Position numbers and translations under genes: made by a program
DNA from: Escherichia phage EPFV3-03/2025
Length of the DNA stretch: 64,000 nt
Strand: one strand, 5' to 3'
Sequence record: PV435126.1
The notes under the pieces: model-generated
Told to the model about the DNA's origin: nothing
The model's input: the letters and a program-made list of their open reading frames with translations, nothing else
Database searches by the model: none
Part shown: in pieces, positions 1-64,000 of the stretch
Layout of the letters: each line of letters opens with the position of its first letter
How positions within the stretch are numbered: the stretch's first letter is position 1

Positions 1-717
1 ATGGCTACGCTTTATAGTGATATATTGATGGACCCACAGACAGGTGATTTGGCGATAGACAAAGGTCTTGAGTTGATAGACTCGAACCAAGTAAGTCTGC
101 GCCAGCGCCTGTGGATGAGGTTTAATACCTGGAAAGGGAGCTGGTACTTTGACGAGTTGTTTGGCTTCCCTTATATGGACTTTCTTAGTAAGAAGGTCAT
201 GAAGACTGTTCTTGATAACAAGATTATGGAAGTGGCAAGACAAGAGCCGGATGTGCTAAACATCATAAACTTCCAATCTACTATGGATCGAAGATCGAGA
301 ACATATCAAGCGTTCTTTGAGGTTGTTACCAAGGAGAACGAGATTGTAAGACTTGCTTTCGTAGGTCTTGATCAGTTTACCTATCCACAGCCTGATGCTG
401 GGACAACCTCTCTCTGTGATGATGAAGGTTGGATTAAGTGGGCTAATAAACTGTACTACCTGATCAACTTCAGATTGCCTAGAACCGGGGATGCCACATG
501 GTGGAACCAGTATGCTGGTCCTGAGATGGAAAACCCGATCCCTGTAGGCTCTCTGTTGACTCAGGATAAAGATCTGCTGATGACTGAGGCAGAACAAACC
601 ATTAACCGCAATACCTGGACGCTTGCTCCAGATGAGCGCGAATACTCTGGTGTTATTGCTACCTCCAATGATGAGGCTATTGCCAACCAGTCTGGTCGTG
701 CTATCGATGTTAACTAA
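1..717 (+). CDS. putative baseplate/tail structural protein
   Basis: 238-aa ORF from the track, ATG at window position 1 (may be the true start or coincidence). N-terminal motif LRQRLWMRFNTWKGSWYFDELFGFPY is reminiscent of baseplate wedge-type proteins; recalled resemblance only. Confidence 0.4.
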   Translation: MATLYSDILMDPQTGDLAIDKGLELIDSNQVSLRQRLWMRFNTWKGSWYFDELFGFPYMDFLSKKVMKTVLDNKIMEVARQEPDVLNIINFQSTMDRRSRTYQAFFEVVTKENEIVRLAFVGLDQFTYPQPDAGTTSLCDDEGWIKWANKLYYLINFRLPRTGDATWWNQYAGPEMENPIPVGSLLTQDKDLLMTEAEQTINRNTWTLAPDEREYSGVIATSNDEAIANQSGRAIDVN

Positions 718-726
718 GGAGAAATC

Positions 727-1395
727 ATGGCTGTAGCTTATCCTACAATACCAATTCCAGATCTTGAAGATGCAGAAACAGTCCTGAGTGATGACTTCTT
801 GGTTGTCAATCAGACTGATGGGACAAGAAAGGCTAAGATTGACGATGTTGTCAACGATCTCAGCATTACTAAAATAGTCTATTTCACAGAGGGCGGTTAT
901 CTTAAGAGCAAGAAGGACTTTGCTTATGACCCAGAGACCAAGCGCTACTACACGTGGAACGGGGACTATCCTAAAATAATCCTCCCAGACTCCACTGTAG
1001 AGGGTGCTGGGGGTGTGTCTGCAAAAGCCTGGTCTGTTTTTGGTGAGCTTGCTGCAACTTCTTCTGGCAGAATAGTTGACTACGGATCTATTGGTGGTCA
1101 GCTTGATATGGATCTTGAAGTTGCTGACACTTTTAAAGTTCGACTAACTTCAAATACCACAATCTCTTTTGAAAATCAAACAGAAGGTCTTGAAGGGGTG
1201 GCGAGAACTATAACCGTATGCATTACTCAGACCTCTGGCGGTAACAAAGTCTATTGGCCTGATAATGTTAAATGGGCATACGGAAGAGATCCTATCCTAA
1301 CATTTACAGCTGGTGCAACAGATATTTTCAAGTTAGAAACCTACGACAACGGGTTAACTTGGTACGGGGCACTGATTATAGCAGGAGCTATCTAA
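727..1395 (+). CDS. tail fiber/tailspike N-terminal anchor-domain protein
   Basis: 222-aa ORF. Its N-terminus (DDFLVVNQTDGTRKAKIDDVV...FTEGGYL...DFAY...AW) is clearly homologous to the N-terminus of the 4030-7830 fiber. RBS-like GGAGAAA upstream. Confidence 0.6.
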   Translation: MAVAYPTIPIPDLEDAETVLSDDFLVVNQTDGTRKAKIDDVVNDLSITKIVYFTEGGYLKSKKDFAYDPETKRYYTWNGDYPKIILPDSTVEGAGGVSAKAWSVFGELAATSSGRIVDYGSIGGQLDMDLEVADTFKVRLTSNTTISFENQTEGLEGVARTITVCITQTSGGNKVYWPDNVKWAYGRDPILTFTAGATDIFKLETYDNGLTWYGALIIAGAI

Positions 1396-1396
1396 G

Positions 1397-3994
1397 ATGC
1401 GTATTCAACACAACATTGATAACGTATTTCAGATGATTGAGGGGCACAGGAAGTGCCTCGATAACAACACAGGAATTACCAATCTCCCTACGCAGAACAA
1501 GCTGGTAAACCAGGATGGACTTATAGCGTCAGGTTGGTCAGGGAGTAAGATAAGTAATGATTGGGCAATGCATGAAGCTCAGGCTGTGTTGATTCTGGGG
1601 TACATTGAGGCATATAGGGCATCAAAAAGCGATTTTTATCTAGATAGGGCCAAAGAAGCTTGGGAAGCCTACAACAGTCATCTTCTGGGTGCATATGCAG
1701 TAGAAAGTAAAATGCAAAGATTGTCCCACTACCCATTATCCACAGATGGAGTTCCATCACATGGTGGGTTTAAAGATGTAGTGGTGTCTTTTACCAACGG
1801 TAGAGGAAAAATCCCAGCTGGATCTCCTACATGGGGTGAATACCTAGACAAGGCATTCCAAGCGTATAACGGTGTGCTAGGAAGAAACACTGTAGACTCT
1901 GATGTCTACGGCGGCACAGATGCTAACCCAAATTGGACAACATCTGGATTAAGTTGGTGGGTTGAGTGGTATATAGCATGGGATGGTAACCGCTATTGGG
2001 CCAACGGTAGCATAGCCGACAGTGGTCATACGTCTGTAGAGTTCGGCACAATCCAACTGCAGGACAAGGGTGTTACAGGCAGCCACAAGGTAACCTACTG
2101 TGTGAGATTGCCACAAGAGCAGGGTGGATCGGTGATACCTGCTGGATCCCCTGTAATTGTAAATCCTATAAATGTGGTTGCAGATAATCAAGCCCCAGAG
2201 TTGGACGGGGAGGAAATGTGGTGTGACGCTTGTTATCAACTCTACACCTTGACAGGTGAGGAAAAGTATTACACAGCGTTCAAGCAGTCTTACAACAAGC
2301 TGCTTAATTTCAGCGATATAAATGCCTACGACAAACTGTTTAGAAAGACCACGTTAATTAAGGCACCGTTCACAGATGGTACTTGTCTCGTCGCAGGAAC
2401 AGTTCCTGTCATGAGCAGGGACAGTGACGGGTATATCAATTTTAGAATGAACGCACGTCAGCCTTGCGAAATAATTCAAAAAGGGACTACATACAAGATA
2501 GGCAGAGATGCTGAAATTGTTATGAATTTCGGAGGAGAAGGGGTTCTGTTCCAGCCACACTTCATCCTTAATGATGGCAACAATAACAAAAAACAGTATA
2601 GGATAGGTGTCCCTTTTGGAGGGGCAGAGGTAACAGAGACAGTTGCCAAGGTTACTGATTTCGTAGAGGTGGTAGGTAAAGATGGTAACCCGTATCTCTT
2701 ACCAAAAGAGGAAAACATTGTCGTAAGCGGTGGCGCTAGTGTTAGTATGCAGTACGATACCGACATTTATAACCACTCAGACAACTTCACCCGTTGCAAC
2801 ATAGCAAGGGGCAAGGTAACTTTCAATTTTGGAAGAGAGATTTCTTTAAACTCAGTAACTTATCGATCAGATGATGAGATGATAAGGGTCAAATTTCTTG
2901 ACAAAGACCGTTGGTTATGGTATGCTGATCTATATGCCACTAACGGGCAATGGATAACAGAAACTCTTACCCTGGGCGATTTTAAATTAGACCCAACACA
3001 ACCTCATCACACAGAAGATGAGATTAAACCTTTCTTTGCTAATCCTAAGGGGCTCACCTCTGTAGATTTCAGCCTAAGCGACAGGCAGATAGGCAATGGC
3101 TTGTTCGATCTGTATTGCGTCAATACGCTGCCGCAATTTTATGTTGCAGATAGAGATGCTTATCTGATCTGGTTTAGTGTATGGATGGCAAGCAAGACAG
3201 AATCAACAGCCAAGGTTGGTGATTGCTATGTCAGAAACTACAAGCAAGGCGCATACAGACACACTCCTGGTGTGTTACCTGCTGGAAAGGTAATAGATAA
3301 GGAAAATTATCTTCTGGAAGAAAAGCCAAATTGGCCCTATCCTGGCATGCAGTATCCGGTAGTCTACTGTATGGGTGCGGAAAACATAGATCGTCAAAGA
3401 TTGGCAAATACAATTGGATTTATGTACGACTCCCAAGTTTGGTATAATAACACATTTAAAACAGAAGGACCAGTTGCATCTCGCTACGTATGGCAGAGGG
3501 GTAATGAGGGGTTGACTGGTTGGTGGGAGATGGTAGATAACTCTAAACTACAATCAAGAGCCTTTGTTGCTGCGTGCCGCACACTATATGAGCTTAAGAA
3601 ACATAAAGAACCTGTTGATGAAAGACTGTTCCTGTTCTGCCAGAAATGGGCATGGTTCCTCAACAGATTCCAGTCATCTCATTCCGGAAATCTCCCTACA
3701 GACTTTAATACCTCCGGTGGATATTCTTATCAGGACAGAGGGGACAGAATGTGGGTGGTAGGTGAATGGCTTGCAGGTTGCTGCTGGCTGGGTCTTTGCG
3801 GGTATTCAGAGACAATACCCCAAATAGATATTGTTGTAGAAGCCTGTGTGAAGTTACTGCAAAAGCACCACTTCATTAACGGGGACAATGTTTTAAACGG
3901 CTGCTGGGCAGTCTCTGATCCGGTGGGCTATCACTCTGGCGAAATCCTTCGCGGTCTAGGCCTTTATGCTCAATACCGTGGATTGTACCTTTAA
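1397..3994 (+). CDS. large structural protein, possible distal tailspike/receptor-binding module
   Basis: 865-aa ORF starting 2 nt after the stop of the anchor-domain ORF; sits in the tail-fiber cluster. No recognisable catalytic motif. Confidence 0.5.
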   Translation: MRIQHNIDNVFQMIEGHRKCLDNNTGITNLPTQNKLVNQDGLIASGWSGSKISNDWAMHEAQAVLILGYIEAYRASKSDFYLDRAKEAWEAYNSHLLGAYAVESKMQRLSHYPLSTDGVPSHGGFKDVVVSFTNGRGKIPAGSPTWGEYLDKAFQAYNGVLGRNTVDSDVYGGTDANPNWTTSGLSWWVEWYIAWDGNRYWANGSIADSGHTSVEFGTIQLQDKGVTGSHKVTYCVRLPQEQGGSVIPAGSPVIVNPINVVADNQAPELDGEEMWCDACYQLYTLTGEEKYYTAFKQSYNKLLNFSDINAYDKLFRKTTLIKAPFTDGTCLVAGTVPVMSRDSDGYINFRMNARQPCEIIQKGTTYKIGRDAEIVMNFGGEGVLFQPHFILNDGNNNKKQYRIGVPFGGAEVTETVAKVTDFVEVVGKDGNPYLLPKEENIVVSGGASVSMQYDTDIYNHSDNFTRCNIARGKVTFNFGREISLNSVTYRSDDEMIRVKFLDKDRWLWYADLYATNGQWITETLTLGDFKLDPTQPHHTEDEIKPFFANPKGLTSVDFSLSDRQIGNGLFDLYCVNTLPQFYVADRDAYLIWFSVWMASKTESTAKVGDCYVRNYKQGAYRHTPGVLPAGKVIDKENYLLEEKPNWPYPGMQYPVVYCMGAENIDRQRLANTIGFMYDSQVWYNNTFKTEGPVASRYVWQRGNEGLTGWWEMVDNSKLQSRAFVAACRTLYELKKHKEPVDERLFLFCQKWAWFLNRFQSSHSGNLPTDFNTSGGYSYQDRGDRMWVVGEWLAGCCWLGLCGYSETIPQIDIVVEACVKLLQKHHFINGDNVLNGCWAVSDPVGYHSGEILRGLGLYAQYRGLYL

Positions 3995-4029
3995 CATAGG
4001 GGGCTGTTTGCCCCCTTTCAGGAGAAAGA

Positions 4030-7000
4030 ATGGCTGATATTAAAGTTGTCAGAATTGAATCTCTTCCTGCCACTACTGCAGTGACAGAGGATGATTACCT
4101 GGTTGTTCAACAACCAGACCTGACCCGTCGTGTAAAAATTGGCGATGTTGTCCATATAGATGGGACTGTTTCTCATGTAATCTCCTTTAAGGAAGGTGGT
4201 AAGTTAAACGGCCCAATGGATTTTGCCTACTTCGAAGAGGAAGACCTCTACCTGCGTTGGAAAGGCGAATTTCCACACACTGTTCCTGCACTATCTTCAC
4301 CATACGCTGATGGTGGGATTACCGATGCTGCATGGATGGTATATACAGACCCTTCCTTGAGAGAGGAGCTGGAGTCTACCATTGGCGCATCTATGATCAT
4401 GACAGCCGAAGGGCAGTCTGTACAGGATGTAATGGATGTTACTGTTCAGACAGCCAACGATGCCAAAGCACTTGCACAGCGGGTAGATTTTGGTACAGTG
4501 CATACTGTAGGTGATGTTATTCACCTTGTCAACTTTGTTGGTCCTGCAGTTATTGAAGAGGGAAGAACTACTAACTACCCTTCTGAAGCAGCTGGTGAAA
4601 AATTTCTGAACGGTGTGGTATCTCGTCGTGATACTACAACTGTTGATGGTATTTTCCGTGGCGCTACCTCCGGAGCCATGTATACCATTGCAGTAACCAA
4701 TGGTGTGGCAACAACAAAAAGAATAGCACTTCGTGATGAATTTAAGCGCCTGGAGGCAAACAACCCAACAAGAACAGTTATCCGTGCCGGGGATGATTTA
4801 AACACGGCGGGGTACTTGCAGCTTGATGCAACAGGCCGTTGGGGTATGTGGAACCAGCAAACAGCTTCGTGGCAACCTCTTGCTATAGAGCAAGGCGGTA
4901 CAGGAGCCAGAGATGCCGCTGGAGTCCGTATCAATATCGGTGCTTTCTATAAGCAACGTGCAGCCCTTGAGGCAAATTTCAATATCAATAACTTGACTGG
5001 TAATCAGGACGGCATATACTATCAACCGATGACTGCTAATGCAACTGAGGCAAATGGTTATCCTGCAGGTTCTGGTGCTGGTCACTTGATTGTTTGGCAG
5101 AACAATGCTAACGGTGGCACAGGCTGTCGTCAGGAATACTATCCATTCTCTAACGTGGATGTTTGGTATTTGAGAACCTATCAGGCCAACACAAACCAAT
5201 GGACTGCATGGCAGCCGATGGTCAGACCTCGGAATGATGACACCTTCAGATCTCATATCGGCCTTGGTAAAAACAACTCCCCTGCTTTCGGGAACCTTTA
5301 CTTAGCTCAATACTCAGGAGATGTTAAAAATGCTTCAGGTATTCTCCATGGAGATAAATATGACGCTGATGGTGTTCTTGAGCACGGTTATAGGATCTAC
5401 TCAGAAGTAAGAAACGACAATAAGGCTTGGTTAACAATCCACCTTCACAAAGGCGCAAAAGGATCTGAAACTCATAGGTATTTAGGCTTCCGTGAGGATG
5501 GGGTATTAGACTGTCCTAAATACATGCAGGTTGGGGATCTTACTGGTCAGCTGACAAACTGGGGACTTGGAGAATGGATTCGTAGTTCAGGGGCAGAAAG
5601 AGGGTTCTGGGGTTCCAAGAAAGCTGCTAAGATGGTCGTCTGGGATGGAGGGATGGATGAGTCCGGTAACGGCACTTTGGAATGGGGTGTTTATAACAAC
5701 CGGAAGGCCAAGTGGGAACCTTTACCTCACGCCGCAGGTGGTACTGGGGTTACAACTTTAGCAGAGGCTCAGAATCTGTTCAAAGTTCCTGCGGCTGCAG
5801 GTGTAAAAGATTTCTTAACACTGCCAAGAACCGCAGGGATGGAAGATGGGAAATATTACCCAATCATCGTTAGGACAGATCCGTACTATGCTCCGACCAC
5901 AGGGACAGATATCACCCTAGTTACCAGATCGTCATCTGGCGGTGACCCTATGAACTGTTCTACACTACAGTGCCACTATAGGACTGGCGGTTGGACAGAT
6001 AGAGGAGACTCTTTCTACGGGGTAGTAAATTTCTACCAAAATGAAAAAGCACTTCTTGGAATGGTTGCTCCAACAAGGGGTAAACAAGAGTATGTTGCTT
6101 TCTATGCAGAGGCGCGCGCTTTCCCTGTCAGCGTATACGCAAGTAGAAATGTTGTCGAAGTGTTTACCAGAGAACAAGATTACCAAGTCGGCCCTGTAAC
6201 AGATAATCAGGATGGTGTTAAGTTTGTTGCACCTCTCCAGTCAGCTGACTTGAATCTTGCTGTTCTTGGAGATAACATTACTAACACCAGGCCTATTGTT
6301 GACTTCAAAGGCACCTCTGGGTTCTACACTGGTGGCGGCACACAGTGGCACTATATAGGCACTGCTGAACGCTATGCTGTGATGAGCAAAATGAATATGC
6401 CAAAAGTCGAGCTGTGGGCAGACGGTATTGACTATTTGTGCTACGGCAGTCCTAGAAAGGCATTATTCTCTAACGCTGGATTCCAGTGTGCATCGGACGG
6501 AACAGAGGATCTAACTAACGGCACGTTTACCTCTAAATGCGGTAATGGCGCTGGCCTTAAAGGCCAAGCAGAGTTCAGGTCTACTCCAGAAGCTGGTCAA
6601 GTTATTGTTCGAGATGTTGTGGGAACAGCTCATAGATTCTACAACTTCAACAAAGATGGTACTTTCTCAGCCCCAGGTGGTTTTGTATGCCATACTGGTG
6701 GAGACTGGAACAACCAGTTCGGGCCCAATAACCCGTCAAAAATAATGGCTGGCAACGTCAACGGACCAGAAGGTTCGATGGTTGTTGGTGGACTGTCTGT
6801 GGCTTTTTCTGGGAACTATGCTTTCCAAATGGCTGGTCGCCTTGATCAGTTATACACCAGGTCTATCGAGGGTGGTAACCATAGAGCGTGGAACAAGGTC
6901 ATACAACACAGAGGGCAAGGTCTGGGGGTTAATGACCTTAACGACTATAAAGGGGATAGGGAAGGTTTTTATCATCAGGAGGCCAATGCTCAAGCCACAC

Positions 7001-7830
7001 CTGATAGAAACTACCCATGCTCCCGAGCAGGTACGCTTATAGTGTATAGGAACTACGCCAATGTTCCAGAGAGTTGCGTACAGGAGTATATATCATATCT
7101 TGGGGAAAAATTCCTGCGTTATGGAACAACAATAGGTAGTGTTTTCACATGGGGACCTTGGCAGCAGCTTGGTGGTAAGGGAATTACTCTTAAAACCGCA
7201 GGCTCCAATCTTGACCCGGAGTTCATGATACATACAGGTGGCGGGACTGATGTTACCAACACTTCCAACATGCCTTCTAATACAGGCAGGATGTACTACT
7301 GGGGTAATGGCGCAGACAGGAAGAACGTGCTTGAGTTCCAGATAAACGACAACGCTACATCTGCCAGTTGGGTATGGCATTGTGGTGCTAAGACAGATGA
7401 GGCCAAGTCAAGGTACCTTGCTGTCAACGGCGTAGTAGAGTGCACCGCTGTCAGCCAGAGCTCTGACCGTGACCTGAAGGATAACATAGAGGTTATTCCT
7501 AACGCGCTGGAAGCTATCCGTAAGATGAAGGGCTATACCTACACTCTAAAAGAGAATGGTATGCCTCACGCGGGGGTAATTGCTCAAGAGGTCATGGAAG
7601 CATTACCTGAAGCTGTTGGCTCTTTCGTGAAAAGGAAAGAGGTTCCTGGTCCTACTCAAGATGGTATTCCTCTGATGACCGAGGAAAGATTCTATAATGT
7701 TGACTATGCGGCTGTAACAGGATTGCTTGTTCAGGTTTGCAGAGAACAAGATGATAGAATAACCTCCCTTGAGGAACAGGTTAAAAAACTAACAGAGGTT
7801 GTTACCGAGTTACAAGGAAAATTGAAGTAA
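4030..7830 (+). CDS. tail fiber protein with C-terminal intramolecular chaperone (peptidase S74-like) domain
   Basis: 1266-aa ORF. N-terminal anchor domain shared with 727-1395. C-terminal SSDRDLKDNIEVIPNALEAIRKMKGYTYTLKENG...HAGVIAQEV...VDY matches the autoproteolytic chaperone domain of endosialidase/L-shaped fibers. RBS GGAGAAAG upstream; terminator downstream. Confidence 0.8.
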   Translation: MADIKVVRIESLPATTAVTEDDYLVVQQPDLTRRVKIGDVVHIDGTVSHVISFKEGGKLNGPMDFAYFEEEDLYLRWKGEFPHTVPALSSPYADGGITDAAWMVYTDPSLREELESTIGASMIMTAEGQSVQDVMDVTVQTANDAKALAQRVDFGTVHTVGDVIHLVNFVGPAVIEEGRTTNYPSEAAGEKFLNGVVSRRDTTTVDGIFRGATSGAMYTIAVTNGVATTKRIALRDEFKRLEANNPTRTVIRAGDDLNTAGYLQLDATGRWGMWNQQTASWQPLAIEQGGTGARDAAGVRINIGAFYKQRAALEANFNINNLTGNQDGIYYQPMTANATEANGYPAGSGAGHLIVWQNNANGGTGCRQEYYPFSNVDVWYLRTYQANTNQWTAWQPMVRPRNDDTFRSHIGLGKNNSPAFGNLYLAQYSGDVKNASGILHGDKYDADGVLEHGYRIYSEVRNDNKAWLTIHLHKGAKGSETHRYLGFREDGVLDCPKYMQVGDLTGQLTNWGLGEWIRSSGAERGFWGSKKAAKMVVWDGGMDESGNGTLEWGVYNNRKAKWEPLPHAAGGTGVTTLAEAQNLFKVPAAAGVKDFLTLPRTAGMEDGKYYPIIVRTDPYYAPTTGTDITLVTRSSSGGDPMNCSTLQCHYRTGGWTDRGDSFYGVVNFYQNEKALLGMVAPTRGKQEYVAFYAEARAFPVSVYASRNVVEVFTREQDYQVGPVTDNQDGVKFVAPLQSADLNLAVLGDNITNTRPIVDFKGTSGFYTGGGTQWHYIGTAERYAVMSKMNMPKVELWADGIDYLCYGSPRKALFSNAGFQCASDGTEDLTNGTFTSKCGNGAGLKGQAEFRSTPEAGQVIVRDVVGTAHRFYNFNKDGTFSAPGGFVCHTGGDWNNQFGPNNPSKIMAGNVNGPEGSMVVGGLSVAFSGNYAFQMAGRLDQLYTRSIEGGNHRAWNKVIQHRGQGLGVNDLNDYKGDREGFYHQEANAQATPDRNYPCSRAGTLIVYRNYANVPESCVQEYISYLGEKFLRYGTTIGSVFTWGPWQQLGGKGITLKTAGSNLDPEFMIHTGGGTDVTNTSNMPSNTGRMYYWGNGADRKNVLEFQINDNATSASWVWHCGAKTDEAKSRYLAVNGVVECTAVSQSSDRDLKDNIEVIPNALEAIRKMKGYTYTLKENGMPHAGVIAQEVMEALPEAVGSFVKRKEVPGPTQDGIPLMTEERFYNVDYAAVTGLLVQVCREQDDRITSLEEQVKKLTEVVTELQGKLK

Positions 7831-7837
7831 CTGTTTT

Positions 7838-7866
7838 GCCCTCGCTTCGGCGGGGGCTTTTTGTTT
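7838..7866 (+). terminator. rho-independent terminator (GCCCTCGC-TTCG-GCGGGGGC + T-run)
   Basis: GC stem with UUCG tetraloop followed by TTTTTGTTT, immediately after the fiber stop codon. Confidence 0.7.
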
Positions 7867-7869
7867 GTA

Positions 7870-7898
7870 TTGCGTATTAACTTAAAATCTGGTAAAAT
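7870..7898 (+). promoter_or_regulatory. sigma70-like promoter with extended -10 (TTGCGT-17-TGGTAAAAT)
   Basis: -35-like TTGCGT, 17-nt spacer, TGG-TAAAAT; same architecture recurs near 13381. Confidence 0.4.
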
Positions 7899-7929
7899 AA
7901 CTATCATATTTGTTTAACCTGGAGGCACA

Positions 7930-8520
7930 ATGTTTTTATGGGAAAGGCCTAGATACCTCCCAGATATTAGATTGGAGTTACTGGCAGACATCGTTACATT
8001 TAAAAGCCCGTTTACAGGTAAGACGCAAAAAGTCACCTATGCCACTCCTAACTGGAAAGGCACTTTGACGGTTTCCAATATCAGCGAGTCTCAGTTGTTG
8101 GAGCTCAAAAGCTTTGTTGATCAGGTTTACAAAGATGGGAACATTTTTCTTATCAAGGCTTATGGGCATTCAGTTACCTCCAACGAGCCAATCGCTCTCG
8201 GACCGACTGGTAACGACGATTTTTTGAAGACGGTTGGTTGGGAGCCTAACAGGGATATAGCCAGAGCTGGGGATAAAATATCTGTCAATGATGAGTTGAA
8301 AGTGGTGACAGCCTCAGTACGAAGCGATGGTGTTGGGGCTGCTGTTATAAACATATCTCCAAGACTTAGGAAACCTATTGCCGCAGGGGATACCATGAAG
8401 ATAATAACTCAATCTCCGAAGGGTAGATTTCATATCAGAGATCTTTATAAAATTAAGCAAAAGGTTGATGCTATGCAGAAAGGTGACAATATAGTTATCA
8501 ACTTCTTTGAGGATTTCTAA
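7930..8520 (+). CDS. hypothetical structural protein
   Basis: 196-aa ORF with RBS GGAGG 6 nt upstream. Confidence 0.5.
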   Translation: MFLWERPRYLPDIRLELLADIVTFKSPFTGKTQKVTYATPNWKGTLTVSNISESQLLELKSFVDQVYKDGNIFLIKAYGHSVTSNEPIALGPTGNDDFLKTVGWEPNRDIARAGDKISVNDELKVVTASVRSDGVGAAVINISPRLRKPIAAGDTMKIITQSPKGRFHIRDLYKIKQKVDAMQKGDNIVINFFEDF

Positions 8521-9073
8521 GATGATAAGAGCGCCATTAGATAATTTATTTCTTGAAAAGCTAGAGCTTGATGGTGTTGAGATCTTAATTGCTGCAAAGC
8601 TAGAGCTGCCAACAGGTACTGTCAGGGTGTGCTCAGGAACTGGTGTTGTAGTGATTGAGGGTCAACATTTCATAGGGATAGGTGGATCAGCAACATTGAC
8701 TGCTGTGTCTGAGAAAGATGCCACCAACTTCGGATCTGTGGTAGCAACATTGAACGGGTTTGATCCCAAGTATGTAGGTGATCTTCTGAAGACTGAGTAT
8801 TCTGGTTGCCGTGCCACGTTGTATATCACCGCTATGGAGAATGGTTTACCTGTTACAACTAATGGCTTGTTTGACGGCCTTATAACAGACATGGCTATTC
8901 AGACAGGGGAGAATAGCGCTCTGTCCATATCCATCTCTTCTATCTTCAACAGTTGGTTAAGAGGTTTTCCTTATCGATACACAGAGGAAAGCCATAGCTC
9001 AAGAAACGATAATGACAGATTTTTTAAATATGTGGATCAGGTGGCAAGCCGCCCGATCATTTGGGAGGTTTAA
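8507..9073 (+). CDS. hypothetical structural protein
   Basis: 188-aa ORF; track start overlaps the previous gene, true start may be the in-frame ATG near 8522. Confidence 0.5.
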   Translation: MRISKMIRAPLDNLFLEKLELDGVEILIAAKLELPTGTVRVCSGTGVVVIEGQHFIGIGGSATLTAVSEKDATNFGSVVATLNGFDPKYVGDLLKTEYSGCRATLYITAMENGLPVTTNGLFDGLITDMAIQTGENSALSISISSIFNSWLRGFPYRYTEESHSSRNDNDRFFKYVDQVASRPIIWEV

Positions 9074-9498
9074 TGAGCACACATCCTCGTTTAGTAGACT
9101 GGCAAGAAAGGTTGTGGAAAGTATTTGACGAAGAAGCCACCGTCCCGTTTGAATGGGGATTCCACGATTGTTGCACTTTTGCGGCTAAATGTGTTGATGC
9201 CCAATACGGAACAGATTTTCTTTCTAACTTTGAAGGAACGTATAAAACAGAGTTGGAAAGCAAGAGATGGTGCATGCTCCGTTTCAAAACTACACACCTA
9301 CCTACTATTTTTGATCTCTTTTTGACTAGACTGGATACTCCTAAGCAGATTCAGCGTGGTGATATTGTTATTTTCGAAGGTCTGAACGGCCTCACGGCTG
9401 GTGTGTTCTGGAACAACCAGATTTGGGCGAAAGGTGATAAAGGGATCTTTACGTTCGATATGAAAGATTCTATCGTTGTTGATGTCTGGAGGTATTAA
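9073..9498 (+). CDS. hypothetical protein
   Basis: Track ORF 9061-9498; internal ATG near 9073 (MSTHPRL) follows GGGAGG and is the more likely start. Confidence 0.45.
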   Translation: MSTHPRLVDWQERLWKVFDEEATVPFEWGFHDCCTFAAKCVDAQYGTDFLSNFEGTYKTELESKRWCMLRFKTTHLPTIFDLFLTRLDTPKQIQRGDIVIFEGLNGLTAGVFWNNQIWAKGDKGIFTFDMKDSIVVDVWRY

Positions 9499-12400
9499 TG
9501 CCAATTGCAATGATTGAAAACATCGTTGCTTCTGCAAGATCTTCAAGCTATGACTGGAACGCATCCAAGGCAGCTCTGGCTGACAGCCTGAACACTGTTA
9601 CCACCAGAACCCTGGATAAGATTTTCGAGGGCAACAAATCTTACAGAAGTCAGCAAGATAGACAAAAGCTTCTCAGATCTTCTGCTGCACCTTGCTCTGT
9701 AGTGTATGGGAAGACACGCACATCTGGATTGCTTGCGTTTTTGGAGCAGGACAGGGACAGAACTCTTCATTGTGCTATTGTTCTTGCCAATCACCCTCTG
9801 GAAGGTATAGAAGATATACTTATAGACGGTAATCCTATTTCCTCGTATGGAGATTTGGTATCGTGGGAGCTACATAACGACAGAAAAACCTCTGATCCTT
9901 TCATGGGCACACACTGCCCATCGTGGTCACCGGACATGATAGGTAGAGGGATCAGTTGGCTACGGGTCAGCTTCAGGTTTGACCCTAACAAGTTTCCTTT
10001 TGGGTTGCCAAACGTCACACTTGTCAAGGTTGGTAAAAAATGTTATGATCCTCGCACCAGTAAAGAGGTATATACCAATAACGCTGCCTTGGTGATTTTG
10101 GACTATTTAAGAACGTACCTTAGATGTCCTGACGAAACCATCAACTGGGATTCCTTCAAGGAAGCTGCCAACATATGTGACGAGGCTGTAAGAAACGCAG
10201 ACGGAACCAGTGAGCGTCGTTACACTATTAATGGTGAGTTCGACATGGATGAAGCACCAGCAAGTATTATGGCAGAAATGCTGAAAGCTTGTGGTGCAGA
10301 TCTTAGCTATGTAGCTGGTAAATATGGTCTGCTGGTAGGTGCATACTATGGCCCAGCAACAATGACACTGAGCGAGGACTGTGTTTGTGGTGAGGTTAAG
10401 ATCTATCCGGAAGCCTCCTTCGACAAAAGATCGAACACAATAACTGGCAGATTCACCAGTCCAACCAAAGGGTATTCTGAAACAGACTTCCCATCGGTGT
10501 TCGTACCTGAGTGGGTAGAGAAGGATGGAGAAAGAAAGATAATTGATATAGATTATCGTTTTGTTACCAGTCCTTATCAGGCTCAGCGTGTTTCCGCAAT
10601 ATTCTTAAGACGTGCCAGAGCTGGCAGGATTATTGAAGTAACCTGCAATATGCGGGGTTTTAAATTTAAGCCTGGGCGTTACGTTACGATGGACCTTCCA
10701 AGTATTGGTATAGTGGGCCAAGAAATGAGGGTTCTTGAATGGGAGTTCACCAAAAAGGGCGGTGTCAAGGTAAAACTCCGTCAAGATGCTAAAGAGTGGA
10801 ATGATGCCACAGGGCAACTTCCAGACTCTGGAGATGTAAATATTCCGATATCTCCATCTGGTGTAGCTCAACCGCAAAACTTCAGATACTCTGTTCTTCA
10901 AGCTGGGGAAGTGACGCACGGTGTTTTGGCTTGGGACAACGTTGGGACTTATGCTCAAAACATTGTGCAGGTAAGAAAGAACGGAGAGATTATTTGGACA
11001 GCACAAACAGTCGAACAGTTTGTCCGCGTAGAGGGATTGACCAAAGGGTCATACACAGCAACCGTGGTTGCAACATCTTATAAAGGTGGGGTATCTCCAG
11101 AAGCGTACTGCGAGTTTAACATTCAGGCACCTGAAGCTCCGGTTTCTGTAGAAGTTAAGCAGGGATACTTTGCTATCACCTTGATTCCGCACAGTAGGGA
11201 CTTAGCAAGTGTAAGCACCCAGTATGACTTTTGGACATCTGGTATGACAAGGTTGCCTGACACAAGTGATGCAACCGTCACTTCAAAAGCCACCCGCATG
11301 GGTGTTGGTTCAACTTGGACATCTGAAGGTCTGCAGAACGATAAGATTTATTATTGGTATATTCGAACCACAAACGCTTTTGGTAGCTCCCAGTTTGTAG
11401 AATGCGCTGCACGCTGCTACACCTCTATTGAAGATTTGATGCCTCAAATAGATGCGGAATTTAAAAAGACAGAGACTTATAAAGAGTTGATGAGCACTTT
11501 AGATTCCTCTATTGAAGAGGTTGAAAATCGTGTCACAGAACTTAACAAGTACATGGACGGAAGGGTAGATGAGGCATTCCAACAACTTGGGGATAGGATA
11601 GGTGCGGTAGTTACAGAGACAACTCAGAAGTTTGAGGATGTCAATGGCAATATCGCAGCGCTGGATAATAAACTTGTTGCTGCACAGAACAAGTTCACCA
11701 ACGATCTGAACACTGAAAGTGGAAGACTGGCATCCCTGATTGAGACAACCAATAAAGCAACCACTGATCTTCTGAACAAAAAGACAGAGGCTTTGGACGA
11801 GAAATTGGTTGCAGCCAAAGGGGAGTTGGTAGAACAAATAAGTGGTGTGGAGAGCGGATACCTTGCTGGAGATAAAACTCTAGATGGCAAGATCAATACC
11901 CAGAGAACGGAACTTGATGCAAGCATCTTAAGCACCAACCAGGCGACAGTGGATCTTCTCAACAGGACCTCTGAAACTCTGGATCAAAAGATCAGTCAGA
12001 CAAACGCGACAGTATCTAAGAACTATACCACCCTTGATGGTAAGATAACTACCGCAAAAACTGATCTCAATACCCTGATTGCCAATACCAACAAGGCCAC
12101 CACAGATTTGTTGAATCAGAAAACCTCCGCACTGTCGGAGCAGATAACTTCTGCACGTGGGGAGATTTCTACCAACAAACAGGCGATTGCGGATTTGGAT
12201 GGTAAGCTGACCTCCACAAAAACAGCACTGGACGCTACAATCTCCGATACCAACAAAGCAACTGTGGATCTTATTAACGGCACAGCGTCAGCTATTCGTC
12301 AAGAACTTGCTGTTGCTAAGCAGGAGATCATTGATGATGTTGGGGATGTATCAGAGCTAAGAGCTGCAGTGGCTACAACATCTAAGGCTGTGACCGACTT

Positions 12401-13337
12401 AGAGGGCAAAGTAAATGCTCAATGGGGCACAAAAATACAGGTAGACTCTGCAGGGAATAAGTATGTGGCAGGTATCCAATTGGGCATGGAAGGCTCTGGA
12501 GGCCAAGTTCAATCATACTTCATGGTTAGTGCAAACAACTTTGCGGTATACAACCCTGGAAATGGAACAGCAACCCTTGCTTTCGCAATCAAGAACAACC
12601 AAGCGTTCTTGAAAGATGCTTTTATAGAGAACGGGACGATCTCTTCTGCCAAGATTGCACAAGAAATTTCGTCTAACAACTACGATGGCAACGGGTACCA
12701 CAAATACGGTTGGTATATTAACAAGAACGGGCACGCCCAGTTTATGGATGTGTGGGTGAAAGGTAACATCAACGCTAGTGCAGGTAACTTCACAGGGGCA
12801 GTTAACGCTACCAGTGGCACCTTCCGTGGAGATGTTTATGCCAATAATGGTAGCTTTAGAGGCACCATAGATGCAACAGGAGGTACATTCCGTGGACGTG
12901 TAGAAGCTTCCGTTATCCGTGCTAACCAGTTCGAAGGTGCAATCGTTGCACATAGGACCTATGGTGACTGTTCTCCGGTATATAACTCGCAGCAGAGGGT
13001 TTGCCGTTGGAGGTGGAGATATGTGGACAACGTTTCAGGACAAGGTAAGAACGTAACATTCTTCTTTAAACTAAACGGAACCTTGGCTAGCTCCCAGCTT
13101 AACGTTTGGATAGCCGGACATCAAATCCTTGCAGGTAAGAAGTACGGAAACGACAACAACGGTATGTGTGCGGTAGGGATAACGGGTCTTGGTGAACAAA
13201 CCATAGACATTGTCGTTGAGATATACACACCATGGTCAACGTCAAGCGTGACAGGAGTTACAATATCTTGTCCAACCGTAATAGTTAGTCGTTCAAACTC
13301 TAGCTTCCAAGGACCTTGGAACGAGTCTCACGACTAA
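9498..13337 (+). CDS. tail tip / host-specificity protein (lambda J-like N-terminus, FN3-like domain, coiled-coil repeats)
   Basis: 1279-aa ORF. N-terminal region resembles J-type tip-attachment proteins; FN3-like segment; four or more tandem ~40-aa repeats (TNKATTDLLNKKTEALDEKLVAAKGEL...); C-terminal GNFTG/GTFRG/GSFRG repeats. Confidence 0.6.
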   Translation: MPIAMIENIVASARSSSYDWNASKAALADSLNTVTTRTLDKIFEGNKSYRSQQDRQKLLRSSAAPCSVVYGKTRTSGLLAFLEQDRDRTLHCAIVLANHPLEGIEDILIDGNPISSYGDLVSWELHNDRKTSDPFMGTHCPSWSPDMIGRGISWLRVSFRFDPNKFPFGLPNVTLVKVGKKCYDPRTSKEVYTNNAALVILDYLRTYLRCPDETINWDSFKEAANICDEAVRNADGTSERRYTINGEFDMDEAPASIMAEMLKACGADLSYVAGKYGLLVGAYYGPATMTLSEDCVCGEVKIYPEASFDKRSNTITGRFTSPTKGYSETDFPSVFVPEWVEKDGERKIIDIDYRFVTSPYQAQRVSAIFLRRARAGRIIEVTCNMRGFKFKPGRYVTMDLPSIGIVGQEMRVLEWEFTKKGGVKVKLRQDAKEWNDATGQLPDSGDVNIPISPSGVAQPQNFRYSVLQAGEVTHGVLAWDNVGTYAQNIVQVRKNGEIIWTAQTVEQFVRVEGLTKGSYTATVVATSYKGGVSPEAYCEFNIQAPEAPVSVEVKQGYFAITLIPHSRDLASVSTQYDFWTSGMTRLPDTSDATVTSKATRMGVGSTWTSEGLQNDKIYYWYIRTTNAFGSSQFVECAARCYTSIEDLMPQIDAEFKKTETYKELMSTLDSSIEEVENRVTELNKYMDGRVDEAFQQLGDRIGAVVTETTQKFEDVNGNIAALDNKLVAAQNKFTNDLNTESGRLASLIETTNKATTDLLNKKTEALDEKLVAAKGELVEQISGVESGYLAGDKTLDGKINTQRTELDASILSTNQATVDLLNRTSETLDQKISQTNATVSKNYTTLDGKITTAKTDLNTLIANTNKATTDLLNQKTSALSEQITSARGEISTNKQAIADLDGKLTSTKTALDATISDTNKATVDLINGTASAIRQELAVAKQEIIDDVGDVSELRAAVATTSKAVTDLEGKVNAQWGTKIQVDSAGNKYVAGIQLGMEGSGGQVQSYFMVSANNFAVYNPGNGTATLAFAIKNNQAFLKDAFIENGTISSAKIAQEISSNNYDGNGYHKYGWYINKNGHAQFMDVWVKGNINASAGNFTGAVNATSGTFRGDVYANNGSFRGTIDATGGTFRGRVEASVIRANQFEGAIVAHRTYGDCSPVYNSQQRVCRWRWRYVDNVSGQGKNVTFFFKLNGTLASSQLNVWIAGHQILAGKKYGNDNNGMCAVGITGLGEQTIDIVVEIYTPWSTSSVTGVTISCPTVIVSRSNSSFQGPWNESHD

Positions 13338-13346
13338 CCTTTAAAG

Positions 13347-13371
13347 CCCCGCTTCGGCGGGGTTTATTTTT
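13347..13371 (+). terminator. rho-independent terminator (CCCCGC-TTCG-GCGGGG + T-run)
   Basis: Near-identical hairpin to 7838 and 39512; followed by TTTATTTTT. Confidence 0.75.
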
Positions 13372-13380
13372 ATGCTCAGA

Positions 13381-13409
13381 TTGACTATTGTTACAAAATT
13401 TGGTAAAAT
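13381..13409 (+). promoter_or_regulatory. sigma70-like promoter with extended -10 (TTGACT-17-TGGTAAAAT)
   Basis: Consensus-like -35, 17-nt spacer, TGn-TAAAAT; about 35 nt upstream of the next start. Confidence 0.5.
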
Positions 13410-13442
13410 ACCTTGTAGAGATTTTCATACCGGAGGAGTGAC

Positions 13443-14933
13443 GTGGCTAAGTATGGATTGACAGAGGCTGGTTTCGTTATACCAACCCTAAATGACCTAA
13501 TCGTTGAAACTAAGCAAAGCCTGATCCGTGCTTTTGGCGAAAACTTCAACGTACAAAGTAACTCAGTTGCAGATAAGCTGACCACTATCTTCAACGAGCG
13601 AGAATATCAACTTATTCTTATGGCAGCATCTGTATACGCATCCCAGACGCTGTACGGGGCAGAAGGTATTTACCTTGATGAACTTCTTGGAAGGCAAGGT
13701 ATTTACCGGAGAGGTCGTTCTAAATCATCAGGCACTTGCCAGTTGACAATCAACACAACTGTGCCGTACAATATGATTTATGATTCCAAAACCTACACGC
13801 TGGATAGTGGCAACTTTGTTCTTAGCAGTGACGTGCAGGTGGCGGGGAATCTTATTGCTCACAGGATAAACGCTCCAGATCTAAGAATTGGTAAATACAA
13901 CTTTCAAATTACCAACCAGACAGACGGAAGTATCAAAACAAAAAGTCTGGTTTTAACCGATAAGTCTCTGGACTCTTCTGATTTGCCAAGCTTTTACGGC
14001 GAGATTAAGCAATTCATTGTCGATAATACAACCCTGTTGAACGACGATTTAATTCAGATAGATATGTTGACAGGAACGTTGTGGATAGGATACAATTCGA
14101 ATCTTGATCAAGTTGGGCTTAATAGCAGAGTAGATTTCAGAGTATCCCCGATTGTAGGTGAAAGAACTATCACCCTGGATGTTATCGCTAACGAGGCAGG
14201 TGAGCTGTCAAGAGAGGCAGAAACTGTAACAACAATGTCGCCTACTCCAAGCGGATTTATCAAACTTACCAACCGAGAAAGATTCAATGATGGCAGGGAT
14301 GTTGAGAAGGACTCAGAGTATCGCTTAAGAGCTTCCAGCACTAAGCAGTTGACATCTAAAGCTACTCGCCCTGCAATCCTTAGCGCTGTGAGTGAAGTGA
14401 AAGGTGTTGAGAAAGTAAGAGTGTTCTCTAACAACACCGATAAAACAGATGCGAAAGGTATACCACCTTACAAGTTTCAAGTGGTAGTGTTCGGTGGTGC
14501 AACAGAGGATATTTGTCAAGCGCTGTATCAAACCATAGCTTGCACAAACAGAACTTATGGGAATATCTTCTACGATATTACCACATCAGACGGTCAGACT
14601 GAAAGGATTTATTATTCTAAGGCAAACACTTACCGCCTGGATATGAGAATTACTTACTCGGGTGCTGCACTTTCCACTACCGAAAAAGATGCCATTACAG
14701 AGGCTCTTTTGCAGGTTGTTAACGGCTTGGATGTTGCCGACACGTTGTATAATATCCAATTAGTTGGCGCTGCATCGGCTGCTGTGTCAATAGGCAGATT
14801 TAACAGACTTGTAATTCAAGTTAAACCTGTGGGAGCCTCTGACGAAGCTTACACTACAAACGATATTGTTGCAAACATGACCGAGGTGTTTGACCTCGAC
14901 GAAAGTAATATAACTTTCCAACAAACTATTTAA
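13443..14933 (+). CDS. putative baseplate J-like protein
   Basis: 496-aa ORF (GTG start after GGAGGAG RBS); N-terminal region reminiscent of baseplate J family; position in tail module. Confidence 0.4.
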   Translation: MAKYGLTEAGFVIPTLNDLIVETKQSLIRAFGENFNVQSNSVADKLTTIFNEREYQLILMAASVYASQTLYGAEGIYLDELLGRQGIYRRGRSKSSGTCQLTINTTVPYNMIYDSKTYTLDSGNFVLSSDVQVAGNLIAHRINAPDLRIGKYNFQITNQTDGSIKTKSLVLTDKSLDSSDLPSFYGEIKQFIVDNTTLLNDDLIQIDMLTGTLWIGYNSNLDQVGLNSRVDFRVSPIVGERTITLDVIANEAGELSREAETVTTMSPTPSGFIKLTNRERFNDGRDVEKDSEYRLRASSTKQLTSKATRPAILSAVSEVKGVEKVRVFSNNTDKTDAKGIPPYKFQVVVFGGATEDICQALYQTIACTNRTYGNIFYDITTSDGQTERIYYSKANTYRLDMRITYSGAALSTTEKDAITEALLQVVNGLDVADTLYNIQLVGAASAAVSIGRFNRLVIQVKPVGASDEAYTTNDIVANMTEVFDLDESNITFQQTI

Positions 14934-14944
14934 GGCGGCGAGAT

Positions 14945-15631
14945 ATGGCAGAGATTAAGTCGGATGTCAACCACATCCACACTCTGCCAGATTTTGTTCA
15001 GGGAGGTCTTGACTACCTGCCTGGAGATTTTCTGGCTGAGAAGGTTAATTTAGTCACATTCTTAACCGTGTACCTTAAAAGGTTGGAGAATGTTGATAAG
15101 ATGCTGGTAGGTTTGGCTGAAGGAAGACTGCTTAACAATGCCAGCGGAAGATACCTTGACGAAGTTGGTAATCAACTCGGTATTCTTAGGAATGGGCTTT
15201 CAGATGCAGATTTTCGTGCTACCCTGGTTATTCAGCAAGCAGCAGCATCAAGGGGCGGGACTCGTGAAGATGTCATCTCAACCTTGCGACAATTGTTCGG
15301 AAGAGACAATTTCGATACGTGGAAAGGTGACAACTTCAGATTTGACATAAATATTAGAAAAACTTGCTTTGACATATTACAGTCCATAGATCAGATCTTA
15401 GATATGCTGCCATTGCCTTGTCATTTGCGTCTTACAGAATCGCAAGGGCAAGCTTTTGGTTTTGAAGGGGACTCCACAGCTCTTGGCTTCGGATCAGTAT
15501 GGGAAGAAAACCAGTTCGGAGTTGGTGGGCTGGCTACTTTGCTGTATGTTCCTGACGTAAGACCTGATTGGGACACCACAACTATTTATTGTGAAAGTAT
15601 TATAGTAAACGCAACTAGACAGGAGGGTTAA
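14945..15631 (+). CDS. hypothetical tail/baseplate protein
   Basis: 228-aa ORF, tightly packed with neighbours. Confidence 0.5.
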   Translation: MAEIKSDVNHIHTLPDFVQGGLDYLPGDFLAEKVNLVTFLTVYLKRLENVDKMLVGLAEGRLLNNASGRYLDEVGNQLGILRNGLSDADFRATLVIQQAAASRGGTREDVISTLRQLFGRDNFDTWKGDNFRFDINIRKTCFDILQSIDQILDMLPLPCHLRLTESQGQAFGFEGDSTALGFGSVWEENQFGVGGLATLLYVPDVRPDWDTTTIYCESIIVNATRQEG

Positions 15632-17703
15632 TGGCAATAGCTGTTTTTAAACCTTACCGTGATTACTCTACAATGGCTGCACGGTTTCATTATCGCACAG
15701 TTCAAGATACTGCCGTTCCAGGCAGGGATTATGATCATGTTGAGGGCGATGTAACTATCCCGGTTGGGGCAACCAGTATTGAGATTCCTGTAGAAATTGT
15801 TGACAAATTGCCAAACAGGTTGCCAAGAAGCTTCTTTATGGAGTTTTCATCAAACTCCCAAGGGGTTATGATTGGAACACAAAGAGCAAAATGTACAATA
15901 GTTTCAGATGAGAATCTTGACAGAATATCTTGGGATACCGTTGAGGAGAGGATGTTTCACCCAAGATATTGGGTTACAAACACACAGCAGACTGAAAGCA
16001 CCTGTATTGTTGCGGATAATAACTGCTGTATTAACCGTTTAGTGTCAAGAACATATGGAGGCATGGCTGGGTGCATTTGGGAAACAGTTGACAAGTATGA
16101 CCATTTCGGCATTGGATTTGATGATCACTATGAGATGAGAAACACCAAGCTTTGGTTCAGAATGTCAATAACTAATGCCAGCAACTTCTCCACCCCTGAA
16201 AAGATGATTATGACTGTAGACCTTGTTGATGGCACAATCATCTATGTTCCTTTAGCTCAATATGCTGTCAGCATCTCAGAGGATAAGAATGTTGCAGAAA
16301 TTCATATTGATTTCGAGGACTGCGTCGGGATGGACCAGAACAACAACATGATGGGTGTTGATCCTCGACAGGTGAGAAGGATTCTAATACCCCTTATGCC
16401 TAAAGATTGGGTAAGTAATAGCACAGACCCAAGAACGGAAAATGTAGAGTGTGAGTTGCGCCTAGATTTGCTTCAGCCAGATACAGGCTGGAAAATGATG
16501 CAACTTAACAATATTCAGGTGAGAGAGCACGACGTTGGGATCTGCACCGCATATGACGATATGTGGAACGTATCTCCTTTAAGGGTGTTGAACAATATCA
16601 AGCGTCTGGGCTATACCGGAACCATAAACCATTATGTTGGTATGAGTCATTATTATGACTACACATGGTCAGGAACCCAATGGTCTATAAACAGAACAGG
16701 AGCGCTAAACGCTGCAGCTTATAAATGGCATGATGATTTTATGTACAATGCCAAACGACATAACTTCGACGTTATGCAATCTGTAAGTTTTGAGCTTTTC
16801 AGCGATGCCTGCCCGTTGGAATGGACCCAAAGAGACTGGAACGATAACTACGCTAAAACAGGATATACACCTTGTAGCTACCTCCTGTCTCCAACCATTG
16901 AAGAGGGTATGAATTTCCTTACTGCAGTATTTAAGAATTTTGCATCAGCCGCTATGAGAAACAACCTGCCAGTAATTATGCAGATTGGTGAACCGTGGTG
17001 GTGGTTCAATACCGATACTCGTAAGCCTTGTATTTATGACTACCCTACAAAACAGGCGTTTTATGATGAGACTGGTGAATATGCACTAGACATTGGGACT
17101 ATTGACGATCCTAAAACTGGTGGTGTTTATGACAAGTATGTAGCATTTTGTCGTGGTAAGCTTGGCGCTCGTATTGCAGCTATTTCAAAGGCAATAAAAG
17201 CACACGCTGCATCGGCTCAGATGACAGCCTTGCTGTTTTTCCCAACCATTATGGAAACCGAGCTTACGCAAAAACTGAACCTTGCCGACCAATATAAAAA
17301 GGAAGCAGGCGCTCTTGATTTCTTCTGCACTGAGTGCTACGATTGGGTGATGCAGGGTGGTATTGAAAAGGCAAAAGAGTCTGTAAACATACCTATCGTT
17401 AAGTTAGGTTGGCAACCGTCTGAAATACAATACCTTGCAGGGTTCGTTCCTAGCAAAGAGCTTGCTCCGGTATATGGCTACGACCCAACCAGGAATTACC
17501 AAGAATTTTTATGGAGATGTATCTGCGGGAACATGGCAACCATAGAGTATAGATACCCTGAGGTAAAACAGTATGTGTGGGCATACCCGCAAGTAATGTC
17601 TGACAGCATCACTGTTACCGCCAGAGATTCTACCGTGCTTCATATGGGGCAGGTTGCTCTGAAAGGGTATGTAGAAGATGTTGTCCCGCCAGACTTCTCA
17701 TAA
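15631..17703 (+). CDS. hypothetical structural protein
   Basis: 690-aa ORF; start overlaps the previous stop (translational coupling). Confidence 0.5.
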   Translation: MAIAVFKPYRDYSTMAARFHYRTVQDTAVPGRDYDHVEGDVTIPVGATSIEIPVEIVDKLPNRLPRSFFMEFSSNSQGVMIGTQRAKCTIVSDENLDRISWDTVEERMFHPRYWVTNTQQTESTCIVADNNCCINRLVSRTYGGMAGCIWETVDKYDHFGIGFDDHYEMRNTKLWFRMSITNASNFSTPEKMIMTVDLVDGTIIYVPLAQYAVSISEDKNVAEIHIDFEDCVGMDQNNNMMGVDPRQVRRILIPLMPKDWVSNSTDPRTENVECELRLDLLQPDTGWKMMQLNNIQVREHDVGICTAYDDMWNVSPLRVLNNIKRLGYTGTINHYVGMSHYYDYTWSGTQWSINRTGALNAAAYKWHDDFMYNAKRHNFDVMQSVSFELFSDACPLEWTQRDWNDNYAKTGYTPCSYLLSPTIEEGMNFLTAVFKNFASAAMRNNLPVIMQIGEPWWWFNTDTRKPCIYDYPTKQAFYDETGEYALDIGTIDDPKTGGVYDKYVAFCRGKLGARIAAISKAIKAHAASAQMTALLFFPTIMETELTQKLNLADQYKKEAGALDFFCTECYDWVMQGGIEKAKESVNIPIVKLGWQPSEIQYLAGFVPSKELAPVYGYDPTRNYQEFLWRCICGNMATIEYRYPEVKQYVWAYPQVMSDSITVTARDSTVLHMGQVALKGYVEDVVPPDFS

Positions 17704-17715
17704 TCAGGAGATAAA

Positions 17716-18756
17716 ATGTCAAAACCTAGTTTTCCATTAGAGATTTGGGCAGAGGAGGATCAGGTTCTGCCTAACACCCACAGACAGAACAGGCTACGCC
17801 CGATTGATGATTTGTGGAGAAAAGGTTGGGATCTTGGTCAAAAGCCATCCTGTGAAGAACTTAACTATATTTTCAATATGCTCGGGACTTGGGCAAAATA
17901 CATTGCTGACGAGCAGATCCCCGCTCAAGAAGGCCGTTATCTGGTACGTGATAATAACCTGAGTGATCTTTTGAACATCCCTGTTGCCCGTAGAAACCTT
18001 GGGATTATTACTAAGGAAGAGGCAGACGCCAGGTATGTAAAAGTTACAGGTGATACAATGACAGGCCCATTGGGTTTGCAACGTATCAACTTTAAAGCTG
18101 CCGAGACAGATAAGGCTTGGATAGAGACAACTATTGGCCCAGATAAGACAACCCTTGACTTTGGGTTAAGTGATAATATTGGGGCGTTCGATGATGGTGG
18201 CACATCTACAGTAGATGCGTTCCGTTGGAGATTCCAGCCAACTCAACCGGACATTAACCCAGAGTTCACTCTGATGTACCTGAACGCGATCACGGCTAAT
18301 CGTGCGTTGTTGAAAGTGGTGGGCAATGTTGAAGTTGTTGATAACATGCGATGTAATAACCTCACCATTAGCAGCACAGCAACATTCACCAACTGCAATG
18401 TAGCTAGTCAGCTGACGGCTGGGTCAGTATATGTCAATGGCGGTGCAAGTTGTGACAGTATGGTTGTAAGAAGCCAGCATTGTGTTGTCGGTAACAGAAA
18501 TGTGGTGCGCTCTGTGAATGGAGTGACGGCTAACGGCAACGGAGATGTAACGATCACCATCCCGCAGACAGGTGTACAGGATATCAGAATCGGTGCAAGA
18601 CTTGTTGATGGTGTTTCTGAATCTCCAGTTCGCAACGGCTACGTTGTCACAGGTTGGCATTTTGGTGATAAAAAAGAGATGCGTGGTTCAACCTACTGGG
18701 CAGGGCCTTTACAAAAACTTGTAAATGGTCAATGGATCACTGTTAATTATGCGTAG
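17716..18756 (+). CDS. tail fiber protein (paralog A)
   Basis: 346-aa ORF with GDTMTGPL motif typical of tail fibers; paralogous to 19769-20815 (shared N-terminus and C-terminal LVNGQWITVNYA). Confidence 0.7.
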   Translation: MSKPSFPLEIWAEEDQVLPNTHRQNRLRPIDDLWRKGWDLGQKPSCEELNYIFNMLGTWAKYIADEQIPAQEGRYLVRDNNLSDLLNIPVARRNLGIITKEEADARYVKVTGDTMTGPLGLQRINFKAAETDKAWIETTIGPDKTTLDFGLSDNIGAFDDGGTSTVDAFRWRFQPTQPDINPEFTLMYLNAITANRALLKVVGNVEVVDNMRCNNLTISSTATFTNCNVASQLTAGSVYVNGGASCDSMVVRSQHCVVGNRNVVRSVNGVTANGNGDVTITIPQTGVQDIRIGARLVDGVSESPVRNGYVVTGWHFGDKKEMRGSTYWAGPLQKLVNGQWITVNYA

Positions 18757-18770
18757 ATCGGAGGACTAGC

Positions 18771-19355
18771 ATGAAAATACTTCAAGAGTTTAAGCTTTAC
18801 CAGCCGGGATCTGGCGAATACTACACCAACAAGGAGACCAAGGAGCTGACTCCTCAGGAGGTTGAGGATTACACGGCATACACTGGATATTTTTTACGTA
18901 ATGATGATGGCGATTGGTATGTGCAATCACGAACACTACGACAAGAAAATCCAGGCTGTATCTTCCTACTTGTTGACGAGAAGGGTATTCTTAAGACATC
19001 TACAGAAGAACCTGATGCCTTGTGGCCTGCTCCAGGTCTTCGTGTGGTTATCGCCAAAAAAGAAGAGGTACCAGAAAACATTATGATCCACCACGACGCT
19101 TTGCGTTTAGTTGGTGACGAATTTGTCACAGACAATGAATTTTTTGTTCAACAGGCAGAGGGTGTCATAGAGACAGAACTTGCTTGGGCTACTGCTAGAA
19201 TTGGTGCCTATCAAGACATGATTGACCTTGAATACGATCTTACTGATGACCAAAAACGCAACATCAGAGATTTGAAAATGTACAGGGTAAAACTTCTTGA
19301 AATAGATACATCTAAAGCCCCTGACATTTTCTTCCCGGAACGACCTACCCTCTAA
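18771..19355 (+). CDS. tail fiber assembly chaperone (Tfa-like)
   Basis: 194-aa ORF; C-terminus YRVKLLEIDTSKAPDIFFPERP matches the conserved Tfa C-terminal motif; directly follows a fiber gene. Confidence 0.65.
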   Translation: MKILQEFKLYQPGSGEYYTNKETKELTPQEVEDYTAYTGYFLRNDDGDWYVQSRTLRQENPGCIFLLVDEKGILKTSTEEPDALWPAPGLRVVIAKKEEVPENIMIHHDALRLVGDEFVTDNEFFVQQAEGVIETELAWATARIGAYQDMIDLEYDLTDDQKRNIRDLKMYRVKLLEIDTSKAPDIFFPERPTL

Positions 19356-19366
19356 GAGGAGGTGTT

Positions 19367-19681
19367 GTGGAGTTGGATTTGGCGGCATTGTACGGTATCT
19401 GCATGGGTACCGTTGTCCCGATCTGTGTATGGGCTTTCAACCAGTGGCACACCAAATGGAAAGGCATTTCCAAGAGGCTGGATGAGCTGGAGAAAGACCT
19501 CATTTTAGTGAAAAATAGCATGGTTACAAAAGATAGACTTGATTCCATTATTGAGACCCGGTTAAGTAAGCTAGAGGCCGATATTAACGACCTTAAGCAA
19601 GATGTCAGGACAGATGTCTCCGGTATCAGAGCCGATGTGCAAAAGATTTTACACATGCTTGTAGAGCATAGTAAAAGGTAA
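19367..19681 (+). CDS. membrane-anchored coiled-coil protein (function unknown)
   Basis: 104 aa; N-terminal hydrophobic segment then heptad-rich region; RBS GAGGAGG. Confidence 0.45.
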   Translation: MELDLAALYGICMGTVVPICVWAFNQWHTKWKGISKRLDELEKDLILVKNSMVTKDRLDSIIETRLSKLEADINDLKQDVRTDVSGIRADVQKILHMLVEHSKR

Positions 19682-19690
19682 ACAAAGGTC

Positions 19691-19716
19691 AGAACGGCAA
19701 GGATGCCGTTCTTGCA
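19691..19716 (+). terminator. rho-independent terminator (GAACGGCA-AGGA-TGCCGTTC)
   Basis: Perfect 8-bp stem followed by TTGCATTTTGTT. Confidence 0.6.
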
Positions 19717-19739
19717 TTTTGTTCTCTAAAATGTTAAAA
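19711..19739 (+). promoter_or_regulatory. sigma70-like promoter (TTGCAT-17-TAAAAT)
   Basis: Overlaps the terminator tail; about 30 nt upstream of the fiber paralog B start. Confidence 0.4.
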
Positions 19740-19768
19740 TAGTCCTTAAGGAATTTTCTCAGGAGAAC

Positions 19769-20815
19769 GTGATGACTAAACCAGTTATCCCTCTTGATAT
19801 TTGGGCCAATCAGGATGTTGTGCTTGAAAATACAGGAGAGTTGAACAAATCTCAACCGAACAAAGAAGAGAGATTGAAAGGTTGGGATATGACACAAAGG
19901 ATAGCATGTGAAGTTGTTAACTTTGAACTCCACATGCTCTCTGCGTGGCTAAAGCATTTAACAGAAGATGTTGTCCCCGGATGGGATAATAGATTCTTAA
20001 GGGTCACTAATAATCTGGCAGACGTTCCAGACAAAGCTGCTGCACGTCAAGTTCTCAATGTATACTCGCCTGAAGAAATGGATGACCTTTATGTTGACAA
20101 GGCTGGAGACACAATGATCCAGACTCAAACTTTAGGTCTTCAAAGAATCGAGTTTGCATCCGCGTCAACAGATAGTGCGGCGATATACACCACCATAACT
20201 CCAGACAAGACGATGATGGATTTCTGGATTATGGACAACATCGGTGGTGCTGACGGCACAGACCTTGATGATCCCTCTCACCAAATAGACGGTTTCCGTT
20301 GGAGATTTCAACCTTCTGGTGGGCAGCCTGTGTTTTCGGCTATGAAGCTCAATGCTATAACTGCCAACCGTGCAAGACTGGCTATCCAAGGAAATCTTGA
20401 ATGCAATGATGCAAAAAGCTCCTCTGCAAATGCTAATGCGGTAACGATACCCAGATCCACTGTTAATGGGCAACAATCCTGCGGCAGCGCTCAAATAGGT
20501 GGAAGAGTAGATTGTAACGATAAAACCGCCAGAGGTCAATATGCAACAGTTGGTGGAAGAAACGTGGTCCGCAGGGTAAATGGTAGTAGCGCAGACAGTA
20601 GTGGTAACCTTACTATTCCTATGCCTAGTAGGGGTGTTGAAGATGTAAGGATAGCAAACCGTTTCAGAACCACCTACAGAGAATCAAGAGTATACCCTGG
20701 GCATGTAATGTGCTCCGGCAATTACGCATATAAACACCCGTATCAGGGCGACTATTGGACTGGAGCCATTCAAAAATTTGTAAACGGTCAATGGATCACC
20801 ATATCTTATGCTTAA
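19769..20815 (+). CDS. tail fiber protein (paralog B)
   Basis: 348 aa; GDTMIQT motif; C-terminal FVNGQWITISYA; homologous to 17716-18756. Confidence 0.7.
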   Translation: MMTKPVIPLDIWANQDVVLENTGELNKSQPNKEERLKGWDMTQRIACEVVNFELHMLSAWLKHLTEDVVPGWDNRFLRVTNNLADVPDKAAARQVLNVYSPEEMDDLYVDKAGDTMIQTQTLGLQRIEFASASTDSAAIYTTITPDKTMMDFWIMDNIGGADGTDLDDPSHQIDGFRWRFQPSGGQPVFSAMKLNAITANRARLAIQGNLECNDAKSSSANANAVTIPRSTVNGQQSCGSAQIGGRVDCNDKTARGQYATVGGRNVVRRVNGSSADSSGNLTIPMPSRGVEDVRIANRFRTTYRESRVYPGHVMCSGNYAYKHPYQGDYWTGAIQKFVNGQWITISYA

Positions 20816-20824
20816 AGAGGGTAA

Positions 20825-21091
20825 ATGAAATTAACTCAGTTTTTATGGGGACTGGTTGCAGCATCTGATGACCCTACAAAAGTGTCCCAATCTAAGCTAT
20901 GGTCAAACATAGGCATGGCAGTGATGACTGGGGTGTTTATTCATATGGGGTACAATGATACGCTTCCTGAATGGTATGCGTGGATATACGCACCTTCAGT
21001 AGCTTGCCCCCAGCTTATTAGCAAATTCATCTCGCTCCGGTGGGGTTGCCAGCACCCTGACCACGTTAAAAACGAAGAGCAAAAAGCTTAA
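20825..21091 (+). CDS. small membrane protein
   Basis: 88 aa with hydrophobic segments; function unknown. Confidence 0.4.
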   Translation: MKLTQFLWGLVAASDDPTKVSQSKLWSNIGMAVMTGVFIHMGYNDTLPEWYAWIYAPSVACPQLISKFISLRWGCQHPDHVKNEEQKA

Positions 21092-21100
21092 GGAGAAATC

Positions 21101-22846
21101 ATGGCGCAAGACATGACAAGCTTTGAGCAGGCGGTAGATCAAGTAATTGTTGATTCTGAACGTTTGCACCTGATTGTCAACGGTAACGCTGTGGATGAAG
21201 TTGTCGTAGAGGATGGGACCACCATCCCTACGGTACGAAAAGCCATGCTTGACACCCTTTATTTTAAAACGCCACCAATCCCTTGGGCGTATGGTGCATC
21301 CACAACAGTTTTTAACCAGTTGTATGAGTTTAAAGGGGATACAGGCCCTCAGTGGTGGTACGCCCCAGCAGCATCAAAATCTAACCCGGTTAGGATGCCA
21401 GCAGATCCTTCACAATCTCCGAACTGGAGATTATATACCGATTCTGCAGTAATGGCAAAATACTACGCAAAACTTAACAGCCCAAGATTCGAAGGTGACC
21501 CGCGAGTACCTACACCTCCAATGGACGATAAGTCCGAGTCTATAGCAAACACAGAGTTTGTTGTGGACTATGTGGATAGCATATTTAAAGCCATGGAGGG
21601 GATGAAAGTTACTGTAGGGTCTTTGGTGGTAAAAGGTCTTACAGAACTTGCTAACACCATAGTTGGTGGCACCCTTACCTTACACGGGCCTGTTAATGGA
21701 GCGGATTCTACTGCACGCTTCAGGAACCTAATCCTTACTGCAAATACTTCTACACTGACTTTTGCGTGGAGCGATCCTAAGCATGCAGACTGGAGAAGCA
21801 CAGAGCTGCAACCTCATGAAGTGGTCACCCACAGGGTTATAGCTGACACTATAACTTCTGGGAAACCAGTGGCTAATAATAACGATGTGCATTTTGATGG
21901 TCTAGGTAATAACTTTTTTGACTACGTGTACATTCGTGGTAACTCCATGAAGGCAGCAACCGAACCGACATTGCAGGTTGATGGGACCACCAGGGTTAAG
22001 AACCTTGAGGTGACAGGCACCGTTACAGGGATAACCTACTCTGTAGATGGCACCATGATCTACCCTAGCTATATTGAAAGCACGGGAGATGCACTGATCA
22101 ATGGAGATTTAGAGGTTGGCGGATCTATAGTCATTCGTGGCACAGCATCTGTCCAGAACATATCTTTAAACACTCTGAGGGTGAATGAGCGTGCCACTTT
22201 TGAAGGGGAAGGGCTTACCGCCAACAAAGGTACGATTACCGAGCTGACAACCACTACTCTAACTGCAACAACTGCAAACTCTGAAAACTGCAACGTTACC
22301 CGCAACTTGCAGGTAAATGGAGATGTTAGTTTAAACGCAGCAGGTACGGGAACCACTTATCTTCACAACCTTGAAATATCCGGCACGGTGACTGGGTGGC
22401 TGCCAGACTTCTCTAATGTTAACTTTGTCTGCAACGGCATTAACTCCAGTGGTAAGATAACCACCTCTCAAGAAATTGAGGCTGGTAAAACTATTACTGC
22501 CCCTACTTTCCACGCAGGGAAGGTAGATTTTGATTTAGAGGAGGTTGACGCATCTAGTGGGACATGGACACCTAACGGGCAGGCCAGCATGTATGTTGTC
22601 CACGCGAAAGGGGATTTTACAATAGGCCAATGGCCTGGGACATCGGCTGAAGATAAACCTTACCCGTTTACTGCAATCATCTATGTCATTCAAGATGCTG
22701 TAGGCCACAACGTGACTTTGCACGATAAATATGCCATACTGTCGGCTACCCCTGTCATTAACAACAAAGCCAACAGCGTTACCTTGCTACAATTGACATA
22801 TTGTGGTGTTGGTGATATTGTGGATGTGGTTATTGCACAACGTTAA
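21101..22846 (+). CDS. tail fiber-like protein
   Basis: 581 aa; N-terminal region with SESIANTEFV-type motif and repeated beta-rich GTVTG segments; RBS AAGGAGAAA. Confidence 0.55.
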   Translation: MAQDMTSFEQAVDQVIVDSERLHLIVNGNAVDEVVVEDGTTIPTVRKAMLDTLYFKTPPIPWAYGASTTVFNQLYEFKGDTGPQWWYAPAASKSNPVRMPADPSQSPNWRLYTDSAVMAKYYAKLNSPRFEGDPRVPTPPMDDKSESIANTEFVVDYVDSIFKAMEGMKVTVGSLVVKGLTELANTIVGGTLTLHGPVNGADSTARFRNLILTANTSTLTFAWSDPKHADWRSTELQPHEVVTHRVIADTITSGKPVANNNDVHFDGLGNNFFDYVYIRGNSMKAATEPTLQVDGTTRVKNLEVTGTVTGITYSVDGTMIYPSYIESTGDALINGDLEVGGSIVIRGTASVQNISLNTLRVNERATFEGEGLTANKGTITELTTTTLTATTANSENCNVTRNLQVNGDVSLNAAGTGTTYLHNLEISGTVTGWLPDFSNVNFVCNGINSSGKITTSQEIEAGKTITAPTFHAGKVDFDLEEVDASSGTWTPNGQASMYVVHAKGDFTIGQWPGTSAEDKPYPFTAIIYVIQDAVGHNVTLHDKYAILSATPVINNKANSVTLLQLTYCGVGDIVDVVIAQR

Positions 22847-22854
22847 TATATCTG

Positions 22855-22880
22855 ACCGCTCCTGACGGGGCGGTTTTCTT
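22855..22880 (+). terminator. putative terminator hairpin (ACCGC...GCGGT + TTTTCTT)
   Basis: 5-bp GC stem with 9-nt loop and T-rich tail; weaker than the others. Confidence 0.35.
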
Positions 22881-22894
22881 ATCTGGAGAACACA

Positions 22895-25800
22895 ATGCTT
22901 CCAATCCCTTTGTTAAAACTTGGTCGTCATTTCCTCGATAAGAGGGGTGGAGTTAAGGAACTTGCTGTTCTGTCATATCCAATAGACAACAGTGACGGTA
23001 CAAGCACTACAGTAGCCTATGTAAATAGCTTAGCTATACTTTTTGACAATGGTCAGCTTAATATTACGGGCTATAACAAGTTCGGGGAGTGTCGCACTGG
23101 GGATCGTAACCCTATAAACTACCCTAGCGAAACAGCCTGGAATGTTGATCATGTGTGGAGAGCAGACCGTGCGTTTGTGATCCGGACTTTTGATAACCAG
23201 TTTTTCTACATCGGCTGCACTGCAGGTCTTATCGGATCCACTGCGGCAGGTGGTAATGATGTTTGCGTAAACGAGTGGACACCTCTTCCTGAACAGATCG
23301 TTAAAGGATTGCACCTTGACACCCACCCAGAGCGCCTTGTTGAGGTGATGGGCGGTATTAACAACACCGTCTGGGTTATGGCAGAGGCAGAAGGCACTGG
23401 CATTTTACACCTGTACGGATCTGGTAACAACACCTACGGATCTTTGCATGTGGATAAAAACCAGCATGCAACTCCTGTAAAGATTGGTGAAACATCGGAA
23501 AATCCTGAAACAGGTCCTTGGAAAAACCCAAGCATTAACTGCGAGGTGCATGATAACTCTGTTATTTTCGGCGGTCCTAGAGGTTTCTGGATTGCGGGAT
23601 ACGACTTTCTGAGGAACAACAGCAGAAACGACCTTGTTTGGCCTCCTGCTCAGATTACCCGTGACGATTTGAGGGGCATTCCTACAGATGAGGAGTGGAA
23701 AGGGTTCATGTGCGGTCCGAACGGGGCAGTGGTTGTAACACAAAGAATGCACAGACCTGATGACCAGCAACTTGTTAACGTATTCTACGGGCAGGACGTT
23801 TGGGGAGATGATACCTGGCGTGCCTTGAATATCACCTACACCCATGAGGTAATAATGGCTCGTGGGTACGGCACAAGTGGCATTTTCTTCAACAATGGTA
23901 CTAAGCAGTACCGTGGATTCTCTCGCAACCTTTGCAATGATATCGGCGCACAATCTGCAAACAACAACCGTAGGGCCAATTTTATCCACTATCAAGCCCT
24001 TGCTACAGCCAAATACGTTGAGCAACGACTTCCAGTTAGCTGGACAGAGAGTGTTTATTTCCAAGGCATTCACAGAGAAGGTTTTTTAGGGACCTTTACT
24101 GTTGTTAATGGTAAACTTTGGTGGTCAGGTATCCCAAAGGGAAGTTTTGCAGGCTCTAATAACCTGTTTGGCGGCAGACTTAATAGCCAGGGGTTCACAG
24201 AGGTTCCTGAGAATTGGTATAAAAATGTCCCAGTAGACAGCTGGGCTGTTGATGATATTTTCGACGTTAACGGTGTTAGCAGCGTTAGTAATATTTACAT
24301 TGGTGATACGGTCAAGATGAAATTGAAGCCTCAGCCAGAAGGGGCCACGTTCATTATTGACAAGATTGAACTGGTAAACGCTGCAGGCACGGTTGTTACA
24401 GATGCAAATTACCAATTCTACACCAACTGGAACCACGGCGGGGCCAACGAAGTTATTGTTACCCAGTATAACAGGAATGTTAACAGACGTGGCCTGTACT
24501 CTGTAAAAATAACCTATCATGACAAACATGGCACAGGCAGGACCCACACAACAAGGACTTTGAACTGGAACACTATCGTCCCAGCGTACCCGTCTGATGG
24601 TAAATGGCATACTGCCGGTAGAAACAAACAGTTCCATGTTAATGACACCGTATACTTTGGACTGAATGCGGCTCAGCCTGCAGTAGAAGGGGATACATCG
24701 TATATGGTCAGACTCCATAGAATGGATGCTGGATCGGTAACTTATGATGTTACCCAAGAGATTTATAATCAGCGACGAAATACCTATGATAACTTGGTGC
24801 AGACACAGGCCCTATGGGAGTTCAACCCAAACGGAAGGGGTGGTAAAATGTTGCAGGTCAACGAACAAAACGGGACATCGTTGACTGTTCACGAACACCC
24901 AAACCCTTGGCCTGATCCTGGGAAACCGAATCCGGGTGCTCGTACACTAAAAATTGTCAGCCATGACGTAGGGTATTTCGGAATACGCTGGGAAGCCACA
25001 GTAAGATATGCCGACGGGACGACAAACAATATAGGGATTACTCTTGGTGGCACCAGTGAGGATAACTCGCTGAAAATTGCCTATACTCCTAGAGGTATTT
25101 CTATTGATAATATGGATGTTGTTCGCAACGGTTACGGGGATGTGAACATCAAAGTTACTCTTGGTGAACATCTTGGCGGGGAAAGGATCATCATGTATGC
25201 CTTTGATCATGACCCTCGCACCAATGGAACATATGCAGACCAGGCGTGGAGCCACCTGATAAGCGCACCTGAGCCAAATACTAAAGAATTCTACTACGGT
25301 ATGAAGCGAGATGTGTGCAAGAAAACAGGGACACATGACTGGATTGCGATCTGTGTTAAAGATGAACGTACCGCTTGGAACGAGCCTGTTAACAGATGGT
25401 TCATAGGTATTCCCACCAGAAGTGATAAATACGTTGAAGAATATATTGTGTGCATGGGCGGCACCAACCTTAATATGTGTTGGAACGAGGATGCAAACAA
25501 CAAATACTCTGATTATGACTATATGCGGGACTATTCTTGCAATCAGTGGTTTAACCAACCTGGATATGCCGATCGACAGGCAAGAGTGAATCCTGCAATC
25601 TTCACAGATACTCAGGTTTTCTTGACAAAACAGGCTAACGAGGTTCAGACCTTCAAGAACAACTACGACCCTAACAAGTGGTTTTATAACTGTTATGGCG
25701 CATATTTCTGGGGGCCTGCTGAACTGCCTGATACAGGTTCTTGCTTAGGGGCTGCAACCTATGGCAGTGACTATATTATGGGTCAGGTCAAGAAGTACAA

Positions 25801-26743
25801 GATAATTCCTGGACCTGCAATTCTAGGTAATGCTGTTGACCCGTACATAACTTTCGCAGCTGTGCATGCGAATATGAATGGTGAGAGATATCCGTTCGAC
25901 GTTCCAGTTGCCAACGGATACAGACGTGTCGTGATGATTATTAAATGCGATCTGATCGGGAAGCAAGTTCTTGCAGAAAACGGAACCTCAACACATTTAT
26001 TCGAGACTGCTCTGCACTACCAGTTTGCAGACTCACCATATGCAGGGGATAAAAGAATATCCGACACAGACTCTAAGCGCTGTAAGAAAGTTTTACTTGG
26101 AGCCGGGTGGTGGTGGTACGAGTTTGATTTGACAGATAAGTTCACAGATGATACCAAAACTCTCACAGGTATCCGTCTGGACCTTGGTGAGAACATGCAT
26201 AAAAGTGTTTGTGATGGCACCTACGGTGATCCTACAATATACTTGAAGTATGTCTCTTTGGAGCATCCAGAGGATGCAGTAATCGGTCCTAAACTGAAAT
26301 TGTTCGGCACATGGATTGCTAAGGACAGAGTAGGTATGGGTAAGAAAGTGAGAGGATTCCTGATAGATGCTGGGACAGAGGACATGCTGGTTAATGCAGT
26401 GTGGCCTACTTTAGAAGGCACTAACTACAACAATGCAGCTAGGTCTATAAACTGGTTTAACATTCACAGAGCTATGTGGACCACCAACTGCTACTTGTGG
26501 AGAGAGCTTAACGATCAGGCTTTCGGCTTCAGTAACGGTAGAAGGATGGCAATCATCTGCTGGACAACGCTGCAAAGATGTTATGACCATGACTACGAGA
26601 TTGGCGGTAGGGCATGGAAAGATATTAGGGATAGAATCATATACAATTTTGCAGATGATAATGGTGGCGGGGCGTATAACTTCGGCACAAGCAGGCTCAT
26701 CCATTTGAACGGATCAAGAAAGAAGGCTACTCTGGGTCCATGA
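22895..26743 (+). CDS. large structural protein (possible receptor-binding/tail protein)
   Basis: 1282-aa ORF; no catalytic motif recognised. Confidence 0.55.
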   Translation: MLPIPLLKLGRHFLDKRGGVKELAVLSYPIDNSDGTSTTVAYVNSLAILFDNGQLNITGYNKFGECRTGDRNPINYPSETAWNVDHVWRADRAFVIRTFDNQFFYIGCTAGLIGSTAAGGNDVCVNEWTPLPEQIVKGLHLDTHPERLVEVMGGINNTVWVMAEAEGTGILHLYGSGNNTYGSLHVDKNQHATPVKIGETSENPETGPWKNPSINCEVHDNSVIFGGPRGFWIAGYDFLRNNSRNDLVWPPAQITRDDLRGIPTDEEWKGFMCGPNGAVVVTQRMHRPDDQQLVNVFYGQDVWGDDTWRALNITYTHEVIMARGYGTSGIFFNNGTKQYRGFSRNLCNDIGAQSANNNRRANFIHYQALATAKYVEQRLPVSWTESVYFQGIHREGFLGTFTVVNGKLWWSGIPKGSFAGSNNLFGGRLNSQGFTEVPENWYKNVPVDSWAVDDIFDVNGVSSVSNIYIGDTVKMKLKPQPEGATFIIDKIELVNAAGTVVTDANYQFYTNWNHGGANEVIVTQYNRNVNRRGLYSVKITYHDKHGTGRTHTTRTLNWNTIVPAYPSDGKWHTAGRNKQFHVNDTVYFGLNAAQPAVEGDTSYMVRLHRMDAGSVTYDVTQEIYNQRRNTYDNLVQTQALWEFNPNGRGGKMLQVNEQNGTSLTVHEHPNPWPDPGKPNPGARTLKIVSHDVGYFGIRWEATVRYADGTTNNIGITLGGTSEDNSLKIAYTPRGISIDNMDVVRNGYGDVNIKVTLGEHLGGERIIMYAFDHDPRTNGTYADQAWSHLISAPEPNTKEFYYGMKRDVCKKTGTHDWIAICVKDERTAWNEPVNRWFIGIPTRSDKYVEEYIVCMGGTNLNMCWNEDANNKYSDYDYMRDYSCNQWFNQPGYADRQARVNPAIFTDTQVFLTKQANEVQTFKNNYDPNKWFYNCYGAYFWGPAELPDTGSCLGAATYGSDYIMGQVKKYKIIPGPAILGNAVDPYITFAAVHANMNGERYPFDVPVANGYRRVVMIIKCDLIGKQVLAENGTSTHLFETALHYQFADSPYAGDKRISDTDSKRCKKVLLGAGWWWYEFDLTDKFTDDTKTLTGIRLDLGENMHKSVCDGTYGDPTIYLKYVSLEHPEDAVIGPKLKLFGTWIAKDRVGMGKKVRGFLIDAGTEDMLVNAVWPTLEGTNYNNAARSINWFNIHRAMWTTNCYLWRELNDQAFGFSNGRRMAIICWTTLQRCYDHDYEIGGRAWKDIRDRIIYNFADDNGGGAYNFGTSRLIHLNGSRKKATLGP

Positions 26744-28521
26744 TTGAGTGGGGTCTGGTGAAAGATGCTCGCGTATTGATGGGTCAACAACTTGCTGCTG
26801 CAATAGGACCTAACGCAGTGCAGTCTGTCAAACCAGCGTGGTTCGATATCCCAATATGGTCATCTGGAACACCCGGAACTGCGGCAATCAACCCTACCAC
26901 CGGGGATCTGGAAATCTCTTGGGAGGACTTAAAGCAGGTTGGTGGCTGGGATAAGACAGGGTACCAGGTGCAATGGTGGAGATCTGACGGATCGTTAGCA
27001 GCTGATGAGTTTGTTAAGGACAATTTCTACACCATGTCCTCTGCAAAAGCACAGCAATTGTTTGGTCAGGCCACTCCGTCAACGATCACCATGTCCATGA
27101 GTTGTAAAGACAACAGGACTGGAGCTCTGGGACCAAGGGTTGCTAAAGTTTTCTCAGGTATTAAATGGAATCTCCCTGTTCAAAGTGTTTCATGGAAGCA
27201 AATAGGTGATAACAAGCTGCTGGTTACCCCAGCTTGTCAGTTCAACGCAACTCTTAACGTTGATCCTGCTGTTGCGGCAAACTCAGCTAAAGCTTCTGAC
27301 TTCTCTGTGTCTAACACTGCTATGGCAGATGTGAGGAAGATTGACACGCTGAACGCCAGAATTACCTGTAAAAACACTTATGGCACATTCCAGATCATCA
27401 ACAACTTCACAGATGCTGATTCTAAGGTAGTGAGGACAGCAAGCCAGACTCTGAGTTTAGGAACTCTGGCCTACGCGGCCCTGATCACTGAACAGTCGGC
27501 AACACTCCAAGGAGGCGGTGTAGGCAAGTCCATTGCAACACCTGTGTGGAAGCCAAATGAGTGGGTTGTGTTCGATTTGACTGTGGACTTCTCCAGCGAT
27601 AATAACTGGACATGGGTAAGGAATTGCTTGTCACAACTGATGGGTGGTCCAAGCTCCGTTAGTGATAGCCACGACTCCACTGACCCGAGTGTGTTTCAGG
27701 TGGGTAAAACTCACCCGGAGACTGGGGCACCGTTGCCTGACAGGAAGTATGCTTTGGTTTGCATCTCCAACGGCAAGGCAGATGTAACCTTCTCAGGGAC
27801 ACACACATATAACGGCACTTACAACTTCTCTAAAAAGTACAGCCTCAAGGCAGGTAACATTGTAGATGAAGTTGGTGCGTTGTATAATCCAGGTAACGGC
27901 ATAGGGATTGTAGGTGGTAAACTGCAGATGCAGGAACCTTCTATTACCCCTTCCAATGTGCCAGGAATCAGAAAGACTTGGGAAAGTAGTAATACCAACA
28001 TTGCAACAGTGGATGCTACCACAGGGCTGGTAACATTTAAAGCTACTGGGAATGTCACCATAAAGTTTGTAGTTACAGATGATGCAGGGCGCAAAACGTC
28101 TTCAACATCTTTTACTGTCAAACAGATGGCACCACAGTGGAGAATGTGGATAGGTACAGCAACAAACGGGGCATATCCTAATCCGGCAGGGACTTCTGGT
28201 ATGAAGACTTTCTCTACAAGCAAGCCGATGGAGTACGGCAGCGGTCCTAAGGTAGGGCAGATGGTGTACTTTGGTGCGTATATTCCTGAAATTATAGGGC
28301 TTCCGAGAAGTCAGATTCAGTTGCTGTTTGGGGCTGGTGTTGACGATCTTGCCACTTTCGGGTATAGAGACAACATCGAGGCTGCAAGGAGTTCAGGATG
28401 GGTAGGGTTCAGAATGGAGTCTGGAAAGGAAGGCAGGATTCTAGGGACAGCCTCTATAGGTGTTATGTTCCCTGGTGACCAGCAGTATCGTCTAGAAGCC
28501 TACGCAACATTTTCTCGTTAA
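26740..28521 (+). CDS. structural protein with bacterial Ig-like domain
   Basis: 593 aa; start overlaps previous stop (ATGA); segment NIATVDATTGLVTFKATGNVTIKFVVTDDAGRKTSS resembles a Big_2-type Ig-like domain. Confidence 0.55.
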   Translation: MIEWGLVKDARVLMGQQLAAAIGPNAVQSVKPAWFDIPIWSSGTPGTAAINPTTGDLEISWEDLKQVGGWDKTGYQVQWWRSDGSLAADEFVKDNFYTMSSAKAQQLFGQATPSTITMSMSCKDNRTGALGPRVAKVFSGIKWNLPVQSVSWKQIGDNKLLVTPACQFNATLNVDPAVAANSAKASDFSVSNTAMADVRKIDTLNARITCKNTYGTFQIINNFTDADSKVVRTASQTLSLGTLAYAALITEQSATLQGGGVGKSIATPVWKPNEWVVFDLTVDFSSDNNWTWVRNCLSQLMGGPSSVSDSHDSTDPSVFQVGKTHPETGAPLPDRKYALVCISNGKADVTFSGTHTYNGTYNFSKKYSLKAGNIVDEVGALYNPGNGIGIVGGKLQMQEPSITPSNVPGIRKTWESSNTNIATVDATTGLVTFKATGNVTIKFVVTDDAGRKTSSTSFTVKQMAPQWRMWIGTATNGAYPNPAGTSGMKTFSTSKPMEYGSGPKVGQMVYFGAYIPEIIGLPRSQIQLLFGAGVDDLATFGYRDNIEAARSSGWVGFRMESGKEGRILGTASIGVMFPGDQQYRLEAYATFSR

Positions 28522-28538
28522 CAAGGGGGTAAATAAAA

Positions 28539-28564
28539 AGGGGCCAAACGGCCCCTTTCTTTTT
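28539..28564. terminator. bidirectional rho-independent terminator (AGGGGCC-AAAC-GGCCCCT flanked by A-run and T-run)
   Basis: Perfect palindromic stem between convergent genes at the strand switch. Confidence 0.7.
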
Positions 28565-28568
28565 ATAG

Positions 28569-28772
28569 TTAGTAATACTCCCAACATGCCCCATCTTCAG
28601 ACGGCTTGACGCGCTTACCTTTATGGTCAACATAGGTATAGCCACAACCTTCACAAATAACAGGTGCTGCATAGCCGCCTTCCTTCCACTGATCCTCAGT
28701 GATCAGACCTTCCAAATCTTTGCAGTCAAAGCCAAACAACTCTTCAGAGCAATCTTTACAAAAATCAGCCAT
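28569..28772 (-). CDS. small zinc-ribbon protein
   Basis: 67 aa with two CxxC pairs (CKDC...CEGC). Confidence 0.5.
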   Translation of the reverse strand: MADFCKDCSEELFGFDCKDLEGLITEDQWKEGGYAAPVICEGCGYTYVDHKGKRVKPSEDGACWEYY

Positions 28773-28775
28773 TTC

Positions 28776-29240
28776 TCAGTCCTCGCATTTAACAAATTTT
28801 TCTATAGATCCACCAAGCACAGCTTGTTGTTTGATGGCACTTTCTTCATCATAGTGGATAGACTTATGTTCCGTACCTCCAAACTTACCTGTGTGGAAGG
28901 TGTGCACCCAAATCTCTTTAGGAAGGGATTTATTCTCTTCCTCCACCAACTCCCACATACCCCACAAGTGATCTGTGATATCTCTGATGAAATATCCCTC
29001 GCCGAGGTTTGTATTCACACTATAAGCTGATTCGTGATCTCCGCAAATATAACGGAAGGCAGTGTACTCTTTACCTGGTGTGAAGTGAGTATCCATTAGT
29101 ATGGCTGTTAAAGAATAAGGGTCTCGAAAGCCCAAGAACTTTAGTTTAACAATTTCGACATCTACCTCTGCAAGATTATCCATGACGATCTCCTCTGTTT
29201 GGTTGGTGAGAATTATATATAGATCTGGTGTTGGTGTCAA
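28776..29240 (-). CDS. hypothetical protein
   Basis: 154-aa ORF in the minus-strand cassette. Confidence 0.5.
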   Translation of the reverse strand: MTPTPDLYIILTNQTEEIVMDNLAEVDVEIVKLKFLGFRDPYSLTAILMDTHFTPGKEYTAFRYICGDHESAYSVNTNLGEGYFIRDITDHLWGMWELVEEENKSLPKEIWVHTFHTGKFGGTEHKSIHYDEESAIKQQAVLGGSIEKFVKCED

Positions 29241-29344
29241 GCTTAATTTTAAGAGATCTGAGAGGGTATTTTATTCAGGGAGGCAATCGCACAGGGTTGG
29301 GAAATTTATGAAGGCACAGGCCTCGTTTGAGGCCTTAAAATAGA

Positions 29345-29728
29345 TTACGACGATACCTTGACGGGTTTATCTGATAAGGCTGGGAAGCCTAAAGCAGCAC
29401 CTAGACCGCCATACGCTATCCACCATTGAAGTTCATCGTGACACCATTTTCCAATCAAGAAGGTGCTGTAGTAGCGGGTCAGTATCTTGGCATAGGCTTT
29501 AGGATCTGCATCCTCAGGTATGATAATGCTTGGTGGGCGTTTGTTATGACCACAGCAGCAGTTTAAAGTCTTCAATCCTGCTGCCCATAGACTCATGACA
29601 GGCTTAGCCATGCACTTATCAAGGCACACACGTTTTTTGCCGTCACGGAGCTTTTTAGGCACATCAACGATAACATTTTGATGCTTGGCACCTTTCACTT
29701 TCCAATTATAGGATTTACACTTGCACAT
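29345..29728 (-). CDS. hypothetical Cys-rich protein
   Basis: 127 aa with CKCK and NCCCGH motifs; possible metal-binding protein. Confidence 0.45.
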   Translation of the reverse strand: MCKCKSYNWKVKGAKHQNVIVDVPKKLRDGKKRVCLDKCMAKPVMSLWAAGLKTLNCCCGHNKRPPSIIIPEDADPKAYAKILTRYYSTFLIGKWCHDELQWWIAYGGLGAALGFPALSDKPVKVSS

Positions 29729-29946
29729 TTAATCAGTCCCCATTTAGAAATCCACACTATTACGTTTTTGAGGCATACCTTACTTAAAGTCTTTATCACC
29801 TGTTACGATTGCACGAATCCACTCATTGTGATGCGTAATGGCGGCAAGGTGTAACATAATGTGGTGATTGTCATTGCCAAGCACGGCGTGATAAGTTTTA
29901 GCAACACCCTGATATAACTTCCACATCAAGTAATGGTATCTTCGTT

Positions 29947-30426
29947 TCATGGCTCTTTCTCCGGTTCAGGATCTGGGTAATCTTCAATAATAAAGGGCCA
30001 TCCGTTACGCTTAGCGTCAGACTTATACTCAATTTCCTTCATTGCAAACTCTAACTGATTCTTGGCCGGAATGCAAGCTGGAGAATCATCAACCCAGATG
30101 TCTGGGTAGATATCAAACTGCGCCAGATAAGCGGCCTTCTGAACGCCTCCAGTATAAAACACTCCAACATCGAGCTCCTTGCGCCAGTATTCAATGTCCA
30201 CATTATCTTGAGTGATGAACCGAAAAGTCACAAGGTAGACTGTCCACCCTTCCTTCTTCAGGTCCTTAATCAAGCGGGAGAAGATGAAAGGGCTCGCATT
30301 AAACGTTCCATCAAAGTCAATGGCAATGATATGCGTGCCGTGGCGAGTCTCATATGGATTGCTCGTGGTAAGATTGCTGTAGTTAAAAGGCACTTCTTCC
30401 CCGCAGTAGCTGTAGTCCATATTCAC
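29947..30426 (-). CDS. HAD-superfamily phosphatase-like protein
   Basis: 159 aa; IIAIDFDGTF matches HAD motif I (DxDGT); WVDDSP resembles motif IV. Confidence 0.55.
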   Translation of the reverse strand: MNMDYSYCGEEVPFNYSNLTTSNPYETRHGTHIIAIDFDGTFNASPFIFSRLIKDLKKEGWTVYLVTFRFITQDNVDIEYWRKELDVGVFYTGGVQKAAYLAQFDIYPDIWVDDSPACIPAKNQLEFAMKEIEYKSDAKRNGWPFIIEDYPDPEPEKEP

Positions 30427-30698
30427 ACCTTCTCGTTGATAAATTTACGGGCGGTTTGGTGAGTTGTTTCCGCTGTCTTTAGAATAATATCGATCTTATT
30501 GTCAAGATCATTCATCTCAGCAGTTAATTCAGGGATCTCTCCAGCATGCATGGTGAAATCATACATAGACATGCCTATAATCTCATTGATGCGGCGGTTG
30601 CATTCTGCAGCACGCTGGTTCATTTTCCAAGCTAATACCAAAGCCTCCTGCGTGGCTTCTAGTGCAAAGTCTAATACATCTGCCTCTTCTTTCGTCAT
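30423..30698 (-). CDS. hypothetical protein
   Basis: 91-aa ORF, overlaps neighbour by 4 nt. Confidence 0.45.
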   Translation of the reverse strand: MTKEEADVLDFALEATQEALVLAWKMNQRAAECNRRINEIIGMSMYDFTMHAGEIPELTAEMNDLDNKIDIILKTAETTHQTARKFINEKV

Positions 30699-30753
30699 CT
30701 CAGTCTCTCCTGTTTATTGTTGATAGGTGTATGAATGCCTTATAACTAACTCT

Positions 30754-31320
30754 TTATTCAAATTGCAATAGCAAGTCCACCACCGCGCTAGGCCTGTCAA
30801 CAAACTCCCCAGGTCCGCATGCCCACAGAGGGTATCCGTCCACATACCTCCATATCCAACCTGAAGTGTGGAGCTCAAGAAGGGCAGTACCATCCTTACT
30901 GTTAACAACTCTTTCCCACAGTGTTGGGCAGCGAAGCTTTAGGATAGGATCCCCACCCTTATACCCGTCCATGTAGATACCCATTGCAAAGTTCAGCATC
31001 ATCTTTTTGTGCACTGACCTCTTACTGAGGGTGCTCATCACTTCCTCCTTGTGGATGTTTGTAAGCTTCTCCTTGGCTACCTGCAGATCGTTGCAGCCAT
31101 TGTTCAGAAGATCTTCCAGACACTTTACCCTAAGGTCGTGGATATCTTTGTCGTGCACCGTTGGTACAGGGTCGTAGCGATATAGCACTGTTGATACAAG
31201 GTTGCTAGGGTGTGGGTCTGACAGCAGTCCATAACCCCAATACTCTTCTGTATCTGAAAGGACAAGACACCCAATATCTCTGTCAAGCTTTCCTGTGTTG
31301 TAAGCCACATTGACCGCCAT
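30754..31320 (-). CDS. hypothetical protein
   Basis: 188-aa ORF. Confidence 0.5.
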   Translation of the reverse strand: MAVNVAYNTGKLDRDIGCLVLSDTEEYWGYGLLSDPHPSNLVSTVLYRYDPVPTVHDKDIHDLRVKCLEDLLNNGCNDLQVAKEKLTNIHKEEVMSTLSKRSVHKKMMLNFAMGIYMDGYKGGDPILKLRCPTLWERVVNSKDGTALLELHTSGWIWRYVDGYPLWACGPGEFVDRPSAVVDLLLQFE

Positions 31321-31322
31321 GA

Positions 31323-31568
31323 TTATAGCTCCACTAACAAAGTGCTTTCAAAATGCCTCTCATGCAGACCGCTATAAGGAACCACTTCCACAACACCGTC
31401 GCGGATATATGGAGTCATCATGGCAACATAATCACCGAATGGGTGGGCATTATCACTAACCACAACCACATGCTGCCCCTCCTTGGCAGAGTGCCAGATA
31501 GATCTGCATTTCATCATGTGTTCGAGAGCGCCAGGTAAAATCTTGTTACGTTCTTTACGGGTCTTCAT
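31323..31568 (-). CDS. hypothetical protein
   Basis: 81-aa ORF. Confidence 0.4.
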   Translation of the reverse strand: MKTRKERNKILPGALEHMMKCRSIWHSAKEGQHVVVVSDNAHPFGDYVAMMTPYIRDGVVEVVPYSGLHERHFESTLLVEL

Positions 31569-32014
31569 AACAGGTATAGCTCCTTATGAAAGTGGGCTTT
31601 CAATTTCTCACCGAGAAACTTCTTGATACCTTCCTCTAAGGTGTTTTCGATGTAGTCCAGCTTAACTGCTTCGATGGACATATCATAGATCGCCAGCTCT
31701 AAGCTGTCAAGTCCCATCATAGCATGAACCATAAGATTTTCATCTTCAGATACATTCAGGGGGCTTCCTATAACATCTGGAGGCAGAATAGTTTCCCAAT
31801 TATTCTGGGTGGTAGCTCCCCCGCCATCCACCTTACGTCGCAGCTCGAAGGTGTTCTTAGTGTAAAACACTTCATAAGAAACGATACGACTATCGCTCTC
31901 GTAATAAACGAAGTTAAGGTAGGAGCCGAGCCGTAGTCGGCAAACTTCTACCCCAAACCATTGTTTCTTATAAGAATTCAGGCTAATGCTGTCGCATTCA
32001 CGTTTGCTCAACAC
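31565..32014 (-). CDS. hypothetical protein
   Basis: 149-aa ORF. Confidence 0.5.
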   Translation of the reverse strand: MLSKRECDSISLNSYKKQWFGVEVCRLRLGSYLNFVYYESDSRIVSYEVFYTKNTFELRRKVDGGGATTQNNWETILPPDVIGSPLNVSEDENLMVHAMMGLDSLELAIYDMSIEAVKLDYIENTLEEGIKKFLGEKLKAHFHKELYLL

Positions 32015-32029
32015 GGCTCTCTCCTTTTG

Positions 32030-32263
32030 TTAATCTTCGTAAATCAGGATCTCTGCTTTAGGTTTTCGTGCTTTCAGGTCCAGCTCTATCCAGTGCACCA
32101 TAGCTGTTTCAAGAAAAACAGCCTGGATGCATCCGTCTTCAGCGTGTCCTACCAACATAACAAGATCTTCACCTTCGTCATCTTCATCACGAACATACAA
32201 AATCTCTCCGGACTCAAAGTCTTTTACAACCTGATTATTAGATAATTTACGAATTTTTGCCAT
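32030..32263 (-). CDS. hypothetical acidic protein
   Basis: 77-aa ORF. Confidence 0.45.
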   Translation of the reverse strand: MAKIRKLSNNQVVKDFESGEILYVRDEDDEGEDLVMLVGHAEDGCIQAVFLETAMVHWIELDLKARKPKAEILIYED

Positions 32264-32264
32264 A

Positions 32265-32528
32265 TCAGAAACCCTCTAAAAAGCTCTTGTAGAAAATAAT
32301 CTCAGTATCTACACCAGTCACGATCTTGTCGTTCCTGATTTCATCTGTAAGATAGGTGTCAAAACGCAGAACCTGTGTGGTGTTGTCACACATCCACTCG
32401 GCTGTGACCATGGCAAAAATCTTAGCATCTTCATTGTCCGGTGTGAATGTTACCACCTCACCGCATTTAAATTTTTCGATAGGCTGCGTGTTAGCTTTCG
32501 GTTCTGCAATGGTGATTTTTGTGGTCAT
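32265..32528 (-). CDS. hypothetical protein
   Basis: 87-aa ORF. Confidence 0.45.
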   Translation of the reverse strand: MTTKITIAEPKANTQPIEKFKCGEVVTFTPDNEDAKIFAMVTAEWMCDNTTQVLRFDTYLTDEIRNDKIVTGVDTEIIFYKSFLEGF

Positions 32529-32794
32529 TACTCTTCCTCCATAGTTTCACCAAATACTTCGATACGAGCGTCAAGCTCTGTTGCTTTCAGTTCTCCAACA
32601 AAATCTTTCAGTTCTTTCTCGTCAAGATCATATGCCCACACACAAGATGAGCATGCAGATTTCACGATCAGCAGTGTAGATACACGGCCTGACTCTGTAA
32701 TCATGCTCACAATGGTTCCTACAGGGAACGTGTTGATAGCTTTTTTAACTGGGCGTTCAGCTTTAATTACCACTTCTGTTGCCATAAATAACAT
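32528..32794 (-). CDS. hypothetical protein
   Basis: 88-aa ORF. Confidence 0.45.
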   Translation of the reverse strand: MLFMATEVVIKAERPVKKAINTFPVGTIVSMITESGRVSTLLIVKSACSSCVWAYDLDEKELKDFVGELKATELDARIEVFGETMEEE

Positions 32795-32800
32795 CCTCTC

Positions 32801-34282
32801 TTATTTGGCGTACTCGATTAATTCTACAGTTTTCCCAAAGCTTGGGATATAATTTTTATTATACCCTTCGGTGAGAACCCATAAAGTATCGTACTTTTTC
32901 CACTTGTTGTCAACAGCCTTTTGTTCAAAGTTATGCTCAAAGTATAGGTCGGTCAGGACGATGACATCTTTTGCATTTGGTATGTTAGCGTCCAGATACT
33001 CGAACACGCAAGCGGCTGTTGTTCCCCATGTTGAGTGGACCTCATAGTTGATCATCTCGTCGATGTTCCCCCGAGTGTATACTTTAACCTCTCCAACCTC
33101 GGTTGACCAGCAGAACATCGTAACCTTGAACTCTTTATACAGATTGCACAACCCAGTGATCTCATTGAACATTTTCTTTAAAGTTCTTTGAGAGATCGAT
33201 CCAGAAACGTCTAGAGCCACCACAATATCTATAGTGTTTTCCGGATTACGGCCCGGAACAACAACGTGCTGATTCTTGTTTATAGCCCCAACTTTTCGCA
33301 TTGTGCTGGTCAAAGACCCAGATCGGCGACCGGGTTTTCTGTAGGTTAGTTCAGCCTTTCGTTTAGACAGCATACGTTGCTTAATGATGTCTATATAATT
33401 GATTACAGGCTTACCTCTGTTCTTGACAAACTCACGCACAGCCTCAGGGCAACGACCTCCGGAAGCCTGCATTGCTGCTTCCAACATGTCACCAGAGTCC
33501 TGCATGGCTTGATCTTTATCAGATTGGCTGATCACTGGTTGTGGCTGATCATACCCCATCGCCTTTCCAAGATCATCACTAGTGCCACCGTTACCACTCA
33601 TGTGATCATCGGTTTGTCGTTTATCTCCTTGAGAGTTCTCGCCTTTACCGTTCTTACTTTTACCACTATTCTGATCTCTTTGCTTATCAAGAACCGCATA
33701 GACGTTCTCAGCAATCCATCCATGGAACCTCATGTCACAGTAGCAACTAGCTAAGAAGCCAAAAGGCTTACCTTTTACGAACTCAGTGCTTTTCCCCTTC
33801 GGGAAGAAAACACAAGGAGGCTTGCTAAAGTCAACCACAAGACCTGTGTTGATAACGTGATCACAAGCAATATTGAACAGTTCCGGCTCAAAGCTTTTAC
33901 CACGGACCAAATGATCACAGATAATATGCCCCACCTCATGTGACAGAAGAAAGGCCACCTCTTTCACAGATTTTGGGGAATAGAAAACCTCAGCCATCTC
34001 AAACTGCTTGTCAGTCAGAGATGCTTTAAGAATGGTTTTACGCTCATCTGCCAGCCCCATAATGAACTCAGGGCTGTAGTAGATGCGTTTATGGTCTGTT
34101 GCCATAGTGGAGCACCATGTGTGGTTTTCTACGAACTGCAACCCTGACAACAGTGTGCCATAAAACGGCAGCTTTTCAAGAAGATACATGCGTGCTGCCT
34201 GCAGCATTCGCAAGGCGTCATCTTTTTGTGCGGCAATGATTTCTGAACTTCTGCTATCCATTAAAACTCCAGAAGGGGCCAA
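32801..34282 (-). CDS. vWA-domain protein with N-terminal HExxH metallopeptidase-like motif
   Basis: 493 aa; HEVGHIICDH (HExxH) in the N-terminal half; C-terminal VVALDVSGSIS is a MIDAS-type DxSxS motif. True start is probably the internal Met (MDSRSS, near 34260) because the track N-terminus overlaps a hairpin. Confidence 0.65.
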   Translation of the reverse strand: MAPSGVLMDSRSSEIIAAQKDDALRMLQAARMYLLEKLPFYGTLLSGLQFVENHTWCSTMATDHKRIYYSPEFIMGLADERKTILKASLTDKQFEMAEVFYSPKSVKEVAFLLSHEVGHIICDHLVRGKSFEPELFNIACDHVINTGLVVDFSKPPCVFFPKGKSTEFVKGKPFGFLASCYCDMRFHGWIAENVYAVLDKQRDQNSGKSKNGKGENSQGDKRQTDDHMSGNGGTSDDLGKAMGYDQPQPVISQSDKDQAMQDSGDMLEAAMQASGGRCPEAVREFVKNRGKPVINYIDIIKQRMLSKRKAELTYRKPGRRSGSLTSTMRKVGAINKNQHVVVPGRNPENTIDIVVALDVSGSISQRTLKKMFNEITGLCNLYKEFKVTMFCWSTEVGEVKVYTRGNIDEMINYEVHSTWGTTAACVFEYLDANIPNAKDVIVLTDLYFEHNFEQKAVDNKWKKYDTLWVLTEGYNKNYIPSFGKTVELIEYAK

Positions 34283-34294
34283 TGGCCCCTGTCA

Positions 34295-35350
34295 TTATTT
34301 AACGTGCTTGAAAATACCAGCCAACTCGGTCATTGTCATGCGAGTGGTCTTCATAAGGTCTGTCATAGCCTTCTCCATGATTGGAGATACTACCATAAAG
34401 TTACCCTTGGTGAAACCTTTATTCCAGTCGGTCACTAATAGTGGTTTAAGTCCGGCCCCGAGACGCTCACCAGTCAAAGCACAACATTTTCGGATGTATG
34501 TGCTCTTAAATTGACTGAATGACAGATCAACTTTCATACCTGCATCGTAGAACGTCTGGCAATAGAAAGTGTAAGCTTTGGCAATCTCAACATCGTCAGG
34601 CAGTGCAGGAACCTCTTCTGTAAGCTCTTCTTCGACCCCTTTAGGCTCTTTTTCCTCTTCGTAAGTCTGTTGCATCATCTCTTCAATCTCCTCTGCTACA
34701 GGCTCGTTTACAATGTCAGAAATGTGCTTGTTTGCTCCACGATTAGCCATGAAGTTTTTAAAATCCTGCATTGGTGACATATCTTCCTCCCATTCTTCGT
34801 CAAAGAGTGCTAGTTTATCCTCTTCCGTTCCATATTGCAAGATGAAATCTTCAAAAGTGTAATCACCTTTCAATTTCTCCATACGCTCTTCGCTCAGGTG
34901 GAGCATCATCTGCTGGACAATTTTTCGATCAGTTTTGTCTTTAATCAAGACTGCGGTCTTTTTATCTACCAGGCAGTCCTTTAGAGAGTTGCATCTCAAT
35001 CCCACCACACAACAATTATCAACAGCATAAGGACCTTCATCATCTATCCGCTCTAGGGAGGGGTAGAAAGGATTTCCCAGTCCGTTTTCATCTGTGTGCA
35101 TGTCGAAAGGTATAAGGGTATAGTCGCACACCCCCTCTCCTAAAAGTTTTTTACCAAATAGGAGGTATTCTTCCCATGACAGGTTGAACTCTATATCTCG
35201 TTTCCGTGCATTATTTTGTTTGCGTCTGTATTTTTTGAGCAGGCGCTCTAACTCTTCTGGTGTATAATATTTTTCAAGATTCATGAGTTGTCTCTTGTGC
35301 TCTGTAGGTGAAGAAATCTTATCAAGTGCCTCAACAGATGTCAACCTCAA
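34295..35350 (-). CDS. hypothetical protein with HNH-like (His-Me finger) motif and acidic central region
   Basis: 351 aa; segment CDYT...SLERIDDEGPYAVDNCCVVGLRCNSLK resembles SLDRID-type HNH nucleases; a degenerate second copy (CALTGERL...KGFTKGNFMVV) near the C-terminus; Glu-rich middle. Confidence 0.45.
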   Translation of the reverse strand: MRLTSVEALDKISSPTEHKRQLMNLEKYYTPEELERLLKKYRRKQNNARKRDIEFNLSWEEYLLFGKKLLGEGVCDYTLIPFDMHTDENGLGNPFYPSLERIDDEGPYAVDNCCVVGLRCNSLKDCLVDKKTAVLIKDKTDRKIVQQMMLHLSEERMEKLKGDYTFEDFILQYGTEEDKLALFDEEWEEDMSPMQDFKNFMANRGANKHISDIVNEPVAEEIEEMMQQTYEEEKEPKGVEEELTEEVPALPDDVEIAKAYTFYCQTFYDAGMKVDLSFSQFKSTYIRKCCALTGERLGAGLKPLLVTDWNKGFTKGNFMVVSPIMEKAMTDLMKTTRMTMTELAGIFKHVK

Positions 35351-35357
35351 AAACGTG

Positions 35358-35386
35358 TTGACTTTACCCTAAATCCACGATATAGT
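35358..35386 (+). promoter_or_regulatory. sigma70-like promoter (TTGACT-17-TATAGT)
   Basis: In the 76-bp divergent intergenic region upstream of 35427. Confidence 0.5.
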
Positions 35387-35426
35387 TCACCCATTCGAAA
35401 GAAAACGAACACAGGAGTACTTAATC

Positions 35427-36326
35427 ATGGCAAATCTTAACAGCTTTAGCACTCGATGGAAACAAGATATCACAACCAATCTCTCTGCAGGCGATATCCT
35501 TTCTGCAATTTACGAGGCTTTGGATGATAAAGCTACTTCAAAATCGGTTTGTACCAACCCGTTAATTCCTATGGTAATGAAGGTGATTGAGCGTAGGTTG
35601 GTATCCGGATCTGATAAGTGGACATATCTGGATAATGGAGGCCACACTTACTCCAACGGCTATGTCGATATAAAAGTAGAATATGCGGTATCATATCGCC
35701 GGAGCGGCTCTGTAACTTTCAACTTCTCTGGTGGTTTCCGATCTCTGGCAACTTCACCTTTTGTTTCCTCAGAGGAGAAGTTTGAACTTCCGTTCCTTTG
35801 GATGATGGCTAACGCGACAGGCAAAACCCCTGTAAGCATTCGCGTAAAATACAACTACAACGGATCTAGTAAGATCTATGCTGAGAGTGTCTCAGCAAGT
35901 TTTTATTTTGTGATGGGGGATGGAATCCTCAAACATATAAAGATGTGCGATATGCATGATGTTATAAATGAAGTGACTGATAAGAATGTTCTGGTGAAGG
36001 ATCTCAACAATTTTTATACACCAGGGGACTATTACGTCAACCGTCCACTGTGCATCTTTAATGCTGCACACCCTTTAGGTGAGTATTTGATTGCCAATAG
36101 TGATATTGCCAATAACCGCTTCGAGGTAGCAAGAGTACAGAATGAGGTGTTGACATCTTGCAAGAGCGGTGATAAGTTTACCGAAGAAGAGATGGGTGTT
36201 TTAGAGATGATGGGATATAAGTGTAGCCTTTGGGTAGATGAGGTGTTTAATGACGGCATCTATGGACAGGATATTTACCCGTTAAAGAAGTATACTGATT
36301 CCAGTTTAATTTACGCGGGGATTTGA
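35427..36326 (+). CDS. hypothetical protein
   Basis: 299-aa ORF, first gene of the + strand early block. Confidence 0.55.
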   Translation: MANLNSFSTRWKQDITTNLSAGDILSAIYEALDDKATSKSVCTNPLIPMVMKVIERRLVSGSDKWTYLDNGGHTYSNGYVDIKVEYAVSYRRSGSVTFNFSGGFRSLATSPFVSSEEKFELPFLWMMANATGKTPVSIRVKYNYNGSSKIYAESVSASFYFVMGDGILKHIKMCDMHDVINEVTDKNVLVKDLNNFYTPGDYYVNRPLCIFNAAHPLGEYLIANSDIANNRFEVARVQNEVLTSCKSGDKFTEEEMGVLEMMGYKCSLWVDEVFNDGIYGQDIYPLKKYTDSSLIYAGI

Positions 36327-36601
36327 CTATGATGAAGGCATGTGGTAGTGTATACTATGTGGGTGAAAATGTTCAGGCAGACAGTGTGTGGAAATCCATT
36401 AAGTCCACCACCGATGATGCCTTCTTGAGCGGGTTATGTTTCCCCAATCCCGGAGACATTCTCCCTTACCCTGGGGATTTTGTTGTCAACAAGACGGACG
36501 GTTATACCGTGTGCCTGATGGTAGAAAAAATCTTTTTAGACACTAGACACAATCACCGTCTTGTGTTAAAATTTCAAGAATGTAAAATGACAGTTGCCTA
36601 A
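36323..36601 (+). CDS. hypothetical protein
   Basis: 92-aa ORF overlapping previous stop. Confidence 0.4.
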   Translation: MTMMKACGSVYYVGENVQADSVWKSIKSTTDDAFLSGLCFPNPGDILPYPGDFVVNKTDGYTVCLMVEKIFLDTRHNHRLVLKFQECKMTVA

Positions 36602-36613
36602 GGAGGCCTACCA

Positions 36614-36970
36614 ATGTCTAAAGTTACTTATCGTGCAGCTATTTACTGCAATGAGCAACCAATCAATAATGATGGTCACTGCTTTTTTAAAGAAAATCAG
36701 TTGGGCTGTATTGCCCTCCTTGATGAAGGGGAAGGTTATATGATTGCATTGACAGGGTTTGAGCCTGAAGCCTTGGAAGCCAATCTGGACTACCTGGTAG
36801 AGAAGGGTGCTGCAGACCTGGTTGCCAATGGCCTCTCCATAAGCCTTGAAGAAGTGGAGCGCTTCATGGGCAATTACCGTGTAGTGCGTGAGTTTACTAT
36901 CGAGGTGGAAACTCCGGAGTGGGGTAGCACTGAAACTAATGCTGAAGAAAAAGAAGAGGGGGTAGAATAA
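36614..36970 (+). CDS. hypothetical protein
   Basis: 118-aa ORF; RBS AAGGAGG. Confidence 0.45.
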   Translation: MSKVTYRAAIYCNEQPINNDGHCFFKENQLGCIALLDEGEGYMIALTGFEPEALEANLDYLVEKGAADLVANGLSISLEEVERFMGNYRVVREFTIEVETPEWGSTETNAEEKEEGVE

Positions 36971-37227
36971 TGAAAGTGCAGATCTTGACTAATGCCGAGA
37001 AGATGTTTATCGAAGATACGCCTTTTGAAACTGGTGAGCTACAGTTTGTATATTTTGTTGACTTAGATAAGGTTTTTCCTGCGCTGAATCTGGGTTTGGA
37101 GAAAGTACCTTATAAAACTCTATGCCAGGTTGTCCGTGCCTTAGCCGCAGATGGGGAGTTCCACACCCTTGAAGATATCCAGACCTATGGGTATCTTGAA
37201 CTGCAACGAGAAGAAGAGGTAGACTGA
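36970..37227 (+). CDS. hypothetical protein
   Basis: 85-aa ORF. Confidence 0.45.
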   Translation: MKVQILTNAEKMFIEDTPFETGELQFVYFVDLDKVFPALNLGLEKVPYKTLCQVVRALAADGEFHTLEDIQTYGYLELQREEEVD

Positions 37228-37229
37228 TA

Positions 37230-37610
37230 ATGGCCCAGTGGAAGACAACAGTTGACCTTCATGATCAGTGGTTAGGACGCATAACTGAAGACGGGAAACT
37301 GGTAGAGTGGGACAACAAGCATGTTAGCGAGTTGGCAAGTATTGTGGCTGGCAAGTTACGCTCCAAGTTCCCTGAACAACTGGATCCTGATAGTTCAAAG
37401 TTCGATCCTGAGTTGGAGGATGTTGTATACTACTTCGACACCGTGGATGACTACGATGCGTGGTTTGCAGCACTGGAGTTATACCCACAAGGATCCGCTA
37501 TGCGCCGGATGGAAGAAGATTACCCTCCGTGTGAGCAATTCAATAGTGCAATGACTTGCCTTTATGATTGGGCAGATAAGAACCTTGTCTGGATTCGGAC
37601 TGCATTTTAG
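37230..37610 (+). CDS. hypothetical protein
   Basis: 126-aa ORF. Confidence 0.45.
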   Translation: MAQWKTTVDLHDQWLGRITEDGKLVEWDNKHVSELASIVAGKLRSKFPEQLDPDSSKFDPELEDVVYYFDTVDDYDAWFAALELYPQGSAMRRMEEDYPPCEQFNSAMTCLYDWADKNLVWIRTAF

Positions 37611-37654
37611 TGGGTAGGGATGGCGGCAAGGATGCTGCTTAAGGAGCAGTAGAG

Positions 37655-37924
37655 ATGTTATACCAGCAGTACGAACTTCGTGCAGAAAAAGAATTAAATT
37701 TTGACAAAGATATTCACAGATATTATTATGGGAAAGTTAGAGGGCAAGCAAGAAAGTGTACTCCAACACTCTTTCATGCCAGCAGACGACTAGCTCCAGA
37801 AGAGGCAACAGCAGAAAGGGTTGCATATGGCTGGAGAGTTGCGTATGATATTGACAGATCCGATGTGATGTCTGTTTTGGAAAACTTTGAAAACACTTAC
37901 ACACAAGTAGAGGACTTTTACTAA
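37655..37924 (+). CDS. hypothetical protein
   Basis: 89-aa ORF. Confidence 0.45.
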   Translation: MLYQQYELRAEKELNFDKDIHRYYYGKVRGQARKCTPTLFHASRRLAPEEATAERVAYGWRVAYDIDRSDVMSVLENFENTYTQVEDFY

Positions 37925-39108
37925 TGTCAAGAAACGTATTCGAAAGTGGTCAAATCACTGTCCGCGAGTTGCCAGCTATTATTCAATTTGCCCAGCGTCA
38001 TAACCGATCTGTCCTGATTTTAGGACCGATGGGTGTGGGGAAGAGCCAGGTGATGAAGCAGATTGCTGATAATATGTTCGGTGAGCGAGATGACAACCTG
38101 GTTGACGTGCGGCTGTCAGATAAAGATCCTGCTGACTTGTCTGGACTGCCTATCCCTGTAGAGGCAGATGGAACTACACGCACAGTGTTTGCAATTCCAG
38201 AATTTTGGCCTGCAGACTCGGACTGGAGCGGAATTATCTTTCTGGATGAGCTTACTCATGCAGATAACTACCTGCAGAAGGTTGCAATGCAAATTATGCT
38301 CGACCACAAGTGCGGCACCTATGCATTTCCTAAGGGCTCTGTTTTTGTAGCTGCAGGTAACCGTGCTACAGATGGTGCTGTTCTTTCAGCGCTCGAAGCT
38401 CCTCTGGCTAACCGCTTTATCATTGTAGAAGTTACAAGCAATGCAGAGGTATTTATTGAGGACTACGCCTTCCTTAATGGTGTGCATTCCTCTGTAATTG
38501 GATATCTGAAAAGAGTTCCATCAGCTATCGATAATTATGAGGCTATGGCTGAGATTAATTGTCCATCTTTTGCCACACCGCGATCTTGGGTTGCTGCATC
38601 TGACATCCTGCACGATTTTGACAGCGGCATTATTTCTGACGCTATGGCTCGTGTTCTTCTGCAAGGTGCTATTGGTCACACTGCAGCGGTAGAAATCTGG
38701 ACCTACCACACCAAGAAACGAAACTTGCCAGAAATCGGTCGGATTATGGCAGGGGGTTGCAAAGAATATGTAGGTCCTAAGCAGCCAGATATCTTGTGGA
38801 TTCTTGGGTCTGAAGGCTGTATTGCTATTCGGAATATGATGGAAAATGCAAGTGTCTCAGATGAAGATCTTGTTAGCTGCGTGGCAAACTTCCTTGATTT
38901 CCTTTGGGAAAATTTCAAGGATGAGAACCGAGACTTTGTATTCTCAGTCTTTATGGCGATGATGAAACCCAACGCCCTAGGAAATGCCTTACTTATTGGT
39001 AAAGGTCGGGACAAGATCGTTGCTCAGCTGATCAAAGCATACCCGAACCTGATGAAGATTGTAAAAGAGTTTGGTGAAGAGTTTAGCGCCATTTTAGCTA
39101 AAGCTTGA
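37924..39108 (+). CDS. MoxR-like AAA+ ATPase
   Basis: 394 aa; Walker A GPMGVGKS, Walker B IIFLDELTHA, sensor-like AAGNRATDG and PLANRF; architecture as in MoxR/RavA/AAA_5. Confidence 0.7.
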   Translation: MSRNVFESGQITVRELPAIIQFAQRHNRSVLILGPMGVGKSQVMKQIADNMFGERDDNLVDVRLSDKDPADLSGLPIPVEADGTTRTVFAIPEFWPADSDWSGIIFLDELTHADNYLQKVAMQIMLDHKCGTYAFPKGSVFVAAGNRATDGAVLSALEAPLANRFIIVEVTSNAEVFIEDYAFLNGVHSSVIGYLKRVPSAIDNYEAMAEINCPSFATPRSWVAASDILHDFDSGIISDAMARVLLQGAIGHTAAVEIWTYHTKKRNLPEIGRIMAGGCKEYVGPKQPDILWILGSEGCIAIRNMMENASVSDEDLVSCVANFLDFLWENFKDENRDFVFSVFMAMMKPNALGNALLIGKGRDKIVAQLIKAYPNLMKIVKEFGEEFSAILAKA

Positions 39109-39117
39109 GGAGGTTGT

Positions 39118-39498
39118 ATGGCTAAAGTAGGTAAGCGGGGAAACTACTTGGTGGTATTGACAGAGGAGCCGGAGAAGGAGTACGAATGCAGCTCCACTTG
39201 CGTGATCGATATCCGAGAAAAAGATGTAGATGAAATCTGGTTTAAAATATTAGACGCTTGCGACAGCAGTGACTATTTCTTCATCTATGTCAACGATAAA
39301 GCGGGATTCTTCCATGACGATGGAGAGTTACCGTATGAAATCTATGAGCTTGTAGAGGCTTGTCATCGTGGAGATGCGGAGTTGTTTGGCCTACGGCTGA
39401 AAAGCGGTAAATTCTTCTACCAAGACGAGTGCATGAATCTTCACAACTTCGTAGAGGGAACTTGCAACGATGGAGAGATTCTGGCACACTACGACTAA
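39118..39498 (+). CDS. hypothetical protein
   Basis: 126-aa ORF; RBS GGAGG. Confidence 0.5.
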   Translation: MAKVGKRGNYLVVLTEEPEKEYECSSTCVIDIREKDVDEIWFKILDACDSSDYFFIYVNDKAGFFHDDGELPYEIYELVEACHRGDAELFGLRLKSGKFFYQDECMNLHNFVEGTCNDGEILAHYD

Positions 39499-39511
39499 TT
39501 TCTAAGACCAC

Positions 39512-39537
39512 CCCCGCTTCGGCGGGGATTTTCTATT
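39512..39537 (+). terminator. rho-independent terminator (CCCCGC-TTCG-GCGGGG + T-rich)
   Basis: Third copy of the UUCG-loop hairpin. Confidence 0.7.
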
Positions 39538-39547
39538 TGGAGTTATT

Positions 39548-40048
39548 GTGAAAATTAAAATCTTTGCTATTATTTTGAGCGCATTTTTATCGCTGCCTGT
39601 TGTTGCAGCACCAAAACAAAAAGTATACCACACCTGCAAGCCATCGGATACTAAGGAGAACATTCTGGCATGCAATATCTACAGGGAAGCCAGAGGAGAT
39701 GGCACGATGGGTATGCTGGCATCTGGGTTTGCCACACTAAACAGGAAATCTCACCCTAAATACCCAGACACTATAAGAAAGATTGTCTACCAACCTAACC
39801 AGTTTTCGTGGACAAACCACGGCAAAACTTTTAAGGTGACAGAAAAAGATTCATGGGATCACGCTAAAAGTCTTGCAAAGATGCTTCTAAAGGTCTATAA
39901 TAACAACCATGTTGCATACATGGCTATGGATATAACAGGTGGAGCAACACACTATCATACAACAAAAGTACGACCGGAATGGGCAAAAAAGATGCAGAGG
40001 ACAGCTCAATTCGGGAGTCATATCTACTACAAGGAGCGCAATAAATGA
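39548..40048 (+). CDS. secreted cell-wall hydrolase (SleB-like), candidate lysis enzyme
   Basis: 166 aa; N-terminal signal-peptide-like KIKIFAIILSAFLSLPVVAAP; core ILACNIYREARGDG...NQFSW resembles the SleB/Hydrolase_2 family. Confidence 0.55.
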   Translation: MKIKIFAIILSAFLSLPVVAAPKQKVYHTCKPSDTKENILACNIYREARGDGTMGMLASGFATLNRKSHPKYPDTIRKIVYQPNQFSWTNHGKTFKVTEKDSWDHAKSLAKMLLKVYNNNHVAYMAMDITGGATHYHTTKVRPEWAKKMQRTAQFGSHIYYKERNK

Positions 40049-42027
40049 TTGTAAACAGTAATGAAACTAAAGCAGTGCTAACTGGGAATTTGGAGGTCAC
40101 AAGGGGATCAATTTCTCTGAACAAAGAGACTTTTGGGTTAATCATTAAAGGGATTTATGAAGATAAGGTGCTGGCAAGCTGCCGTGAACCAATCTTCAAT
40201 GCTGTAGACTCCCATGTTGAGTCTGGACGTGGTGATGTTCCGATCATCATTCACTCCCCTACAGATCTTGAACCATACTTCTTTGTGCAGGACGTTGGCC
40301 TCGGTATGTCAGAAGAGATGGTCCGCAACACTTTCATGAACCTCGGTGAGTCAACCAAGCGCAACAGCAACGCTCTGGTAGGCAATAAAGGTGTTGGTTC
40401 AAAGGCCCCGTTCAGCATGGTGGACACTTTCGATGTAATCAGTGTGCACAATGGTGTGGAAAGCACATATCTATTGTTCTTGGATCAGGGTATCCCAAAT
40501 GTCACCAAGATCCGTGAGCGGAAGACTGAAGAGCACAACGGGGTAAAAGTTCAGTTTCATGTTAAGAAAGAGCATGTTCTGAAATATCGCACTGCTATTG
40601 CATCATGTCTGCGCTATGCAAAATTTCCGTTCACTGTCACCGATCCGATGACGAGCAAGATGCTGGAGGGAGACAAAGTAGAGGCGCAGTATTATTATGA
40701 AAAAGATGGTTGGAAGATGACCATCCTGAAGGGCTATACCAGCTCTGACGAGAGTCGTGTGGTAATGGGTCACCAACCTTACCGTTCTAAGTTCCTGGAA
40801 ACACTAACAGATTATCCTGCAATTTGTGTAGAGATCCCTATCGGAGATTGCAATATTAACCCAGGGCGTGAGTGGACCATAGAAGGTCACGACGATGGTG
40901 GATTCCAAGATCGTTTGGAAGCTTTTGTCAAAGAAGGCATTCGCCTTCGTGGAGCAGAAGTTGTTGCAGAACTGGAGACAGCAAAAACATCCTCAGAAGC
41001 ACGCGAGATGATGAAGAACAGTGGAGTGTTCGGGCACATTTTCGGCAAGAATTTTATGTATGACCGCTGGGAAGAAACAGGGTTAGGGAGTTTGGGGGAC
41101 TGCGAGATCTTCGCTGGCGGCTTAAATAAAGGCCGCATAGGTTACGCCTGCTACGGAAAGGTAGAATTCTTACGGGGAGTTTATTTAGTATTTAACGACG
41201 GAGACGGCAAATATAACCGGAATAAGTGTAACTACTTAAGCGAGATCACCGGACGCAACGTTTTCTATTGCCGGAACACGGATCTGGTAAAAGAGTTTAA
41301 AGAGGCGGCACACCATCCGTTCTTTGCAGATACGGTCAAATTGTTATCAGAGCTCCCTCGCCGACCTGTGAAGAAAGGTGAAACAAAAACTCGTTATGAG
41401 CCCGGTTATTGGGTTAAAAAACTTGAGAAGGATGGTTACTTCCGTCGTGAGCGTATTACCAAGGCAGAGTTCAGGAAGATTAAGCACTGCATACCATATG
41501 AGGGGGATATCCAACGTGGAAGTTGTTGGCTAGGTCAGATGAGTAACATCTACCAGCAAAATTATGACCGTGTGCGTGCGGCACTCCAGATCCCTGAAGG
41601 GGAAGATCTATACCTGGTATCGGAATCTCGTCTGCTTTGGACTGATCCTGATTGCCAGTATGTTACAGAGAAGAATGTGGAACATTTGTTGAAAGAGGAT
41701 GCTTGGAAATTCTTACTGACTCGCGCAGCAAATGAAACTTCATATGACAGCCTGTATAGACAGTTGGGAAAAATTATCCCTATGCAAGATTTTGGAAATT
41801 ATAAGCCACATTTCCACAAGTGGGAAGGTAACACCACGTGGAAGTACGGTGAGCTGAATCATCGTGCCAAAATCTTAATCGCCAACCGGGTTAAGTGCGG
41901 GAAGGCATATATTGCGAGACTGGAAAAGAAATATCCACTTTTGAAGCATGTAGGCTTGAAATATTGGGACACTCCTGCTATGATTGAATACCGTGAACTG
42001 ATTGATACAAAGAATAACATCAAATAA
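40045..42027 (+). CDS. rIIA: rIIA-like protein (GHKL-type ATPase fold)
   Basis: 660 aa; N-box-like REPIFNAVDSH, G1-like VQDVGLGMS, G2-like GNKGVGSKAPF as in T4 rIIA N-terminus; immediately followed by an rIIB homolog. Confidence 0.6.
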   Translation: MIVNSNETKAVLTGNLEVTRGSISLNKETFGLIIKGIYEDKVLASCREPIFNAVDSHVESGRGDVPIIIHSPTDLEPYFFVQDVGLGMSEEMVRNTFMNLGESTKRNSNALVGNKGVGSKAPFSMVDTFDVISVHNGVESTYLLFLDQGIPNVTKIRERKTEEHNGVKVQFHVKKEHVLKYRTAIASCLRYAKFPFTVTDPMTSKMLEGDKVEAQYYYEKDGWKMTILKGYTSSDESRVVMGHQPYRSKFLETLTDYPAICVEIPIGDCNINPGREWTIEGHDDGGFQDRLEAFVKEGIRLRGAEVVAELETAKTSSEAREMMKNSGVFGHIFGKNFMYDRWEETGLGSLGDCEIFAGGLNKGRIGYACYGKVEFLRGVYLVFNDGDGKYNRNKCNYLSEITGRNVFYCRNTDLVKEFKEAAHHPFFADTVKLLSELPRRPVKKGETKTRYEPGYWVKKLEKDGYFRRERITKAEFRKIKHCIPYEGDIQRGSCWLGQMSNIYQQNYDRVRAALQIPEGEDLYLVSESRLLWTDPDCQYVTEKNVEHLLKEDAWKFLLTRAANETSYDSLYRQLGKIIPMQDFGNYKPHFHKWEGNTTWKYGELNHRAKILIANRVKCGKAYIARLEKKYPLLKHVGLKYWDTPAMIEYRELIDTKNNIK

Positions 42028-42037
42028 GGAGACCAAG

Positions 42038-43243
42038 ATGATTTTCATCTACGAACATTTCAAAACCCGTAAAGAAGCACGAGACCGCCGTGCAGAACTT
42101 GAGAAGAAGGGTTTCACATGCGCTATTGAGAAAGGTAACACAACCTGGACACTGGCCGTGGGTGCCCCAGAGGTGTTCGATCCTGACCGTGACAGCGTTT
42201 GTTACACCCGTGAGGATTTTGAAACCCGTGAAGAGGCCCGTTTATTTCGATATGGGCTGGAAGACAACGGCAAGTACGCCATGATCTTGGATTTAGGGGA
42301 GGAGTCCTTTAAACGCTGGGGAGTGGTATACCCGCTGTGCGTTGTTCACGGTGTGGGGTTCACTGGGGTAGCAGTTAAGTCAGAAGAACCTTCGGTAGAA
42401 GTCAAAGATCCGGTTCTGGAGGTGGTGAGCAGTGTGTCTCAGCAACAGACTCGAAGCATCGAGCCTCTGGTAGTTATTTGTGGGGAACTCTTGCAGATCA
42501 CTTGCAACGAAGGCATTTTTGAAATTCGCCGCAGTGAAAGTGGGGAAGTTTACCAGAAAGTCTTCAACCATATCTCTGTTCAGGAGTATGACGAGGCAAT
42601 TGGTGAAATCCTTGTCTGGCTGGAACGCAAGAATGAGTTCACTACACTGGCAGACAACCTGATCATGAAAGATGGTAAGCTCTACTACTACGGTGTAGAG
42701 ATGCGATCTACCATTGCAAAGAAAATTGAGAAAGATTATGCAGATGGAACACTGGATGACCGCTATGTGAAATTCCTAGTTCGCCTGTTACGCAATCCGT
42801 CTGCAAAATCTGTAAACATGCTCTACGATTTTATGCAGGCAAACGACATTCAGATTGCAGAAGATGGTCGAATCATTTGCTACAAAGGGGTTCAGTTTAA
42901 CGGTAACAAGTGGGTGGATTGGCACAGCGGTAAAGTCCCACAATACCAGGGAGCTTTTGTATCCATGCCTCGTAACTTTGTAGAGGATGATCCGGAAGCT
43001 GCATGCTCTTATGGCCTGCACTGTGCCAGCAAAGAGTATGCAAAGAGCTACGGCACTGTGATGACGGTTATGGTTGACCCTGCCGATGTGGTCAGCGTAC
43101 CTTACCAACACAACAGCGCTAAGTGCCGTGCATGCCGCTACGAAATCGTAGTAGCTCCAGAATCGCGCAAAGATGGAGACCCAATCGAGTACGTGGTTGA
43201 CCGCGACGGCAACACTATCGACACTATCTACGAGGAGGCGTAA
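42038..43243 (+). CDS. rIIB: rIIB-like protein
   Basis: Track ORF 42002-43243; likely start ATG 42038 after GGAGACC RBS. C-terminal half (DFMQANDIQIAEDG...GLHCASKEY...VDPADVVSVPYQHNSAKCRACRYEIV) closely parallels conserved T4 rIIB blocks as recalled. Confidence 0.65.
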   Translation: MIFIYEHFKTRKEARDRRAELEKKGFTCAIEKGNTTWTLAVGAPEVFDPDRDSVCYTREDFETREEARLFRYGLEDNGKYAMILDLGEESFKRWGVVYPLCVVHGVGFTGVAVKSEEPSVEVKDPVLEVVSSVSQQQTRSIEPLVVICGELLQITCNEGIFEIRRSESGEVYQKVFNHISVQEYDEAIGEILVWLERKNEFTTLADNLIMKDGKLYYYGVEMRSTIAKKIEKDYADGTLDDRYVKFLVRLLRNPSAKSVNMLYDFMQANDIQIAEDGRIICYKGVQFNGNKWVDWHSGKVPQYQGAFVSMPRNFVEDDPEAACSYGLHCASKEYAKSYGTVMTVMVDPADVVSVPYQHNSAKCRACRYEIVVAPESRKDGDPIEYVVDRDGNTIDTIYEEA

Positions 43244-44613
43244 TGGAAAAAGGGCAGTACGATGTAGGCACAGATGCTGCCCTTGTTGCAATCATGAGTG
43301 GTGAGAATGTCTTCGTAAGTGGACCTGGTGGAACCGGGAAGACATATCTTATCAACATGATCCAGTCCATGTATGGAGACTCTTGCATAACGGTTGCCCC
43401 GACAGGGGTAGCCGCTTTAAACGTTAATGGAGCAACAGCGCACCGAACTTTCGATCTTGCCGCAGGTGTGAGCATGGAGTCAGACTGGACAGCAATAAGG
43501 GCAAAAACAGCAAAGCCTCTGAAAAGCAAGGCATTTACCATCCTAATTATCGATGAAATCTCTATGATCCGTGCTGACAAGTTCATAGAGATGGATAGAA
43601 AACTCCGCTTTCTTCGGAAAAATGACAAACCTTTCGGAGGCATTCAGGTGTTATTGTTTGGAGATTTCTACCAAGCGCCTCCAGTTGTCTCTTCCATGGA
43701 GAAAGAAGCCTACTTCAACTTCTACCACACAGATCTGTGTTGCTATACAGAATCTTGGGAGGATCTTAATCTTCACAATATAGCCTTAGTAGACCAGTTC
43801 CGTCAGGAATCTGTTCGCTTCGCCACAATGTTGAACTGTGTTCGTGAAGGTCGTCGCATAAAAGAGGTTGTAGCAGAGCTTAACACTCGTTGCTATCATG
43901 GAGGTGTCCCAACAGATGCTTTGACTATCTGCGCCACCAATAAGCAAGCAGAGGAGGTGAACAGACGTTTCTATGATGCCATTCAGGCCCCAGAGAAGAC
44001 CTACATTGGTAAAATGAAGGGTAAGTTCCCTTCCACACTGCCTGTGGAGCAGGAAATGAGGCTGAAGATAGGGATGAAGGTTATGATAACCTCAAACGAT
44101 GTTGACCCTACTCACAAAGTTCCGTATTATGTCAACGGTACACGTGCCACAGTGGTAAAATTCAAGACTAAATCCGTGATAGTTGAGCTAGAAGACGGGA
44201 CACAGGTTGAAATTGAGCCGAGATTGTGGGAGAATAACGAGTACAAACCTTCCCAGAGGTACAATATTGCCGAAAGGAAGATGGAGAAGTTCATAGAGAG
44301 GGTTGTGATCGGGTCTTATGAGCAACTCCCTTTGAAATCTGGGTACGCAGTAACATCGCATAAAAGTCAAGGACTTACGCTAGATTGTTACAACCTAGAC
44401 CTCGGAAAGAACGGAGCTTTCTCTCCCGGAATGACGTATGTTGCCTTGAGTCGGGTTAAGACGATACAAGGAATAAACTTGTTGCGTCCATTAAGAGAGG
44501 TGGATATTATTGTTGACCCGCGAGTCGTAGAGTTTTATAATACAACTTTCCCTGGCTTAGACGAGAAAGTCAGGAAAGATTTTGAAACTAGAGCAGAAAA
44601 GGGGGACGTATGA
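43243..44613 (+). CDS. dda: Dda-like SF1B DNA helicase (RecD/Pif1 family)
   Basis: 456 aa; Walker A GPGGTGKT, Walker B IIDEISM, GDFYQAPPV, and AVTSHKSQGLTLD...YVALSRVK motifs. Confidence 0.8.
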   Translation: MEKGQYDVGTDAALVAIMSGENVFVSGPGGTGKTYLINMIQSMYGDSCITVAPTGVAALNVNGATAHRTFDLAAGVSMESDWTAIRAKTAKPLKSKAFTILIIDEISMIRADKFIEMDRKLRFLRKNDKPFGGIQVLLFGDFYQAPPVVSSMEKEAYFNFYHTDLCCYTESWEDLNLHNIALVDQFRQESVRFATMLNCVREGRRIKEVVAELNTRCYHGGVPTDALTICATNKQAEEVNRRFYDAIQAPEKTYIGKMKGKFPSTLPVEQEMRLKIGMKVMITSNDVDPTHKVPYYVNGTRATVVKFKTKSVIVELEDGTQVEIEPRLWENNEYKPSQRYNIAERKMEKFIERVVIGSYEQLPLKSGYAVTSHKSQGLTLDCYNLDLGKNGAFSPGMTYVALSRVKTIQGINLLRPLREVDIIVDPRVVEFYNTTFPGLDEKVRKDFETRAEKGDV

Positions 44614-44948
44614 GTTTGTGGAGAAATATAGTTAACTACGTGTGTGGAAATCCAAATCCTGAAGAGAAGGCTGTTGTGATTCACGATTTTACTAAAAGAT
44701 CTCGTGAAAAAGACCTCCTGCTAACAAAGGTGATCGATAAAGACCCTGTAGGGGACTGGGCAGGGTTTGCGTTTACATCTGACAAATACACCTTTAACAA
44801 AGGTGACTACCTTGTTGTGGATTTTAACGAAGACATCGAGGGTGCTGAACCTTACTATCAGACCCTTGTCGTTGCGGAGTGTGTTGAGCTCTCTGCAAAC
44901 ATGCACAGTTTGATTCTTTTTGAGCTTGACTCTGAAGACCTTCAGTAG
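44610..44948 (+). CDS. hypothetical protein
   Basis: 112-aa ORF overlapping helicase stop. Confidence 0.45.
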   Translation: MSLWRNIVNYVCGNPNPEEKAVVIHDFTKRSREKDLLLTKVIDKDPVGDWAGFAFTSDKYTFNKGDYLVVDFNEDIEGAEPYYQTLVVAECVELSANMHSLILFELDSEDLQ

Positions 44949-45008
44949 TAAGATGTGAGCATAAAGGGGAGGAACTCCTCCCCACAAAACTGAGGAGAGC
45001 ACCAAACG

Positions 45009-45311
45009 ATGAAGCGTTACAAACCATACACTTTTGAAATCGATTTCGAACTTGACGATATGCTCACTGTAGAAGCTCAGGCAGTTGTCCAGTTGCCAGA
45101 TCCGGAGTGCCGTGATTCTGATGTTGATTATTATGGATTTAGACAGATTACCGATTTACATGTTTACCACAACGGAGAGGAGGTGGACTTTCACCAACTC
45201 CCGAACGATCTGCGACACTCTATTTACAAACGTGCAGCCCGTGAACTAGAATCATATCTGGATGCAGCGACAACAGCAGCAGCATTTGCTGAAGAAGTAG
45301 GGGGATTCTAA
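45009..45311 (+). CDS. hypothetical protein
   Basis: 100-aa ORF. Confidence 0.45.
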   Translation: MKRYKPYTFEIDFELDDMLTVEAQAVVQLPDPECRDSDVDYYGFRQITDLHVYHNGEEVDFHQLPNDLRHSIYKRAARELESYLDAATTAAAFAEEVGGF

Positions 45312-45706
45312 TGATTACGGATGTGAAGATTATCCAATACCACTTAACCAAATTGGAAGATGCTGAAAAAGAGCTTGCAGAAGTTCTGAATAGCGGGTAT
45401 ACTTTATTGACATGCTCCTGTTCAGACACATACATTGTGTGGACACTTGCTAAGAAGGGAGAACCAGCAGGAATCTTGGTGCCAAACCCTAAGATTATTA
45501 GTGAGGTGGACGACTACTCTCAGGATGGCCTGCCAGAGTGTTGGGAAGCATGGGAAGGTGGTGAAAACCCTGCACCAGGTAAGTGGGTAAAATACAAGCT
45601 ACGTAGCGGTGCACAGTATGCTGACTACTCTGATGACCTAGACTGGAGTCACGCTTCACCAGGATCGTCTGCAAGTGCATATGATATCGTTGCTTTTCAG
45701 GAATAA
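45311..45706 (+). CDS. hypothetical protein
   Basis: 131-aa ORF. Confidence 0.45.
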   Translation: MITDVKIIQYHLTKLEDAEKELAEVLNSGYTLLTCSCSDTYIVWTLAKKGEPAGILVPNPKIISEVDDYSQDGLPECWEAWEGGENPAPGKWVKYKLRSGAQYADYSDDLDWSHASPGSSASAYDIVAFQE

Positions 45707-45718
45707 TGGGAGAGTGTT

Positions 45719-46201
45719 ATGTCAGATTTCATGTGGAAGGTAGGCTATGCCTCTCCTGAAATGTGCGAGGCCTGCTTTGTGAAAATAGGCCGCGAGGATA
45801 TCGACAAAGTGATCCTTAAGTTTCGTGATGTGTCTGTGATCGGCAACCGAGTGCTTAAGCACTTAAAGAATCTGAAGCTCACCAAGAAGAAGTTCTTCGG
45901 ACTTTTCGAAGAGAAAGTCGATGCTTGGACCCATTGCATTCAGGAAGCTAAATCTCACTATAGTGCTATCGTTACCCCAGAACGGGTAGCCAAGATGGAA
46001 GGATTTATCAACAGCACAGAGTTTGAGTGCCTAAAGGCTGCCCTTGATAGCTATCCAAAGTGCCTCAAACACCTTGACAAGTATGTAGAAAAGGATGGGG
46101 AAATGTATCTCACCCTGGACGCATACTATGAGATGCAAGAAATTTTAAATTTAGATTTGACATTGGTATCCACCGAGTATACAATAGGTATCCGGGTTTA
46201 A
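45719..46201 (+). CDS. hypothetical protein
   Basis: 160-aa ORF. Confidence 0.5.
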   Translation: MSDFMWKVGYASPEMCEACFVKIGREDIDKVILKFRDVSVIGNRVLKHLKNLKLTKKKFFGLFEEKVDAWTHCIQEAKSHYSAIVTPERVAKMEGFINSTEFECLKAALDSYPKCLKHLDKYVEKDGEMYLTLDAYYEMQEILNLDLTLVSTEYTIGIRV

Positions 46202-46209
46202 CACTAGGT

Positions 46210-46235
46210 CCTGCCCGAAAGGGTGGGGCTTTTTG
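46210..46235 (+). terminator. rho-independent terminator (CCTGCCC-GAAA-GGGTGGG + T-run)
   Basis: GNRA-loop hairpin with two G-U pairs followed by TTTTT; same sequence recurs at 57612. Confidence 0.6.
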
Positions 46236-46252
46236 CATTAGGAGACAGCAAA

Positions 46253-47017
46253 TTGAAATTTATCTACAAAGAACACCACCACAAAGGTGTTGTGTGGAGT
46301 CTATTTGATGGGTCTGGTGGTGCAGTCATTGACTGGGCAAAAGCTGGGTATCTGTGCCTGTGCTTTAATGCAGAAGGTGCTGACCATGGTAGCTATGCAG
46401 AGGTGATAACCGATCATCCCAACATTCACTACGTGGATTATTGGATTGACCCGTGGTTCCCTCAAGAAACTTTTTGCATGTACCCAGCTCCAGACTTTAT
46501 TCTTGCATTTCCTCCGTGCACGCATTTAGCAGTATCAGGTGCTGCACATTTTAAGAAAAAGCTGGCTAAGGACCCCCTGATCCAAATTAATGCTGTAAAA
46601 GATGCTCGGGTTGCGGAAGAGCTGGGAGAGATCTACGATTGCCCGTGGCATGTAGAGAATCCTGTGGGTGTTATGTCCACACTGTGGCGCAAACCTGATT
46701 ACCGTTTTCACCCTTCGGATTATGGCGGGTATTTACCGGAAGATGATGTAAACCCATGGTTTCCTGAATTTATAGCTCCACGTGATGCCTATCCAAAAAT
46801 AACTTGCGGATGGATAGGTAACGGATTTATAATCCCGGCCACAAAACCTGTCCCGCAGATAGTGGATGCGGTTAGTGGTTATTCTATGCAACACGCTAAG
46901 CTAGGTGGAAAGAGTGCAAGGACGAAGATGATTCGAAGCCTTACACCACGTGGCTGGGCTAAAGCTGTATTCTTAGCAAACGAGCCTGCAGTAAGGAGCA
47001 GAATTAATGGGCAGTAA
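46253..47017 (+). CDS. compact DNA (cytosine-5) methyltransferase-like protein
   Basis: Track ORF 46223-47017 (GTG inside the terminator); more likely TTG near 46253 after GGAGA. Motif I-like LFDGSGG, motif IV-like FPPCTH (PC), motif VI-like ENPVG. Confidence 0.5.
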   Translation: MKFIYKEHHHKGVVWSLFDGSGGAVIDWAKAGYLCLCFNAEGADHGSYAEVITDHPNIHYVDYWIDPWFPQETFCMYPAPDFILAFPPCTHLAVSGAAHFKKKLAKDPLIQINAVKDARVAEELGEIYDCPWHVENPVGVMSTLWRKPDYRFHPSDYGGYLPEDDVNPWFPEFIAPRDAYPKITCGWIGNGFIIPATKPVPQIVDAVSGYSMQHAKLGGKSARTKMIRSLTPRGWAKAVFLANEPAVRSRINGQ

Positions 47018-49085
47018 ATTCATGGCATCTGCATACAACCGTTTCGGTGAGCCAAACCCGAAAGCAACCAAATATAAAAGTGGGGGGAGTGTGAAACGAG
47101 ACTATCGTGATGAAAAAGAGGTCGAAACTGTAGAGACTGTTTTAGAAAATACTAAAATTGTCCCTGTTCCACAACAAAATATCGGACTGATGGCTGCACA
47201 ATACTTCGGTGTGCGATCAGCATTGTCTCAAGAAGATGGGGTAACGGTCACTGCAACATATTTCCCATATTACGACCGCTACGGTAATCTATCTGGCTTT
47301 AAAAAGCGCGACTGGACAATCCCTAAAGAGCAAAGGGGCCATTTCTCAGTTGTTGGCATAGTAAAGGCCAACTCTCAGATGTTTGGTCAAAAGCTGTGTG
47401 CATCCTCCAACAACCGTAAACAGATTAACGTTTGCGAGGGGGAGGGTGATGTTATTGCAGCATGGCAAGCTGCATATCAGATACAAGTGAAAGGTATTCT
47501 CACCAATGCTAAAGCCCCAGCGAAGGTGAAGCAGTGGGCTAAAGAAGTTCAAGATGGGATTGATGCAGTTATCGACGGCGGGGATCTGGCAGGAAAACCC
47601 TGCCTGCCTTTTGTTGGAATTAACTGCGGGTGTGCAAACGCCGTAGATACTTTTGCTAACAATGAGAAATTTATCCGTAGCTACGGAACAGTGGTCCTTG
47701 CAATGGACAACGATGCAGCTAACGAGGTAGAGAAGCAAAAACACGTTATCAAAGGTGTTGAGGCCACACATAATATCGCAGCATTTTTGATGGCTGATAA
47801 CGTTTACCACGTGGAATACCCTGGTGAAGTAAACGATCCTGATGGTGTAAAAGACATTCGTGACATGCTGAAGGCTAAAAAGCTGGAAGATATTGTCAAC
47901 ATGTTCCGTCACCCAGTCAAATATGTGCCTGATGCTGTATCTGATTTAGAAGACTTCTCCATTGAGTCTCTTCGTAAGAAGACTTCCAATGGCGTAGATA
48001 TCAGTGCGGAGTTCCCTAAATTGCAGAAGATGCTGAAAGGGCTCCACAAAGGCACCTTGATGATGCTGACAGGCCCATCTGGCGGTGGTAAAACAACTGT
48101 AGCCAAGAAGCTGGAACACTGTATTGCAAGATACTTGATGGATCCAACATGCCCTAAAGCTGATGACTATGAAGAGGATGATCGCCTGTGCCTGATTCAC
48201 CTTGAAGAGGATCCTGAGGAAGCAATCAACTCTCTATACGCCAACCAGCTGGGATTTGATGTTAAAGAGTTTGTTGAAGACCCCAGTCAGTTCCTTACCG
48301 ACCAGGAGCACGCTGAGATCCATCAATCTTGGGCCAAGGCCGGAAAAATTAAAGTGTTCAAGCATTTCGGCTCCATCCCTGTGGATGAGCTGATCACTAA
48401 GCTTAAACAAATGGTGTGTCTGTATCACTGCCGTTACATTGTGCTGGATCACCTGTCCATGGTGATTTCAGGGCTTAATGTTAAGGATGAGCGCAAAGAA
48501 CTTGACATGGCTATGACTCAACTAGCTGCGTTCTGTAAGCAGTTTAATGTGTTTATCTTGGTTATTGCTCACCTGAAGCGCACAGAGATTATACCTCCTA
48601 AGGATAAGGATGGGAATCCGTTGCCTTTCTGGTATCCTGTACGAAAAGAGAACCTTCGTGGTAGTGCCGGATTGGAGCAACTCAGCTGGGTAGTTGTTGG
48701 GGTAGAGGCAGAAGAGATGGTGGATCGTTCTCGTGGGCGTGTCCGACTAGTAGGTCTTAAAAACCGCCCAGCAAAAACGTTAGGTATTGCGGACACTTTG
48801 GTTATGGATCCTCACACAGGCAAGTTCCACGATGCCAGCAATTGGTATTGGGATAAAGAAATGCAGATGTTTACAGACGGAGAAGGTGGGGAGGTTGTTT
48901 GGAGACCTCAGGCTATGTTTGAGGATCAGGATCATGCAGTTGTGGAAACACCCATGGGTAAGGTTGTGGCTGATAAGGTTGTAACTCCTACTGTTACCCC
49001 AGTTGACACGCAGGAAGATCCTCAGTATGATGATCCGTCCTCTAACCACGTCCCCGGTTTTGAAGACGACGAAACACCTTTTTAA
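47007..49085 (+). CDS. DNA primase/helicase (T7 gp4-like: TOPRIM + DnaB-type helicase)
   Basis: 692 aa; TOPRIM-like CEGEGDVIAAW and VVLAMDNDAAN; helicase Walker A LTGPSGGGKTT and Walker B IVLDHLS. Confidence 0.65.
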   Translation: MGSKFMASAYNRFGEPNPKATKYKSGGSVKRDYRDEKEVETVETVLENTKIVPVPQQNIGLMAAQYFGVRSALSQEDGVTVTATYFPYYDRYGNLSGFKKRDWTIPKEQRGHFSVVGIVKANSQMFGQKLCASSNNRKQINVCEGEGDVIAAWQAAYQIQVKGILTNAKAPAKVKQWAKEVQDGIDAVIDGGDLAGKPCLPFVGINCGCANAVDTFANNEKFIRSYGTVVLAMDNDAANEVEKQKHVIKGVEATHNIAAFLMADNVYHVEYPGEVNDPDGVKDIRDMLKAKKLEDIVNMFRHPVKYVPDAVSDLEDFSIESLRKKTSNGVDISAEFPKLQKMLKGLHKGTLMMLTGPSGGGKTTVAKKLEHCIARYLMDPTCPKADDYEEDDRLCLIHLEEDPEEAINSLYANQLGFDVKEFVEDPSQFLTDQEHAEIHQSWAKAGKIKVFKHFGSIPVDELITKLKQMVCLYHCRYIVLDHLSMVISGLNVKDERKELDMAMTQLAAFCKQFNVFILVIAHLKRTEIIPPKDKDGNPLPFWYPVRKENLRGSAGLEQLSWVVVGVEAEEMVDRSRGRVRLVGLKNRPAKTLGIADTLVMDPHTGKFHDASNWYWDKEMQMFTDGEGGEVVWRPQAMFEDQDHAVVETPMGKVVADKVVTPTVTPVDTQEDPQYDDPSSNHVPGFEDDETPF

Positions 49086-49143
49086 TGTTTAACCAAGAGT
49101 GGGAGGGGTAGTACAACCGCCTCCCCTTTAAGGAGAACTGTAT

Positions 49144-52100
49144 ATGAGCATGTGGTCGTTCGATTTTGAGGCCTCTGGCTTGCTGGAAGACCCAGATCTT
49201 TATTATCACTGCGGTTTGTTTAAAGAGCTGAATAAGAACCGTTTTATGCTGTTCCTCCCCCTAAATGACCGCACACACTACTCTGAAGAGGATGTGGAGA
49301 AAGCTAAGAACTTCATTCTGGCAAAAAAGACCCTTTATACAGATTTTGAGGCTCGCATAGCAGATTTTTCAGAGTTGGAAGGCTGGCTTACAGGTAATTC
49401 AGATTGGTCACCTACGGCTTTGAACTGTCATAACTGCTACAGCTACGACTTTATGCTGATGGAAAGATTATCCGGTATTCATTTTGATATGTTCCGTGAT
49501 CCTAAATGCATGGGAACTATCAACGACCACCAGGTTAATCTGTTTGATACGTTAGCGATGAGTCGAATCTTGTGGCCTGACCGCCCTTTGCCAAAAGGTT
49601 GTCCGGACGCAGTATTCAATCCAGTTACCAAGAAAATGCAGCCTGTTGGGCCTCATGGCCTTATGGCATGGGGCTATGCCCTTGGTAACCAGAAAGTTCA
49701 AATCGATGACTGGCGTGAGCTTCCGCTGTGGAAGTATGTGGATCGTGTGTTCGAGGACGTTATCATTCAGGAGTTGCTCTGGAAGGAGTTGGTAGCTGAA
49801 TCAAAAGGTGTATTCTACGGCAAATCTGACATGCAGAACTTTATGTATGACCCTGCCAAAGAGAAGCCTAAAGGATTCAAGAAGATTACCTGGAAGAATG
49901 CATTACGCCGAGGCATGCTGCAGCATTTCCTGATGGAGCTGCAGGCTCGACAGGGTGTGTATTTCGACATAGATGGGGCTATTGCTTTACGTGACCGCTG
50001 CGATGCGTGGATGAAAGAGATCGCTGATCGTGTTGAACCACAACTTCCTTTAAAAGAGTTATCAATGTCTCAGCGGCCTAAGTTCCCTGAAAAGCCGTTT
50101 AACCAGGATGGGACAATCTCTAATAACGGTTGGAAATGGTTAAAAGACAAGCTTGGCTATCCTGTGGATATGGGTGCTTTAGAATTCAAAGCTCCGCCTA
50201 AGCGAGCCTTTACCTCCACAGGAGATGTCAGCAAAATGGGGATAAAATGGTGTGAAGAGATGGGCTGCAAAGACCCCGATAAGATGGCTGATTTCTTAAG
50301 GGGGTATATTAAAGGAACCTCTACACCGCACCCTTTACCTAAAGAACTAATGGATCAGGCAATAAGTGATCTGCAGCAGAAGCGGATGCCTGACTGCAAG
50401 ATACCTATGAAGATCAGCAACCAGGACGACATCAAGCGATACCTGATCAGTGCTGGTTGGCTCCCAACAATGTGGAGAACTAAGGATGTAACTAAAGACA
50501 GCAAGAAGAAAGCTTTACCTGATGCAGATGTTGATGCACGAGTATATGCATATATGGACGAGCTTTTGGAGTCAGAGTATTGTGACCTGATTATCAACTT
50601 CTGGAACAAAACTGATGCCAAGTTCCAGACAACCGTGCACAAGTTCCGAAGCTTCCCTAACTCAGAAAGGATTAAAAAGGAAGTGTTTGGGAAGATACGT
50701 AGAAAAGCCAGAGCGCTTATTACTTCTCCGCAACTGAAAGATACGTTTGGACACCTGTGCCCGAATCTTGAAAAATTGAACGGGGAGATGGCTAAAGATA
50801 TCGTTTTGTGGTTATCATTGCGAAACCGCAGATCGGTCCTTGATCCAATCAAGGAGGATAAGGTTGATACTGGTCTTCTTAATCATCCACGTTTGAAGAT
50901 TGACCATAAGCTTCCTGCTAAAAGTTCTGGATTAACAAACACTTCAAGACAGAAACACAGCATTTGTGCAAACATGCCTAAACCATCTCCTAAAGTGGTT
51001 ATGGGTAAAGAGATGCGTAGTCTGTGGGGTGTTCCTCCAGGATACTTTGAGATCGGTATTGACGGGTCTAACTTAGAGCAGCTTATTGGGGCTTGGGGTG
51101 CCTTTGAGTTTGACAACGGCCTGTATTATGATGTTGTAAGTAACGGCGATGCACACTGTTATTCAGGAGATACACAAATTCTCACGGAGAAAGGGTGGGT
51201 GAGGTTTGAAGATCTTGATCCGGGAACACAAGTGTTCCAGTACGATCACAACACCTCGTCGATGAACCTTGTTACTCCATTAAATTACGTTAAGCGTAGT
51301 TATTGTGGGGATATGTATCATTTCCACAACAGCAGTGTGGATTTTATGGTTACAGATCAACACAGGATGCTGACCGTGGATCACAGAAGCAATAAATTGT
51401 TTGAAGATTTGGCAAAAGACCTGAAAGCAGGTAAAGGGTCTAATTCAGGAAGAAGGTTTATCCATGCGGCAGAGTTTTATGGGAATACAACCTTATCTCC
51501 TGCCCAGGTTAATTTGCTTATTGCTATTCACGATGATGGGTACTTGCATACAAATAAGGACGGCAGCATCGTGTGCAGGATTCAGGCCGGGAAGGGCAGA
51601 AAAGTTGCAACGCTTTTAGATACTTTTTCTGCTCTAAGCCTTAGTTATGTAGAGCAGAGCGGGAAAACCACAAAAGGAGGCTTACTGGCGAGAAGGTTCC
51701 AATTCCACGTTCCGTCCTGGGTATTTGAGTTTTTGGACAGCAATAAGGATTTCACCTACAACCTGATGGACCTTGATAAAGAATCTAAAAACCTGTTTAT
51801 AGCTTCTTTATCTAACTGGGACGGGTGGGTATCTCCCGAAGGTGGAAAAGTTGCCTACTACTCTCAGGCCGAGTGCAGGAAGAAATCTGTAGAGGTTGTG
51901 TCTGCGCTGGCTACTCAGTGTGGTTTACGGAATAATACGGTGGCGATTCACAAAAAAGGTCGTTCCGTACAGCACAGAATCACGATTGGTAGCAAACAGA
52001 GAGCAGGGTTGCTGACACTATCTAAAGAGCCTGTCGGGGTGAGCGGTTCTTTGGTTTATTGCGTTACCGTCCCTTCTGGAGCAATCATTGTGAGAAGGAA

Positions 52101-52536
52101 TGGTAAAGTGGCAGTGTGCGGTAACTGTAATAACGCCAAAGCTTACTCTTCTGTAGCAGGCAAGGAGATTTCCCGTAACGATGGTAAGCCTGTCACGTAC
52201 GGTGTTATGTACGGGGCACAAAAAGATAAAGTTGCAGACATGCTGGATATCTCTCCAGAGTTGGGGCAAAGGGTAATCGATGCGCTTTGGGATGCCAACC
52301 CAGGTCTTAAGGGGCGTAAAGAGGATCTGGAGAAATTCTGGGAAGCAACAGGTAAGAAATTTATCTACTCTTTTGACGGTCATGCCATCTGGACCCGATC
52401 TAAACACTCTTTACTTAATGCATACCAACAGAATGGTGGTGCATCGTTGTGTGACTTAGTTGGGATACTCATGCACCACCAAATGGTGAAGCGTGGGTGG
52501 TACGATGAAGGTGTCCGTCGTATTATTTATTACCAT
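49144..52536 (+). CDS. family A (T7-like) DNA polymerase, exon 1, containing an in-frame intein
   Basis: ExoI-like FDFEASGL and YHCGLF at the N-terminus; motif A-like GIDGSNLEQLIGAW; motif B-like RNDGKPVTYGVMYGAQ. The track ORF stops at HK* exactly where motif C (HDE) is expected; reading resumes in exon 2. Confidence 0.8.
51157..52125 (+). mobile_element. intein with LAGLIDADG-type homing endonuclease domain, inserted in the DNA polymerase
   Basis: 323 codons between polymerase motifs A and B. Begins CYSGDTQILTEKGW (intein block A), block B-like VTDQH, LAGLIDADG-like LLIAIHDDGY and FIASLSNWDGW, ends ...VAVCGN followed by Cys (+1). Flanking exteins (NGDAH / CNNAKAY...) align with the T7 polymerase GDIH-TKNQ region. 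Confidence 0.75.
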
Positions 52537-52812
52537 AAATAACATTGTGGCTTCATAGAGTAATCTATGTCGAATAACCTCTTTAACTGCGGGAAGCCTA
52601 AACCTTATGGCAAGGTAATCCGCAACGAAGCGCTCAAAAGAGCGAACGCTCAGAGGCCATTCCGAAAGGAAGTAGACCAGCAAGTGCGGTCGAAATGGGA
52701 GGATTCCTGTGGTTGCTTATCATAGGAATATGAGATGGTCCGATCCTACGTGAAAACGTATGGCTATGCACGTAATGGTGCGGGGTAGCTTAACGACCTA
52801 CCTGAACTATTG
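52537..52812 (+). ncRNA. group I self-splicing intron (no ORF) in the DNA polymerase gene
   Basis: 276 nt between exon 1 (ends ...YYH, last nt U) and exon 2 (DEYQ...). P-like AACUGCGGGAAG (~52585), Q-like AAUCCGCAAC (~52617), R-like GUAGACCAGCAAG (~52670), S-like GAGAUGGUCCGA (~52731). Possible P1 pairing of exon CCAU with intron GUGG; intron ends in G. Confidence 0.7.
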
Positions 52813-53166
52813 GATGAGTACCAACTTCAAGTCCCTGACACGCCTAAGTATAAGACTGTGTACACCTTCGACACAATTGAAGAACTGGAAGCATTTAAGG
52901 CAGAACAGGAGGCCAAACTTCATGTGTTTGACGGTCATAAGTACAAAAAGGCACGCAAGGATGAGAACGGAAACGAAGTGGTTGACAGAGACGGAAACAC
53001 GGTGTACGATCCTATTCTGAACGATGACGGAAAGCTTGAACTTATCTGGAGCCCTGTGGGTGAAATGGTGGTGCATTGCTTCTGGCAAGCTTCTAAAATG
53101 ATGGGCGTCCCGTTCCAGATCACAGGTGAATACCTGTGCGGTCGTAATTGGGGTGATTGTCACTAA
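52813..53166 (+). CDS. family A DNA polymerase, exon 2 (motif C to C-terminus)
   Basis: In the track as ORF 52810-53166 with an artefactual TTG start. Encodes DEYQLQV... (completing HDE) and ends ...GRNWGDCH, paralleling the T7 polymerase C-terminus ...GPNWAICH. Confidence 0.75.
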   Translation, partial: DEYQLQVPDTPKYKTVYTFDTIEELEAFKAEQEAKLHVFDGHKYKKARKDENGNEVVDRDGNTVYDPILNDDGKLELIWSPVGEMVVHCFWQASKMMGVPFQITGEYLCGRNWGDCH

Positions 53167-53215
53167 TGTAAACTATCAACACATGGAAGTGTTGTTGAGC
53201 AAAGAGGAGACTTTT

Positions 53216-53500
53216 ATGGTAGTAGAACCGACAAAAACATTTACCTCCATGACTATTCCTGTTATTATGCAGGTAGAGTGCGTTCAGGTGTCCCAAGTGT
53301 GGCCAGGTACTAAAATTCCAACAGGGCCTGATTTCTTCCAGGTTGGAAAGGTGTACAATGTATGGAAGGCACCGGATTGTTACCCTTTCATTAAAGATGA
53401 CCGTGGAATGTTATGGTATCTGGGAAATGATTTGACACTACATCTTGGAAATGCTATTATTGCAGTGTTCCGGCTCAACAAGAAGGGGGCAGATCAATGA
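53216..53500 (+). CDS. small protein, paralog family member 1
   Basis: Track ORF 53126-53500; likely start ATG 53216 after AAAGAGGAGA. Shares the pattern F..G..Y.V....D..G..W with the next two ORFs. Confidence 0.45.
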   Translation: MVVEPTKTFTSMTIPVIMQVECVQVSQVWPGTKIPTGPDFFQVGKVYNVWKAPDCYPFIKDDRGMLWYLGNDLTLHLGNAIIAVFRLNKKGADQ

Positions 53501-53724
53501 CAACTTTGGTTAAAGCTACGTTTGTAGAAGAAAAGATGACAGGCTTGTCATTCTTTAAAGAAGGAAAGACCTACAAGGTTTATTACGATAAGGATCGCGG
53601 AAACAATATGATCGAAGACGAGGAAGGTATTTCCTGGTATATCTCTCACCTGGCAAATGGTGAGTATCATATCTATGGAACCACCCTACTTGCCAAGTTT
53701 GTAGCTGCTGAAGAGGATCTATGA
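53497..53724 (+). CDS. small protein, paralog family member 2
   Basis: 75 aa; FFKEGKTYKVYYDKDRG...DEEGISWYI. Confidence 0.45.
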   Translation: MTTLVKATFVEEKMTGLSFFKEGKTYKVYYDKDRGNNMIEDEEGISWYISHLANGEYHIYGTTLLAKFVAAEEDL

Positions 53725-53915
53725 AAGTAAAGTATCTGGCTGAAGGTATGAGTAGGTATTTTACCCTTGGAGAAGAGTATTGGCCCTTTACGGAAAATGG
53801 AGATGTATACGTGAAGGATGACCAAGGTGTGCCGTGGTTTCTGCACCATAATGGGTTGGGGTATTCCATCTACTGCGGTGCAGTGAACAACACAACCCTT
53901 GCAGAGTTTGTCTAG
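53721..53915 (+). CDS. small protein, paralog family member 3
   Basis: 64 aa; YFTLGEEYWPF...DDQGVPWFL. Confidence 0.45.
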   Translation: MKVKYLAEGMSRYFTLGEEYWPFTENGDVYVKDDQGVPWFLHHNGLGYSIYCGAVNNTTLAEFV

Positions 53916-53925
53916 AGGAGGCAGA

Positions 53926-54297
53926 ATGTTAGTAAAAGGTACCCACACAGTCAAGCAACGTATTGAGGTTGAGATTGATGATTGTGAGCTGAAGCATATC
54001 TTACGGTCGTGCTCCAACGTTTTGCTCCTCAGTATTCTCCAGGAGCGAGCGGAGAACGAGTTCTTAAATGCACTGGCAGGCCGTCCTGGGGACTTCTGTG
54101 TGCGTAAGCGTGAAGATCATAAGTCATGGTTGTGGGAAATCGATGCCGACTGGGATTACCACAAAAATGAGGGCATAGATGAGCCTATTCGTGAATTGAC
54201 AGATAAAGAGATTCAGATGTACAATGAAGTTTGTCATTGGGCAAAACGCCAACAAATTTACCTCGACCCTGCGTGGATGATTGAAAATAGCCATTGA
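53926..54297 (+). CDS. hypothetical protein
   Basis: Track ORF 53899-54297; ATG 53926 after AGAGGAGG. Confidence 0.45.
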   Translation: MLVKGTHTVKQRIEVEIDDCELKHILRSCSNVLLLSILQERAENEFLNALAGRPGDFCVRKREDHKSWLWEIDADWDYHKNEGIDEPIRELTDKEIQMYNEVCHWAKRQQIYLDPAWMIENSH

Positions 54298-54322
54298 CAA
54301 GAAGTAAGATTGGGTATAAGAT
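54294..54322 (+). promoter_or_regulatory. sigma70-like promoter (TTGACA-17-TAAGAT)
   Basis: Consensus -35; upstream of 54374. Confidence 0.4.
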
Positions 54323-54373
54323 GCTTCACACAAACAGAGAGTTTATTTTTAAATAATTAAGGAGACTGCTAAG

Positions 54374-54628
54374 ATGAAAATCACTTTGAAGCCAGAATGT
54401 GTTGCAAATGACCGAGCTTTTAAAGATTGCACAATCGGTGCAATTTATGAAGCAGAGTTTTGTGAGAACCCTCTGGTAAAAGCCCTTCTGGAAGAAGGGG
54501 CACCTTTATCACAAGAAGAACTTGATGAGTTGGAAAACTCAGCCCAGTGCCTTACCTTTAAAGATGATGAAGGAGATTCTGTCTGGTGCACTGTTAACGA
54601 AGTAGTTTTTGTAAAACCTGAGCATTAA
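54374..54628 (+). CDS. small protein (KDD-G-D family)
   Basis: 84 aa; RBS AAGGAGA; paralogous to 54692-54964 (KP..L..D.AF.DCT....Y). Confidence 0.5.
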   Translation: MKITLKPECVANDRAFKDCTIGAIYEAEFCENPLVKALLEEGAPLSQEELDELENSAQCLTFKDDEGDSVWCTVNEVVFVKPEH

Positions 54629-54631
54629 TAC

Positions 54632-54660
54632 TTGACAACATCGATAGGGCCTAATACAAT
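54632..54660 (+). promoter_or_regulatory. sigma70-like promoter (TTGACA-17-TACAAT)
   Basis: Good -35 and -10 with 17-nt spacer; overlaps the track ORF start, so the downstream ATG 54692 is the likelier start. Confidence 0.5.
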
Positions 54661-54691
54661 GGCTCTATCAAAACGGAAGGGGACCACAACA

Positions 54692-54964
54692 ATGACCAAA
54701 CAGTATCAACGAATTAAAGCCAAGGTTAAGCCAGATTACTTAGAGAAGGACTCTGCTTTTCGGGACTGCACTGCAGATAAAGTTTACACAGGTGCTGTTC
54801 TGTTAAACGATAAATTTGAAGTGGATGGGCTTGGCAAAGAGGCTACTATCAAGGATGACCAGGGAGATTATGTTTGCTGCACCACACGCGAGCTAGAAAT
54901 CTTAGAATACTTCGGTGAAATCTTCACCTCTCTTGATGATTACTTAGATGACGAGGCAGAGTGA
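54692..54964 (+). CDS. small protein (KDD-G-D family)
   Basis: Track ORF 54632-54964 trimmed to the ATG after GGAAGGGGA. Confidence 0.45.
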   Translation: MTKQYQRIKAKVKPDYLEKDSAFRDCTADKVYTGAVLLNDKFEVDGLGKEATIKDDQGDYVCCTTRELEILEYFGEIFTSLDDYLDDEAE

Positions 54965-55365
54965 TGAAAAACATTTGGGATATCAATATCTTTGAAGCCT
55001 CTGAGCTTGACGGTGCCGATGGGGTTATTATAGTTTCTGATGGAAAGGCAACACTGACCTCTGGACTGACCTATGAGGACACTACCTACGCATTGGGCGA
55101 TCTTGCCTTGTTGAAATCAACAGGCGACTCTCTGGAAGAACGTCTGCAAGGATTTGCCTTTAAAGAAGGCACAAACACCACACTGATGTGCACTACACGC
55201 ACTGTTCAGTTGGGCAACGGGGTATATATGGTCATTGCAGTGTGCCCCAAATTCAGCAACATTAATAAAGATGATGCTGACGCTGTCAACGACGTGGTTG
55301 TCCTATTCGTGGGTGACGCTATGGCAGATCTGATGAATGCAGGAGAAGCAGCAAATGAAGACTGA
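54961..55365 (+). CDS. hypothetical protein
   Basis: 134-aa ORF. Confidence 0.45.
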   Translation: MMKNIWDINIFEASELDGADGVIIVSDGKATLTSGLTYEDTTYALGDLALLKSTGDSLEERLQGFAFKEGTNTTLMCTTRTVQLGNGVYMVIAVCPKFSNINKDDADAVNDVVVLFVGDAMADLMNAGEAANED

Positions 55366-55657
55366 AAACATTACACCAGAAGGATTCCTGAAAGTATACC
55401 GTGAACTATTGTATACCACAGAGGATAGTGTTCTAGAGTACCCAGAATATCTTTTGCTATATAAGTATCTGCAGGAAGCTGGTGAAAATCTTCCAATTAG
55501 CGCAGAAGGGGGTCCAAACTGGGTCTACAGTGCATGGAGAAAGGTTGACATTCTCCCAGATCCCGGTAAAGATATGGTAGTTTGGCAGCTTATCAACAAC
55601 ATCGGGATTCCAATCTTTGATGAAGCTGTTAAAATCTATTTTGAACTTGACGATTAA
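55355..55657 (+). CDS. hypothetical protein
   Basis: Track ORF 55337-55657; ATG 55355 after AGGAGAAG. Confidence 0.45.
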   Translation: MKTENITPEGFLKVYRELLYTTEDSVLEYPEYLLLYKYLQEAGENLPISAEGGPNWVYSAWRKVDILPDPGKDMVVWQLINNIGIPIFDEAVKIYFELDD

Positions 55658-55674
55658 TATCAGGAGACCTTAAG

Positions 55675-55920
55675 ATGGCTGAAGTAGTTGCTCGTGCAGG
55701 ACAGAAAGTGCGTTGTGTTGAAGTGGGTTTTGGTGGCAAAGGGTGTCAAAACTTGACTCAAGGTAAGGAATACACTGTTGTTTCTGGCGGTGGTGACAAA
55801 AGTATTGTGTTCGATGACCATATTCTGGATGTTGAAAACTTTGAAATAATTGACGATGATGGTGATCCAATCACCTGCCTGCTGGACGGGAATTGGGGAA
55901 CTTTTGAAGTGATTGGCTAA
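55675..55920 (+). CDS. hypothetical protein
   Basis: 81 aa; RBS AGGAGACC. Confidence 0.45.
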   Translation: MAEVVARAGQKVRCVEVGFGGKGCQNLTQGKEYTVVSGGGDKSIVFDDHILDVENFEIIDDDGDPITCLLDGNWGTFEVIG

Positions 55921-56002
55921 CAAATACCTGTTGTAATTTACAGAAGGAGATGCTAAAATGGTGTCTCCTTTATGTTGTTCAAATAAAATCGGAGATTCCA
56001 TA

Positions 56003-56368
56003 ATGGAACAAATGAACGATCAAGCGTCGGTTGCGATGAACGAGCAAGAACAACCTCAAGAATTTTTCTTAGGGTTAAGCAAAGATCAGGTGTCTCTCCT
56101 GCTAGTGCTCTCTTCTTTCATGGGGAGACTTCAGGAGCTCACACAACAACCAGAGGCTGAACAATTATTTCAGGCTCTGCGCGAAGAAGAAAAATATCGT
56201 CGTTTGGATTATGCCTTAGGTTGGGTAGCTCAGCAACGAGATATGCTAATGGCCCTTTCTGGGACGACAAGTTTTGCAATGGGCCTGTTGGCTCAAGTGC
56301 AAGACAAATTAATTCAAGCAGGGTTTGCACACACAGCAAACACCAACGAAGAACAAGGAGACAAATAA
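56003..56368 (+). CDS. hypothetical protein
   Basis: Track ORF 55958-56368; internal ATG (MEQMNDQ) is the likelier start. Confidence 0.4.
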   Translation: MEQMNDQASVAMNEQEQPQEFFLGLSKDQVSLLLVLSSFMGRLQELTQQPEAEQLFQALREEEKYRRLDYALGWVAQQRDMLMALSGTTSFAMGLLAQVQDKLIQAGFAHTANTNEEQGDK

Positions 56369-57594
56369 TGAGCGTTATTCAACAATTTGCCAACCCGATG
56401 AATCCGCGTGAAACTGTTTTACTGGCTCACGGTATGATTAAACGTGTCAGCATCAAACCTATCAAAGGTGCTGATCCTACAACAGGTATTAAAACCACTG
56501 TGTGGCAAGGTAAGAAAATCGAGTCCAGTCACACCATCTCTTTACTGATTTCTGAACTGGATTCTTCTGATAACCTACTTCAAGGTGGTGAAGAAGTTTG
56601 GATCAGCATGGGTGATAAATTGCTCAAACCAGGTCATCAAGATTCCGTCTCTGTTAAAATTGATGACAAGTGGGAAACAGTAACGCCGGGATGGATCGTA
56701 AATATCCCTTTAAAGGCAAATGAGCATAACGGTAAGACCTACTACAAAGGCTCATTGGCTAAAATGGTTAAGCTGGGGGCAGGAGAGGCTCCAGCAGCAC
56801 CACAGCAACAAAAACAGCAACAAGGCACACAATCACAAGGCCAGAAGCAGAAACCTCAGCAGAATGCCAATCAGGACGTTTTACGCATCTATGGTGATGT
56901 GACTCAGATTGTTGGCAATGTGGTTACTGTCAATGACCACAAGATCGGTGAAGGTGCTATGGTTGTCTCCGATGAGCAGCTTAAAGACCTGATAGTTGGC
57001 GGTCGTGTTGCAGCTATTGTTGACAAAGACACCGGGAATATTATCAGCGGCTTTAAGGCCTACCCACCTAAAGCAGAGAACGGCACTCAAGGTTCTGGTG
57101 GCAAGCGTAAATCCTCTTACGACCCTATTGGTGTAGAGACGGGGCACAGCATCAATGCGTTGCAAATCATCCTAGATCGCGGATTCAAGGTTGACAGCCC
57201 TTTAGATGTGGCTAAAACATTGCACGTGGTCACCATCGAGCTTAAGAAAGAGTACGCTCAAGCCACCAACCGGACCGAAGATGAAGTAGGTGCCAGTGTT
57301 GGTAACGCGGTATTGAACGCTTGTCGCCGTATTGACAAGAAAACGAAAGTTGATGATTTTGCAGCAGCAATTACTGCAGAGGCAAAAGATGTCTTGACTA
57401 ATCTTGCTGAACCGTTGTATGATTGGATCAAGAACGGTGCTGGAGCCACTGACCATCAAGAGCCTCAAGCTGCCAAACAGGAAGGCGCTCCACAGCAAAA
57501 CACTGTAGACGCCCCTCCTGTAGATGATGACGGAGATGACCCGATGGATCAGAATCCAGCACAGTATGACTTCTGTGATGACATACCTTTTTAA
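56368..57594 (+). CDS. putative ssDNA-binding protein (Gln-rich linker, acidic C-terminal DDIPF tip)
   Basis: Track ORF 56221-57594; likely start ATG 56368 after AAGGAGACAAATA. C-terminus ...DDDGDDPMDQNPAQYDFCDDIPF resembles the SSB acidic tail; Q-rich low-complexity linker mid-protein. Confidence 0.45.
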   Translation: MSVIQQFANPMNPRETVLLAHGMIKRVSIKPIKGADPTTGIKTTVWQGKKIESSHTISLLISELDSSDNLLQGGEEVWISMGDKLLKPGHQDSVSVKIDDKWETVTPGWIVNIPLKANEHNGKTYYKGSLAKMVKLGAGEAPAAPQQQKQQQGTQSQGQKQKPQQNANQDVLRIYGDVTQIVGNVVTVNDHKIGEGAMVVSDEQLKDLIVGGRVAAIVDKDTGNIISGFKAYPPKAENGTQGSGGKRKSSYDPIGVETGHSINALQIILDRGFKVDSPLDVAKTLHVVTIELKKEYAQATNRTEDEVGASVGNAVLNACRRIDKKTKVDDFAAAITAEAKDVLTNLAEPLYDWIKNGAGATDHQEPQAAKQEGAPQQNTVDAPPVDDDGDDPMDQNPAQYDFCDDIPF

Positions 57595-57611
57595 CATCTA
57601 GTTAACATAGC

Positions 57612-57638
57612 CCTGCCCGAAAGGGTGGGGCATTTTTG
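57612..57638 (+). terminator. rho-independent terminator (CCTGCCC-GAAA-GGGTGGGG + T-run)
   Basis: Second copy of the GNRA-loop terminator. Confidence 0.6.
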
Positions 57639-57656
57639 TATAAGGAGATCTGAAAA

Positions 57657-58073
57657 ATGACACTAGAAGATATCATTGTTAAACCTGAGAACTATGACCA
57701 ATACAATCTATCAACTCAATCTGTAGATCTTGGATGCGCCACTGTCAGTGCGTGGCTGGTTAACGGAAAAGAGCTGGATAAATGCTTAGAAGCTCACATG
57801 ACTGTTAACAAGTTCCTGGATGAAAATACTCACTGGCTGGAAGGTGCAGGTGTATACGCTTCGTGGCTGGAGAGCATGGGATTTGACTACCAGTCTGAAG
57901 AAGGGTGGTGGAGCTATTTAGCTATCTGTCCAGAGACGTTGAAATGCTTCATGAAATATTCTGAAGATTTGGAGTACCGGGCGGTGGTTGATAGTGCTAT
58001 TGCCCGTTATAGCCGCAAACCTTTTTCCCACGACATTAAAACTGTGGAAGAATTTGTTGAAGTTTTCTGTTGA
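57657..58073 (+). CDS. hypothetical protein
   Basis: 138 aa; RBS AAGGAGA. Confidence 0.5.
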   Translation: MTLEDIIVKPENYDQYNLSTQSVDLGCATVSAWLVNGKELDKCLEAHMTVNKFLDENTHWLEGAGVYASWLESMGFDYQSEEGWWSYLAICPETLKCFMKYSEDLEYRAVVDSAIARYSRKPFSHDIKTVEEFVEVFC

Positions 58074-58098
58074 CACAGGTTGGAAGGTGTGCAATTAT
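58070..58098 (+). promoter_or_regulatory. putative sigma70-like promoter (TTGACA + weak -10)
   Basis: Consensus -35 but poor -10 (AATTAT). Confidence 0.3.
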
Positions 58099-58169
58099 AA
58101 CCTTGCAGAGCTGGAGGGTGTGATGAACGAAGAAAACTGGGATGTGTAACTAACAGGAGGCCACTGCCC

Positions 58170-58367
58170 ATGATTTATCGAATCCGTGTAAGAGAAGATG
58201 CACCAGGCTGTTACTTTGACTGGCGTGGGTGGTGGTTTCTCCACCCGATGGATGGACTCACAGATAGAATGCTGGATGCTGCCCTTTATACAGATACAGA
58301 CATAGAATATAATCTCTATCTGAAGGACGGTATAGATAACGGTCTATTTGAAGCAATTCCTGTGTAA
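58170..58367 (+). CDS. small hypothetical protein
   Basis: 65 aa; RBS AGGAGG. Confidence 0.4.
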   Translation: MIYRIRVREDAPGCYFDWRGWWFLHPMDGLTDRMLDAALYTDTDIEYNLYLKDGIDNGLFEAIPV

Positions 58368-58435
58368 GAGGATGTGATAGCCATGTTTTATGATCTTCCT
58401 ATAGCGCCACCACCTGTTGAACCCGGAGAACTAAG

Positions 58436-58861
58436 ATGACCTATGAAATGCCAAAACTGATTCGTGATGATGCCCAAAACGCTCACACCATTATTATGGG
58501 CAAACGCATGGATATTATTTGTCATAAAGATTTCTGGGAAGGAAGTTACTTCACAGAGTATTTTGGTAAACTGGACAATGGTCTGCTGATCCAGTTCTAC
58601 ACCGATGCGGAAAACAACATTCACTGGGAGTTCGAAACTGAAGATATTCATAAACTTTTCACCTTCCTCGGTATTAAGGTTGAGGCCAAGTTTGAAGAAG
58701 GCGAGTGCGACGATTGTGGATTCTACGAGGTAACAGATTTCTATCTCCCAAGTGGTGAGAACCTTTACTATGAAAGCCACTTCGGCAACTCAAATATGCC
58801 ACAAGGTTGGGATGAGTTTTTTGAAATTGCGGAAGAGGAGCTGGCATACCGTGATTATTGA
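58436..58861 (+). CDS. hypothetical protein (translationally coupled to macro-domain gene)
   Basis: 141 aa; its stop overlaps the start of the downstream macro-domain ORF. Confidence 0.5.
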   Translation: MTYEMPKLIRDDAQNAHTIIMGKRMDIICHKDFWEGSYFTEYFGKLDNGLLIQFYTDAENNIHWEFETEDIHKLFTFLGIKVEAKFEEGECDDCGFYEVTDFYLPSGENLYYESHFGNSNMPQGWDEFFEIAEEELAYRDY

Positions 58862-59309
58862 TACTGTAGAGGGAGATTTAATCTCCCTTTTTAAGAGCGG
58901 TGCTGGTCACCTGATCCACGGTTGTAACTGCTTCCACACAATGGGCAAGGGGATAGCAAAACAGATTGCCCGTGAGTTCCCTCAAGCATTGGCAGCTGAC
59001 AAAGAGACCAGACACGGTTGCCTAAGTAAACTGGGTGCGTTCTCCCGATGGGAGCACTTATCTCCGAGAGGTATTGTCTACGGAATCAATCTGTATACTC
59101 AGTTCTACCCAGGACCTAATGCTGAATATTTCTCAATCCTGAAAGGCTTTGAGCTAGTCAATGAGGTATTCAGTGGATCGACTTTACCATTCTACATCCC
59201 TAAGATCGGGTGCGGCATAGGCGGTTTGAAGTGGGAGCACGTAGAGGACGTTATTAACCTTGCCACTTTTGATATGAATATTATCGTGGTGGAGTACAAA
59301 AAGTGTTGA
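58851..59309 (+). CDS. macro-domain protein (ADP-ribose binding/hydrolase fold)
   Basis: Track ORF 58752-59309; likely GTG start near 58851 after GGAAGAGGAG. HGCNCFHTMGKGIAKQI and IPKIGCGIGGL match macro-domain signature regions. Confidence 0.6.
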   Translation: MIIDTVEGDLISLFKSGAGHLIHGCNCFHTMGKGIAKQIAREFPQALAADKETRHGCLSKLGAFSRWEHLSPRGIVYGINLYTQFYPGPNAEYFSILKGFELVNEVFSGSTLPFYIPKIGCGIGGLKWEHVEDVINLATFDMNIIVVEYKKC

Positions 59310-59334
59310 CAGCGGGTTTTTGAGATGGTATAGT
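59306..59334 (+). promoter_or_regulatory. sigma70-like promoter (TTGACA-17-TATAGT)
   Basis: Near-consensus; drives a 56-codon ORF starting near 59363. Confidence 0.5.
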
Positions 59335-59559
59335 CACCACAACGATTGAGAGAGGGAGCACTATGGAGACTAAAATCTTAATTCTGGCTGTGATAGATAC
59401 AACCGAAGGGGCTGTGTTCGAATCTGCAGGAGGGTATTTCTACCTACCCTACGGAAAAAGAACTGCTGAACCAGGTAGAGATTCAATCATCAAAGTGTTC
59501 CCGTGTGCTTTCTGGCTGGAGATTTTGGTATAAGATTGCAGAGGATTTGGGAGAGAATT

Positions 59560-59754
59560 ATGAGAAACAAGAGAGAGCTTTACTCTGGCGAGTGGATAAA
59601 CGATCAACAGGTTGGAGAGGTAACCTGCTTCCGGTGTTTTACTCGGTACAATCTTAAAACTGCACCAAAAAGTGTTCCAAAGACTGATGGTTATTACATA
59701 AAAGAGCCTCATTGCCCGAAATGTAAATGCCGAGTATACTGGAGTAACCTGTAA
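59560..59754 (+). CDS. small zinc-ribbon protein
   Basis: Track ORF 59503-59754; probable ATG start near 59560; CFRC...CPKC pairs. Confidence 0.4.
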   Translation: MRNKRELYSGEWINDQQVGEVTCFRCFTRYNLKTAPKSVPKTDGYYIKEPHCPKCKCRVYWSNL

Positions 59755-59758
59755 AAGA

Positions 59759-59786
59759 TTGACATCTGAAAACTACAGTGTATAAT
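59759..59786 (+). promoter_or_regulatory. sigma70-like promoter (TTGACA-16-TATAAT)
   Basis: Consensus hexamers upstream of 59818. Confidence 0.55.
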
Positions 59787-59817
59787 ATACGCACAGACTA
59801 ACAGAGAGCGACGTATT

Positions 59818-60009
59818 ATGGTAATTTTTAACCGGGATGGCATCATAGTTAGACAGCACCCCTTCCTTGAATACTATCAAATTGAGCAATGGTGCTACGG
59901 AGATTGCAGTCACTCCTATGGGCAAAGTTGGGGATATCGCACAGTTTTTGAATCAACAGACCTTGACAAAGTAAGACAGAAAGTTTTAGAACTTATTAAC
60001 AACAAGTGA
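59818..60009 (+). CDS. small hypothetical protein
   Basis: 63-aa ORF downstream of the consensus promoter. Confidence 0.45.
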   Translation: MVIFNRDGIIVRQHPFLEYYQIEQWCYGDCSHSYGQSWGYRTVFESTDLDKVRQKVLELINNK

Positions 60010-60019
60010 GTATCGTGCC

Positions 60020-60352
60020 ATGGTAACATTGGAAAGACGTAAAGCTATCGCCGCCACACTGGCAGACATCTTTTGGGATTGCAACTTAAAAGATACCCGA
60101 AATTGTGGCGCATCTGTAGATGTATTATTCCCACGGCCCACCATTGTTGCTATGGGAAACCTGTTAAACGTAGTGTACGGAGCATGGGACAAAGAAGGTG
60201 GATTCTATATCTGGCAACCTGACTACGGAGCCTGGAAAGAGGTAAGGGGTGCGGATGACTTTGGGCCTACAGTTGCTAAGATGGATGGCTGGGAAATTTA
60301 TGTTGGAAACGACATGAGGCTGAAAGGCGAGATTGTTTACTGGTTACCTTAA
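60020..60352 (+). CDS. hypothetical protein
   Basis: 110-aa ORF. Confidence 0.45.
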   Translation: MVTLERRKAIAATLADIFWDCNLKDTRNCGASVDVLFPRPTIVAMGNLLNVVYGAWDKEGGFYIWQPDYGAWKEVRGADDFGPTVAKMDGWEIYVGNDMRLKGEIVYWLP

Positions 60353-60372
60353 GAAAGTGCAGGAGATAAAGT

Positions 60373-60618
60373 ATGAACAAAGGGTGGACATTTGTAGACG
60401 GCGTTAAAAACATGCCTCTAGGAAAGTATATCGTAGCCATGACTGATGAGGATGGCAATGTAGATTTCGGAGCTTGCGAGGTTGTTCTTGCAGGGTCTGG
60501 TAACTATGTGGACAAAACTGGGATAATTAACGGTCAGTTCTACTTTGATCACAACCCTGTTGTAGCGTATATGGCTATGCCAGAGTTCAAGTTCCCAAAG
60601 GGGGGTGCCGATGTTTAA
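60373..60618 (+). CDS. small hypothetical protein
   Basis: 81 aa; RBS AGGAGA. Confidence 0.45.
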   Translation: MNKGWTFVDGVKNMPLGKYIVAMTDEDGNVDFGACEVVLAGSGNYVDKTGIINGQFYFDHNPVVAYMAMPEFKFPKGGADV

Positions 60619-60805
60619 GCTTAAATCTGCATGGAACATTGCTGTAGGTGATGAGATCCGCATTCCAGGTGGTAAAACTATTATGAAAATATCTCGTATC
60701 GAGTACGAAGGTGACCGTGTATTCCACATCTTTGCAGAAGATGGTCGAGAAATTTATATACAGGCAGGCTCACACATCTATATTCGTAAATGGGATGACA
60801 AATGA
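60605..60805 (+). CDS. small hypothetical protein
   Basis: 66-aa ORF overlapping neighbours at both ends. Confidence 0.4.
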   Translation: MPMFKLKSAWNIAVGDEIRIPGGKTIMKISRIEYEGDRVFHIFAEDGREIYIQAGSHIYIRKWDDK

Positions 60806-61131
60806 CAGAGATCATCATTTCAACTGCAGGATATGTATTCCTGACAATCATTGCGCTGATCATCTTGGTGGTGGTGTATGGATTTGTTATCCTGCCTATT
60901 CTTGAGACATTTAGTTTGTGTCGGTGTTGGAGAAAGGCTTACGGACCACAGCCGTGGAGAGACTGGCCCCACCTGTTACGCATAGCGTTCTCTTATGCCT
61001 ATGATCACTCCAGTAGTGCATGCATAACCGGGTATCACGCCCACAACTGGAACTGGGAAGGGCTGGGGAGATGGAGTGTTATAAAAACTATACCTCTACG
61101 CATGTACAAGCCTAAAAACAAAGATAGTTGA
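60802..61131 (+). CDS. membrane protein
   Basis: 109 aa; strongly hydrophobic N-terminal segment IISTAGYVFLTIIALIILVVVYGFVILPIL. Confidence 0.45.
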   Translation: MTEIIISTAGYVFLTIIALIILVVVYGFVILPILETFSLCRCWRKAYGPQPWRDWPHLLRIAFSYAYDHSSSACITGYHAHNWNWEGLGRWSVIKTIPLRMYKPKNKDS

Positions 61132-61444
61132 TACTTGAAAATCCCTGGCACATCAAGTATAAGGGGGATTTCTAAAATGGATTTCCTCCTTTTGATATTT
61201 TACCTAGCCGGATATTTTAAAATTCCTAGAAAATCAGAAAATGGATCGAAAACTAAAATGGATTTTTTCAAGACAGGCACGATAAGCTGCGCTGCTCATT
61301 CTATCATTCGCACCGTACTCCAAATCACCGTTCCAGATTTTCCGCACACACTCTCGCCCTTCTACCAGAACTTTCCCAACTTACCTTCGGCCTTTTATGA
61401 CAATAAGTTAATTATTATCAGTAAGTTTTGATACATCTCTCTCA

Positions 61445-61625
61445 GTACTCGATCTGTTTTTCATTTCAAAGATTGGATTTTCTGAAAAATTTTCTCGATA
61501 AATTTTTCGGTACTCGATCTGTTTTTCGTTTTCTGAATCAGATTTTCTGGAAATCGTTCCGGCGCTCGACCTGAAATTTTTGGGGACGAAATCGATTTTT
61601 CGTTTTCAGAAACGGATTTTTAAAA
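61445..61625. repeat. three imperfect direct repeats (~55-65 bp; GTACTCGATCTGTTTTTC... / GATTTTCTGRAAA)
   Basis: Two near-identical copies of GTACTCGATCTGTTTTTC and a third degenerate copy, each with GATTTTCTG-like submotif; non-coding. Confidence 0.6.
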
Positions 61626-61737
61626 TTTCTATATGGGAATATTTTAGGAGGTATTATTTTATATAGAATTGTCACGGTAGGTAATTAGCATGCTAACTAA
61701 ATTTATGAAATGCGAAAAGTTCTCATTTAGAATTTTG

Positions 61738-62060
61738 AATGATAATCATTCTCGTTTGCAGAATAACGGGCACCCCCGGTGATTGTCTCCCGGCCCCTAC
61801 TGCCCCGGCTTGTTATTATAGTATCACACAGGACAAAGAAAGCAAGAAGTTTTTGCATAAATTTTTAGACGATAATGATAATCGTTCTCATTTCATGCAG
61901 CGCCCATCCCCGGTGGTTGTCTCCCCCGTCACCGGTGCCTGCCGTCCTTTCGATATGTATATTGTGCCACCTGGCGGGGCCGCTGTCAACACTTTTCAAA
62001 AAAAAAAATTCTAACCTGATGCGCTAACCGCTGCAACCTGGCGGGGCCAGCCTGGTGGGC
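61738..62060. repeat. GC-rich direct repeats in AT-rich context (GATAAT...CCCCGGTG.TTGTCTCCC twice; CCTGGCGGGGCC twice)
   Basis: Two copies of a ~60-nt unit and two copies of CCTGGCGGGGCC; contains an 11-nt A-run near 61995; overlapped by an improbable track ORF. Confidence 0.5.
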
Positions 62061-62102
62061 CTACGCTATAGGATAGGCAACAATTGAAGAGGAGGTACAA
62101 AA

Positions 62103-62279
62103 ATGAAAGGTAATAGGATCCCCCTGGAAAATGTAGCTATTAATAACGCTGAGGCTATCGCCCTGGTTGAAAAGGCTATGGCGGGAGCGTTGGAACATAA
62201 AGAAGAGTACGAAAAAATGATGGTCAACCTAGCAGGGGCGGCGGCTGGAGAATTCTACCCAAAAAATAATTTTAACTAG
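62103..62279 (+). CDS. small hypothetical protein (58 aa)
   Basis: Not in the track (under 60 aa); ATG after GAAGAGGAGG RBS; MKGNRIPLENVAINNAEAIALVEKAMAGALEHKEEYEKMMVNLAGAAAGEFYPKNNFN. Confidence 0.4.
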   Translation: MKGNRIPLENVAINNAEAIALVEKAMAGALEHKEEYEKMMVNLAGAAAGEFYPKNNFN

Positions 62280-62282
62280 TGG

Positions 62283-62311
62283 TTGACAGCTCGGACAGTT
62301 TTTGTTATTCT
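62283..62311 (+). promoter_or_regulatory. sigma70-like promoter (TTGACA-17-TATTCT)
   Basis: Upstream of 62365. Confidence 0.45.
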
Positions 62312-62364
62312 TATCCTCGCAAGGTGAACAACACCACACTAATCAACAGAGAGGATAAAAAATC

Positions 62365-62562
62365 ATGAACGCCTACGGAATTAAAGTACGTCGCAGCACT
62401 CGCCAGGTGGTCACCGATCAAATGATTTGCCAGGTGGATGTGACCATCAACAACGGGCAAGGCCTTTATAAATTCCGTCGCGGTCAGAGCTATACCCGGC
62501 AACAGCTTAATCGTTGCGCCCTGACAAAAGGCCAGATCAACCACTGGTTTAATAAAAAATAA
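62365..62562 (+). CDS. small basic protein
   Basis: 65 aa; RBS AGAGAGGA. Confidence 0.45.
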   Translation: MNAYGIKVRRSTRQVVTDQMICQVDVTINNGQGLYKFRRGQSYTRQQLNRCALTKGQINHWFNKK

Positions 62563-62565
62563 GTA

Positions 62566-62594
62566 TTGACATATAGGCCGACACCAAATACACT
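62566..62594 (+). promoter_or_regulatory. sigma70-like promoter (TTGACA-17-TACACT)
   Basis: Upstream of 62627. Confidence 0.45.
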
Positions 62595-62626
62595 AAAAGC
62601 ACAAAAGACACTGAGAGGATAAAATC

Positions 62627-63025
62627 ATGAAAACCACCACCTTTAATTTTGATAATGCGGACTTTTCTTTTTCTGATGTCAATAACTGCCGCCGTGATCG
62701 TGGATTTTACAAGGCCTATAATCTGGTGGGCCTGGATGATGACAATAATTTGCACGAAGTAGCTGAGATCCGGTATTATGCCGCCGCCAGCGGGAACACT
62801 CATTACTGCGTTTTTTGGATACACGACAACAAGAACAATAAGTACGGCTATACTGGCGGCAAGGCGAGCGGACACGGTTATGATAAAGCCAACGCAGCAC
62901 TTGAGAGCGCATTAAATGCTATGGGGATCACTGCCGACGGCTGGATCTACGAAGAAGAGTTTTTGTCGGCACTTGCTGACCGCCTGGGCTATAAAAAGCA
63001 CATTGTGACATGTGCCCACGAATAA
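62627..63025 (+). CDS. hypothetical protein
   Basis: 132 aa; RBS GAGAGGA. Confidence 0.5.
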   Translation: MKTTTFNFDNADFSFSDVNNCRRDRGFYKAYNLVGLDDDNNLHEVAEIRYYAAASGNTHYCVFWIHDNKNNKYGYTGGKASGHGYDKANAALESALNAMGITADGWIYEEEFLSALADRLGYKKHIVTCAHE

Positions 63026-63031
63026 AAATCA

Positions 63032-63060
63032 TTGACACGCTGCAAAATTCAAGTAAACTA
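63032..63060 (+). promoter_or_regulatory. sigma70-like promoter (TTGACA + TAAACT-like -10)
   Basis: Upstream of 63108. Confidence 0.4.
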
Positions 63061-63107
63061 GGCACAAAAGGCGGGAATGTCTCCCGCCAACATAAAGGAA
63101 AAAGATC

Positions 63108-63512
63108 ATGAATAAGAACGTACGCCGCATCATGAACGAGCTGGCAAACGATGAAAAAATTATTGACATGCATTTGATCAACATTTGCCGCCGTTGTGTA
63201 ACATACAACAACCGCGCCGCAAAAGCGCGTGAGATGAACGCAAAAGGCACCTTAAAGCCATTTCAGGTGGTGGTAAAGGCCATTAAAGATGTAACTAATA
63301 CGGCAAACCAGGCACAGGAGAACACCAACGAGAGTACCAATATTGATCCGGCTTACATCATGAAACGGATCCGGATCTGTAAGAATAAAGAGCAGATATA
63401 TAACGTCATAGATTGGTTGGATTCTATGGGCGACGTGGTGTACAACAGGTTTTCTGCAGCTATTGAGATCCAGCTTGACAGGTTGGACGGGAAAGTACTG
63501 AAAACTTATTAA
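63108..63512 (+). CDS. hypothetical protein
   Basis: 134 aa; RBS AAGGAAAAAG. Confidence 0.5.
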   Translation: MNKNVRRIMNELANDEKIIDMHLINICRRCVTYNNRAAKAREMNAKGTLKPFQVVVKAIKDVTNTANQAQENTNESTNIDPAYIMKRIRICKNKEQIYNVIDWLDSMGDVVYNRFSAAIEIQLDRLDGKVLKTY

Positions 63513-63530
63513 GTTTATTTTTAGATGGCC

Positions 63531-63560
63531 TTGACTCCAGGGCCATCAATAAAGTAAACT
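63531..63560 (+). promoter_or_regulatory. sigma70-like promoter (TTGACT-18-TAAACT)
   Basis: Upstream of the 39-codon ORF at 63593. Confidence 0.4.
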
Positions 63561-63592
63561 AGTCTCAACTAAGCGAAAAAGGGGGCTTTAAG

Positions 63593-63712
63593 ATGAGCAC
63601 TACACGCCCATACACAAAGGTAACTATTATCGTTTGCGTTGTCGGTTACATCCTGGCGCAAATGTTAATGAGTAGCGCCAACAGTTTTGCAAAATTTTTC
63701 TTAAATTTTTAA
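63593..63712 (+). CDS. very small hydrophobic peptide (39 aa)
   Basis: ATG after AAAGGGGG; MSTTRPYTKVTIIVCVVGYILAQMLMSSANSFAKFFLNF; one predicted TM segment. Confidence 0.3.
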   Translation: MSTTRPYTKVTIIVCVVGYILAQMLMSSANSFAKFFLNF

Positions 63713-63740
63713 TTGACAAGCTAACCCAAATCAGTATACT
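63713..63740 (+). promoter_or_regulatory. sigma70-like promoter (TTGACA-16-TATACT)
   Basis: Near-consensus; upstream of 63796. Confidence 0.5.
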
Positions 63741-63795
63741 TAAACACGTAAACGGGAAAACTTCCCAAAACACAAAAAAAAAAGGAGAAAACACC

Positions 63796-64000
63796 ATGAC
63801 TACTATGACCGCCGCAGAAAAAGCTATGCAGATCGCCGCGCTGAAAAAACAGATCGCAGACCTTGAGAACAAGATCGATAACTTTGAAATCGACGAGGAC
63901 AAGTACGACGAAAACTATGATGACTGGTTAGACGAGATCTACGGCGAAATTATGATCGGTAACATTTCTTTTCTTCCGTCGCGTATCCTCAAGGAGTTAG
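63796..64000 (+). CDS. hypothetical protein (3' truncated by window end)
   Basis: ATG after AAAGGAGAAAA; coiled-coil-like MTTMTAAEKAMQIAALKKQIADLENKI...; runs off the window. Confidence 0.45.
   Translation, partial: MTTMTAAEKAMQIAALKKQIADLENKIDNFEIDEDKYDENYDDWLDEIYGEIMIGNISFLPSRILKEL

Follow-up and report, generated by a model that had tools for sequence, protein, structure and literature searches.

The replicative DNA polymerase gene of this phage is very probably interrupted by two independent selfish elements, an intein and a group I intron, both of which would be removed before an active enzyme is made. The phage is a Vequintavirus (rV5-like), an E. coli phage, and the gene lies within the 64-kb stretch of DNA that we analyzed (the window). 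Neither element had been annotated before; each is of a kind already known in phages. The gene is laid out as follows.

49144..52542, + strand: ORF of 1132 aa with the C-terminal end ...RRIIYYHK-stop
49144..51156, + strand: exon 1, N-extein part (aa 1-671), from the 3'-5' exonuclease region to motif A, with ...SNGDAH as its last residues
51157..52125, + strand: intein (residues 672-994), 323 in-frame codons, Cys1 to Gly322-Asn323
52126..52536, + strand: rest of exon 1, the C-extein part (aa 995-1131), from motif B to the motif C His, by T7 alignment
52537..52812, + strand: group I intron, 276 nt, no homing-endonuclease ORF (Rfam RF00028, covariation)
52810..53166, + strand: ORF with a TTG start, reading M-DEYQLQV...GRNWGDCH
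52813..53166, + strand: exon 2, 117 codons plus stop (DEYQLQV...GRNWGDCH-stop), contributing the motif C Asp-Glu and the C-terminus

Taking out residues 672-994 and nt 52537-52812 leaves a 925-aa protein that aligns with T7 gp5 residues 468-658 as a single stretch across motifs A, B, and C (61 bits, E 7e-16), whereas retaining both insertions fragments the match (36.8 bits). In the N-extein part, query residues 633-673 correspond to T7 gp5 468-508, and this part is colinear with rV5 and FV3. The 925-aa protein scores 28.4 against Pfam DNA_pol_A, below the cut-off of 34.3, because this polymerase clade is divergent. By alignment, we assign the gene product as a T7-gp5-like replicative DNA polymerase of family A. 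A first-pass annotation had read a stop after ...IIYYHK at motif C, a 276-nt gap, and a following ORF (DEYQLQV...GRNWGDCH), all of which we recovered. Its proposal that the replicase needs both RNA and protein splicing is supported, at the level of sequence comparison, by the T7 gp5 alignment and by colinear alleles lacking the intron or the intein.

The intein, its endonuclease region and its probable mobility

The 323-codon insert between motifs A and B bears the intein hallmarks first ascribed to it. It starts with CYSGDTQILT and finishes with VAVCGN, followed by Cys+1, and blocks A, B, F, and G were all found. It is absent from the rV5 and FV3 alleles, which read contiguously ...SNGDAH/QNNAEAY.... 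Intein-less alleles carry Gln at +1. The following features were assigned by family conservation.

51349..51369, + strand: block B, VTDQHRM (Thr66, His69, Arg70, Met71)
51514..51540, + strand: first LAGLIDADG-type motif, LLIAIHDDG (Asp127-Gly128)
51793..51825, + strand: second LAGLIDADG-type motif, LFIASLSNWDG (Trp221-Asp222-Gly223)
52054..52080, + strand: block F, VYCVTVPSG (Cys302 at F:4)
52108..52128, + strand: block G and C-terminal splice junction, VAVCGN / Cys+1

A total of 7418 representative proteins match the intein at E<=1e-3. Homology is bounded by Cys1 and Asn323 with unrelated flanks, and the hosts include RNR subunits, NAMPT, PhoH, and others. Among aligned family domains, Cys1 is present in 203 of 203, the block B Thr in 192 of 209 and His in 208 of 210, the block F Cys in 193 of 196, and the block G Gly and terminal Asn in 175 of 178 and 163 of 163, respectively. 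The +1 residue is Cys, Ser, or Thr in all 118. The penultimate residue is Gly and not the canonical His, an ending typical of this family. The family's near-invariant signature of Cys1, block F Cys, and Gly-Asn is the least ordinary point about these two insertions. The intein alone scores under the Pfam/NCBIfam cut-offs for Hint_2 (23.5 vs 28.4 bits) and intein_Nterm (14.1 vs 24.5 bits), and its predicted structure was of low confidence (pLDDT 38.5).

LAGLIDADG-like motifs had been noted in the first-pass annotation, and two were located. The Asp of the first is invariant in A1 and A3 (148 of 152 domains), and this motif aligned to the LAGLIDADG motif of PDB 2DCH. In the second, Trp-Asp is invariant in A1, with Asp in 156 of 163 domains. 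Pfam LAGLIDADG_3 was matched by 13 of 25 endonuclease regions from the family, while the best PDB match of the family profile over this region was marginal (2DCH, E 0.025). From its conserved motifs, the intein appears to join HINT splicing blocks to a LAGLIDADG-type homing endonuclease region at its center.

Among close relatives, the two elements show a scattered distribution of states. The intron is polymorphic across Vequintavirinae, with approximately half of related phages lacking it; the intein is missing from most sister phages, and of 50,697 phage records just 6 have it. The window intron matches that of rV5 at 276 of 276 positions, against a 4-5% difference in the flanking exons; intein copies share 99% identity between phages with polymerase regions ~95% identical. 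The first ~45 nt of the C-extein part form a diverged tract common to all intein-bearing alleles (window, Mangalyan, NHEP1, and VB-EcoM-WM); its first 27 nt differ from rV5 at 15 positions. This tract looks like a co-converted flank. Among phages that carry the intein, the intron is absent, 276 nt long, 328 nt long, or HNH-bearing, and the two elements assort independently. The gene had been put forward as a place to study homing and collateral mobility. An intein with a LAGLIDADG-type endonuclease region beside an ORF-less intron stands; collateral mobility is little supported, because the intein occurs with all four intron states.

These patterns bear on whether either element still moves. 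Splicing may have been kept and mobility lost, leaving an inactive intein endonuclease and an ORF-less intron stranded as a vertically inherited remnant. The missing intron ORF, the rarity of the intein, and a first motif reading HDDG where the family has QADG would fit, and the window's own endonuclease region alone gave no direct match to any LAGLIDADG model. However, the endonuclease retains every residue conserved in its family, including the invariant or nearly invariant Asp127, Gly128, KxRK Lys, Trp221, and Asp222. The near-identity of both elements amid more divergent exons is the reverse of what old, decaying vertical elements would show, and their patchy occurrence also argues against this reading, which we consider fairly unlikely. 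Under the favored reading, in which both elements are mobile, the freed intein endonuclease would probably cut intein-less polymerase alleles in mixed infections and copy the intein into them. The ORF-less intron would most likely spread by ordinary recombination, or by templating the repair of intron-less alleles cut by its sister form's HNH enzyme.

Predicted splicing chemistry of the intein

The intein aligned end-to-end with that of Bethlehem gp51 (E 1e-11), with only 21% identity. Both are ~320 aa long and share Cys1, a T-x-x-H-R block B, the block F Cys, the ...Gly-Asn end, and an endonuclease region in the middle. They differ in host protein, which for Bethlehem is the metallophosphoesterase/RDF of a mycobacteriophage (actinobacteriophage), and at +1 (Ser in Bethlehem, Cys in the window). 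With its penultimate Gly, the Bethlehem gp51 (RDF) intein undergoes complete splicing, and its endonuclease is toxic (active) (Kelley et al. 2016, PMC5050341). Replacing this Gly with His slowed splicing (PMC5050341).

The best solved-structure match in a profile search was AceL NrdHF (PDB 6ZGQ, E 1.3e-9), a proven class 3 intein (PMC7891396). It raises the possibility that Cys302, which occupies the position of the AceL NrdHF branch-point Cys124, forms an internal branched thioester instead of Cys1, or that either route is usable. Block B holds H-R-M in both inteins (S-x-x-H-R-M in AceL NrdHF), the F:4 residue is Cys and a Pro kink follows four residues on, both end in Gly-Asn, and His is missing at F:13 and G:6. 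The high conservation of Cys F:4 across the family is in keeping with such a branch-point role. Tori et al. 2010 (PMC2807308) also pointed out WCT-type inteins with a retained N-terminal Ser or Cys and a mechanism then unresolved. AceL NrdHF itself is a naturally split intein that starts with Ala and has no endonuclease; the window intein is contiguous, contains an endonuclease region, and starts with Cys. Against a class-3-like route, class 3 inteins by definition have no position-1 nucleophile, and the universal presence of Cys1 in the family argues that it is needed. The window intein also lacks Trp at B:12 and has Cys rather than Thr at G:5, and the related Bethlehem gp51 intein was handled as class 1 (PMC5050341). 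We consider this route unlikely. In the preferred route, Cys1 would form the first thioester.

The intron at motif C

The 276-nt gap matched the whole of Rfam RF00028 (model positions 1-253; 64.7 bits, E 2.8e-15; gathering score 50), and this was the sole Rfam hit in the window. A 58-pair structure including the P7 pseudoknot was evaluated for covariation in five divergent homologs, with slid controls and 500 shuffles. Cells were paired at 97.9% in the proposed structure compared to 33-43% in slid controls, compensatory changes occurred at 24 of 58 pairs compared to 1-6, and none of the 500 shuffles reached the observed covariation score. The full-model match, pairing, and covariation together place the intron far beyond chance, in line with the original call of an ORF-less group I intron. 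The predicted fold is that of a subgroup-IA-type ribozyme.

52533..52550, + strand: P1, exon CCAU plus intron AA paired with internal guide UUGUGG
52578..52740, + strand: catalytic core (P3, P4-P5, P6, P7, P7.1, P7.2, P8)
52578-83/52697-702, + strand: P3, compensatory changes
52588-98/52614-24, + strand: P4-P5, compensatory changes
52631-35/52640-44, + strand: P6, compensatory changes
52655-59/52736-40, + strand: P7, pseudoknot, compensatory changes
52660-71, + strand: P7.1, UUCC-GAAA-GGAA, by inspection only
52675-81/52686-91, + strand: P7.2, compensatory changes
52703-09/52723-29, + strand: P8, compensatory changes
52746..52812, + strand: P9 (52746-51/52756-62), 3' extension, and terminal G52812

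P1 was 100% paired in the five sequences and places a U52536·G52547 wobble at the 5' splice site. A 4-bp P10, read from sequence like the terminal G, pairs exon-2 GAUG (52813-16) with CAUU (52543-46). Conceptual removal of the intron joins ...IIYYH to DEYQLQV and rebuilds motif C (HDE). The product is identical to the uninterrupted NHEP1 CDS at 1236 of 1248 positions without gaps, and the intron-less alleles of NHEP1, Murica, JeffSchatz, and ECP26 are exactly colinear with it. An uninterrupted ...HDEYQ... is also present in P0007 and P0009, two distant PolA proteins.

The intron is by no means peculiar to this phage: its presence varies within the subfamily, its site is known from T7-like phages, and a homolog splices. 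For that homolog, in CB7, splicing was shown by RT-PCR and Sanger sequencing (PMC7344957). The CB7 and window introns share phage subfamily, YYH/DE site, and an identical P1, and their ribozyme cores are identical at 212 of 258 aligned positions. An HNH endonuclease ORF (687 nt in CB7) is present in the introns of CB7 and phiTE but not in the compact window intron, and the CB7 and phiTE genes have a second, upstream intron as well; the CB7 polymerase has no reported intein. As a separate observation, the perfect conservation between the window and rV5 introns could partly reflect constraint and not recent transfer. We take site 881 to be motif C, His881-Asp882-Glu883 of E. coli Pol I. Introns in the polymerase genes of T7-like phages ΦI/W31 are placed at 'site 881' (E. 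coli numbering) and in subgroup IA2 by the summary of Bonocora & Shub 2004 in PMC3428280. As described there, and by description rather than by sequences, they resemble the window intron in residing at the motif C position of a T7-gp5-type polymerase and in being IA2-type with P7.1/P7.2. Their host phages are podoviruses, and their ORF lies in P6, as in the HNH-bearing sister form (FV3 type) of the ORF-less window intron.

Alternatively, the intron could be retained and the polymerase assembled from separate exon-1 and exon-2 polypeptides. Phage split genes that work without splicing exist (the Aeh1 NrdA case cited in PMC7344957), and GenBank records enter the two ORFs as separate CDSs. Against this, the break parts the His from the Asp codon of the catalytic HDE triad, and the RNA in between has the full, covarying structure of a ribozyme, pairs correctly at its splice sites, and is homologous to an intron spliced in vivo in CB7 (PMC7344957). 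By inspection, exon 2 lacks an in-frame ATG and could start in frame only at the TTG at 52810, which no Shine-Dalgarno-like sequence immediately precedes. We find two assembling polypeptides very improbable.

Proposed expression of the polymerase

Phage genes holding an intein and an intron together are known, e.g. CB7 NrdA (Table 3, PMC7344957). There, as predicted for the window, one essential nucleotide-metabolism or replication gene needs both RNA and protein splicing, its insertions being a group I intron and an intein that bears LAGLIDADG motifs; the host gene is ribonucleotide reductase in place of polymerase. Our literature search found no paper on this combination in a Vequintavirus polymerase.

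That residues 672-994 are a permanent accessory domain, never excised, is scarcely credible: the sub-threshold domain-model scores and the predicted nature of excision in this phage would allow it, but the module recurs in many unrelated proteins with exact bounds (Cys1 to Asn, then Cys, Ser, or Thr), related inteins are proven to splice, and the insert breaks a fingers region contiguous in T7 gp5 and is missing from most sister phages.

For the double-splicing reading, we infer the RNA step from intron structure and the spliced homolog, and the protein step from conserved catalytic residues and experimentally characterized relatives. A guanosine-driven cut would occur after U52536, followed by joining of ...UAC CAU to GAU GAG..., which would rebuild the catalytic His-Asp-Glu of motif C. 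The second intron codon is an in-frame stop (AAA TAA), and translation of unspliced RNA would end there, giving a truncated, dead protein. From spliced RNA, a 1248-aa precursor would excise its 323-aa intein: a first thioester from Cys1, or possibly from Cys302, would pass the N-extein to Cys+1, and Asn323 would cyclize. Protein splicing would yield the 925-aa polymerase with the scar ...GDAH-CNNAK....

The interrupted polymerase gene and its product

The family-A DNA polymerase gene lies downstream of a gp4-like primase-helicase gene (47007-49085) and spans 4023 nt, over the whole of which the best megablast match was the Vequintavirus phage YP-6 (97.4% identity). By megablast, the window belongs to Vequintavirus, the rV5-like myoviruses of E. 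coli. A first-pass annotation, made from the sequence alone, had read this gene as interrupted twice, by an in-frame intein and by a group I intron. The reading was real and correctly interpreted, as both elements were supported at the following positions:

49144-53166, plus strand, family-A DNA polymerase gene
49144-52536, plus strand, exon 1, encoding the N-extein, the intein and the C-extein
51157-52125, plus strand, intein
52537-52812, plus strand, group I intron
52813-53166, plus strand, exon 2

Removal of both elements yielded a conceptual mature product of 925 aa. Alignment to T7 gp5 bore out this reconstruction, with residues 633-813 matching gp5 residues 468-658 in a single stretch over motifs A-C (61 bits, E 7e-16), whereas the interrupted ORF aligned in fragments (36.8 bits). 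Motif A (DGSNLE; DASGLE in T7), motif B and motif C (YYHDEYQL; WVHDEIQV in T7) were colinear. The intein site falls between motifs A and B, and the intron site separates the His codon of HDE from its Asp codon. Scores against Pfam DNA_pol_A were 17.6 bits for the interrupted ORF and 28.4 bits for the mature product, both under the cut-off of 34.3. The polymerase belongs to a divergent PolA clade, and its placement in family A is supported by the T7 gp5 match and the GenBank annotations of orthologs.

Scanning of 48900-53400 for promoters and terminators returned counts at shuffle expectation, with no terminator-like site on the plus strand inside the intron. A sigma-70-like sequence on the plus strand at 49003-49031 (TTGACA-17-TATGAT), matching at 11 of 12 positions, sits within the end of the primase-helicase ORF, some 110 nt before the start of the polymerase; the regional count of such sites equaled shuffle expectation. 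The window (1-64000) contained no tRNA genes, and in its first half large ORFs of 865, 1266, 1279 and 1282 aa follow one another on one strand.

A group I intron within motif C

Rfam gave a single family in the 64-kb window, the group I intron (RF00028). The match, at 52527-52762, covered model positions 1-253 of 253 with 64.7 bits (E 2.8e-15; gathering score 50 bits), and four divergent relatives of the intron scored 71-91 bits, all above the cut-off. We aligned five sequences (the window, JEP1, Avunavirus phage 18-1-2, and Vibrio phages K412 and 10AMN) to a consensus of 58 pairs, among them the P7 pseudoknot, which was added by hand. Standard pairs occupied 97.9% of cells in these five sequences, as against 33-43% when partners were slid by 1-3 columns; compensatory changes were present in 24 pairs, as against 1-6 in the slid controls, and the observed covariation score was reached by none of 500 shuffles. 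P7 was paired in 100% of cases and included a C-G to U-A swap. Compensatory changes maintained the core helices P3-P8, with the P3/P7 pseudoknot, across the five sequences. This covariation agrees with the Rfam call and, coming from five sequences, is supportive rather than exhaustive. Between P7 and P3' lie P7.2 (52675-81/52686-91), with two compensatory pairs, and P7.1 (UUCC-GAAA-GGAA, 52660-71), found by inspection only; on account of these two helices, the intron was assigned to subgroup IA. Together with the splice-site pairings described below, these results identify the 276-nt gap as the intron that the first-pass annotation had proposed.

Three independent lines set the intron boundaries: the reading frame, ribozyme rules and natural intron-less alleles. 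By the reading frame, the 5' cut follows the His codon CAT, whose last base is 52536, and the 3' cut precedes GAT (52813), giving IIYYH/DEYQLQV and a predicted spliced mRNA junction of ...TATTACCAT/GATGAGTAC... (the slash marks the joined ends). At the 5' splice site, exon CCAU faces the guide GUGG in P1, with a U52536·G52547 wobble that was invariant in the five sequences. The terminal intron residue is G52812, directly before exon 2, whose GAUG can pair with CAUU at 52543-46 to form P10. The polymerase was uninterrupted at this site in the four intron-less alleles compared (NHEP1, Murica, JeffSchatz and ECP26), as well as in P0007 and P0009, two distant PolA proteins from a metagenomic library. 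In NHEP1 it is annotated as one continuous CDS of 1248 aa; the conceptual RNA-splice product of the window has this length too and aligns to it gap-free, with identity at 1236 residues. Precise excision of the intron restores the reading frame of the intron-less alleles.

Unspliced, the message contains an in-frame stop two codons into the intron (AAA TAA), so that the ORF at 49144-52542 (1132 aa) ends in RRIIYYHK. The second ORF (52810-53166, on the same strand) begins with TTG, and from 52813 onward it encodes DEYQLQV...GRNWGDCH. No ATG lies in frame within exon 2, nor does a Shine-Dalgarno-like sequence immediately precede it; with the stop inside the intron, this makes separate translation unlikely.

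Related introns occupy the same YYH/DE site in Seunavirus SSE121, in the Certrevirus phages phiTE and CB7, and in Vibrio phages. In E. coli Pol I, site 881 falls in motif C (His881-Asp882-Glu883). The T7-like phages ΦI and W31 carry self-splicing IA2 introns at polymerase site 881 in E. coli numbering (PMC3428280), which would correspond to the window site at the level of motif C. Over the aligned core, the window and CB7 introns share 82% identity, and splicing of the CB7 intron in infected cells was demonstrated by RT-PCR and Sanger sequencing (PMC7344957). By analogy with this homolog, the window intron would be removed by guanosine-dependent self-splicing, for which the in vivo splicing in CB7 is indirect evidence.

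An intein between motifs A and B

Comparison of the window with the intein-less alleles of rV5 and FV3 defined the insert as exactly nt 51157-52125. In those alleles, ...SNGDAH is followed directly by QNNAEAYTKVAGRE... (protein GDAH/QNNAE; insertion-site DNA ...GGAGACGCACAC/CAAAACAATGCTGAGGCATATAC...). In the window, SNGDAH is followed by Cys, 321 further residues, Asn and then CNNAKAYSSVAGKE..., placing 323 aa between residues that are contiguous in rV5 and FV3. This exact presence/absence polymorphism, along with the family homology presented below, confirmed the in-frame 323-codon insert with intein hallmarks noted by the first-pass annotation.

An exhaustive HMMER search retrieved 7418 representative proteins at E<=1e-3, and tblastn with the insert matched 275 phage records, at least 80% of the insert being covered in 240 of them. 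A word-indexed protein search with the intein alone as query returned no matches, which, given the 7418 HMMER relatives, reflects a limit of the index. By tblastn, the module was found in frame inside unrelated proteins, including ribonucleotide reductase (RNR) subunits, nicotinamide phosphoribosyltransferase, PhoH, thymidylate synthase and many mycobacteriophage proteins. When eight inserts were aligned with 10 flanking residues, similarity began at Cys1 and stopped at Gly-Asn; the flanks were unrelated, and the next residue was Cys, Ser or Thr. The family is very large and mostly phage-borne. Its profile matched the AceL NrdHF intein structure (PDB 6ZGQ) at E 1.3e-9, and the window intein aligned end to end with that of Bethlehem gp51 by BLASTP (E 1e-11). 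Single-sequence scores were under the cut-off for both Pfam Hint_2 (23.5 vs 28.4 bits) and NCBIfam intein_Nterm (14.1 vs 24.5), so that the wider searches decided the assignment. The 42-aa C-terminal splicing region retrieved only chance matches from the PDB, and a single-sequence AlphaFold2 model was unusable (pLDDT 38.5).

The window intein has Cys1, Thr66 and His69 of block B, Asn323 and Cys+1. Counts from 254 aligned domains in the best 150 of the 7418 proteins revealed conserved family positions, with Cys1, the block-F Cys and the Gly-Asn terminus near-invariant: Cys at position 1 (203/203), Thr (192/209) and His (208/210) in block B, Cys at block F:4 (193/196), a penultimate Gly (175/178; Gly322 in the window), a final Asn (163/163), and Cys, Ser or Thr at +1 (118/118). 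The canonical penultimate His (block G:6) is absent, Gly322 standing in its place. A penultimate His is common in inteins, not obligatory; relatives whose second-to-last residue is Gly splice well, and changing that Gly to His impairs them (PMC5050341; PMC7891396). The Bethlehem intein splices completely, is slowed by changing its penultimate Gly to His, and has a toxic (active) endonuclease (Kelley et al., PMC5050341).

Class 3 inteins are defined by the lack of a nucleophile at position 1. The presence of Cys1 in the window, and in 203 of 203 family domains, therefore places the intein outside the class on this feature. At the WCT triplet of that class (Trp B:12, Cys F:4, Thr G:5) the window has Met71, Cys302 and Cys321, with Cys F:4 the sole match; G:5 in the family is Thr in 72, Ser in 55 and Cys in 35 domains. 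By default, we read the insert as a class 1 intein whose block G is non-canonical, in line with the treatment of the Bethlehem gp51 intein as class 1 by Kelley et al. (PMC5050341).

AceL NrdHF, the closest relative with a solved structure, is a proven class 3 intein whose block-F Cys is the first nucleophile; its triplet is an atypical M-C-T, its penultimate residue is Gly, and an Arg that follows the His of block B makes up for the absent His (PMC7891396). The window intein resembles it in the H-R-M of block B, in Cys F:4 with Pro four residues on, and in the Gly-Asn end, but differs in having Cys at position 1. The near-invariance of both cysteines makes a class-3-like or dual mechanism possible. 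Splicing through an internal block-F thioester, or by either route, despite Cys1 would turn the family into an evolutionary bridge linking class 1 with class 3 inteins. The family joins Bethlehem gp51, treated as class 1, to the proven class 3 AceL NrdHF, which is what speaks for such a bridge; we consider it unlikely, and class 1 remains our reading. Tori et al. (2010) had already singled out WCT inteins that keep Ser1 or Cys1 as cases of unsettled mechanism (PMC2807308), and a bridge intein, if this one were so, would reside in an easily manipulated E. coli phage.

The central region of the intein (about residues 100-285) contains LLIAIHDDG (Asp127-Gly128) and SNWDG (Asp222-Gly223), about 100 residues apart. 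These fit the LAGLIDADG-like motifs named in the first reading, and both are conserved: Asp127 and Asp222 were invariant in two alignments of intein family members. Pfam LAGLIDADG_3 matched 13 of 25 homologous family regions (best E 9.5e-7), and no other Pfam family matched more than one of the 25. The endonuclease region of the window itself gave no match to a curated LAGLIDADG model, and the top PDB match of the family profile was the homing endonuclease 2DCH, at a marginal E of 0.025. We based the endonuclease assignment on family membership and the retained catalytic residues.

Signs of mobility, annotation and significance of the two elements

Intein DNA was present in 6 of 50,697 phage records. 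Five copies were ~99% identical (Mangalyan, JEP1, NHEP1, 241Ecol014PP and YP-6) and the sixth, from VB-EcoM-WM, was 88% identical; inteins 36-39% identical occupy the same GDxH/ site in P0007 and P0009. A query spanning the spliced junction matched 116 Vequintavirus records, with the exon halves together in 85 and split by a large insert in 31. Four intron states were apparent within a 60-record sample spread across these matches. In the FV3-type form, the HNH ORF is located in the P6 loop.

Intron state at the polymerase site in a spread sample of 60 spliced-junction matches
Intron state	Records
No intron	28 of 60
276-nt form	13 of 60
328-nt form	2 of 60
HNH-bearing form (~842 nt)	16 of 60
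Partial match (contig ends in exon 2), junction intron-less	1 of 60

The intein was found with every intron state: none (NHEP1), 276 nt (the window, YP-6 and 241Ecol014PP), 328 nt (JEP1) and HNH-bearing (Mangalyan and VB-EcoM-WM). Both elements therefore assort independently. The first-pass annotation had seen here a place to study collateral mobility, yet linkage of intein and intron as a strong effect was rejected on this distribution, and exon mismatches to rV5 occur close to the intron on both sides. The window and rV5 introns are identical at 276 of 276 positions. Their flanking exons differ by 4-5%, the nearest mismatch lying 22 nt from the intron on the upstream side and 21 nt from it on the downstream side, and at the exon rate ~12 differences would be expected within it. 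As the functional forms of FV3 and JEP1 diverge by 15%, intron sequence is not frozen by constraint. The best reading of these comparisons is that the intron probably spread recently and laterally with short co-conversion tracts.

Around the intein, about 20 of the 45 nt in the C-extein tract 52126-52170 differ from intein-less alleles, a pattern common to the four intein-bearing phages examined; the changes include Gln to Cys at +1 and four further amino-acid substitutions. On the N-extein side, the last 12 nt differ at only 2. The tract fits gain of the intein from a diverged donor with co-conversion, and looks like either one-sided co-conversion or adaptation of the C-extein. It would also take the presumed endonuclease target out of intein-bearing genomes. 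Together with the toxic endonuclease of the Bethlehem gp51 relative, the tract points indirectly to site-specific cleavage of the intein-less allele by the intein endonuclease.

The start of exon 2 (52813-52827) varies among intron-less phages. Murica and JeffSchatz share the sequence of intron-bearing phages, GATGAGTACCAACTT, and could be intron-loss alleles; NHEP1 and ECP26 have GACGAATATCAGCTT, where four synonymous substitutions fall within 12 nt and one of them weakens P10, and could be never-invaded or HNH-resistant. The 328-nt intron (JEP1, HMD-6 and SYGMH1) shares the P5 and P7.1 expansions of the HNH-bearing FV3-type form and resembles that form with the ORF cleanly gone from P6; it is unlike the compact 276-nt form. 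Thus, ORF loss and compaction appear to be separate events.

A further locus combining an intein with an intron was observed in Vibrio phage 1.161.O (MG592529, 5473-10404). Its 26%-identical family intein lies within a 'hint domain protein' of RNR-like type. Next to this gene, an intervening ORF divides the gene for the RNR small subunit, and DNA nearby matches the 3' part of the window intron. We rejected this phage as a second case of a polymerase with both elements, as the intein is in the RNR-like protein and the intron relative splits the RNR small subunit.

Annotation of the polymerase region in GenBank is inconsistent, with separate 'DNA polymerase' CDSs, small hypothetical ORFs inside the ribozyme, or 'hypothetical protein'. 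In the rV5 genome paper, the polymerase is given as a protein of 775 aa, and the terminase gene is the only one mentioned as having introns (PMC3606486). In the rV5 record (NC_011041, where 1501-4555 corresponds to window 49144-53166), the 5' end is split into gp224 and gp223, with a frame break relative to the window near codon 6, and two hypothetical proteins, gp222 and gp221, are annotated inside the ribozyme. The window equivalent of gp222, a 52-aa ORF at 52567-52725, overlaps helices P2-P8; it was rejected as spurious and is probably not a gene. Separately, sixteen 'Campylobacter phage' records (MG065635-MG065690, host C. jejuni) are ~94% identical to the E. coli rV5-like polymerase region, and in many of them the 276-nt intron is present unchanged; the hosts named in these records appear doubtful.

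Phage genes with both an intein and an intron have been described, such as CB7 NrdA (PMC7344957), and no published description of an intein in a Vequintavirus polymerase was found in the literature searched. The insertions are an unannotated example of well-known kinds, not a new kind of system, and to judge from sequence both are very probably functional. The rV5-like phages are widely used for typing, for therapy and as model phages, and they make up part of the BASEL collection. Their replicase gene has been mis-annotated, whether as two or three genes, as small ORFs in the ribozyme, under the label 'hypothetical protein' or, in the rV5 paper, as an enzyme of 775 aa, and recognition of the intron and intein corrects the gene model for this much-used group. 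The catalytic signature of the intein family is a modest side benefit for the study of mechanism. Public genomes of closely related, culturable E. coli phages hold every combination of intein and intron state. This natural allele set serves the study of homing, of co-conversion tract length and of any fitness or regulatory cost that two splicing steps impose on an essential enzyme, and allows competition between ORF-less and endonuclease-bearing introns to be followed at one site.

Follow-up and report, generated by a model that had tools for sequence, protein, structure and literature searches.

The Chlamydomonas ClpP intein is an example of an intein in which Gly occupies the penultimate position. 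Inteins with a residue other than His at this position were discussed by Kelley et al. (2016; PMC5050341), who described splicing of the intein in the RDF of phage Bethlehem. This intein, which has Gly316 as its penultimate residue, spliced completely, splicing was slower in the G316H variant, and its endonuclease was toxic in E. coli (PMC5050341). For the AceL NrdHF intein, the mutation G145H was reported to eliminate activity, and the Arg at position B:11 contacts the carbonyl of the C-terminal scissile bond (PMC7891396).

Here we analysed a 64,000-nucleotide stretch of Escherichia phage EPFV3-03/2025 (PV435126.1), hereafter the window, in which 969 bases interrupt the gene for a DNA polymerase of family A. 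The phage, which infects E. coli, is rV5-like and belongs to the Vequintaviruses. The insert is a genuine intein, very probably self-splicing, that contains a predicted LAGLIDADG homing endonuclease and lies in the active-site region of the polymerase. It is a new and so far unannotated addition to a known family of phage inteins, and literature searches for an intein in PolA or in a Vequintavirus returned no description. The parts of the gene are as follows.

49144..51156, + strand: N-extein, the 5' part of the polymerase, 671 codons ending in ...NGDAH (open reading frame list; PHROG phrog_17 DNA polymerase, E=3.7e-57; motif A)
51157..52125, + strand: intein, 323 codons, Cys1 to Asn323 (absent in rV5, FV3, APECc02 and ECP26; homologs in unrelated hosts; AF2 pLDDT 95.5; fold matches to TliVMA, PI-SceI and PI-PfuI)
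52126..52536, + strand: C-extein, the remainder of exon 1, from motif B to the motif C His (gapless alignment with T7 DNA polymerase, motif B and "HDE" included, after removal of intein and intron)
52537..52812, + strand: group I intron of 276 nt without an open reading frame, splitting motif C between His and Asp-Glu (Rfam RF00028)
52813..53166, + strand: exon 2 of the polymerase, DEYQLQ...GRNWGDCH and stop (open reading frame list; in frame; motif C by comparison with T7 "VHDEIQV")

Translation of 51157-52125 (+) gives 323 codons with no stops. As the first-pass annotation had read them, the N-terminal end is CYSGDTQILTEKGW and the C-terminal end is VAVCGN, with GDAH directly before the insert and Cys after it (TGT, 52126-52128). 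By comparison with rV5, the window has precisely 969 bases more at the insertion point, and the GDAH upstream of it is identical. The same 969 nt are exactly missing in rV5, FV3, APECc02 and ECP26, which identifies an in-frame insertion in a conserved host protein. Motif A of the N-extein, GIDGSNLEQ, aligns with D475 of T7 DNA polymerase, and the insertion point (GDAH/C) does lie between PolA motifs A and B, as had been proposed, directly after the equivalent of T7 His506. The insert splits a conserved D-x-H/T segment adjoining the dNTP-binding fingers. Reconstruction of the polymerase without intein and intron gives an in-frame protein of 925 amino acids, which aligns without a gap to positions 469-658 of T7 DNA polymerase, and the Pfam DNA_pol_A score increases from 17.6 to 28.4 bits upon this in silico splicing. 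Public records mis-annotate the gene as a 1,132-aa "DNA polymerase" or "hypothetical protein" and a separate fragment of 118 aa.

An exhaustive HMMER search with the insert identified 7,418 representatives at E<=1e-3, of which 1,967 passed E<=1e-10, far more than chance would yield. A word-indexed protein search with the 323-aa insert gave no matches, which we attribute to the sensitivity of that tool because the exhaustive search returned thousands. Full-length homologs with 21-30% identity are located within RNR beta, RNR alpha, NadV, PhoH, ThyA, mycobacteriophage RDF and many other proteins, and at least seven unrelated enzymes host the same element. The intein and LAGLIDADG profiles that the first-pass annotation had suggested as a check remain below their curated thresholds for the window copy, with 23.5 bits against 28.4 for Pfam Hint_2 and 14.1 bits against 24.5 for TIGR01445 of NCBIfam, and there was no match of the window copy to Pfam LAGLIDADG profiles at E<=1. 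By contrast, matches are strong at the level of the family profile and the fold. Pfam Intein_splicing matches 5 of 31 relatives (best E=2.5e-8), LAGLIDADG_3 matches 8 of 31 family members (best E=1.3e-5), and the family profile matches the solved AceL NrdHF intein from the PDB at E=1.8e-12.

A single-sequence AlphaFold model was unusable (pLDDT 36), and we used a model built from the alignment instead (AF2, pLDDT 95.5, pTM 0.92). Foldseek searches with this predicted model retrieved the TliVMA, PI-SceI and PI-PfuI inteins (best E=1.8e-14, TM about 0.7) and, for the HINT part, AceL NrdHF (TMt 0.83). They also retrieved I-SceI, I-DmoI, the bI3 maturase and the endonuclease domains of PI-SceI and PI-PfuI. 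According to the model, the insert has a HINT fold, and its central domain is predicted to be the duplicated alpha-beta-beta-alpha-beta-beta-alpha core of a single-chain LAGLIDADG endonuclease, in which helices 115-127 and 208-222 each end at a LAGLIDADG Asp-Gly pair (D127-G128 and D222-G223) and are followed by beta-hairpins. The original proposal of an intein is thus borne out by the exact insertion relative to rV5, by the homologs in unrelated proteins, and by the profile and fold matches. Within the intein, we distinguish the following elements.

51157..51471, + strand: N-terminal HINT (splicing) subdomain, residues 1-105 (family conservation; alignment to the AceL NrdHF intein, E=1.8e-12)
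51352-51369, + strand: block B, T66-x-x-H69-R70-M71, which lies within the N-terminal HINT subdomain together with block A (C1, T10 and G13)
51472..52008, + strand: predicted LAGLIDADG homing endonuclease domain, residues about 106-284 (conserved D127, D222 and K149; model helices; Foldseek matches to I-SceI and I-DmoI; LAGLIDADG_3 in relatives; dN/dS)
51514-51543, + strand: LAGLIDADG motif 1, LLIAIHDDGY (D127)
51796-51828, + strand: LAGLIDADG motif 2, FIASLSNWDGW (D222)
52009..52125, + strand: C-terminal HINT subdomain, residues 285-323 (block G end C321-G322-N323; conserved C302, P306, G322 and N323; likeness to AceL NrdHF, PMC7891396)
52054-52080, + strand: block F, VYCVTVPSG, with Cys302 at F:4

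Conservation was counted over 91 diverse relatives from the family. The start of block A and the block B motif VTDQH (T66/H69), both noted earlier, are present, and their residues are conserved, with C1, T10, G13 and H69 invariant and T66 found in 89 of 91 sequences. The two LAGLIDADG-like motifs, LLIAIHDDGY (residues 120-129) and FIASLSNWDGW (residues 214-224), had been placed about 95 residues apart, and the acidic residues D127 and D222 are spaced by exactly 95. In the endonuclease part, D127 and D222 are each conserved in 90 of 91 relatives and K149 in all 91. Motif 1 contains HDDG in the window copy, compared with the family consensus QADG. In the C-terminal part, C302 is invariant (91/91), followed by N323 (89/91), G322 (88/91) and P306 (85/91). 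The Gly-Asn end is present in 87 of 91 relatives, and the +1 residue is Cys, Ser or Thr in every one of them. All residues of the splice junctions, C1, T66, H69, N323 and C+1, are intact in the window copy.

Two His residues that are typical of inteins, but not strictly defining, are missing: position G:6 is Gly322, and VPSGAIIVRRNG contains no His (F:13). Published relatives lacking these two His residues nevertheless splice (PMC5050341, PMC7891396). The Gly in place of the penultimate His, which had been flagged as non-canonical, is indeed present, but it is not peculiar to the window copy. Given Gly at G:6 in 88 of 91 relatives, the penultimate Gly is the normal signature of the whole family and not a quirk of this copy. 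In this large phage intein family, it goes together with the missing block F His, Arg at B:11 and the invariant Cys at F:4, and it fits fast splicing (PMC5050341, PMC7891396).

We consider it very probable that the insert is a mobile, splicing-competent, bifunctional intein in the fingers and active-site region of an essential phage polymerase. In the proposed sequence of events, the group I intron would leave the mRNA first, and the precursor would be translated afterwards. The HINT domain would then cut out 323 residues and join ...GDAH to CNNAK..., yielding the polymerase of 925 aa. In the most likely chemistry, Cys1 would perform an N-S acyl shift aided by T66 and H69, the thioester would be handed to Cys+1, and cyclisation of Asn323 would follow. 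By analogy with the related AceL NrdHF intein, Arg70 (B:11) probably assists this cyclisation, a role made probable here by the Gly in the usual place of His and by a block F without His. We infer splicing itself, which viability of the phage would require, from the polymerase being essential in seven viable isolates and from the splicing reported for a homolog, the intein of Bethlehem RDF (PMC5050341).

The order of these steps is less certain, because in AceL NrdHF the first nucleophile is the block F Cys and not residue 1. The same intein could follow a class 3 or hybrid route, in which Cys302 (F:4) either attacks the N-terminal scissile bond or takes over the thioester from Cys1, and an internal branched intermediate forms before transfer to Cys+1. 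We regard this route as rather unlikely. The Cys at F:4 is invariant in all 91 relatives, whereas class 1 inteins usually have Asp at this position (PMC7891396), but Cys1 is equally invariant (91/91), which would be unexpected were it dispensable. The closest solved relative, both by sequence (E=1.8e-12) and by HINT fold (TMt 0.83), is the experimentally established class 3 intein AceL NrdHF, which has the same Met at B:12, Arg at B:11, Pro-Gly kink, missing block F His and Gly-Asn end. The TxxH of B:7/B:10, on the other hand, is typical of class 1. More distant relatives without an N-terminal nucleophile (P0012 with K1, P0052 with A1) still keep GN/C, and Ser1 or Cys1 was reported in 3 of 37 inteins with a WCT triplet (PMC2807308). 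Among the class 3 characteristics, Cys at F:4 is present as Cys302, but the N-terminal nucleophile is not missing (Cys1), and the Trp at B:12 and Thr at G:5 of the WCT triplet are both replaced, by Met71 and Cys321, respectively. No member of the family has Trp at B:12, and position G:5 is occupied by Thr in 35, Ser in 30 and Cys in 18 relatives. Moreover, Kelley et al. handled the homologous RDF intein as class 1, and a C1A test was not found in PMC5050341. Full membership in class 3 was rejected on the basis of the invariant Cys1 and the lack of Trp at B:12.

More generally, the Gly-Asn phage family may deviate from textbook class 1 inteins, with Cys302 as an obligate internal thioester station, a proposal that we put forward as tentative and probably incorrect. 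It could take the form of class 3 chemistry despite the presence of Cys1, or of a relay from Cys1 via Cys302 to Cys+1. If true, this family would constitute a mechanistic bridge from class 1 to class 3 inteins.

Returning to the mobile, bifunctional intein as the preferred reading, its distribution is patchy. Six of about 114-133 related phage records contain the intein. Whereas an integral polymerase domain of the same 323 residues in related phages would have argued against an intein, the insert is precisely missing in 108 of 114 records (about 95%). A short segment of the C-extein accompanies the intein.

52126..52173, + strand: first part of the C-extein, comprising the codon for Cys+1 and a tract of 48 nt that travels together with the intein, either through co-conversion or as flank derived from the donor (identity comparison)

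Six intein-bearing phages, YP-6 and NHEP1 among the carriers, share this 48-nt tract with 100% identity, whereas its identity to empty alleles is 56-60%. The polymerase gene around the tract is 92-97% identical in the intein-bearing and the empty group alike. Intein and tract together are 99-100% identical across backgrounds differing by 3-7%, and the boundary is sharp at either side. The +1 residue is Gln in the empty allele and Cys in the intein allele, where it arrives with the intein. The empty site of rV5 and FV3 reads GGRGACGCRCAC/CAAAACAATGCTGAGGC, compared with GGCGATGCACAC/TGTAATAACGCCAAAGC for the joined flanks of the intein-bearing allele. Among the 18 bases that come first downstream, about half differ between sampled empty alleles and these joined flanks. 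All seven intein copies are intact open reading frames, and at a dS of 0.53 the dN/dS is 0.08-0.09 in HINT and endonuclease parts alike, indicating purifying selection on both. The near-identical intein and tract on diverged flanks and the low dN/dS in both domains point to recent mobility. The endonuclease, with D127, D222 and K149, or its very recent ancestors, would have cut intein-less polymerase alleles during co-infection, and break repair would have copied in the intein along with about 48 nt of the flank that follows it, Cys+1 codon included.

From the divergence of their flanks, the sampled empty alleles may resist cleavage by the intein endonuclease. It is conceivable, although we doubt it, that the intein retains splicing while its endonuclease has ceased to home in Vequintaviruses, and that the patchiness reflects vertical descent and ordinary homologous recombination in co-infection. 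Among related genomes, carriers make up only about 5%. The empty alleles that were sampled all have the same strongly different flank (56-60% over 48 nt) and are possibly resistant targets, and the window copy departs from the family QADG with HDDG in motif 1. Both catalytic Asp residues and Lys149 are kept, however, and the dN/dS of the endonuclease (0.08-0.09) is as low as that of the splicing domain. An intein and tract of 99-100% identity, sharply bounded on backgrounds diverged by 3-7%, is the pattern expected of homing, and the endonuclease of the homologous RDF intein is toxic in E. coli (PMC5050341). It is extremely improbable that the insert belongs permanently to the polymerase as an accessory domain and is never excised, or that it is a decayed intein left behind: GenBank labels the 1,132-aa open reading frame merely DNA polymerase or hypothetical protein, and the window copy stays below the thresholds of curated intein profiles, but such a domain would split the conserved D-x-H/T segment beside the dNTP-binding fingers, 95% of relatives function without it, the element occurs in at least seven unrelated enzymes, and C1, T66, H69, N323 and C+1 are intact in seven independent viable isolates. 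The reading as an integral polymerase domain was rejected because the insert is polymorphic for presence and absence and has homologs in unrelated proteins.

The group I intron in the same gene starts 411 nt downstream of the intein and scores 64.7 bits with the RF00028 covariance model (gathering score 50, E=3e-15). Its junctions, CAT/AAA...TTG/GAT, place U at the 5' splice site and make G the last intron base, and intron-less natural alleles (NHEP1, ECP26) read TACCAT/GACGAA exactly at the intron junction. The short intron aligns poorly with HNH-containing intron variants (67% over the shared part). In the 64-kb window, there were no further copies of the intein family and no other Rfam elements. 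The first-pass annotation had overlooked this intron, as well as the kinship to class 3 inteins and the presence/absence polymorphism with the co-converted flank.

An essential E. coli phage polymerase would thus need two repairs, one at the RNA level for the intron in motif C and one at the protein level for the intein beside the dNTP-contacting His. Natural isolates comprise nearly every combination of intein presence or absence with an intron that is absent, short or bearing an HNH gene, and they therefore offer an existing E. coli system, amenable to genetics, in which to measure how the intein homes and co-converts its flanks, and at what cost in fitness, when phages co-infect. With fast splicing in the sole member tested, the Gly-Asn family may also be of interest to protein engineers.

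Among known systems, the intein of Bethlehem RDF (gp51; GenBank gp52 "phosphoesterase"; Kelley et al. 2016, PMC5050341) aligns with the window intein from end to end (E=1e-11). The two share Cys1, T-x-x-H-R, the block F motif Cys-x-x-V-P-x-G, the Gly-Asn end and a LAGLIDADG-type centre, at similar lengths of 317 and 323 aa but only 21% identity. The RDF intein differs in its host protein, a metallophosphoesterase RDF of an actinophage, and has Thr at G:5 and Val at B:12, where the window intein has Cys and Met. The best solved match, by sequence profile and HINT fold, is AceL NrdHF-1-1 (PDB 6ZGQ; Hoffmann et al. 2020, PMC7891396). Like the window intein, it combines the block B residues His-Arg-Met with Cys at F:4, has the Pro-Gly kink and no His at F:13, and carries a penultimate Gly in front of Asn. 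In contrast, it begins with Ala1 and lacks an N-terminal nucleophile, is experimentally class 3 and naturally split, and has a free-standing GIY-YIG gene in place of an embedded LAGLIDADG domain, an RNR beta host, Thr at G:5 and Ser at +1. Although its class 3 mechanism is proven, AceL NrdHF also has Met, not Trp, at B:12.

PI-SceI, TliVMA, PhoVMA, PI-PfuI and PI-TkoII have the same architecture of HINT and single-chain LAGLIDADG domains and are the top Foldseek matches of the predicted model (E 1.8e-14 to 4e-9, TMq 0.60-0.71). Sequence identity to them is 10-14%, and they differ in having a canonical penultimate His, usually Asp at F:4, a total length of 360-540 aa with extra DNA-recognition regions, and eukaryotic or archaeal hosts. 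Within the same family, the metagenomic PolA inteins P0007, P0009, P0016, P0017, P0018, P0030, P0046, P0097, P0104 and P0148 include the closest ones, with 32-39% identity. The comparison with PolA inteins that had been suggested earlier places inteins of this family at the identical site, after D-x-H and between motifs A and B, in at least 10 other PolA lineages. The polymerases that carry these inteins are diverged, and the +1 residue is mostly Thr or Ser, which is native-type there (T7 Thr507), whereas the Vequintavirus empty allele has Gln. Finally, other inteins with a non-His penultimate residue, such as that of Chlamydomonas ClpP, have Gly-Asn or another non-His ending, with variable responses to restoration of His. 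These cases are isolated exceptions in His-Asn families, whereas in the family described here Gly-Asn is family-wide and co-varies with other changes of the active site.

All motifs quoted in the first-pass annotation, which had proposed a LAGLIDADG intein within the polymerase gene, were found at their stated positions in the translated insert. The arrangement is as follows:

47007-49085, primase/helicase ORF upstream of the polymerase, by annotation in relatives
49144-52542, polymerase ORF of 1,132 codons holding the insert, which has ...NGDAH before it and CNNAK... after it
51157-52125 (+), insert of 323 residues, stop-free, starting CYSGDTQILTEKGW and ending VAVCGN
52537-52812, group I intron of 276 nt without an ORF (Rfam RF00028, 64.7 bits, gathering score 50)

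In database comparison, Vequintavirus (rV5-like) E. coli phages match the region at 92-97% identity. Alignment to rV5 stops precisely at 51156/51157, and on resuming the window is longer by exactly 969 bases. The upstream flank of the insert is common to 114 database records, whereas only six phages carry the insert itself (YP-6, 241Ecol014PP, Mangalyan, JEP1, NHEP1 and VB-EcoM-WM); none of these six is annotated with an intein.

A single flank haplotype, GGC GAT GCA CAC / intein / TGT AAT AAC GCC AAA GCT TAC TCT TCT..., is present in all seven intein-bearing alleles. The four sampled empty alleles share a different one, GGR GAC GCR CAC / CAA AAC AAT GCT GAG GCA TAT ACA AAA..., so that the +1 residue is Cys in occupied but Gln in empty alleles. 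Present-day rV5-type empty sites depart from the occupied flank at roughly half of the first 18 bases downstream, and may therefore not be cleavable. Away from the junction, polymerase identity to the window is 92-97%, with or without the intein. The intein and the first 48 nt downstream are 99-100% identical among six phages; in WM, which represents a second lineage, identity falls to 88-90%, and empty alleles over the 48-nt tract reach 56-60%. The two intein lineages are separated by a dS of 0.53, with dN/dS at 0.08-0.09 in the HINT and endonuclease parts alike. Together, these patterns appear to be the footprints of a horizontally moving unit with a short co-conversion tract, whose putative endonuclease has been under selection.

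Scanned alone against curated profiles, the window copy stays below threshold for both Hint_2 (23.5 bits, threshold 28.4) and TIGR01445 (14.1 bits, threshold 24.5), matches that are only suggestive of an intein. Of 31 individual family members, however, five match Pfam Intein_splicing and eight match LAGLIDADG_3, and a profile built from these 31 sequences matches AceL NrdHF, an intein of solved structure (E=1.8e-12). By tblastn against phage genomes, full-length homologs with 26-30% identity lie within RNR beta, NadV, RNR alpha, PhoH and thymidylate synthase, and many mycobacteriophage genes also contain them. PHROG profiles named PhoH, RNR and ThyA match the window insert because homologous inserts sit inside those proteins. 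An exhaustive HMMER search matched 7,418 representatives at E<=1e-3. Among 91 full-length relatives with pairwise identity <50%, Cys1 is present in 91 and a terminal Gly-Asn in 87; the +1 residue is Cys in 60, Ser in 25 and Thr in 6.

An AlphaFold model based on the 31-sequence alignment (pLDDT 95.5, pTM 0.92) first retrieved, with Foldseek, the intein homing endonucleases TliVMA, PI-SceI, PI-PfuI, PhoVMA and PI-TkoII (E 1.8e-14 to 4e-9, TMq 0.60-0.71). These were followed by AceL NrdHF, over the HINT part (TMt 0.83), and then, for the central domain, by the free-standing LAGLIDADG enzymes I-SceI and I-DmoI. The two LAGLIDADG-like motifs reported earlier correspond to predicted helices 115-127 and 208-222, terminating in D127-G128 and D222-G223; each Asp is conserved in 90/91 relatives, and Lys149 in 91/91. 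At 51529-51537 (H125-D126-D127), motif 1 reads HDDG in the window clade, with an unusual second Asp beside the catalytic one; in the family as a whole, QADG is the consensus (Gln 76/91, Ala 86/91). Homologs in unrelated proteins, the family profile match and the predicted fold thus bear out an intein with a LAGLIDADG domain.

In-silico removal of intein and intron gives an in-frame product of 925 aa and raises the Pfam DNA_pol_A score from 17.6 to 28.4 bits. The product aligns without gaps to T7 DNA polymerase 469-658 (E=2e-13) across motif A (D475), NGDIH/TKNQ, motif B and motif C. The intein therefore lies between motifs A and B, as first proposed, directly after the equivalent of T7 His506, a residue in contact with the incoming nucleotide. 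Comparison with other PolA inteins placed a same-family intein at the identical point in at least 10 other diverged PolA proteins, mostly with Thr or Ser at +1. Our literature search turned up no account of an intein in PolA or in a Vequintavirus. Observation and interpretation in the first-pass annotation were both right: the element is a so far unannotated phage LAGLIDADG intein of an already known kind (Cys1, Cys at block position F:4, Gly-Asn end) at a recurrent PolA site.

The intron interrupts the polymerase gene at motif C (YYH/DE), which is why the first ORF ends ...IIYYHK* at 52542 and a separate ORF follows from 52810. By sequence, exon 1 ends in CAT and the intron in TTG, followed by GAT GAG; natural intron-less alleles are joined exactly there in NHEP1 (L017 2680/2681) and ECP26 (L014 1903/1904), L-numbers denoting compared loci. 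The 276-nt form occurs in the window, rV5 and YP-6, with identical sequence in window and rV5. Mangalyan (L002 4894-5736), FV3 (L012 1912-2753) and APECc02 (L013) carry an intron that is 842-843 nt long and contains an ORF for an HNH homing endonuclease. Nearly every combination of intein and intron states was found, and the two elements therefore move independently.

Several annotations in this region merit comment. The 86-aa ORF at 52760-53020 (+) and the TTG 'start' (52810) of a 118-aa ORF are intron by-products, true exon 2 running from 52813. In the rV5 RefSeq record NC_011041 (L001 1501-1604 and 3956-4409), the polymerase 5' end is split into gp224/gp223 and differs from the window by a 1-nt indel, and 'hypothetical proteins' gp222 and gp221 are annotated within or across the intron; an artefact of sequencing or annotation, together with spurious ORFs, is the probable explanation. 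Over the polymerase gene, sixteen unannotated 'Campylobacter phage' records (host C. jejuni; MG0656xx) show ~94% identity to E. coli rV5-like phages; their host attribution looks doubtful.

The window's primase/helicase ORF contains no same-family intein; a helicase intein was reported from related Certrevirus phages (PMC7344957). Same-family inteins, all with a Gly-Asn end, are unannotated or merely hinted at in other phages (L005-L010; L011 7578-9296(-)):

RNR beta, Tenacibaculum PTm1 and Pseudanabaena PA-SR01
NadV, Staphylococcus Stab23 and relatives
RNR alpha, Salmonella SP3 and other T5-like phages
PhoH, Acinetobacter YMC13/03/R2096
ThyA, Acinetobacter B9
RDF, mycobacteriophage Bethlehem

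An essential polymerase gene is thus interrupted twice, by an intein and a group I intron, and the E. coli phages offer a ready-made plus/minus allele system for the intein. Its two cysteines, Cys1 and Cys302 at F:4, both invariant in the family, pose a mechanistic question on the splicing route. Judged from sequence, splicing would by default start at Cys1 by the class 1 route. We consider a class 3 or relay route via Cys302 less likely but deserving of attention: AceL NrdHF is class 3 by experiment, with Ala1 and a branch formed by Cys124 at F:4 (PMC7891396), the distant relatives P0012 (K1) and P0052 (A1) lack Cys1, and Ser1 or Cys1 occurs in 3/37 inteins with a WCT triplet (PMC2807308). 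However, the window intein's own family combines its invariant Cys1 with a class-1-type TxxH and never has Trp at B:12; G:5 is Thr, Ser or Cys. Three representative-library matches (P0011, P0012 and P0052) are inserted behind a 'KPNxxH' motif; their first residue is Ser, Lys or Ala rather than Cys, but the Gly-Asn/Cys end is kept, and they may belong to this sequence family as class-3-type members.

The Gly-Asn end, singled out as non-canonical in the first-pass annotation, is present but is no local oddity: by sequence it is the norm for the family, with Gly at G:6 in 88/91 members. It is accompanied by Arg at B:11 (56/91), a Pro-x-Gly kink and Cys at F:4 (91/91), and block F has no His. The Bethlehem RDF intein and the window intein align over their whole length (E=1e-11), and the former has the same signature, Gly316 included. 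Kelley et al. demonstrated complete splicing of the Bethlehem intein, slower splicing with G316H and toxicity of the intein's endonuclease to E. coli (PMC5050341). In AceL NrdHF, Arg69 at B:11 touches the C-scissile carbonyl, and G145H abolishes activity via a clash with this residue (PMC7891396). By homology, Arg70 of the window intein likely helps Asn323 cyclisation.

Follow-up and report, generated by a model that had tools for sequence, protein, structure and literature searches.

The window, i.e. the whole stretch of 64,000 nucleotides of Escherichia phage EPFV3-03/2025 (PV435126.1) analysed here, carries a DNA polymerase gene which is interrupted twice, by an intein and by an insert of 276 nt. 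The 15 kb around this insert are 92-96% identical to Vequintavirus (rV5-like) coliphages, with Escherichia phage YP-6 as the best match. Genes for a DNA cytosine methyltransferase, a primase/helicase and a T7-like family-A DNA polymerase follow one another there in this order. The features of the polymerase gene are the following.

49144-52536, plus strand: DNA polymerase exon 1 (family A, T7-like), which includes the intein and ends in ...Y-Y-H (CAT); placed from the ORF 49144-52542, tblastn against the intron-less YN3 polymerase and alignment with T7 DNA polymerase up to H653.
51157-52125, plus strand: intein of 323 aa (CYSGDTQ...VCGN/C), just before motif B and 411 nt upstream of the intron site; absent from the rV5 and YN3 polymerases, with a Hint_2 match in its N-terminal part and matches to the AceL NrdHF intein (6zgq) and to intein-bearing PHROG families.
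52537-52812, plus strand: group I intron, 276 nt, ORF-less, of IA2-type architecture; from RF00028, the boundaries given by intron-less alleles and covariation.
52812-52812, plus strand: terminal guanosine (omega-G) at the 3' splice site, invariant in nine homologues, with the junction fixed by the intron-less alleles.
52813-53166, plus strand: polymerase exon 2 (DEYQLQV...GRNWGDCH, stop); from tblastn and from P10, which is 97% paired in the homologues.

The exon-1 polymerase frame, which starts at 49144, reads ...RRIIYYH with CAT (52534-52536) as its last codon and is closed directly afterwards by AAA TAA (52537-52542), and exon 2 opens with GAT GAG at 52813 in a frame running on to GRNWGDCH, a typical family-A C-terminus. 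In the phages YN3 (L007) and slur16 (L008) the polymerase gene is unbroken, with a length of 2778 nt coding for 925 aa, and the junction reads TATTACCAT/GACGAATATCAG, the exon-2 side beginning with GACGAA, as compared to TATTACCAT[276 nt]GATGAGTACCAA in the window. Because no other boundary gives the YN3/slur16 junction, the intron corresponds exactly to positions 52537-52812, the very interval that a preliminary description made from the sequence alone had proposed. The predicted spliced protein was 100% identical to that of YN3 over the 179 aa tested, and its C-terminal region was aligned to T7 DNA polymerase through ...MAWVHDEIQV (H653-D654-E655). From this alignment (H653/D654) the intron lies between the histidine and the catalytic Asp-Glu of motif C, in agreement with the earlier description of an intron that splits off motif C. 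The interruption at YYH/DE was common to all the intron-bearing loci for which the rV5-type protein allowed the exons to be mapped (L001-L006, L011-L014, L017), and two Vibrio-phage loci were placed at SYH/DE from their sequence.

The covariance-model search that the preliminary description had suggested as a check gave a match to Rfam RF00028 of 64.7 bits (E 4e-14, 52527-52762, full model 1-253), above the gathering score of 50 bits. The introns of rV5 and 241Ecol014PP also scored 64.7 bits, and the two intron-less sister loci used as controls gave no match with RF00028. When Rfam matches up to E 0.1 were admitted, the RF00028 match was still the sole one in the 64-kb window. The sole ORF inside the intron, of 52 aa (52567-52725), overlaps the core helices and has no Pfam match, in line with the earlier statement that no homing endonuclease is encoded. 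The Rfam score, the exact excision deduced from the intron-less alleles and the covariation of the core helices described below all bear out the compact ORF-less group I intron that had been proposed. [quoted passage not shown]

The structure was analysed on nine introns aligned with MAFFT, consisting of the window intron and eight same-site homologues from other phages. Four of the homologues are ORF-less, those of JLBYU08 (329 nt), Avunavirus 18-1-2 (317 nt) and the Vibrio phages K470 (254 nt) and 10AMN (253 nt), and four carry an HNH gene, those of Phage 203, SSE121, LTH01 and CR9 (772-842 nt), from which the HNH gene was removed by hand from the P6a loop. The two Vibrio-phage introns of 253-254 nt belong to the same family, so the description of the 276-nt intron as near the lower size limit was overstated. 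A P1-P10 model of conventional type was derived from the sequence of the window and applied to the nine-intron alignment; the columns of P5, P6a and P7.1 could not be reliably aligned, and these helices were judged by eye or from the minimum free energy (MFE) fold. The elements of the model are the following.

52533-52550, plus strand: P1, formed by exon CCAU (52533-36) and internal guide GUGG (52547-50); Rfam alignment, with 4/4 pairs invariant in nine homologues.
52554-52569, plus strand: P2 hairpin, CAUAG/CUAUG; 5/5 pairs compensatory, 100% paired.
52578-52583, plus strand: P3 5' strand, with its partner at 52697-52702; 6 pairs, 100% paired, 2 compensatory.
52585-52626, plus strand: P4 (52588-93 / 52619-24), enclosing a short P5/P5a (52596-52616); from pair counts, P4, P5 and P5a being also given by the MFE fold.
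52626-52648, plus strand: P6 (CG/CG) and P6a (CGCUC-AAAA-GAGCG); P6 invariant, P6a from the MFE fold.
52648-52659, plus strand: R element GCUCAGAGGCCA, with the P7 5' strand formed by G52653, bulged A52654 and G52655-A52659; the Rfam consensus GUUCAaAGACUA aligns here, and P7 is 100% paired.
52660-52671, plus strand: P7.1 hairpin, UUCC-GAAA-GGAA; from the MFE fold, and by eye in relatives.
52672-52691, plus strand: GUA linker (52672-74) and P7.2 hairpin GACC...GGUC (52675-78 / 52688-91); GUAG invariant, P7.2 100% paired.
52697-52702, plus strand: P3 3' strand; pair counts shared with the 5' strand.
52704-52728, plus strand: P8 hairpin; 5 outer pairs, 100% paired, 3 compensatory.
52732-52743, plus strand: S element GAGAUGGUCCGA, with the P7 3' strand at 52736-52741; from the Rfam alignment and pair counts.
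52745-52763, plus strand: P9 hairpin with a GAAA tetraloop (52752-55); 7 pairs, 5 compensatory.
52768-52802, plus strand: peripheral P9.1 (52768-81) and P9.2 (52784-802), beyond the Rfam model; 1 and 3 compensatory pairs, respectively.

Across the nine related introns, standard pairs were found in 98.5% of 536 cells, compared to 34-42% when the 3' partners were slid by 1-3 columns, and 24 of the 60 pairs showed changes on both sides. The observed pairing and covariation were reached by none of 500 shuffles. Compensatory pairs were present in each of P2, P3, P4, P7, P7.2, P8, P9, P9.1 and P9.2, and the core helices P3, P4, P7 and P8, which include the P3/P7 pseudoknot, were 94-100% paired with 1-3 compensatory pairs each. 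In P7, the compensatory changes are U-A to C-G and G-C to A-U; an R element with AGACUA goes with AUAGUC in S, and AGGCCA goes with AUGGUC (the U-A to C-G change). The P7.2 pair 52678-52688 was found as C-G, G-C and A-U. A complete ribozyme core, compensatory changes included, is retained in the insert; a mere spacer would not have kept it. Secondary-structure folding, the other computational check suggested beforehand, recovered P2, P4, P5, P5a, P6a, P7.1, P8 and P9, but with a modest z of only -2.83 and by a method that cannot show the P3/P7 pseudoknot.

P1, including the wobble U52536.G52547, the pair G52655-C52740 and the terminal G52812 were invariant in the nine introns; the pairing of the last U of exon 1 with a G of the guide GUGG and the intron's ending in G had both been recognised before. 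The P1 pairs are C52533-G52550, C52534-G52549, A52535-U52548 and U52536.G52547, the last of which marks the 5' splice site, and the stop codon UAA (52540-42) that closes the exon-1 frame is located in the P1 loop. P10 is formed by the first four bases of exon 2 (GAUG) with CAUU 52543-46 and was paired in 97% of the homologue cells. G52655-C52740 is GC in 9/9 introns, with A52654 unpaired between G52653-C52741 and G52655-C52740, and is probably the guanosine-binding pair.

The earlier assignment of the conserved core elements was right in part. Its P (52585-52596) and Q (52617-52626) correspond to the 5' and 3' strands of P4 and its S (52732-52743) is the 3' strand of P7, but its R-like element GUAGACCAGCAAG (52672-52684) consists of the GUA linker followed by the 5' side of P7.2, whose local partner is 52688-52691. 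The R/S pairing claimed for it (52675-78 with 52737-40) was found in 77.8% of cells, with the fourth pair in only 1/9 introns, as against 100% with the canonical R, and was rejected. The introns of subgroup IA2 have P7.1 and P7.2 between P7 and the 3' strand of P3, joined by G-U-A (PMC3428280). The same arrangement was found in the window, where UUCC-GAAA-GGAA, GUA and GACC...GGUC are followed by P3', the P7.1 part being seen by eye and in the MFE fold only. By eye, P7.1 appears as GCC-GARA-GGC in SSE121, LTH01 and CR9, and as UCC-GAAA-GGA in an intron of a T7-like phage.

An identical 276-nt intron (100%) is present in rV5 (NC_011041), RudolfGeigy (MZ501102) and YP-6, and in LL12 (MH491969) and 241Ecol014PP this site is likewise occupied by the 276-nt insert, the 551-nt region spanning it being 98-99% identical. 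These Vequintavirus carriers differ from the window only in the surrounding polymerase, with the intein present in the window, YP-6 and 241Ecol014PP. Rough counts from BLAST identity bands gave about 23 records with the 276-nt form and about 55 with 329-nt or HNH forms, and other vequintaviruses with polymerase tails at least 95% identical appear from BLAST to be intron-less. The site is polymorphic among near-identical phages, being empty, occupied by an ORF-less intron of 253-329 nt, or occupied by an intron with an HNH gene in P6a or P5; the place of the HNH gene in the P6a loop was given by the ORF position at four loci (L002, L013, L014, L017). In this region, E. coli vequintaviruses are matched at 98-100% identity by about 15 records named 'Campylobacter phage' (MG0656xx) with C. 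jejuni as the stated host, and these host labels look doubtful.

The intron is real but already known, since in sister phages the identical sequence already bears an intron annotation and has been noted in a publication. The LL12 polymerase CDS is annotated as 'intron-interrupted gene', and the LL12 genome announcement (2019) describes the polymerase as 'disrupted by predicted intron sequences'. In the RudolfGeigy record the polymerase CDS is joined, and the BASEL table credits this phage with 4 introns and 1 homing endonuclease. The rV5 paper gives a 775-aa polymerase and mentions introns solely in the terminase gene (PMC3606486), and the rV5 RefSeq record splits the polymerase, with two ORFs called in the intron region. 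These are gp222 and gp221 (window 52567-52725 and 52760-53020; L001 4668-4826 and 4861-5121), which lie within the intron or out of frame over exon 2, and gp220 ('DNA polymerase') begins at an internal ATG that leaves out motif C. The 86-aa ORF among these matches PHROG 31536 (E 1e-54). These CDS calls are probably artefacts, and PHROG 31536 was probably built from such annotations. Neither a secondary structure nor a splicing assay of the Vequintavirus intron was found in the literature.

Other insertions were seen in the same gene and in related ribozymes. A second group I intron is located just after motif B (...TYG/) in the polymerase gene of Avunavirus 18-1-2 (L011 914-1117), Certrevirus CB7 (L012 1446-2116) and Seunavirus SSE121 (L013 358-999); with the intein site counted, at least three insertion sites of selfish elements are clustered in the palm/fingers part of the gene. 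For parts of the ribozyme, matches of 73-85% identity were seen to introns in other phage contexts: the 3' domain (P8-P9.2) matches a Vibrio phage nrdB intron and a region beside a Pakpunavirus polymerase (L016 1803-2033; SPA01, L015 2001-2080), and the 5' half matches the Av-05 terminase intron. These partial matches suggest that modules may have been exchanged between introns.

As the intron codes for no homing endonuclease of its own, we considered how it could have spread. It could be mobilised in trans, by 'collaborative homing', through an HNH endonuclease encoded elsewhere, either the one carried within P6a by alleles of the FV3/Phage-203 type or the free-standing one that follows exon 2 in 241Ecol014PP and in Vibrio phage K470, with the empty-site junction GGTGTTCGTCGTATTATCTATTACCAT/GACGAATATCAGCTTCAAGT as candidate target. 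We consider this possible, though less likely than not. It is consistent with the presence/absence polymorphism among near-identical phages and with the layout in 241Ecol014PP, where the same 276-nt intron is accompanied by a free-standing NUMOD4/HNH gene that follows the polymerase at a distance of 20 nt (L006 5288-5935) and whose product shares 33% identity with the HNH from the Phage 203 intron; Vibrio phage K470 shows the same layout, with an ORF-less intron and an HNH gene directly downstream of exon 2 (L009 1994-2641). Within its first 12 nt, exon 2 shows four synonymous differences between the intron-plus GATGAGTACCAA (52813-52824) and intron-minus GACGAATATCAG (L007/L008 3687-3698) alleles, and the catalytic Asp codon is GAU, giving an A-U pair in P10, in 9/9 intron-bearing alleles and GAC in 2/2 intron-less ones. 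These differences could reflect immunity of the endonuclease site or co-conversion, but they could be explained as well by the P10 constraint or by plain linkage. Against mobilisation in trans, a tblastn search with seven intron-associated HNH proteins gave nothing significant in the 64-kb window, and the free-standing HNH gene of 241Ecol014PP is lacking at the equivalent place. The stages found at the site, which are the empty site, ORF-less introns of 253-329 nt, ORF-less introns with a free-standing downstream HNH, and introns with the HNH inside P6a or P5, might represent preserved examples of the stages proposed for mobile group I intron formation, at the His/Asp-Glu site of Vequintavirinae and Vibrio-phage polymerases, with the window intron possibly spreading by collaborative homing; we consider this scenario to have less than an even chance of being right.

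The preliminary description had considered it plausible that the endonuclease of the neighbouring intein mobilises the intron. The intron would in that case be carried along by co-conversion of flanking DNA. The end of the intein is 411 nt from the intron site, a distance within the range of phage co-conversion tracts, and its 323 aa are long enough for an endonuclease domain, with the LAGLIDADG-like motifs LLIAIHDDGY and FIASLSNWDGW recognised by eye. Searches of Pfam, PDB and PHROGs with the intein, though, gave Hint/intein matches only and detected no endonuclease domain. The intein is absent from rV5, YN3, LL12 and RudolfGeigy, and among these rV5, RudolfGeigy and LL12 have the same 276-nt intron (identical in rV5 and RudolfGeigy). 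In comparison with intein-less alleles, identity fell to about 80% only in one 150-nt bin spanning the intein insertion site, but was 95-98% in the two bins between this site and the intron and 99-100% in the intron itself. Carriage by the intein is thus unsupported and very improbable, and trans-acting homing is the more plausible of the two. Most likely, the intron persists by vertical descent together with recombination or trans-acting homing during co-infection.

Regarding expression, membership of the group I family points to the standard two-step, guanosine-initiated transesterification. The pre-mRNA would fold into a P1-P9.2 ribozyme, in which the internal guide CAUUGUGG would base-pair to both exons, through P1 (U52536.G52547) at the end of exon 1 and through P10 (GAUG) at the beginning of exon 2. 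Free guanosine held in the P7 pocket (G52655-C52740, beside bulged A52654) would attack after U52536; G52812 would next occupy the pocket and the 3'-OH of exon 1 would attack after G52812. The exons would join as CAU/GAU, restoring ...YYH-DEYQLQV..., i.e. motif C with the catalytic Asp and Glu, and the predicted spliced junction is TATTACCAT/GATGAGTACC in RNA/cDNA and ...IIYYHDEYQLQVPDTPK in the peptide. Ribosomes on unspliced RNA are expected to halt at UAA 52540-42, yielding a polymerase without motif C. Splicing of the RNA would leave the 323-aa intein in the coding sequence, so an active enzyme would require RNA splicing and then protein splicing. That the insert does not splice and that two polypeptides, exon 1 ending in ...YYHK and a re-initiated exon 2, assemble as cited for Aeh1 NrdA split by mobE, is hardly credible. 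In its favour, the stop two codons into the insert does close exon 1, a TTG at 52810 shares the frame of exon 2 and might in principle initiate a C-terminal fragment of its own, and non-splicing insertions in phage genes are on record (PMC7344957). Against it, the split would part the His from the catalytic Asp-Glu within motif C, no Shine-Dalgarno-like sequence was seen by eye just ahead of TTG 52810, where P9.2 ends 8 nt upstream, the full ribozyme core with its compensatory changes is kept in the insert, and the homologous CB7 intron splices (PMC7344957), so that this split-subunit reading was rejected on the motif-C position, the ribozyme covariation and the CB7 precedent.

Biologically, the intron brings no surprise, since group I introns have been known at precisely this phage-polymerase site since 2004, according to the account in PMC3428280. 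The practical value lies in annotation, as the rV5 reference and many relatives still have a split polymerase with 'hypothetical proteins' (gp222 and gp221 in rV5) inside the intron, and one such spurious call appears to have become a PHROG family. The covariation-backed structure corrects the core assignment and puts the intron in IA2 at Pol I site 881. Judging from the gene sequence, a single polymerase gene may need both RNA splicing and protein splicing for activity.

Pol I site 881, which corresponds to T7 H653/D654, is taken here to be His881/Asp882 in Klenow numbering. The CB7_50 intron of Pectobacterium phage CB7 (Certrevirus) is a homologue at the same YYH/DE site, with 73% of the intron aligned at about 75% identity, and is spliced in infected cells as determined by RT-PCR and Sanger sequencing (PMC7344957). 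The introns of CB7, CR9, SSE121, LTH01, FV3 and Phage 203 have the HNH in P6a and a length of 687-842 nt, unlike the ORF-less window intron, and in CB7 the HNH gene starts in P5 and reads through P4'. The insertion site is shared with the polymerase introns of the T7-like phages PhiI and W31, which PMC3428280, citing Bonocora & Shub 2004, places at Pol I site 881 in subgroup IA2 and reports to self-splice. In JeanTinguely, a T7-like BASEL phage, a 601-nt HNH-bearing intron (RF00028, 36.8 bits) was found at GTGCAT/.../GATGAG and is probably of the PhiI/W31 type. By eye it resembles the window intron in the site, the CAUUGUG guide and the R-P7.1(GAAA)-GUA-P7.2 layout, but such T7-like introns differ by the HNH gene, by the P2-P6, P8 and P9 regions and by a short 3' tail; T7-like phages were absent among the matches and organism names listed for the intron BLAST, which gave no link between the two ribozymes. 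SPO1, SP82, Bastille and Pf-WMP3 also have group IA2 introns in family-A phage polymerase genes but, unlike the window intron, at Pol I site 674 in the fingers subdomain and carrying HNH nicking endonucleases (PMC3428280).

Follow-up and report, generated by a model that had tools for sequence, protein, structure and literature searches.

A tandem array of small, diverging genes with a predicted SH3-like barrel fold beside the replication genes of an rV5-like coliphage

Clusters of small paralogous accessory genes in the early regions of large lytic phages are a general phenomenon. For the genes described here, the closest relative of solved structure is Gp54 of Escherichia phage Bas11 (JohannLBurckhardt; PDB 9AXB/9ERV), which is represented in Pfam by PF25180, 'Phage antiviral trigger protein Gp54' (Zhang et al., Nature 2024, PMC11578894). 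Gp54 binds the bacterial immune sensor CapRelSJ46 directly, and its residues G24 and W43 are mutated in escape mutants (G24D, W43*); a homologue that differs at 3 residues does not trigger CapRel, and Bas11 grows in the laboratory without Gp54, making the protein non-essential (PMC11578894). A second small barrel of coliphages, DUF7244 (PF23896, SH3 clan), has been described as a stand-alone SH3 protein that adjoins the lysis cassette of Drexlerviridae (Eremina et al. 2026, PMC13164509).

The locus compared with these systems lies in Escherichia phage EPFV3-03/2025 (PV435126.1), an rV5-like coliphage (Vequintavirus), from which one stretch of 64,000 nucleotides (the window, whose numbering is used throughout) was analysed. 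Positions 52500-56500 share 96.9% identity with Escherichia phage YP-6, and 90-96% with FV3, rV5 and ~110 further Vequintavirus-type records. The array begins immediately 3' of the helicase and DNA polymerase genes (Table 1). A sequence-only reading of this DNA had listed five of its open reading frames, and all five are present where they were placed, on the + strand, together with the 4-nt ATGA overlaps that it had seen, at A1/A2 (53497-53500) and A2/A3 (53721-53724). The whole array is larger than that reading described, comprising six members between 53216 and 55920, of which the sixth, D, lies beyond the coordinates it covered. Clear Shine-Dalgarno sequences precede A1 (GAGGAG before 53216), X (GAGGAGG before 53926) and B1 (AAGGAG before 54374), and rV5 gp219, gp218, gp217, gp215 and gp214 are all annotated as 'hypothetical protein'. 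(A match to Rfam snR75 at 54931-55006 is sub-threshold and was dismissed.)

Table 1. Genes and promoters of the array, in window coordinates
Feature	Coordinates	Strand	Length (aa)	rV5 product	PHROG	Remarks
A1	53216..53500	+	94	gp219	phrog_12922	family A paralogue with a 38-aa N-terminal extension
A2	53497..53724	+	75	gp218	phrog_12623	family A paralogue; modelled copy
A3	53721..53915	+	64	gp217	phrog_12802	family A paralogue
Gene X	53926..54297	+	123	gp216	phrog_6273	between A3 and B1; not a family member
B1	54374..54628	+	84	gp215	phrog_12544	family B paralogue
B2	54692..54964	+	90	gp214	phrog_11936	family B paralogue; modelled copy
D	55675..55920	+	81	gp211	phrog_4927	sixth superfamily member
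Candidate internal sigma-70 promoter	53432..53460	+				TTGACA-17-TATTAT with TG; A1 3' end, upstream of A2; 11/12
Sigma-70 promoter of B1	54294..54322	+				TTGACA-17-TAAGAT; P220 annotated in the rV5 record
Sigma-70 promoter of B2	54632..54660	+				TTGACA-17-TACAAT; 11/12 match

The central claim of the sequence-only reading, a tandem array of diverging small paralogues, is borne out by pairwise Smith-Waterman scores compared with 2000 shuffles each (Gumbel p from 4e-4 to 5.7e-9). Within family A the scores are 67 for A1-A2 (shuffled 21.9±3.9, p 1.6e-7), 72 for A2-A3 (24.8±5.0, p 1.9e-6) and 47 for A1-A3 (23.2±4.4, p 4e-4), and B1-B2 reaches 95 (26.5±4.9, p 5.7e-9); similarity no better than chance, which that reading had named as its refutation, was thus looked for, and the observed similarity is far above the shuffles. 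Each open reading frame falls in its own PHROG of unknown function, and the paralogues cross-match one another's families, in agreement with paralogy. Family A has the invariant residues F, G, Y, D, G, W and H, and B1 and B2 have in common K-P...D-x-A-F-x-D-C-T...Y...K-D-D-x-G-D-x-V-x-C-T. The motifs drawn earlier are roughly right and their overall patterns hold, except that the Y-to-D gap of family A, at 12-15 residues, is longer than its dots implied, the 'V' after Y is missing from A3, and the 'L' after K-P in family B is V in B1.

Families A and B, each real, had been handled as unrelated, and both D and the fold had been missed. Insight into a wider relationship comes from the family A profile, with which 1.84 billion proteins were searched exhaustively by HMMER. 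This search returns few relatives, some of which, at 179-571 aa, contain 2-5 tandem copies of the domain (P0115, P0118, P0120, P0122 and P0123; compare phrog_3523 and phrog_15694), with the repeat consensus [VL]KC[VI]...[FY]FTxGKEYxV...VxDDxGD. (Two other matches, P0117 and P0119, correspond only to short fragments of several unrelated Pfam families and were judged spurious.) A profile built only from repeats outside Vequintavirinae loci, run on all six-frame open reading frames of the window, matches A3 (E 7.9e-10), A2 (2.5e-9) and A1 (3.1e-7); D is the sole further match (E 3.8e-5), the next frame having E 0.34. Since the repeats were originally found using the family A profile, only the match to D is independent. 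By these profile comparisons A1-A3 and D are one family, and a profile search finds no further members in the window or in the remainder of YP-6, the closest complete genome. It should be noted that the domain stands next to replication genes in four unrelated contexts, which fits a replisome-associated role equally well.

Simple searches show no link between A and B, and with hmmsearch the external repeat profile does not pick up family B. After divergent members from related contigs had been added, hhalign gave a score of 27.4 for A-B, 24.3 for repeats-B and 20.9 for B-D, each against a null of 9-10±2 from 200 column shuffles and each reached by 0/200 of them, the hhalign probability being only 31%; the corresponding score for repeats-D is 28.7 (null 9.4±2.0, 0/200). 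The negative controls, X, 54964-55365, 55355-55657 and 56003-56368, all score at null. A and B align from their first strand, across F..G..Y, as far as DD.G, and at the DNA level A3 and B2 share three short, colinear matches with a spacing of 1035-1037 nt. B1 and B2 are probably distant members of the A/D family. Neighbouring genes were considered as well and rejected. Taken as a possible third B paralogue, the gene that follows B2 (54964-55365) scores 13.1 in profile comparison against 10.9±2.7, a value reached by 16/100 shuffles, which is null; the idea had come from a natural fusion of B2 to that gene at a shared CTTR (P0064) and a weak blastp match. Gene X, the gene at 55355 (DUF7238) and the gene at 56003 are likewise all at null. 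Word-indexed homologue searches with A and B find nothing but close Vequintavirus-type relatives, and tblastn of A2 against phages finds nothing significant beyond the genus; the weak matches to Drexlerviridae in that search (E 4-8) turned out afterwards to be genuine, if distant, occurrences of the domain.

The AlphaFold model of A2 (pLDDT 91.9, pTM 0.80) predicts a six-stranded small beta-barrel with the topology of 9AXB, resembling SH3/KOW-type barrels. The models of A2 and B2, both predicted from alignments of little depth, agree in the order of their elements: a strand, a short helix, then four or five strands. From this high-confidence modelling the domain of the array is predicted to be a stand-alone small beta-barrel of ~65 aa, distinctive and SH3-like; A1-A3 would keep the six-stranded barrel of the Bas11 Gp54 type, with B1, B2 and D more diverged. 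As a prediction the structural assignment is solid, and the feature itself is real and was rightly spotted. Direct searches add little to it: Foldseek with the B model against viral structures returns only itself, its paralogue and uncharacterised proteins, a PDB sequence search with the A profile returns only noise, and no Pfam family matches the open reading frames of the array at threshold.

Whether the likeness to Gp54 extends to sequence is a finer question. PF25180 (cut-off 27 bits) has no match in A1, A2, A3, B1, B2 or D even at E<=1, Gp54 of Bas11 as positive control scoring 116 bits, and an HMM from 21 Gp54 homologues has no match in the array loci. By hhalign, family A and the Gp54 family align with P 0.048 and a score of 15.6 against a shuffled 9.9±2.0 that is reached by 2/200 shuffles; F-x2-G and G-x2-W are in register, so that the two escape-mutation sites, G24 and W43, fall opposite the G and W that never vary in family A. 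This sequence link is marginal. Phage vojen encodes a homologue of Gp54, gp80 (E 2.4e-15 to 9axb), directly beside gp79, a match of the repeat profile with E 1.8e-7, and the C-terminal half of gp75 matches the family A profile at E 5e-6; the adjacency of gp79 and gp80 lends the A-Gp54 link circumstantial support. Because the predicted fold is like that of Gp54 and the sequence definition of PF25180 fails, the A proteins are placed outside the Gp54 family, as a new branch of the Gp54/SH3-like small-barrel kind that has diverged in sequence.

The sequence-only reading had proposed that copy number be compared across related phages. Anchored on gene X, which is conserved across Vequintavirinae genera, this comparison gives family A a copy number of 2, 3, 4 or 7, a variation that is clear. 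Vequintavirus-type genomes (the window, rV5, YP-6, L010 and L011) have three A genes, two B genes and one D gene. The B and D numbers are the same in a 139-kb metagenomic relative with four A genes (L008), in which an Ead/Ea22-like gene and a 63-aa gene are inserted after A1, in related contigs with seven (counted on L007, with the genes of L009 laid out alike), and in a more distant lineage with two (L012-L014, X 41-44% identical). In L015, also of this distant lineage, the sequence ends just after X, its two A copies being visible. In other Vequintavirinae genera (KP12, FENT2 and L016-L024), A, B and D are all absent. Rearrangement is ongoing, as seen in an in-frame 11-aa duplication in one A1 variant and in the fusion of B2 to the next gene. 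These distributions are those of an accessory-gene cluster of Vequintavirus and a sister lineage, an assignment that shares the roughly even chance given below to the explanation of which it is part.

Within the genus (Nei-Gojobori), dN/dS is 0.04 for A1, 0.17 for A2, 0.10 for A3 and 0.17 for D, the value for A2 being perhaps a little too high on account of one relative whose copy is not orthologous; it is 0.10 for X, B1 and B2, and 0.02-0.03 for pol exon 2 and two flanking genes. Compared with the L007 lineage, the A, B and D proteins are 42-74% identical, and those of pol exon 2 and the gene at 55355 are 95-97% identical. Every copy is under purifying selection, and no gene-wide positive selection is seen. 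Taken together, the low ratios and the lower identity than that of the flanks indicate that the genes are functional and evolve several-fold faster than their neighbours. The description 'fast-evolving' thus suits A2, A3, B1, B2 and D (0.10-0.17 versus 0.02-0.03) but not A1, which within the genus is as conserved as core genes. At the level of whole genes no arms-race signature is present, which was counted against the explanation favoured below.

Expression early in infection, also claimed by the sequence-only reading, is plausible from the promoters, with the timing itself drawn from promoter consensus only. In rV5 the genes belong to a non-structural transcription unit, and host-type promoters occur throughout the genome; that paper makes no mention of the array genes or of any paralogy (PMC3606486). 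Both hexamers of the candidate promoter within A1 are unchanged in five Vequintavirus loci, where neighbouring synonymous sites vary. The hexamers of the B1 and B2 promoters are kept in six loci with variable spacers and flanks, and the -10 element of the B2 promoter is TATAAT in three relatives; the position of this promoter favours 54692 as the start of B2 over an upstream ATG at 54659. The total of promoter-like sites (22) is not above that of shuffles (16.1±4.1), and one such site, at 54196, is unconserved in relatives and was taken as chance. Terminator-like sites are absent from inside the A1-B2 block; a weak one follows D at 55943, and the only strong one is at 57610. The searchable literature yielded no Vequintavirus transcriptome and no mention of the array genes.

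The products are mostly acidic and cytoplasmic-looking, and have no catalytic motif. Five of the six have a pI of 4.2-4.9 and net charges of -4 to -12 (A1 is near neutral), the most negative being B1 at -12, which has an acidic helical insert. On inspection of the sequences, no array protein has an N-terminal hydrophobic signal or a membrane-spanning segment. Invariant residues occupy core and turn positions only, and ten locus proteins have no match at E<=0.1 in PADLOC-DB, which covers components of defence systems, not counter-defence proteins of phages. The acidic pI, the confinement of invariant residues to core and turns, and the lack of a Pfam or PADLOC family argue for a binder rather than an enzyme or a nucleic-acid binder, and we infer that the likeliest role is that of early-expressed, protein-binding accessory modules. 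The host-interaction function that the sequence-only reading suggested is, for every copy, a hypothesis.

The mechanism that would follow begins with one small beta-barrel gene that was repeatedly tandem-duplicated and then diverged to give the array. Unmodified host RNA polymerase would transcribe the genes from the conserved sigma-70 promoters, and A1-A3 would be translationally coupled through their ATGA overlaps, so that with both features all of the proteins might be made early or in mid-infection. Each copy would be a non-enzymatic protein-binding module, in which the conserved F-x2-G...Y...D-x2-G-x2-W forms the core and turns of the barrel and the strands and loops, which diverge, fit every paralogue to a partner of its own, most probably a host or defence protein. 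By analogy with Gp54, host immune sensors could in turn recognise the array proteins. This explanation as a whole, tandem-duplicated barrel genes that encode early, non-enzymatic binders of host or defence proteins, is given about an even chance of being right.

As the main rival explanation, the proteins would work in the replication module, as accessory subunits or adaptors of the phage replication machinery that bind polymerase, helicase, primase, SSB or host replication factors. Such a role would account for the position immediately downstream of the helicase and DNA polymerase genes, for multi-repeat versions that lie in three unrelated contigs among DnaB, Toprim primase, DEAD helicase, RecA or Prim-Pol genes, and for the DNA methylase and helicase genes that adjoin the Gp54 homologue of Drexlerviridae and its relatives. 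However, linkage of this kind is weak evidence, small accessory genes often sharing early or middle operons with replication genes; other Vequintavirinae genera have the homologous replication genes without A, B or D, the copy number ranges from 2 to 7, and Gp54 is dispensable for Bas11 in the laboratory (PMC11578894). A replication role is thus considered unlikely. Less likely still is that the proteins are nucleic-acid-binding barrels of the SH3/KOW/Tudor/Sm kind, with RNA or DNA of the phage or the host as their target and a part as regulators or chaperones, for instance; this kind of barrel sits poorly with the strong acidity of five of the six proteins and with the want of any conserved basic or aromatic surface motif, the invariants being those of the core and turns.

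Stand-alone SH3 proteins that bind the cell wall and assist lysis, as proposed for the T1-like DUF7244 proteins described beside the Drexlerviridae lysis cassette (PMC13164509), have sub-threshold matches on their side. D matches DUF7244 with 15.3 bits (E 0.021) and two multi-repeat proteins match it weakly as well, all within 15-22 bits versus the Pfam cut-off of 27; A and B have no match to it. Beyond these low scores, the proteins lack the signal and membrane segments noted above, the locus is in the replication region, and the sole annotated lysis-type enzyme of the closest genome, a GH104 glycoside hydrolase, is ~85 kb away in the record, so that a part in lysis is very improbable. The idea that short frames (64-94 aa) with a pairwise identity of only 23-38% are alike by chance, or are not genes, is already refuted by the shuffle tests (p 4e-4 to 6e-9), recovery of copies by external repeat profiles, dN/dS far under 1, conservation in more than 110 genomes, confident models and ribosome-binding sites.

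Returning to the array as a set of binders of host or defence proteins, a bolder extension can be sketched, one that seems rather doubtful at present. Coliphages might use the Gp54-type barrel as a general-purpose, evolvable binder scaffold and have multiplied it in two ways, into gene arrays (2-7 copies in rV5-like phages) or into repeats of a single polypeptide, with each copy neutralising or decoying a different host immunity protein; CapRel-like sensors would have evolved to recognise the scaffold because phages depend on it. If true, the rV5 array would be a compact counter-defence repertoire whose members could be matched one-to-one with defence systems. In the searchable literature, neither the paralogy nor the fold nor the Gp54 link turned up as already described. 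The analysis provides a predicted structural annotation for six 'hypothetical proteins' in more than 110 sequenced records of the Vequintavirus type, the group to which the O157 typing phage V5 belongs. The array also offers a rationale and natural variants for two questions, namely how phages benefit from such non-essential proteins and how specific immune sensing is, and its present practical value is that of a well-defined hypothesis and a deletion target.

Compared with known systems, the array shares with DUF7244 the small, stand-alone SH3-like barrel of coliphages, but its genes adjoin replication genes whereas those of DUF7244 adjoin the lysis cassette. The multi-repeat proteins have the same domain as A1-A3 and D, fused there in one polypeptide of 179-571 aa and carried by unrelated phage-like contigs, whereas in the window it is spread over separate genes. 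Like Gp54, the proteins are of ~65 aa, stand-alone, single-domain and mildly acidic, and their genes sit among small genes close to replication genes; in vojen, moreover, a Gp54 homologue is in tandem with a gene of the A/repeat superfamily. Unlike Gp54, which is single-copy in vojen, the rV5 proteins form an expanded array, and in sequence they have no PF25180 match and a marginal profile-profile score; the Gp54 family proper turned up solely on contigs of ~50 kb, a type usual for T1-like phages of the Drexlerviridae. Finally, the locus resembles early accessory clusters in general in its tightly packed short genes, its host-type promoters and a content that varies between close relatives; it differs from them in that its members share a defined, predicted fold with a solved structural relative.

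Comparison with related phages shows that the array of small paralogous genes downstream of the DNA polymerase gene is a hotspot of gene insertion as well as of duplication, because in some relatives (contigs L007 and L008) an Ead/Ea22-like gene and a 63-aa gene lie between A1, the first small-barrel paralogue of family A, and the next family A copy. Rearrangement is also seen within single members. One A1 variant (P0031) has an in-frame tandem duplication of 11 aa (KAPDCHPFIKE/KAPNCYPFIKD), and a variant of the family B paralogue B2 (P0064) is fused with the C-terminal portion of the gene that follows it, the junction being a shared tetrapeptide, CTTR. At the DNA level, A3 of family A and B2 (window 53814-53928 versus 54851-54963) share three short matches of 14 nt each, which are 86-93% identical, have a constant offset of 1035-1037 nt between the two genes, and span the KDDQG codons, the strand that follows, and the gene end; the matches may be remnants of the duplication.

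The gene at window 55355-55657 matches DUF7238 with 30.7 bits (above the cut-off). Compared with the L007 lineage, it shows 97% identity, against 56-62% for the genes on either side, a sharp mosaic boundary that suggests recombination.

The DNA polymerase gene of the window is interrupted within motif C by a group I intron, which scores 64.7 bits with RF00028 (gathering score 50). The last residues encoded by exon 1 are ...IIYYH and the first of exon 2 are DEYQLQV, with T as the last base of the 5' exon and G as the last base of the intron; the polymerase of Enterobacter phage FENT2 is uninterrupted and reads YYHDEYQLQV at this point. Klebsiella phage KP12, from another lineage, has its polymerase split at the same codon, and relatives such as FV3 and FFH2 encode an HNH endonuclease in the intron stretch. 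(The rV5 paper describes introns for the terminase gene only [PMC3606486]; in the rV5 record, polymerase exon 2 stands as a 'DNA polymerase' CDS of its own, and two ORFs are called in the intron stretch.) Exon 1 also contains an intein-like insertion, which starts with CYSGDTQILTEKG, finishes with VAVCGN, and is followed by C. It is present in the polymerase of YP-6, the closest complete genome, and missing from the 809-aa polymerase of L007; its match to Pfam Hint_2 is sub-threshold only (20.1 bits). With this insertion and the group I intron, a single polymerase gene therefore has both a putative intein and an intron.

Features of the polymerase gene, the array, and related loci
Feature	Location	Remarks
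Group I intron	window 52537-52812	Rfam RF00028, match at 52527-52762
rV5-called ORF 1	window 52567-52725	within the intron
rV5-called ORF 2	window 52760-53020	starts in intron, overlaps exon 2
Intein-like insertion, 323 aa	window 51157-52125	aa 672-994 of ORF 49144-52542; polymerase exon 1
Ead/Ea22-like gene (200 aa) and 63-aa gene	L007 6274-7069; L008 6274-7069	between A1 and next family A copy
Proteins with 4-5 tandem copies of the array's domain	L025 6001-7167; L026 5001-6716; L027 2550-4668	
Gp54-neighbourhood genes	L005 (phage vojen) 75-484 and 1988-2374; L006 (Phagiculus) 2366-2719	

Elsewhere, the array's domain occurs in multi-repeat proteins, two of them adjacent on L027, which are surrounded by genes of DNA replication (variously DnaB, Toprim primase, DEAD helicase, RecA, or Prim-Pol); L025 also encodes ArdA, an actin-like segregation protein, and a resolvase. 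In T1-like phages, a 70-aa gene directly follows vojen gp80, the homologue of Gp54 (the Bas11 small-barrel protein sensed by CapRelSJ46), and its product is matched by the profile built from the multi-repeat proteins; an A-like domain lies in the C-terminal half of 117-128-aa proteins in vojen and Phagiculus. Thus, related barrels also form a small cluster around Gp54.
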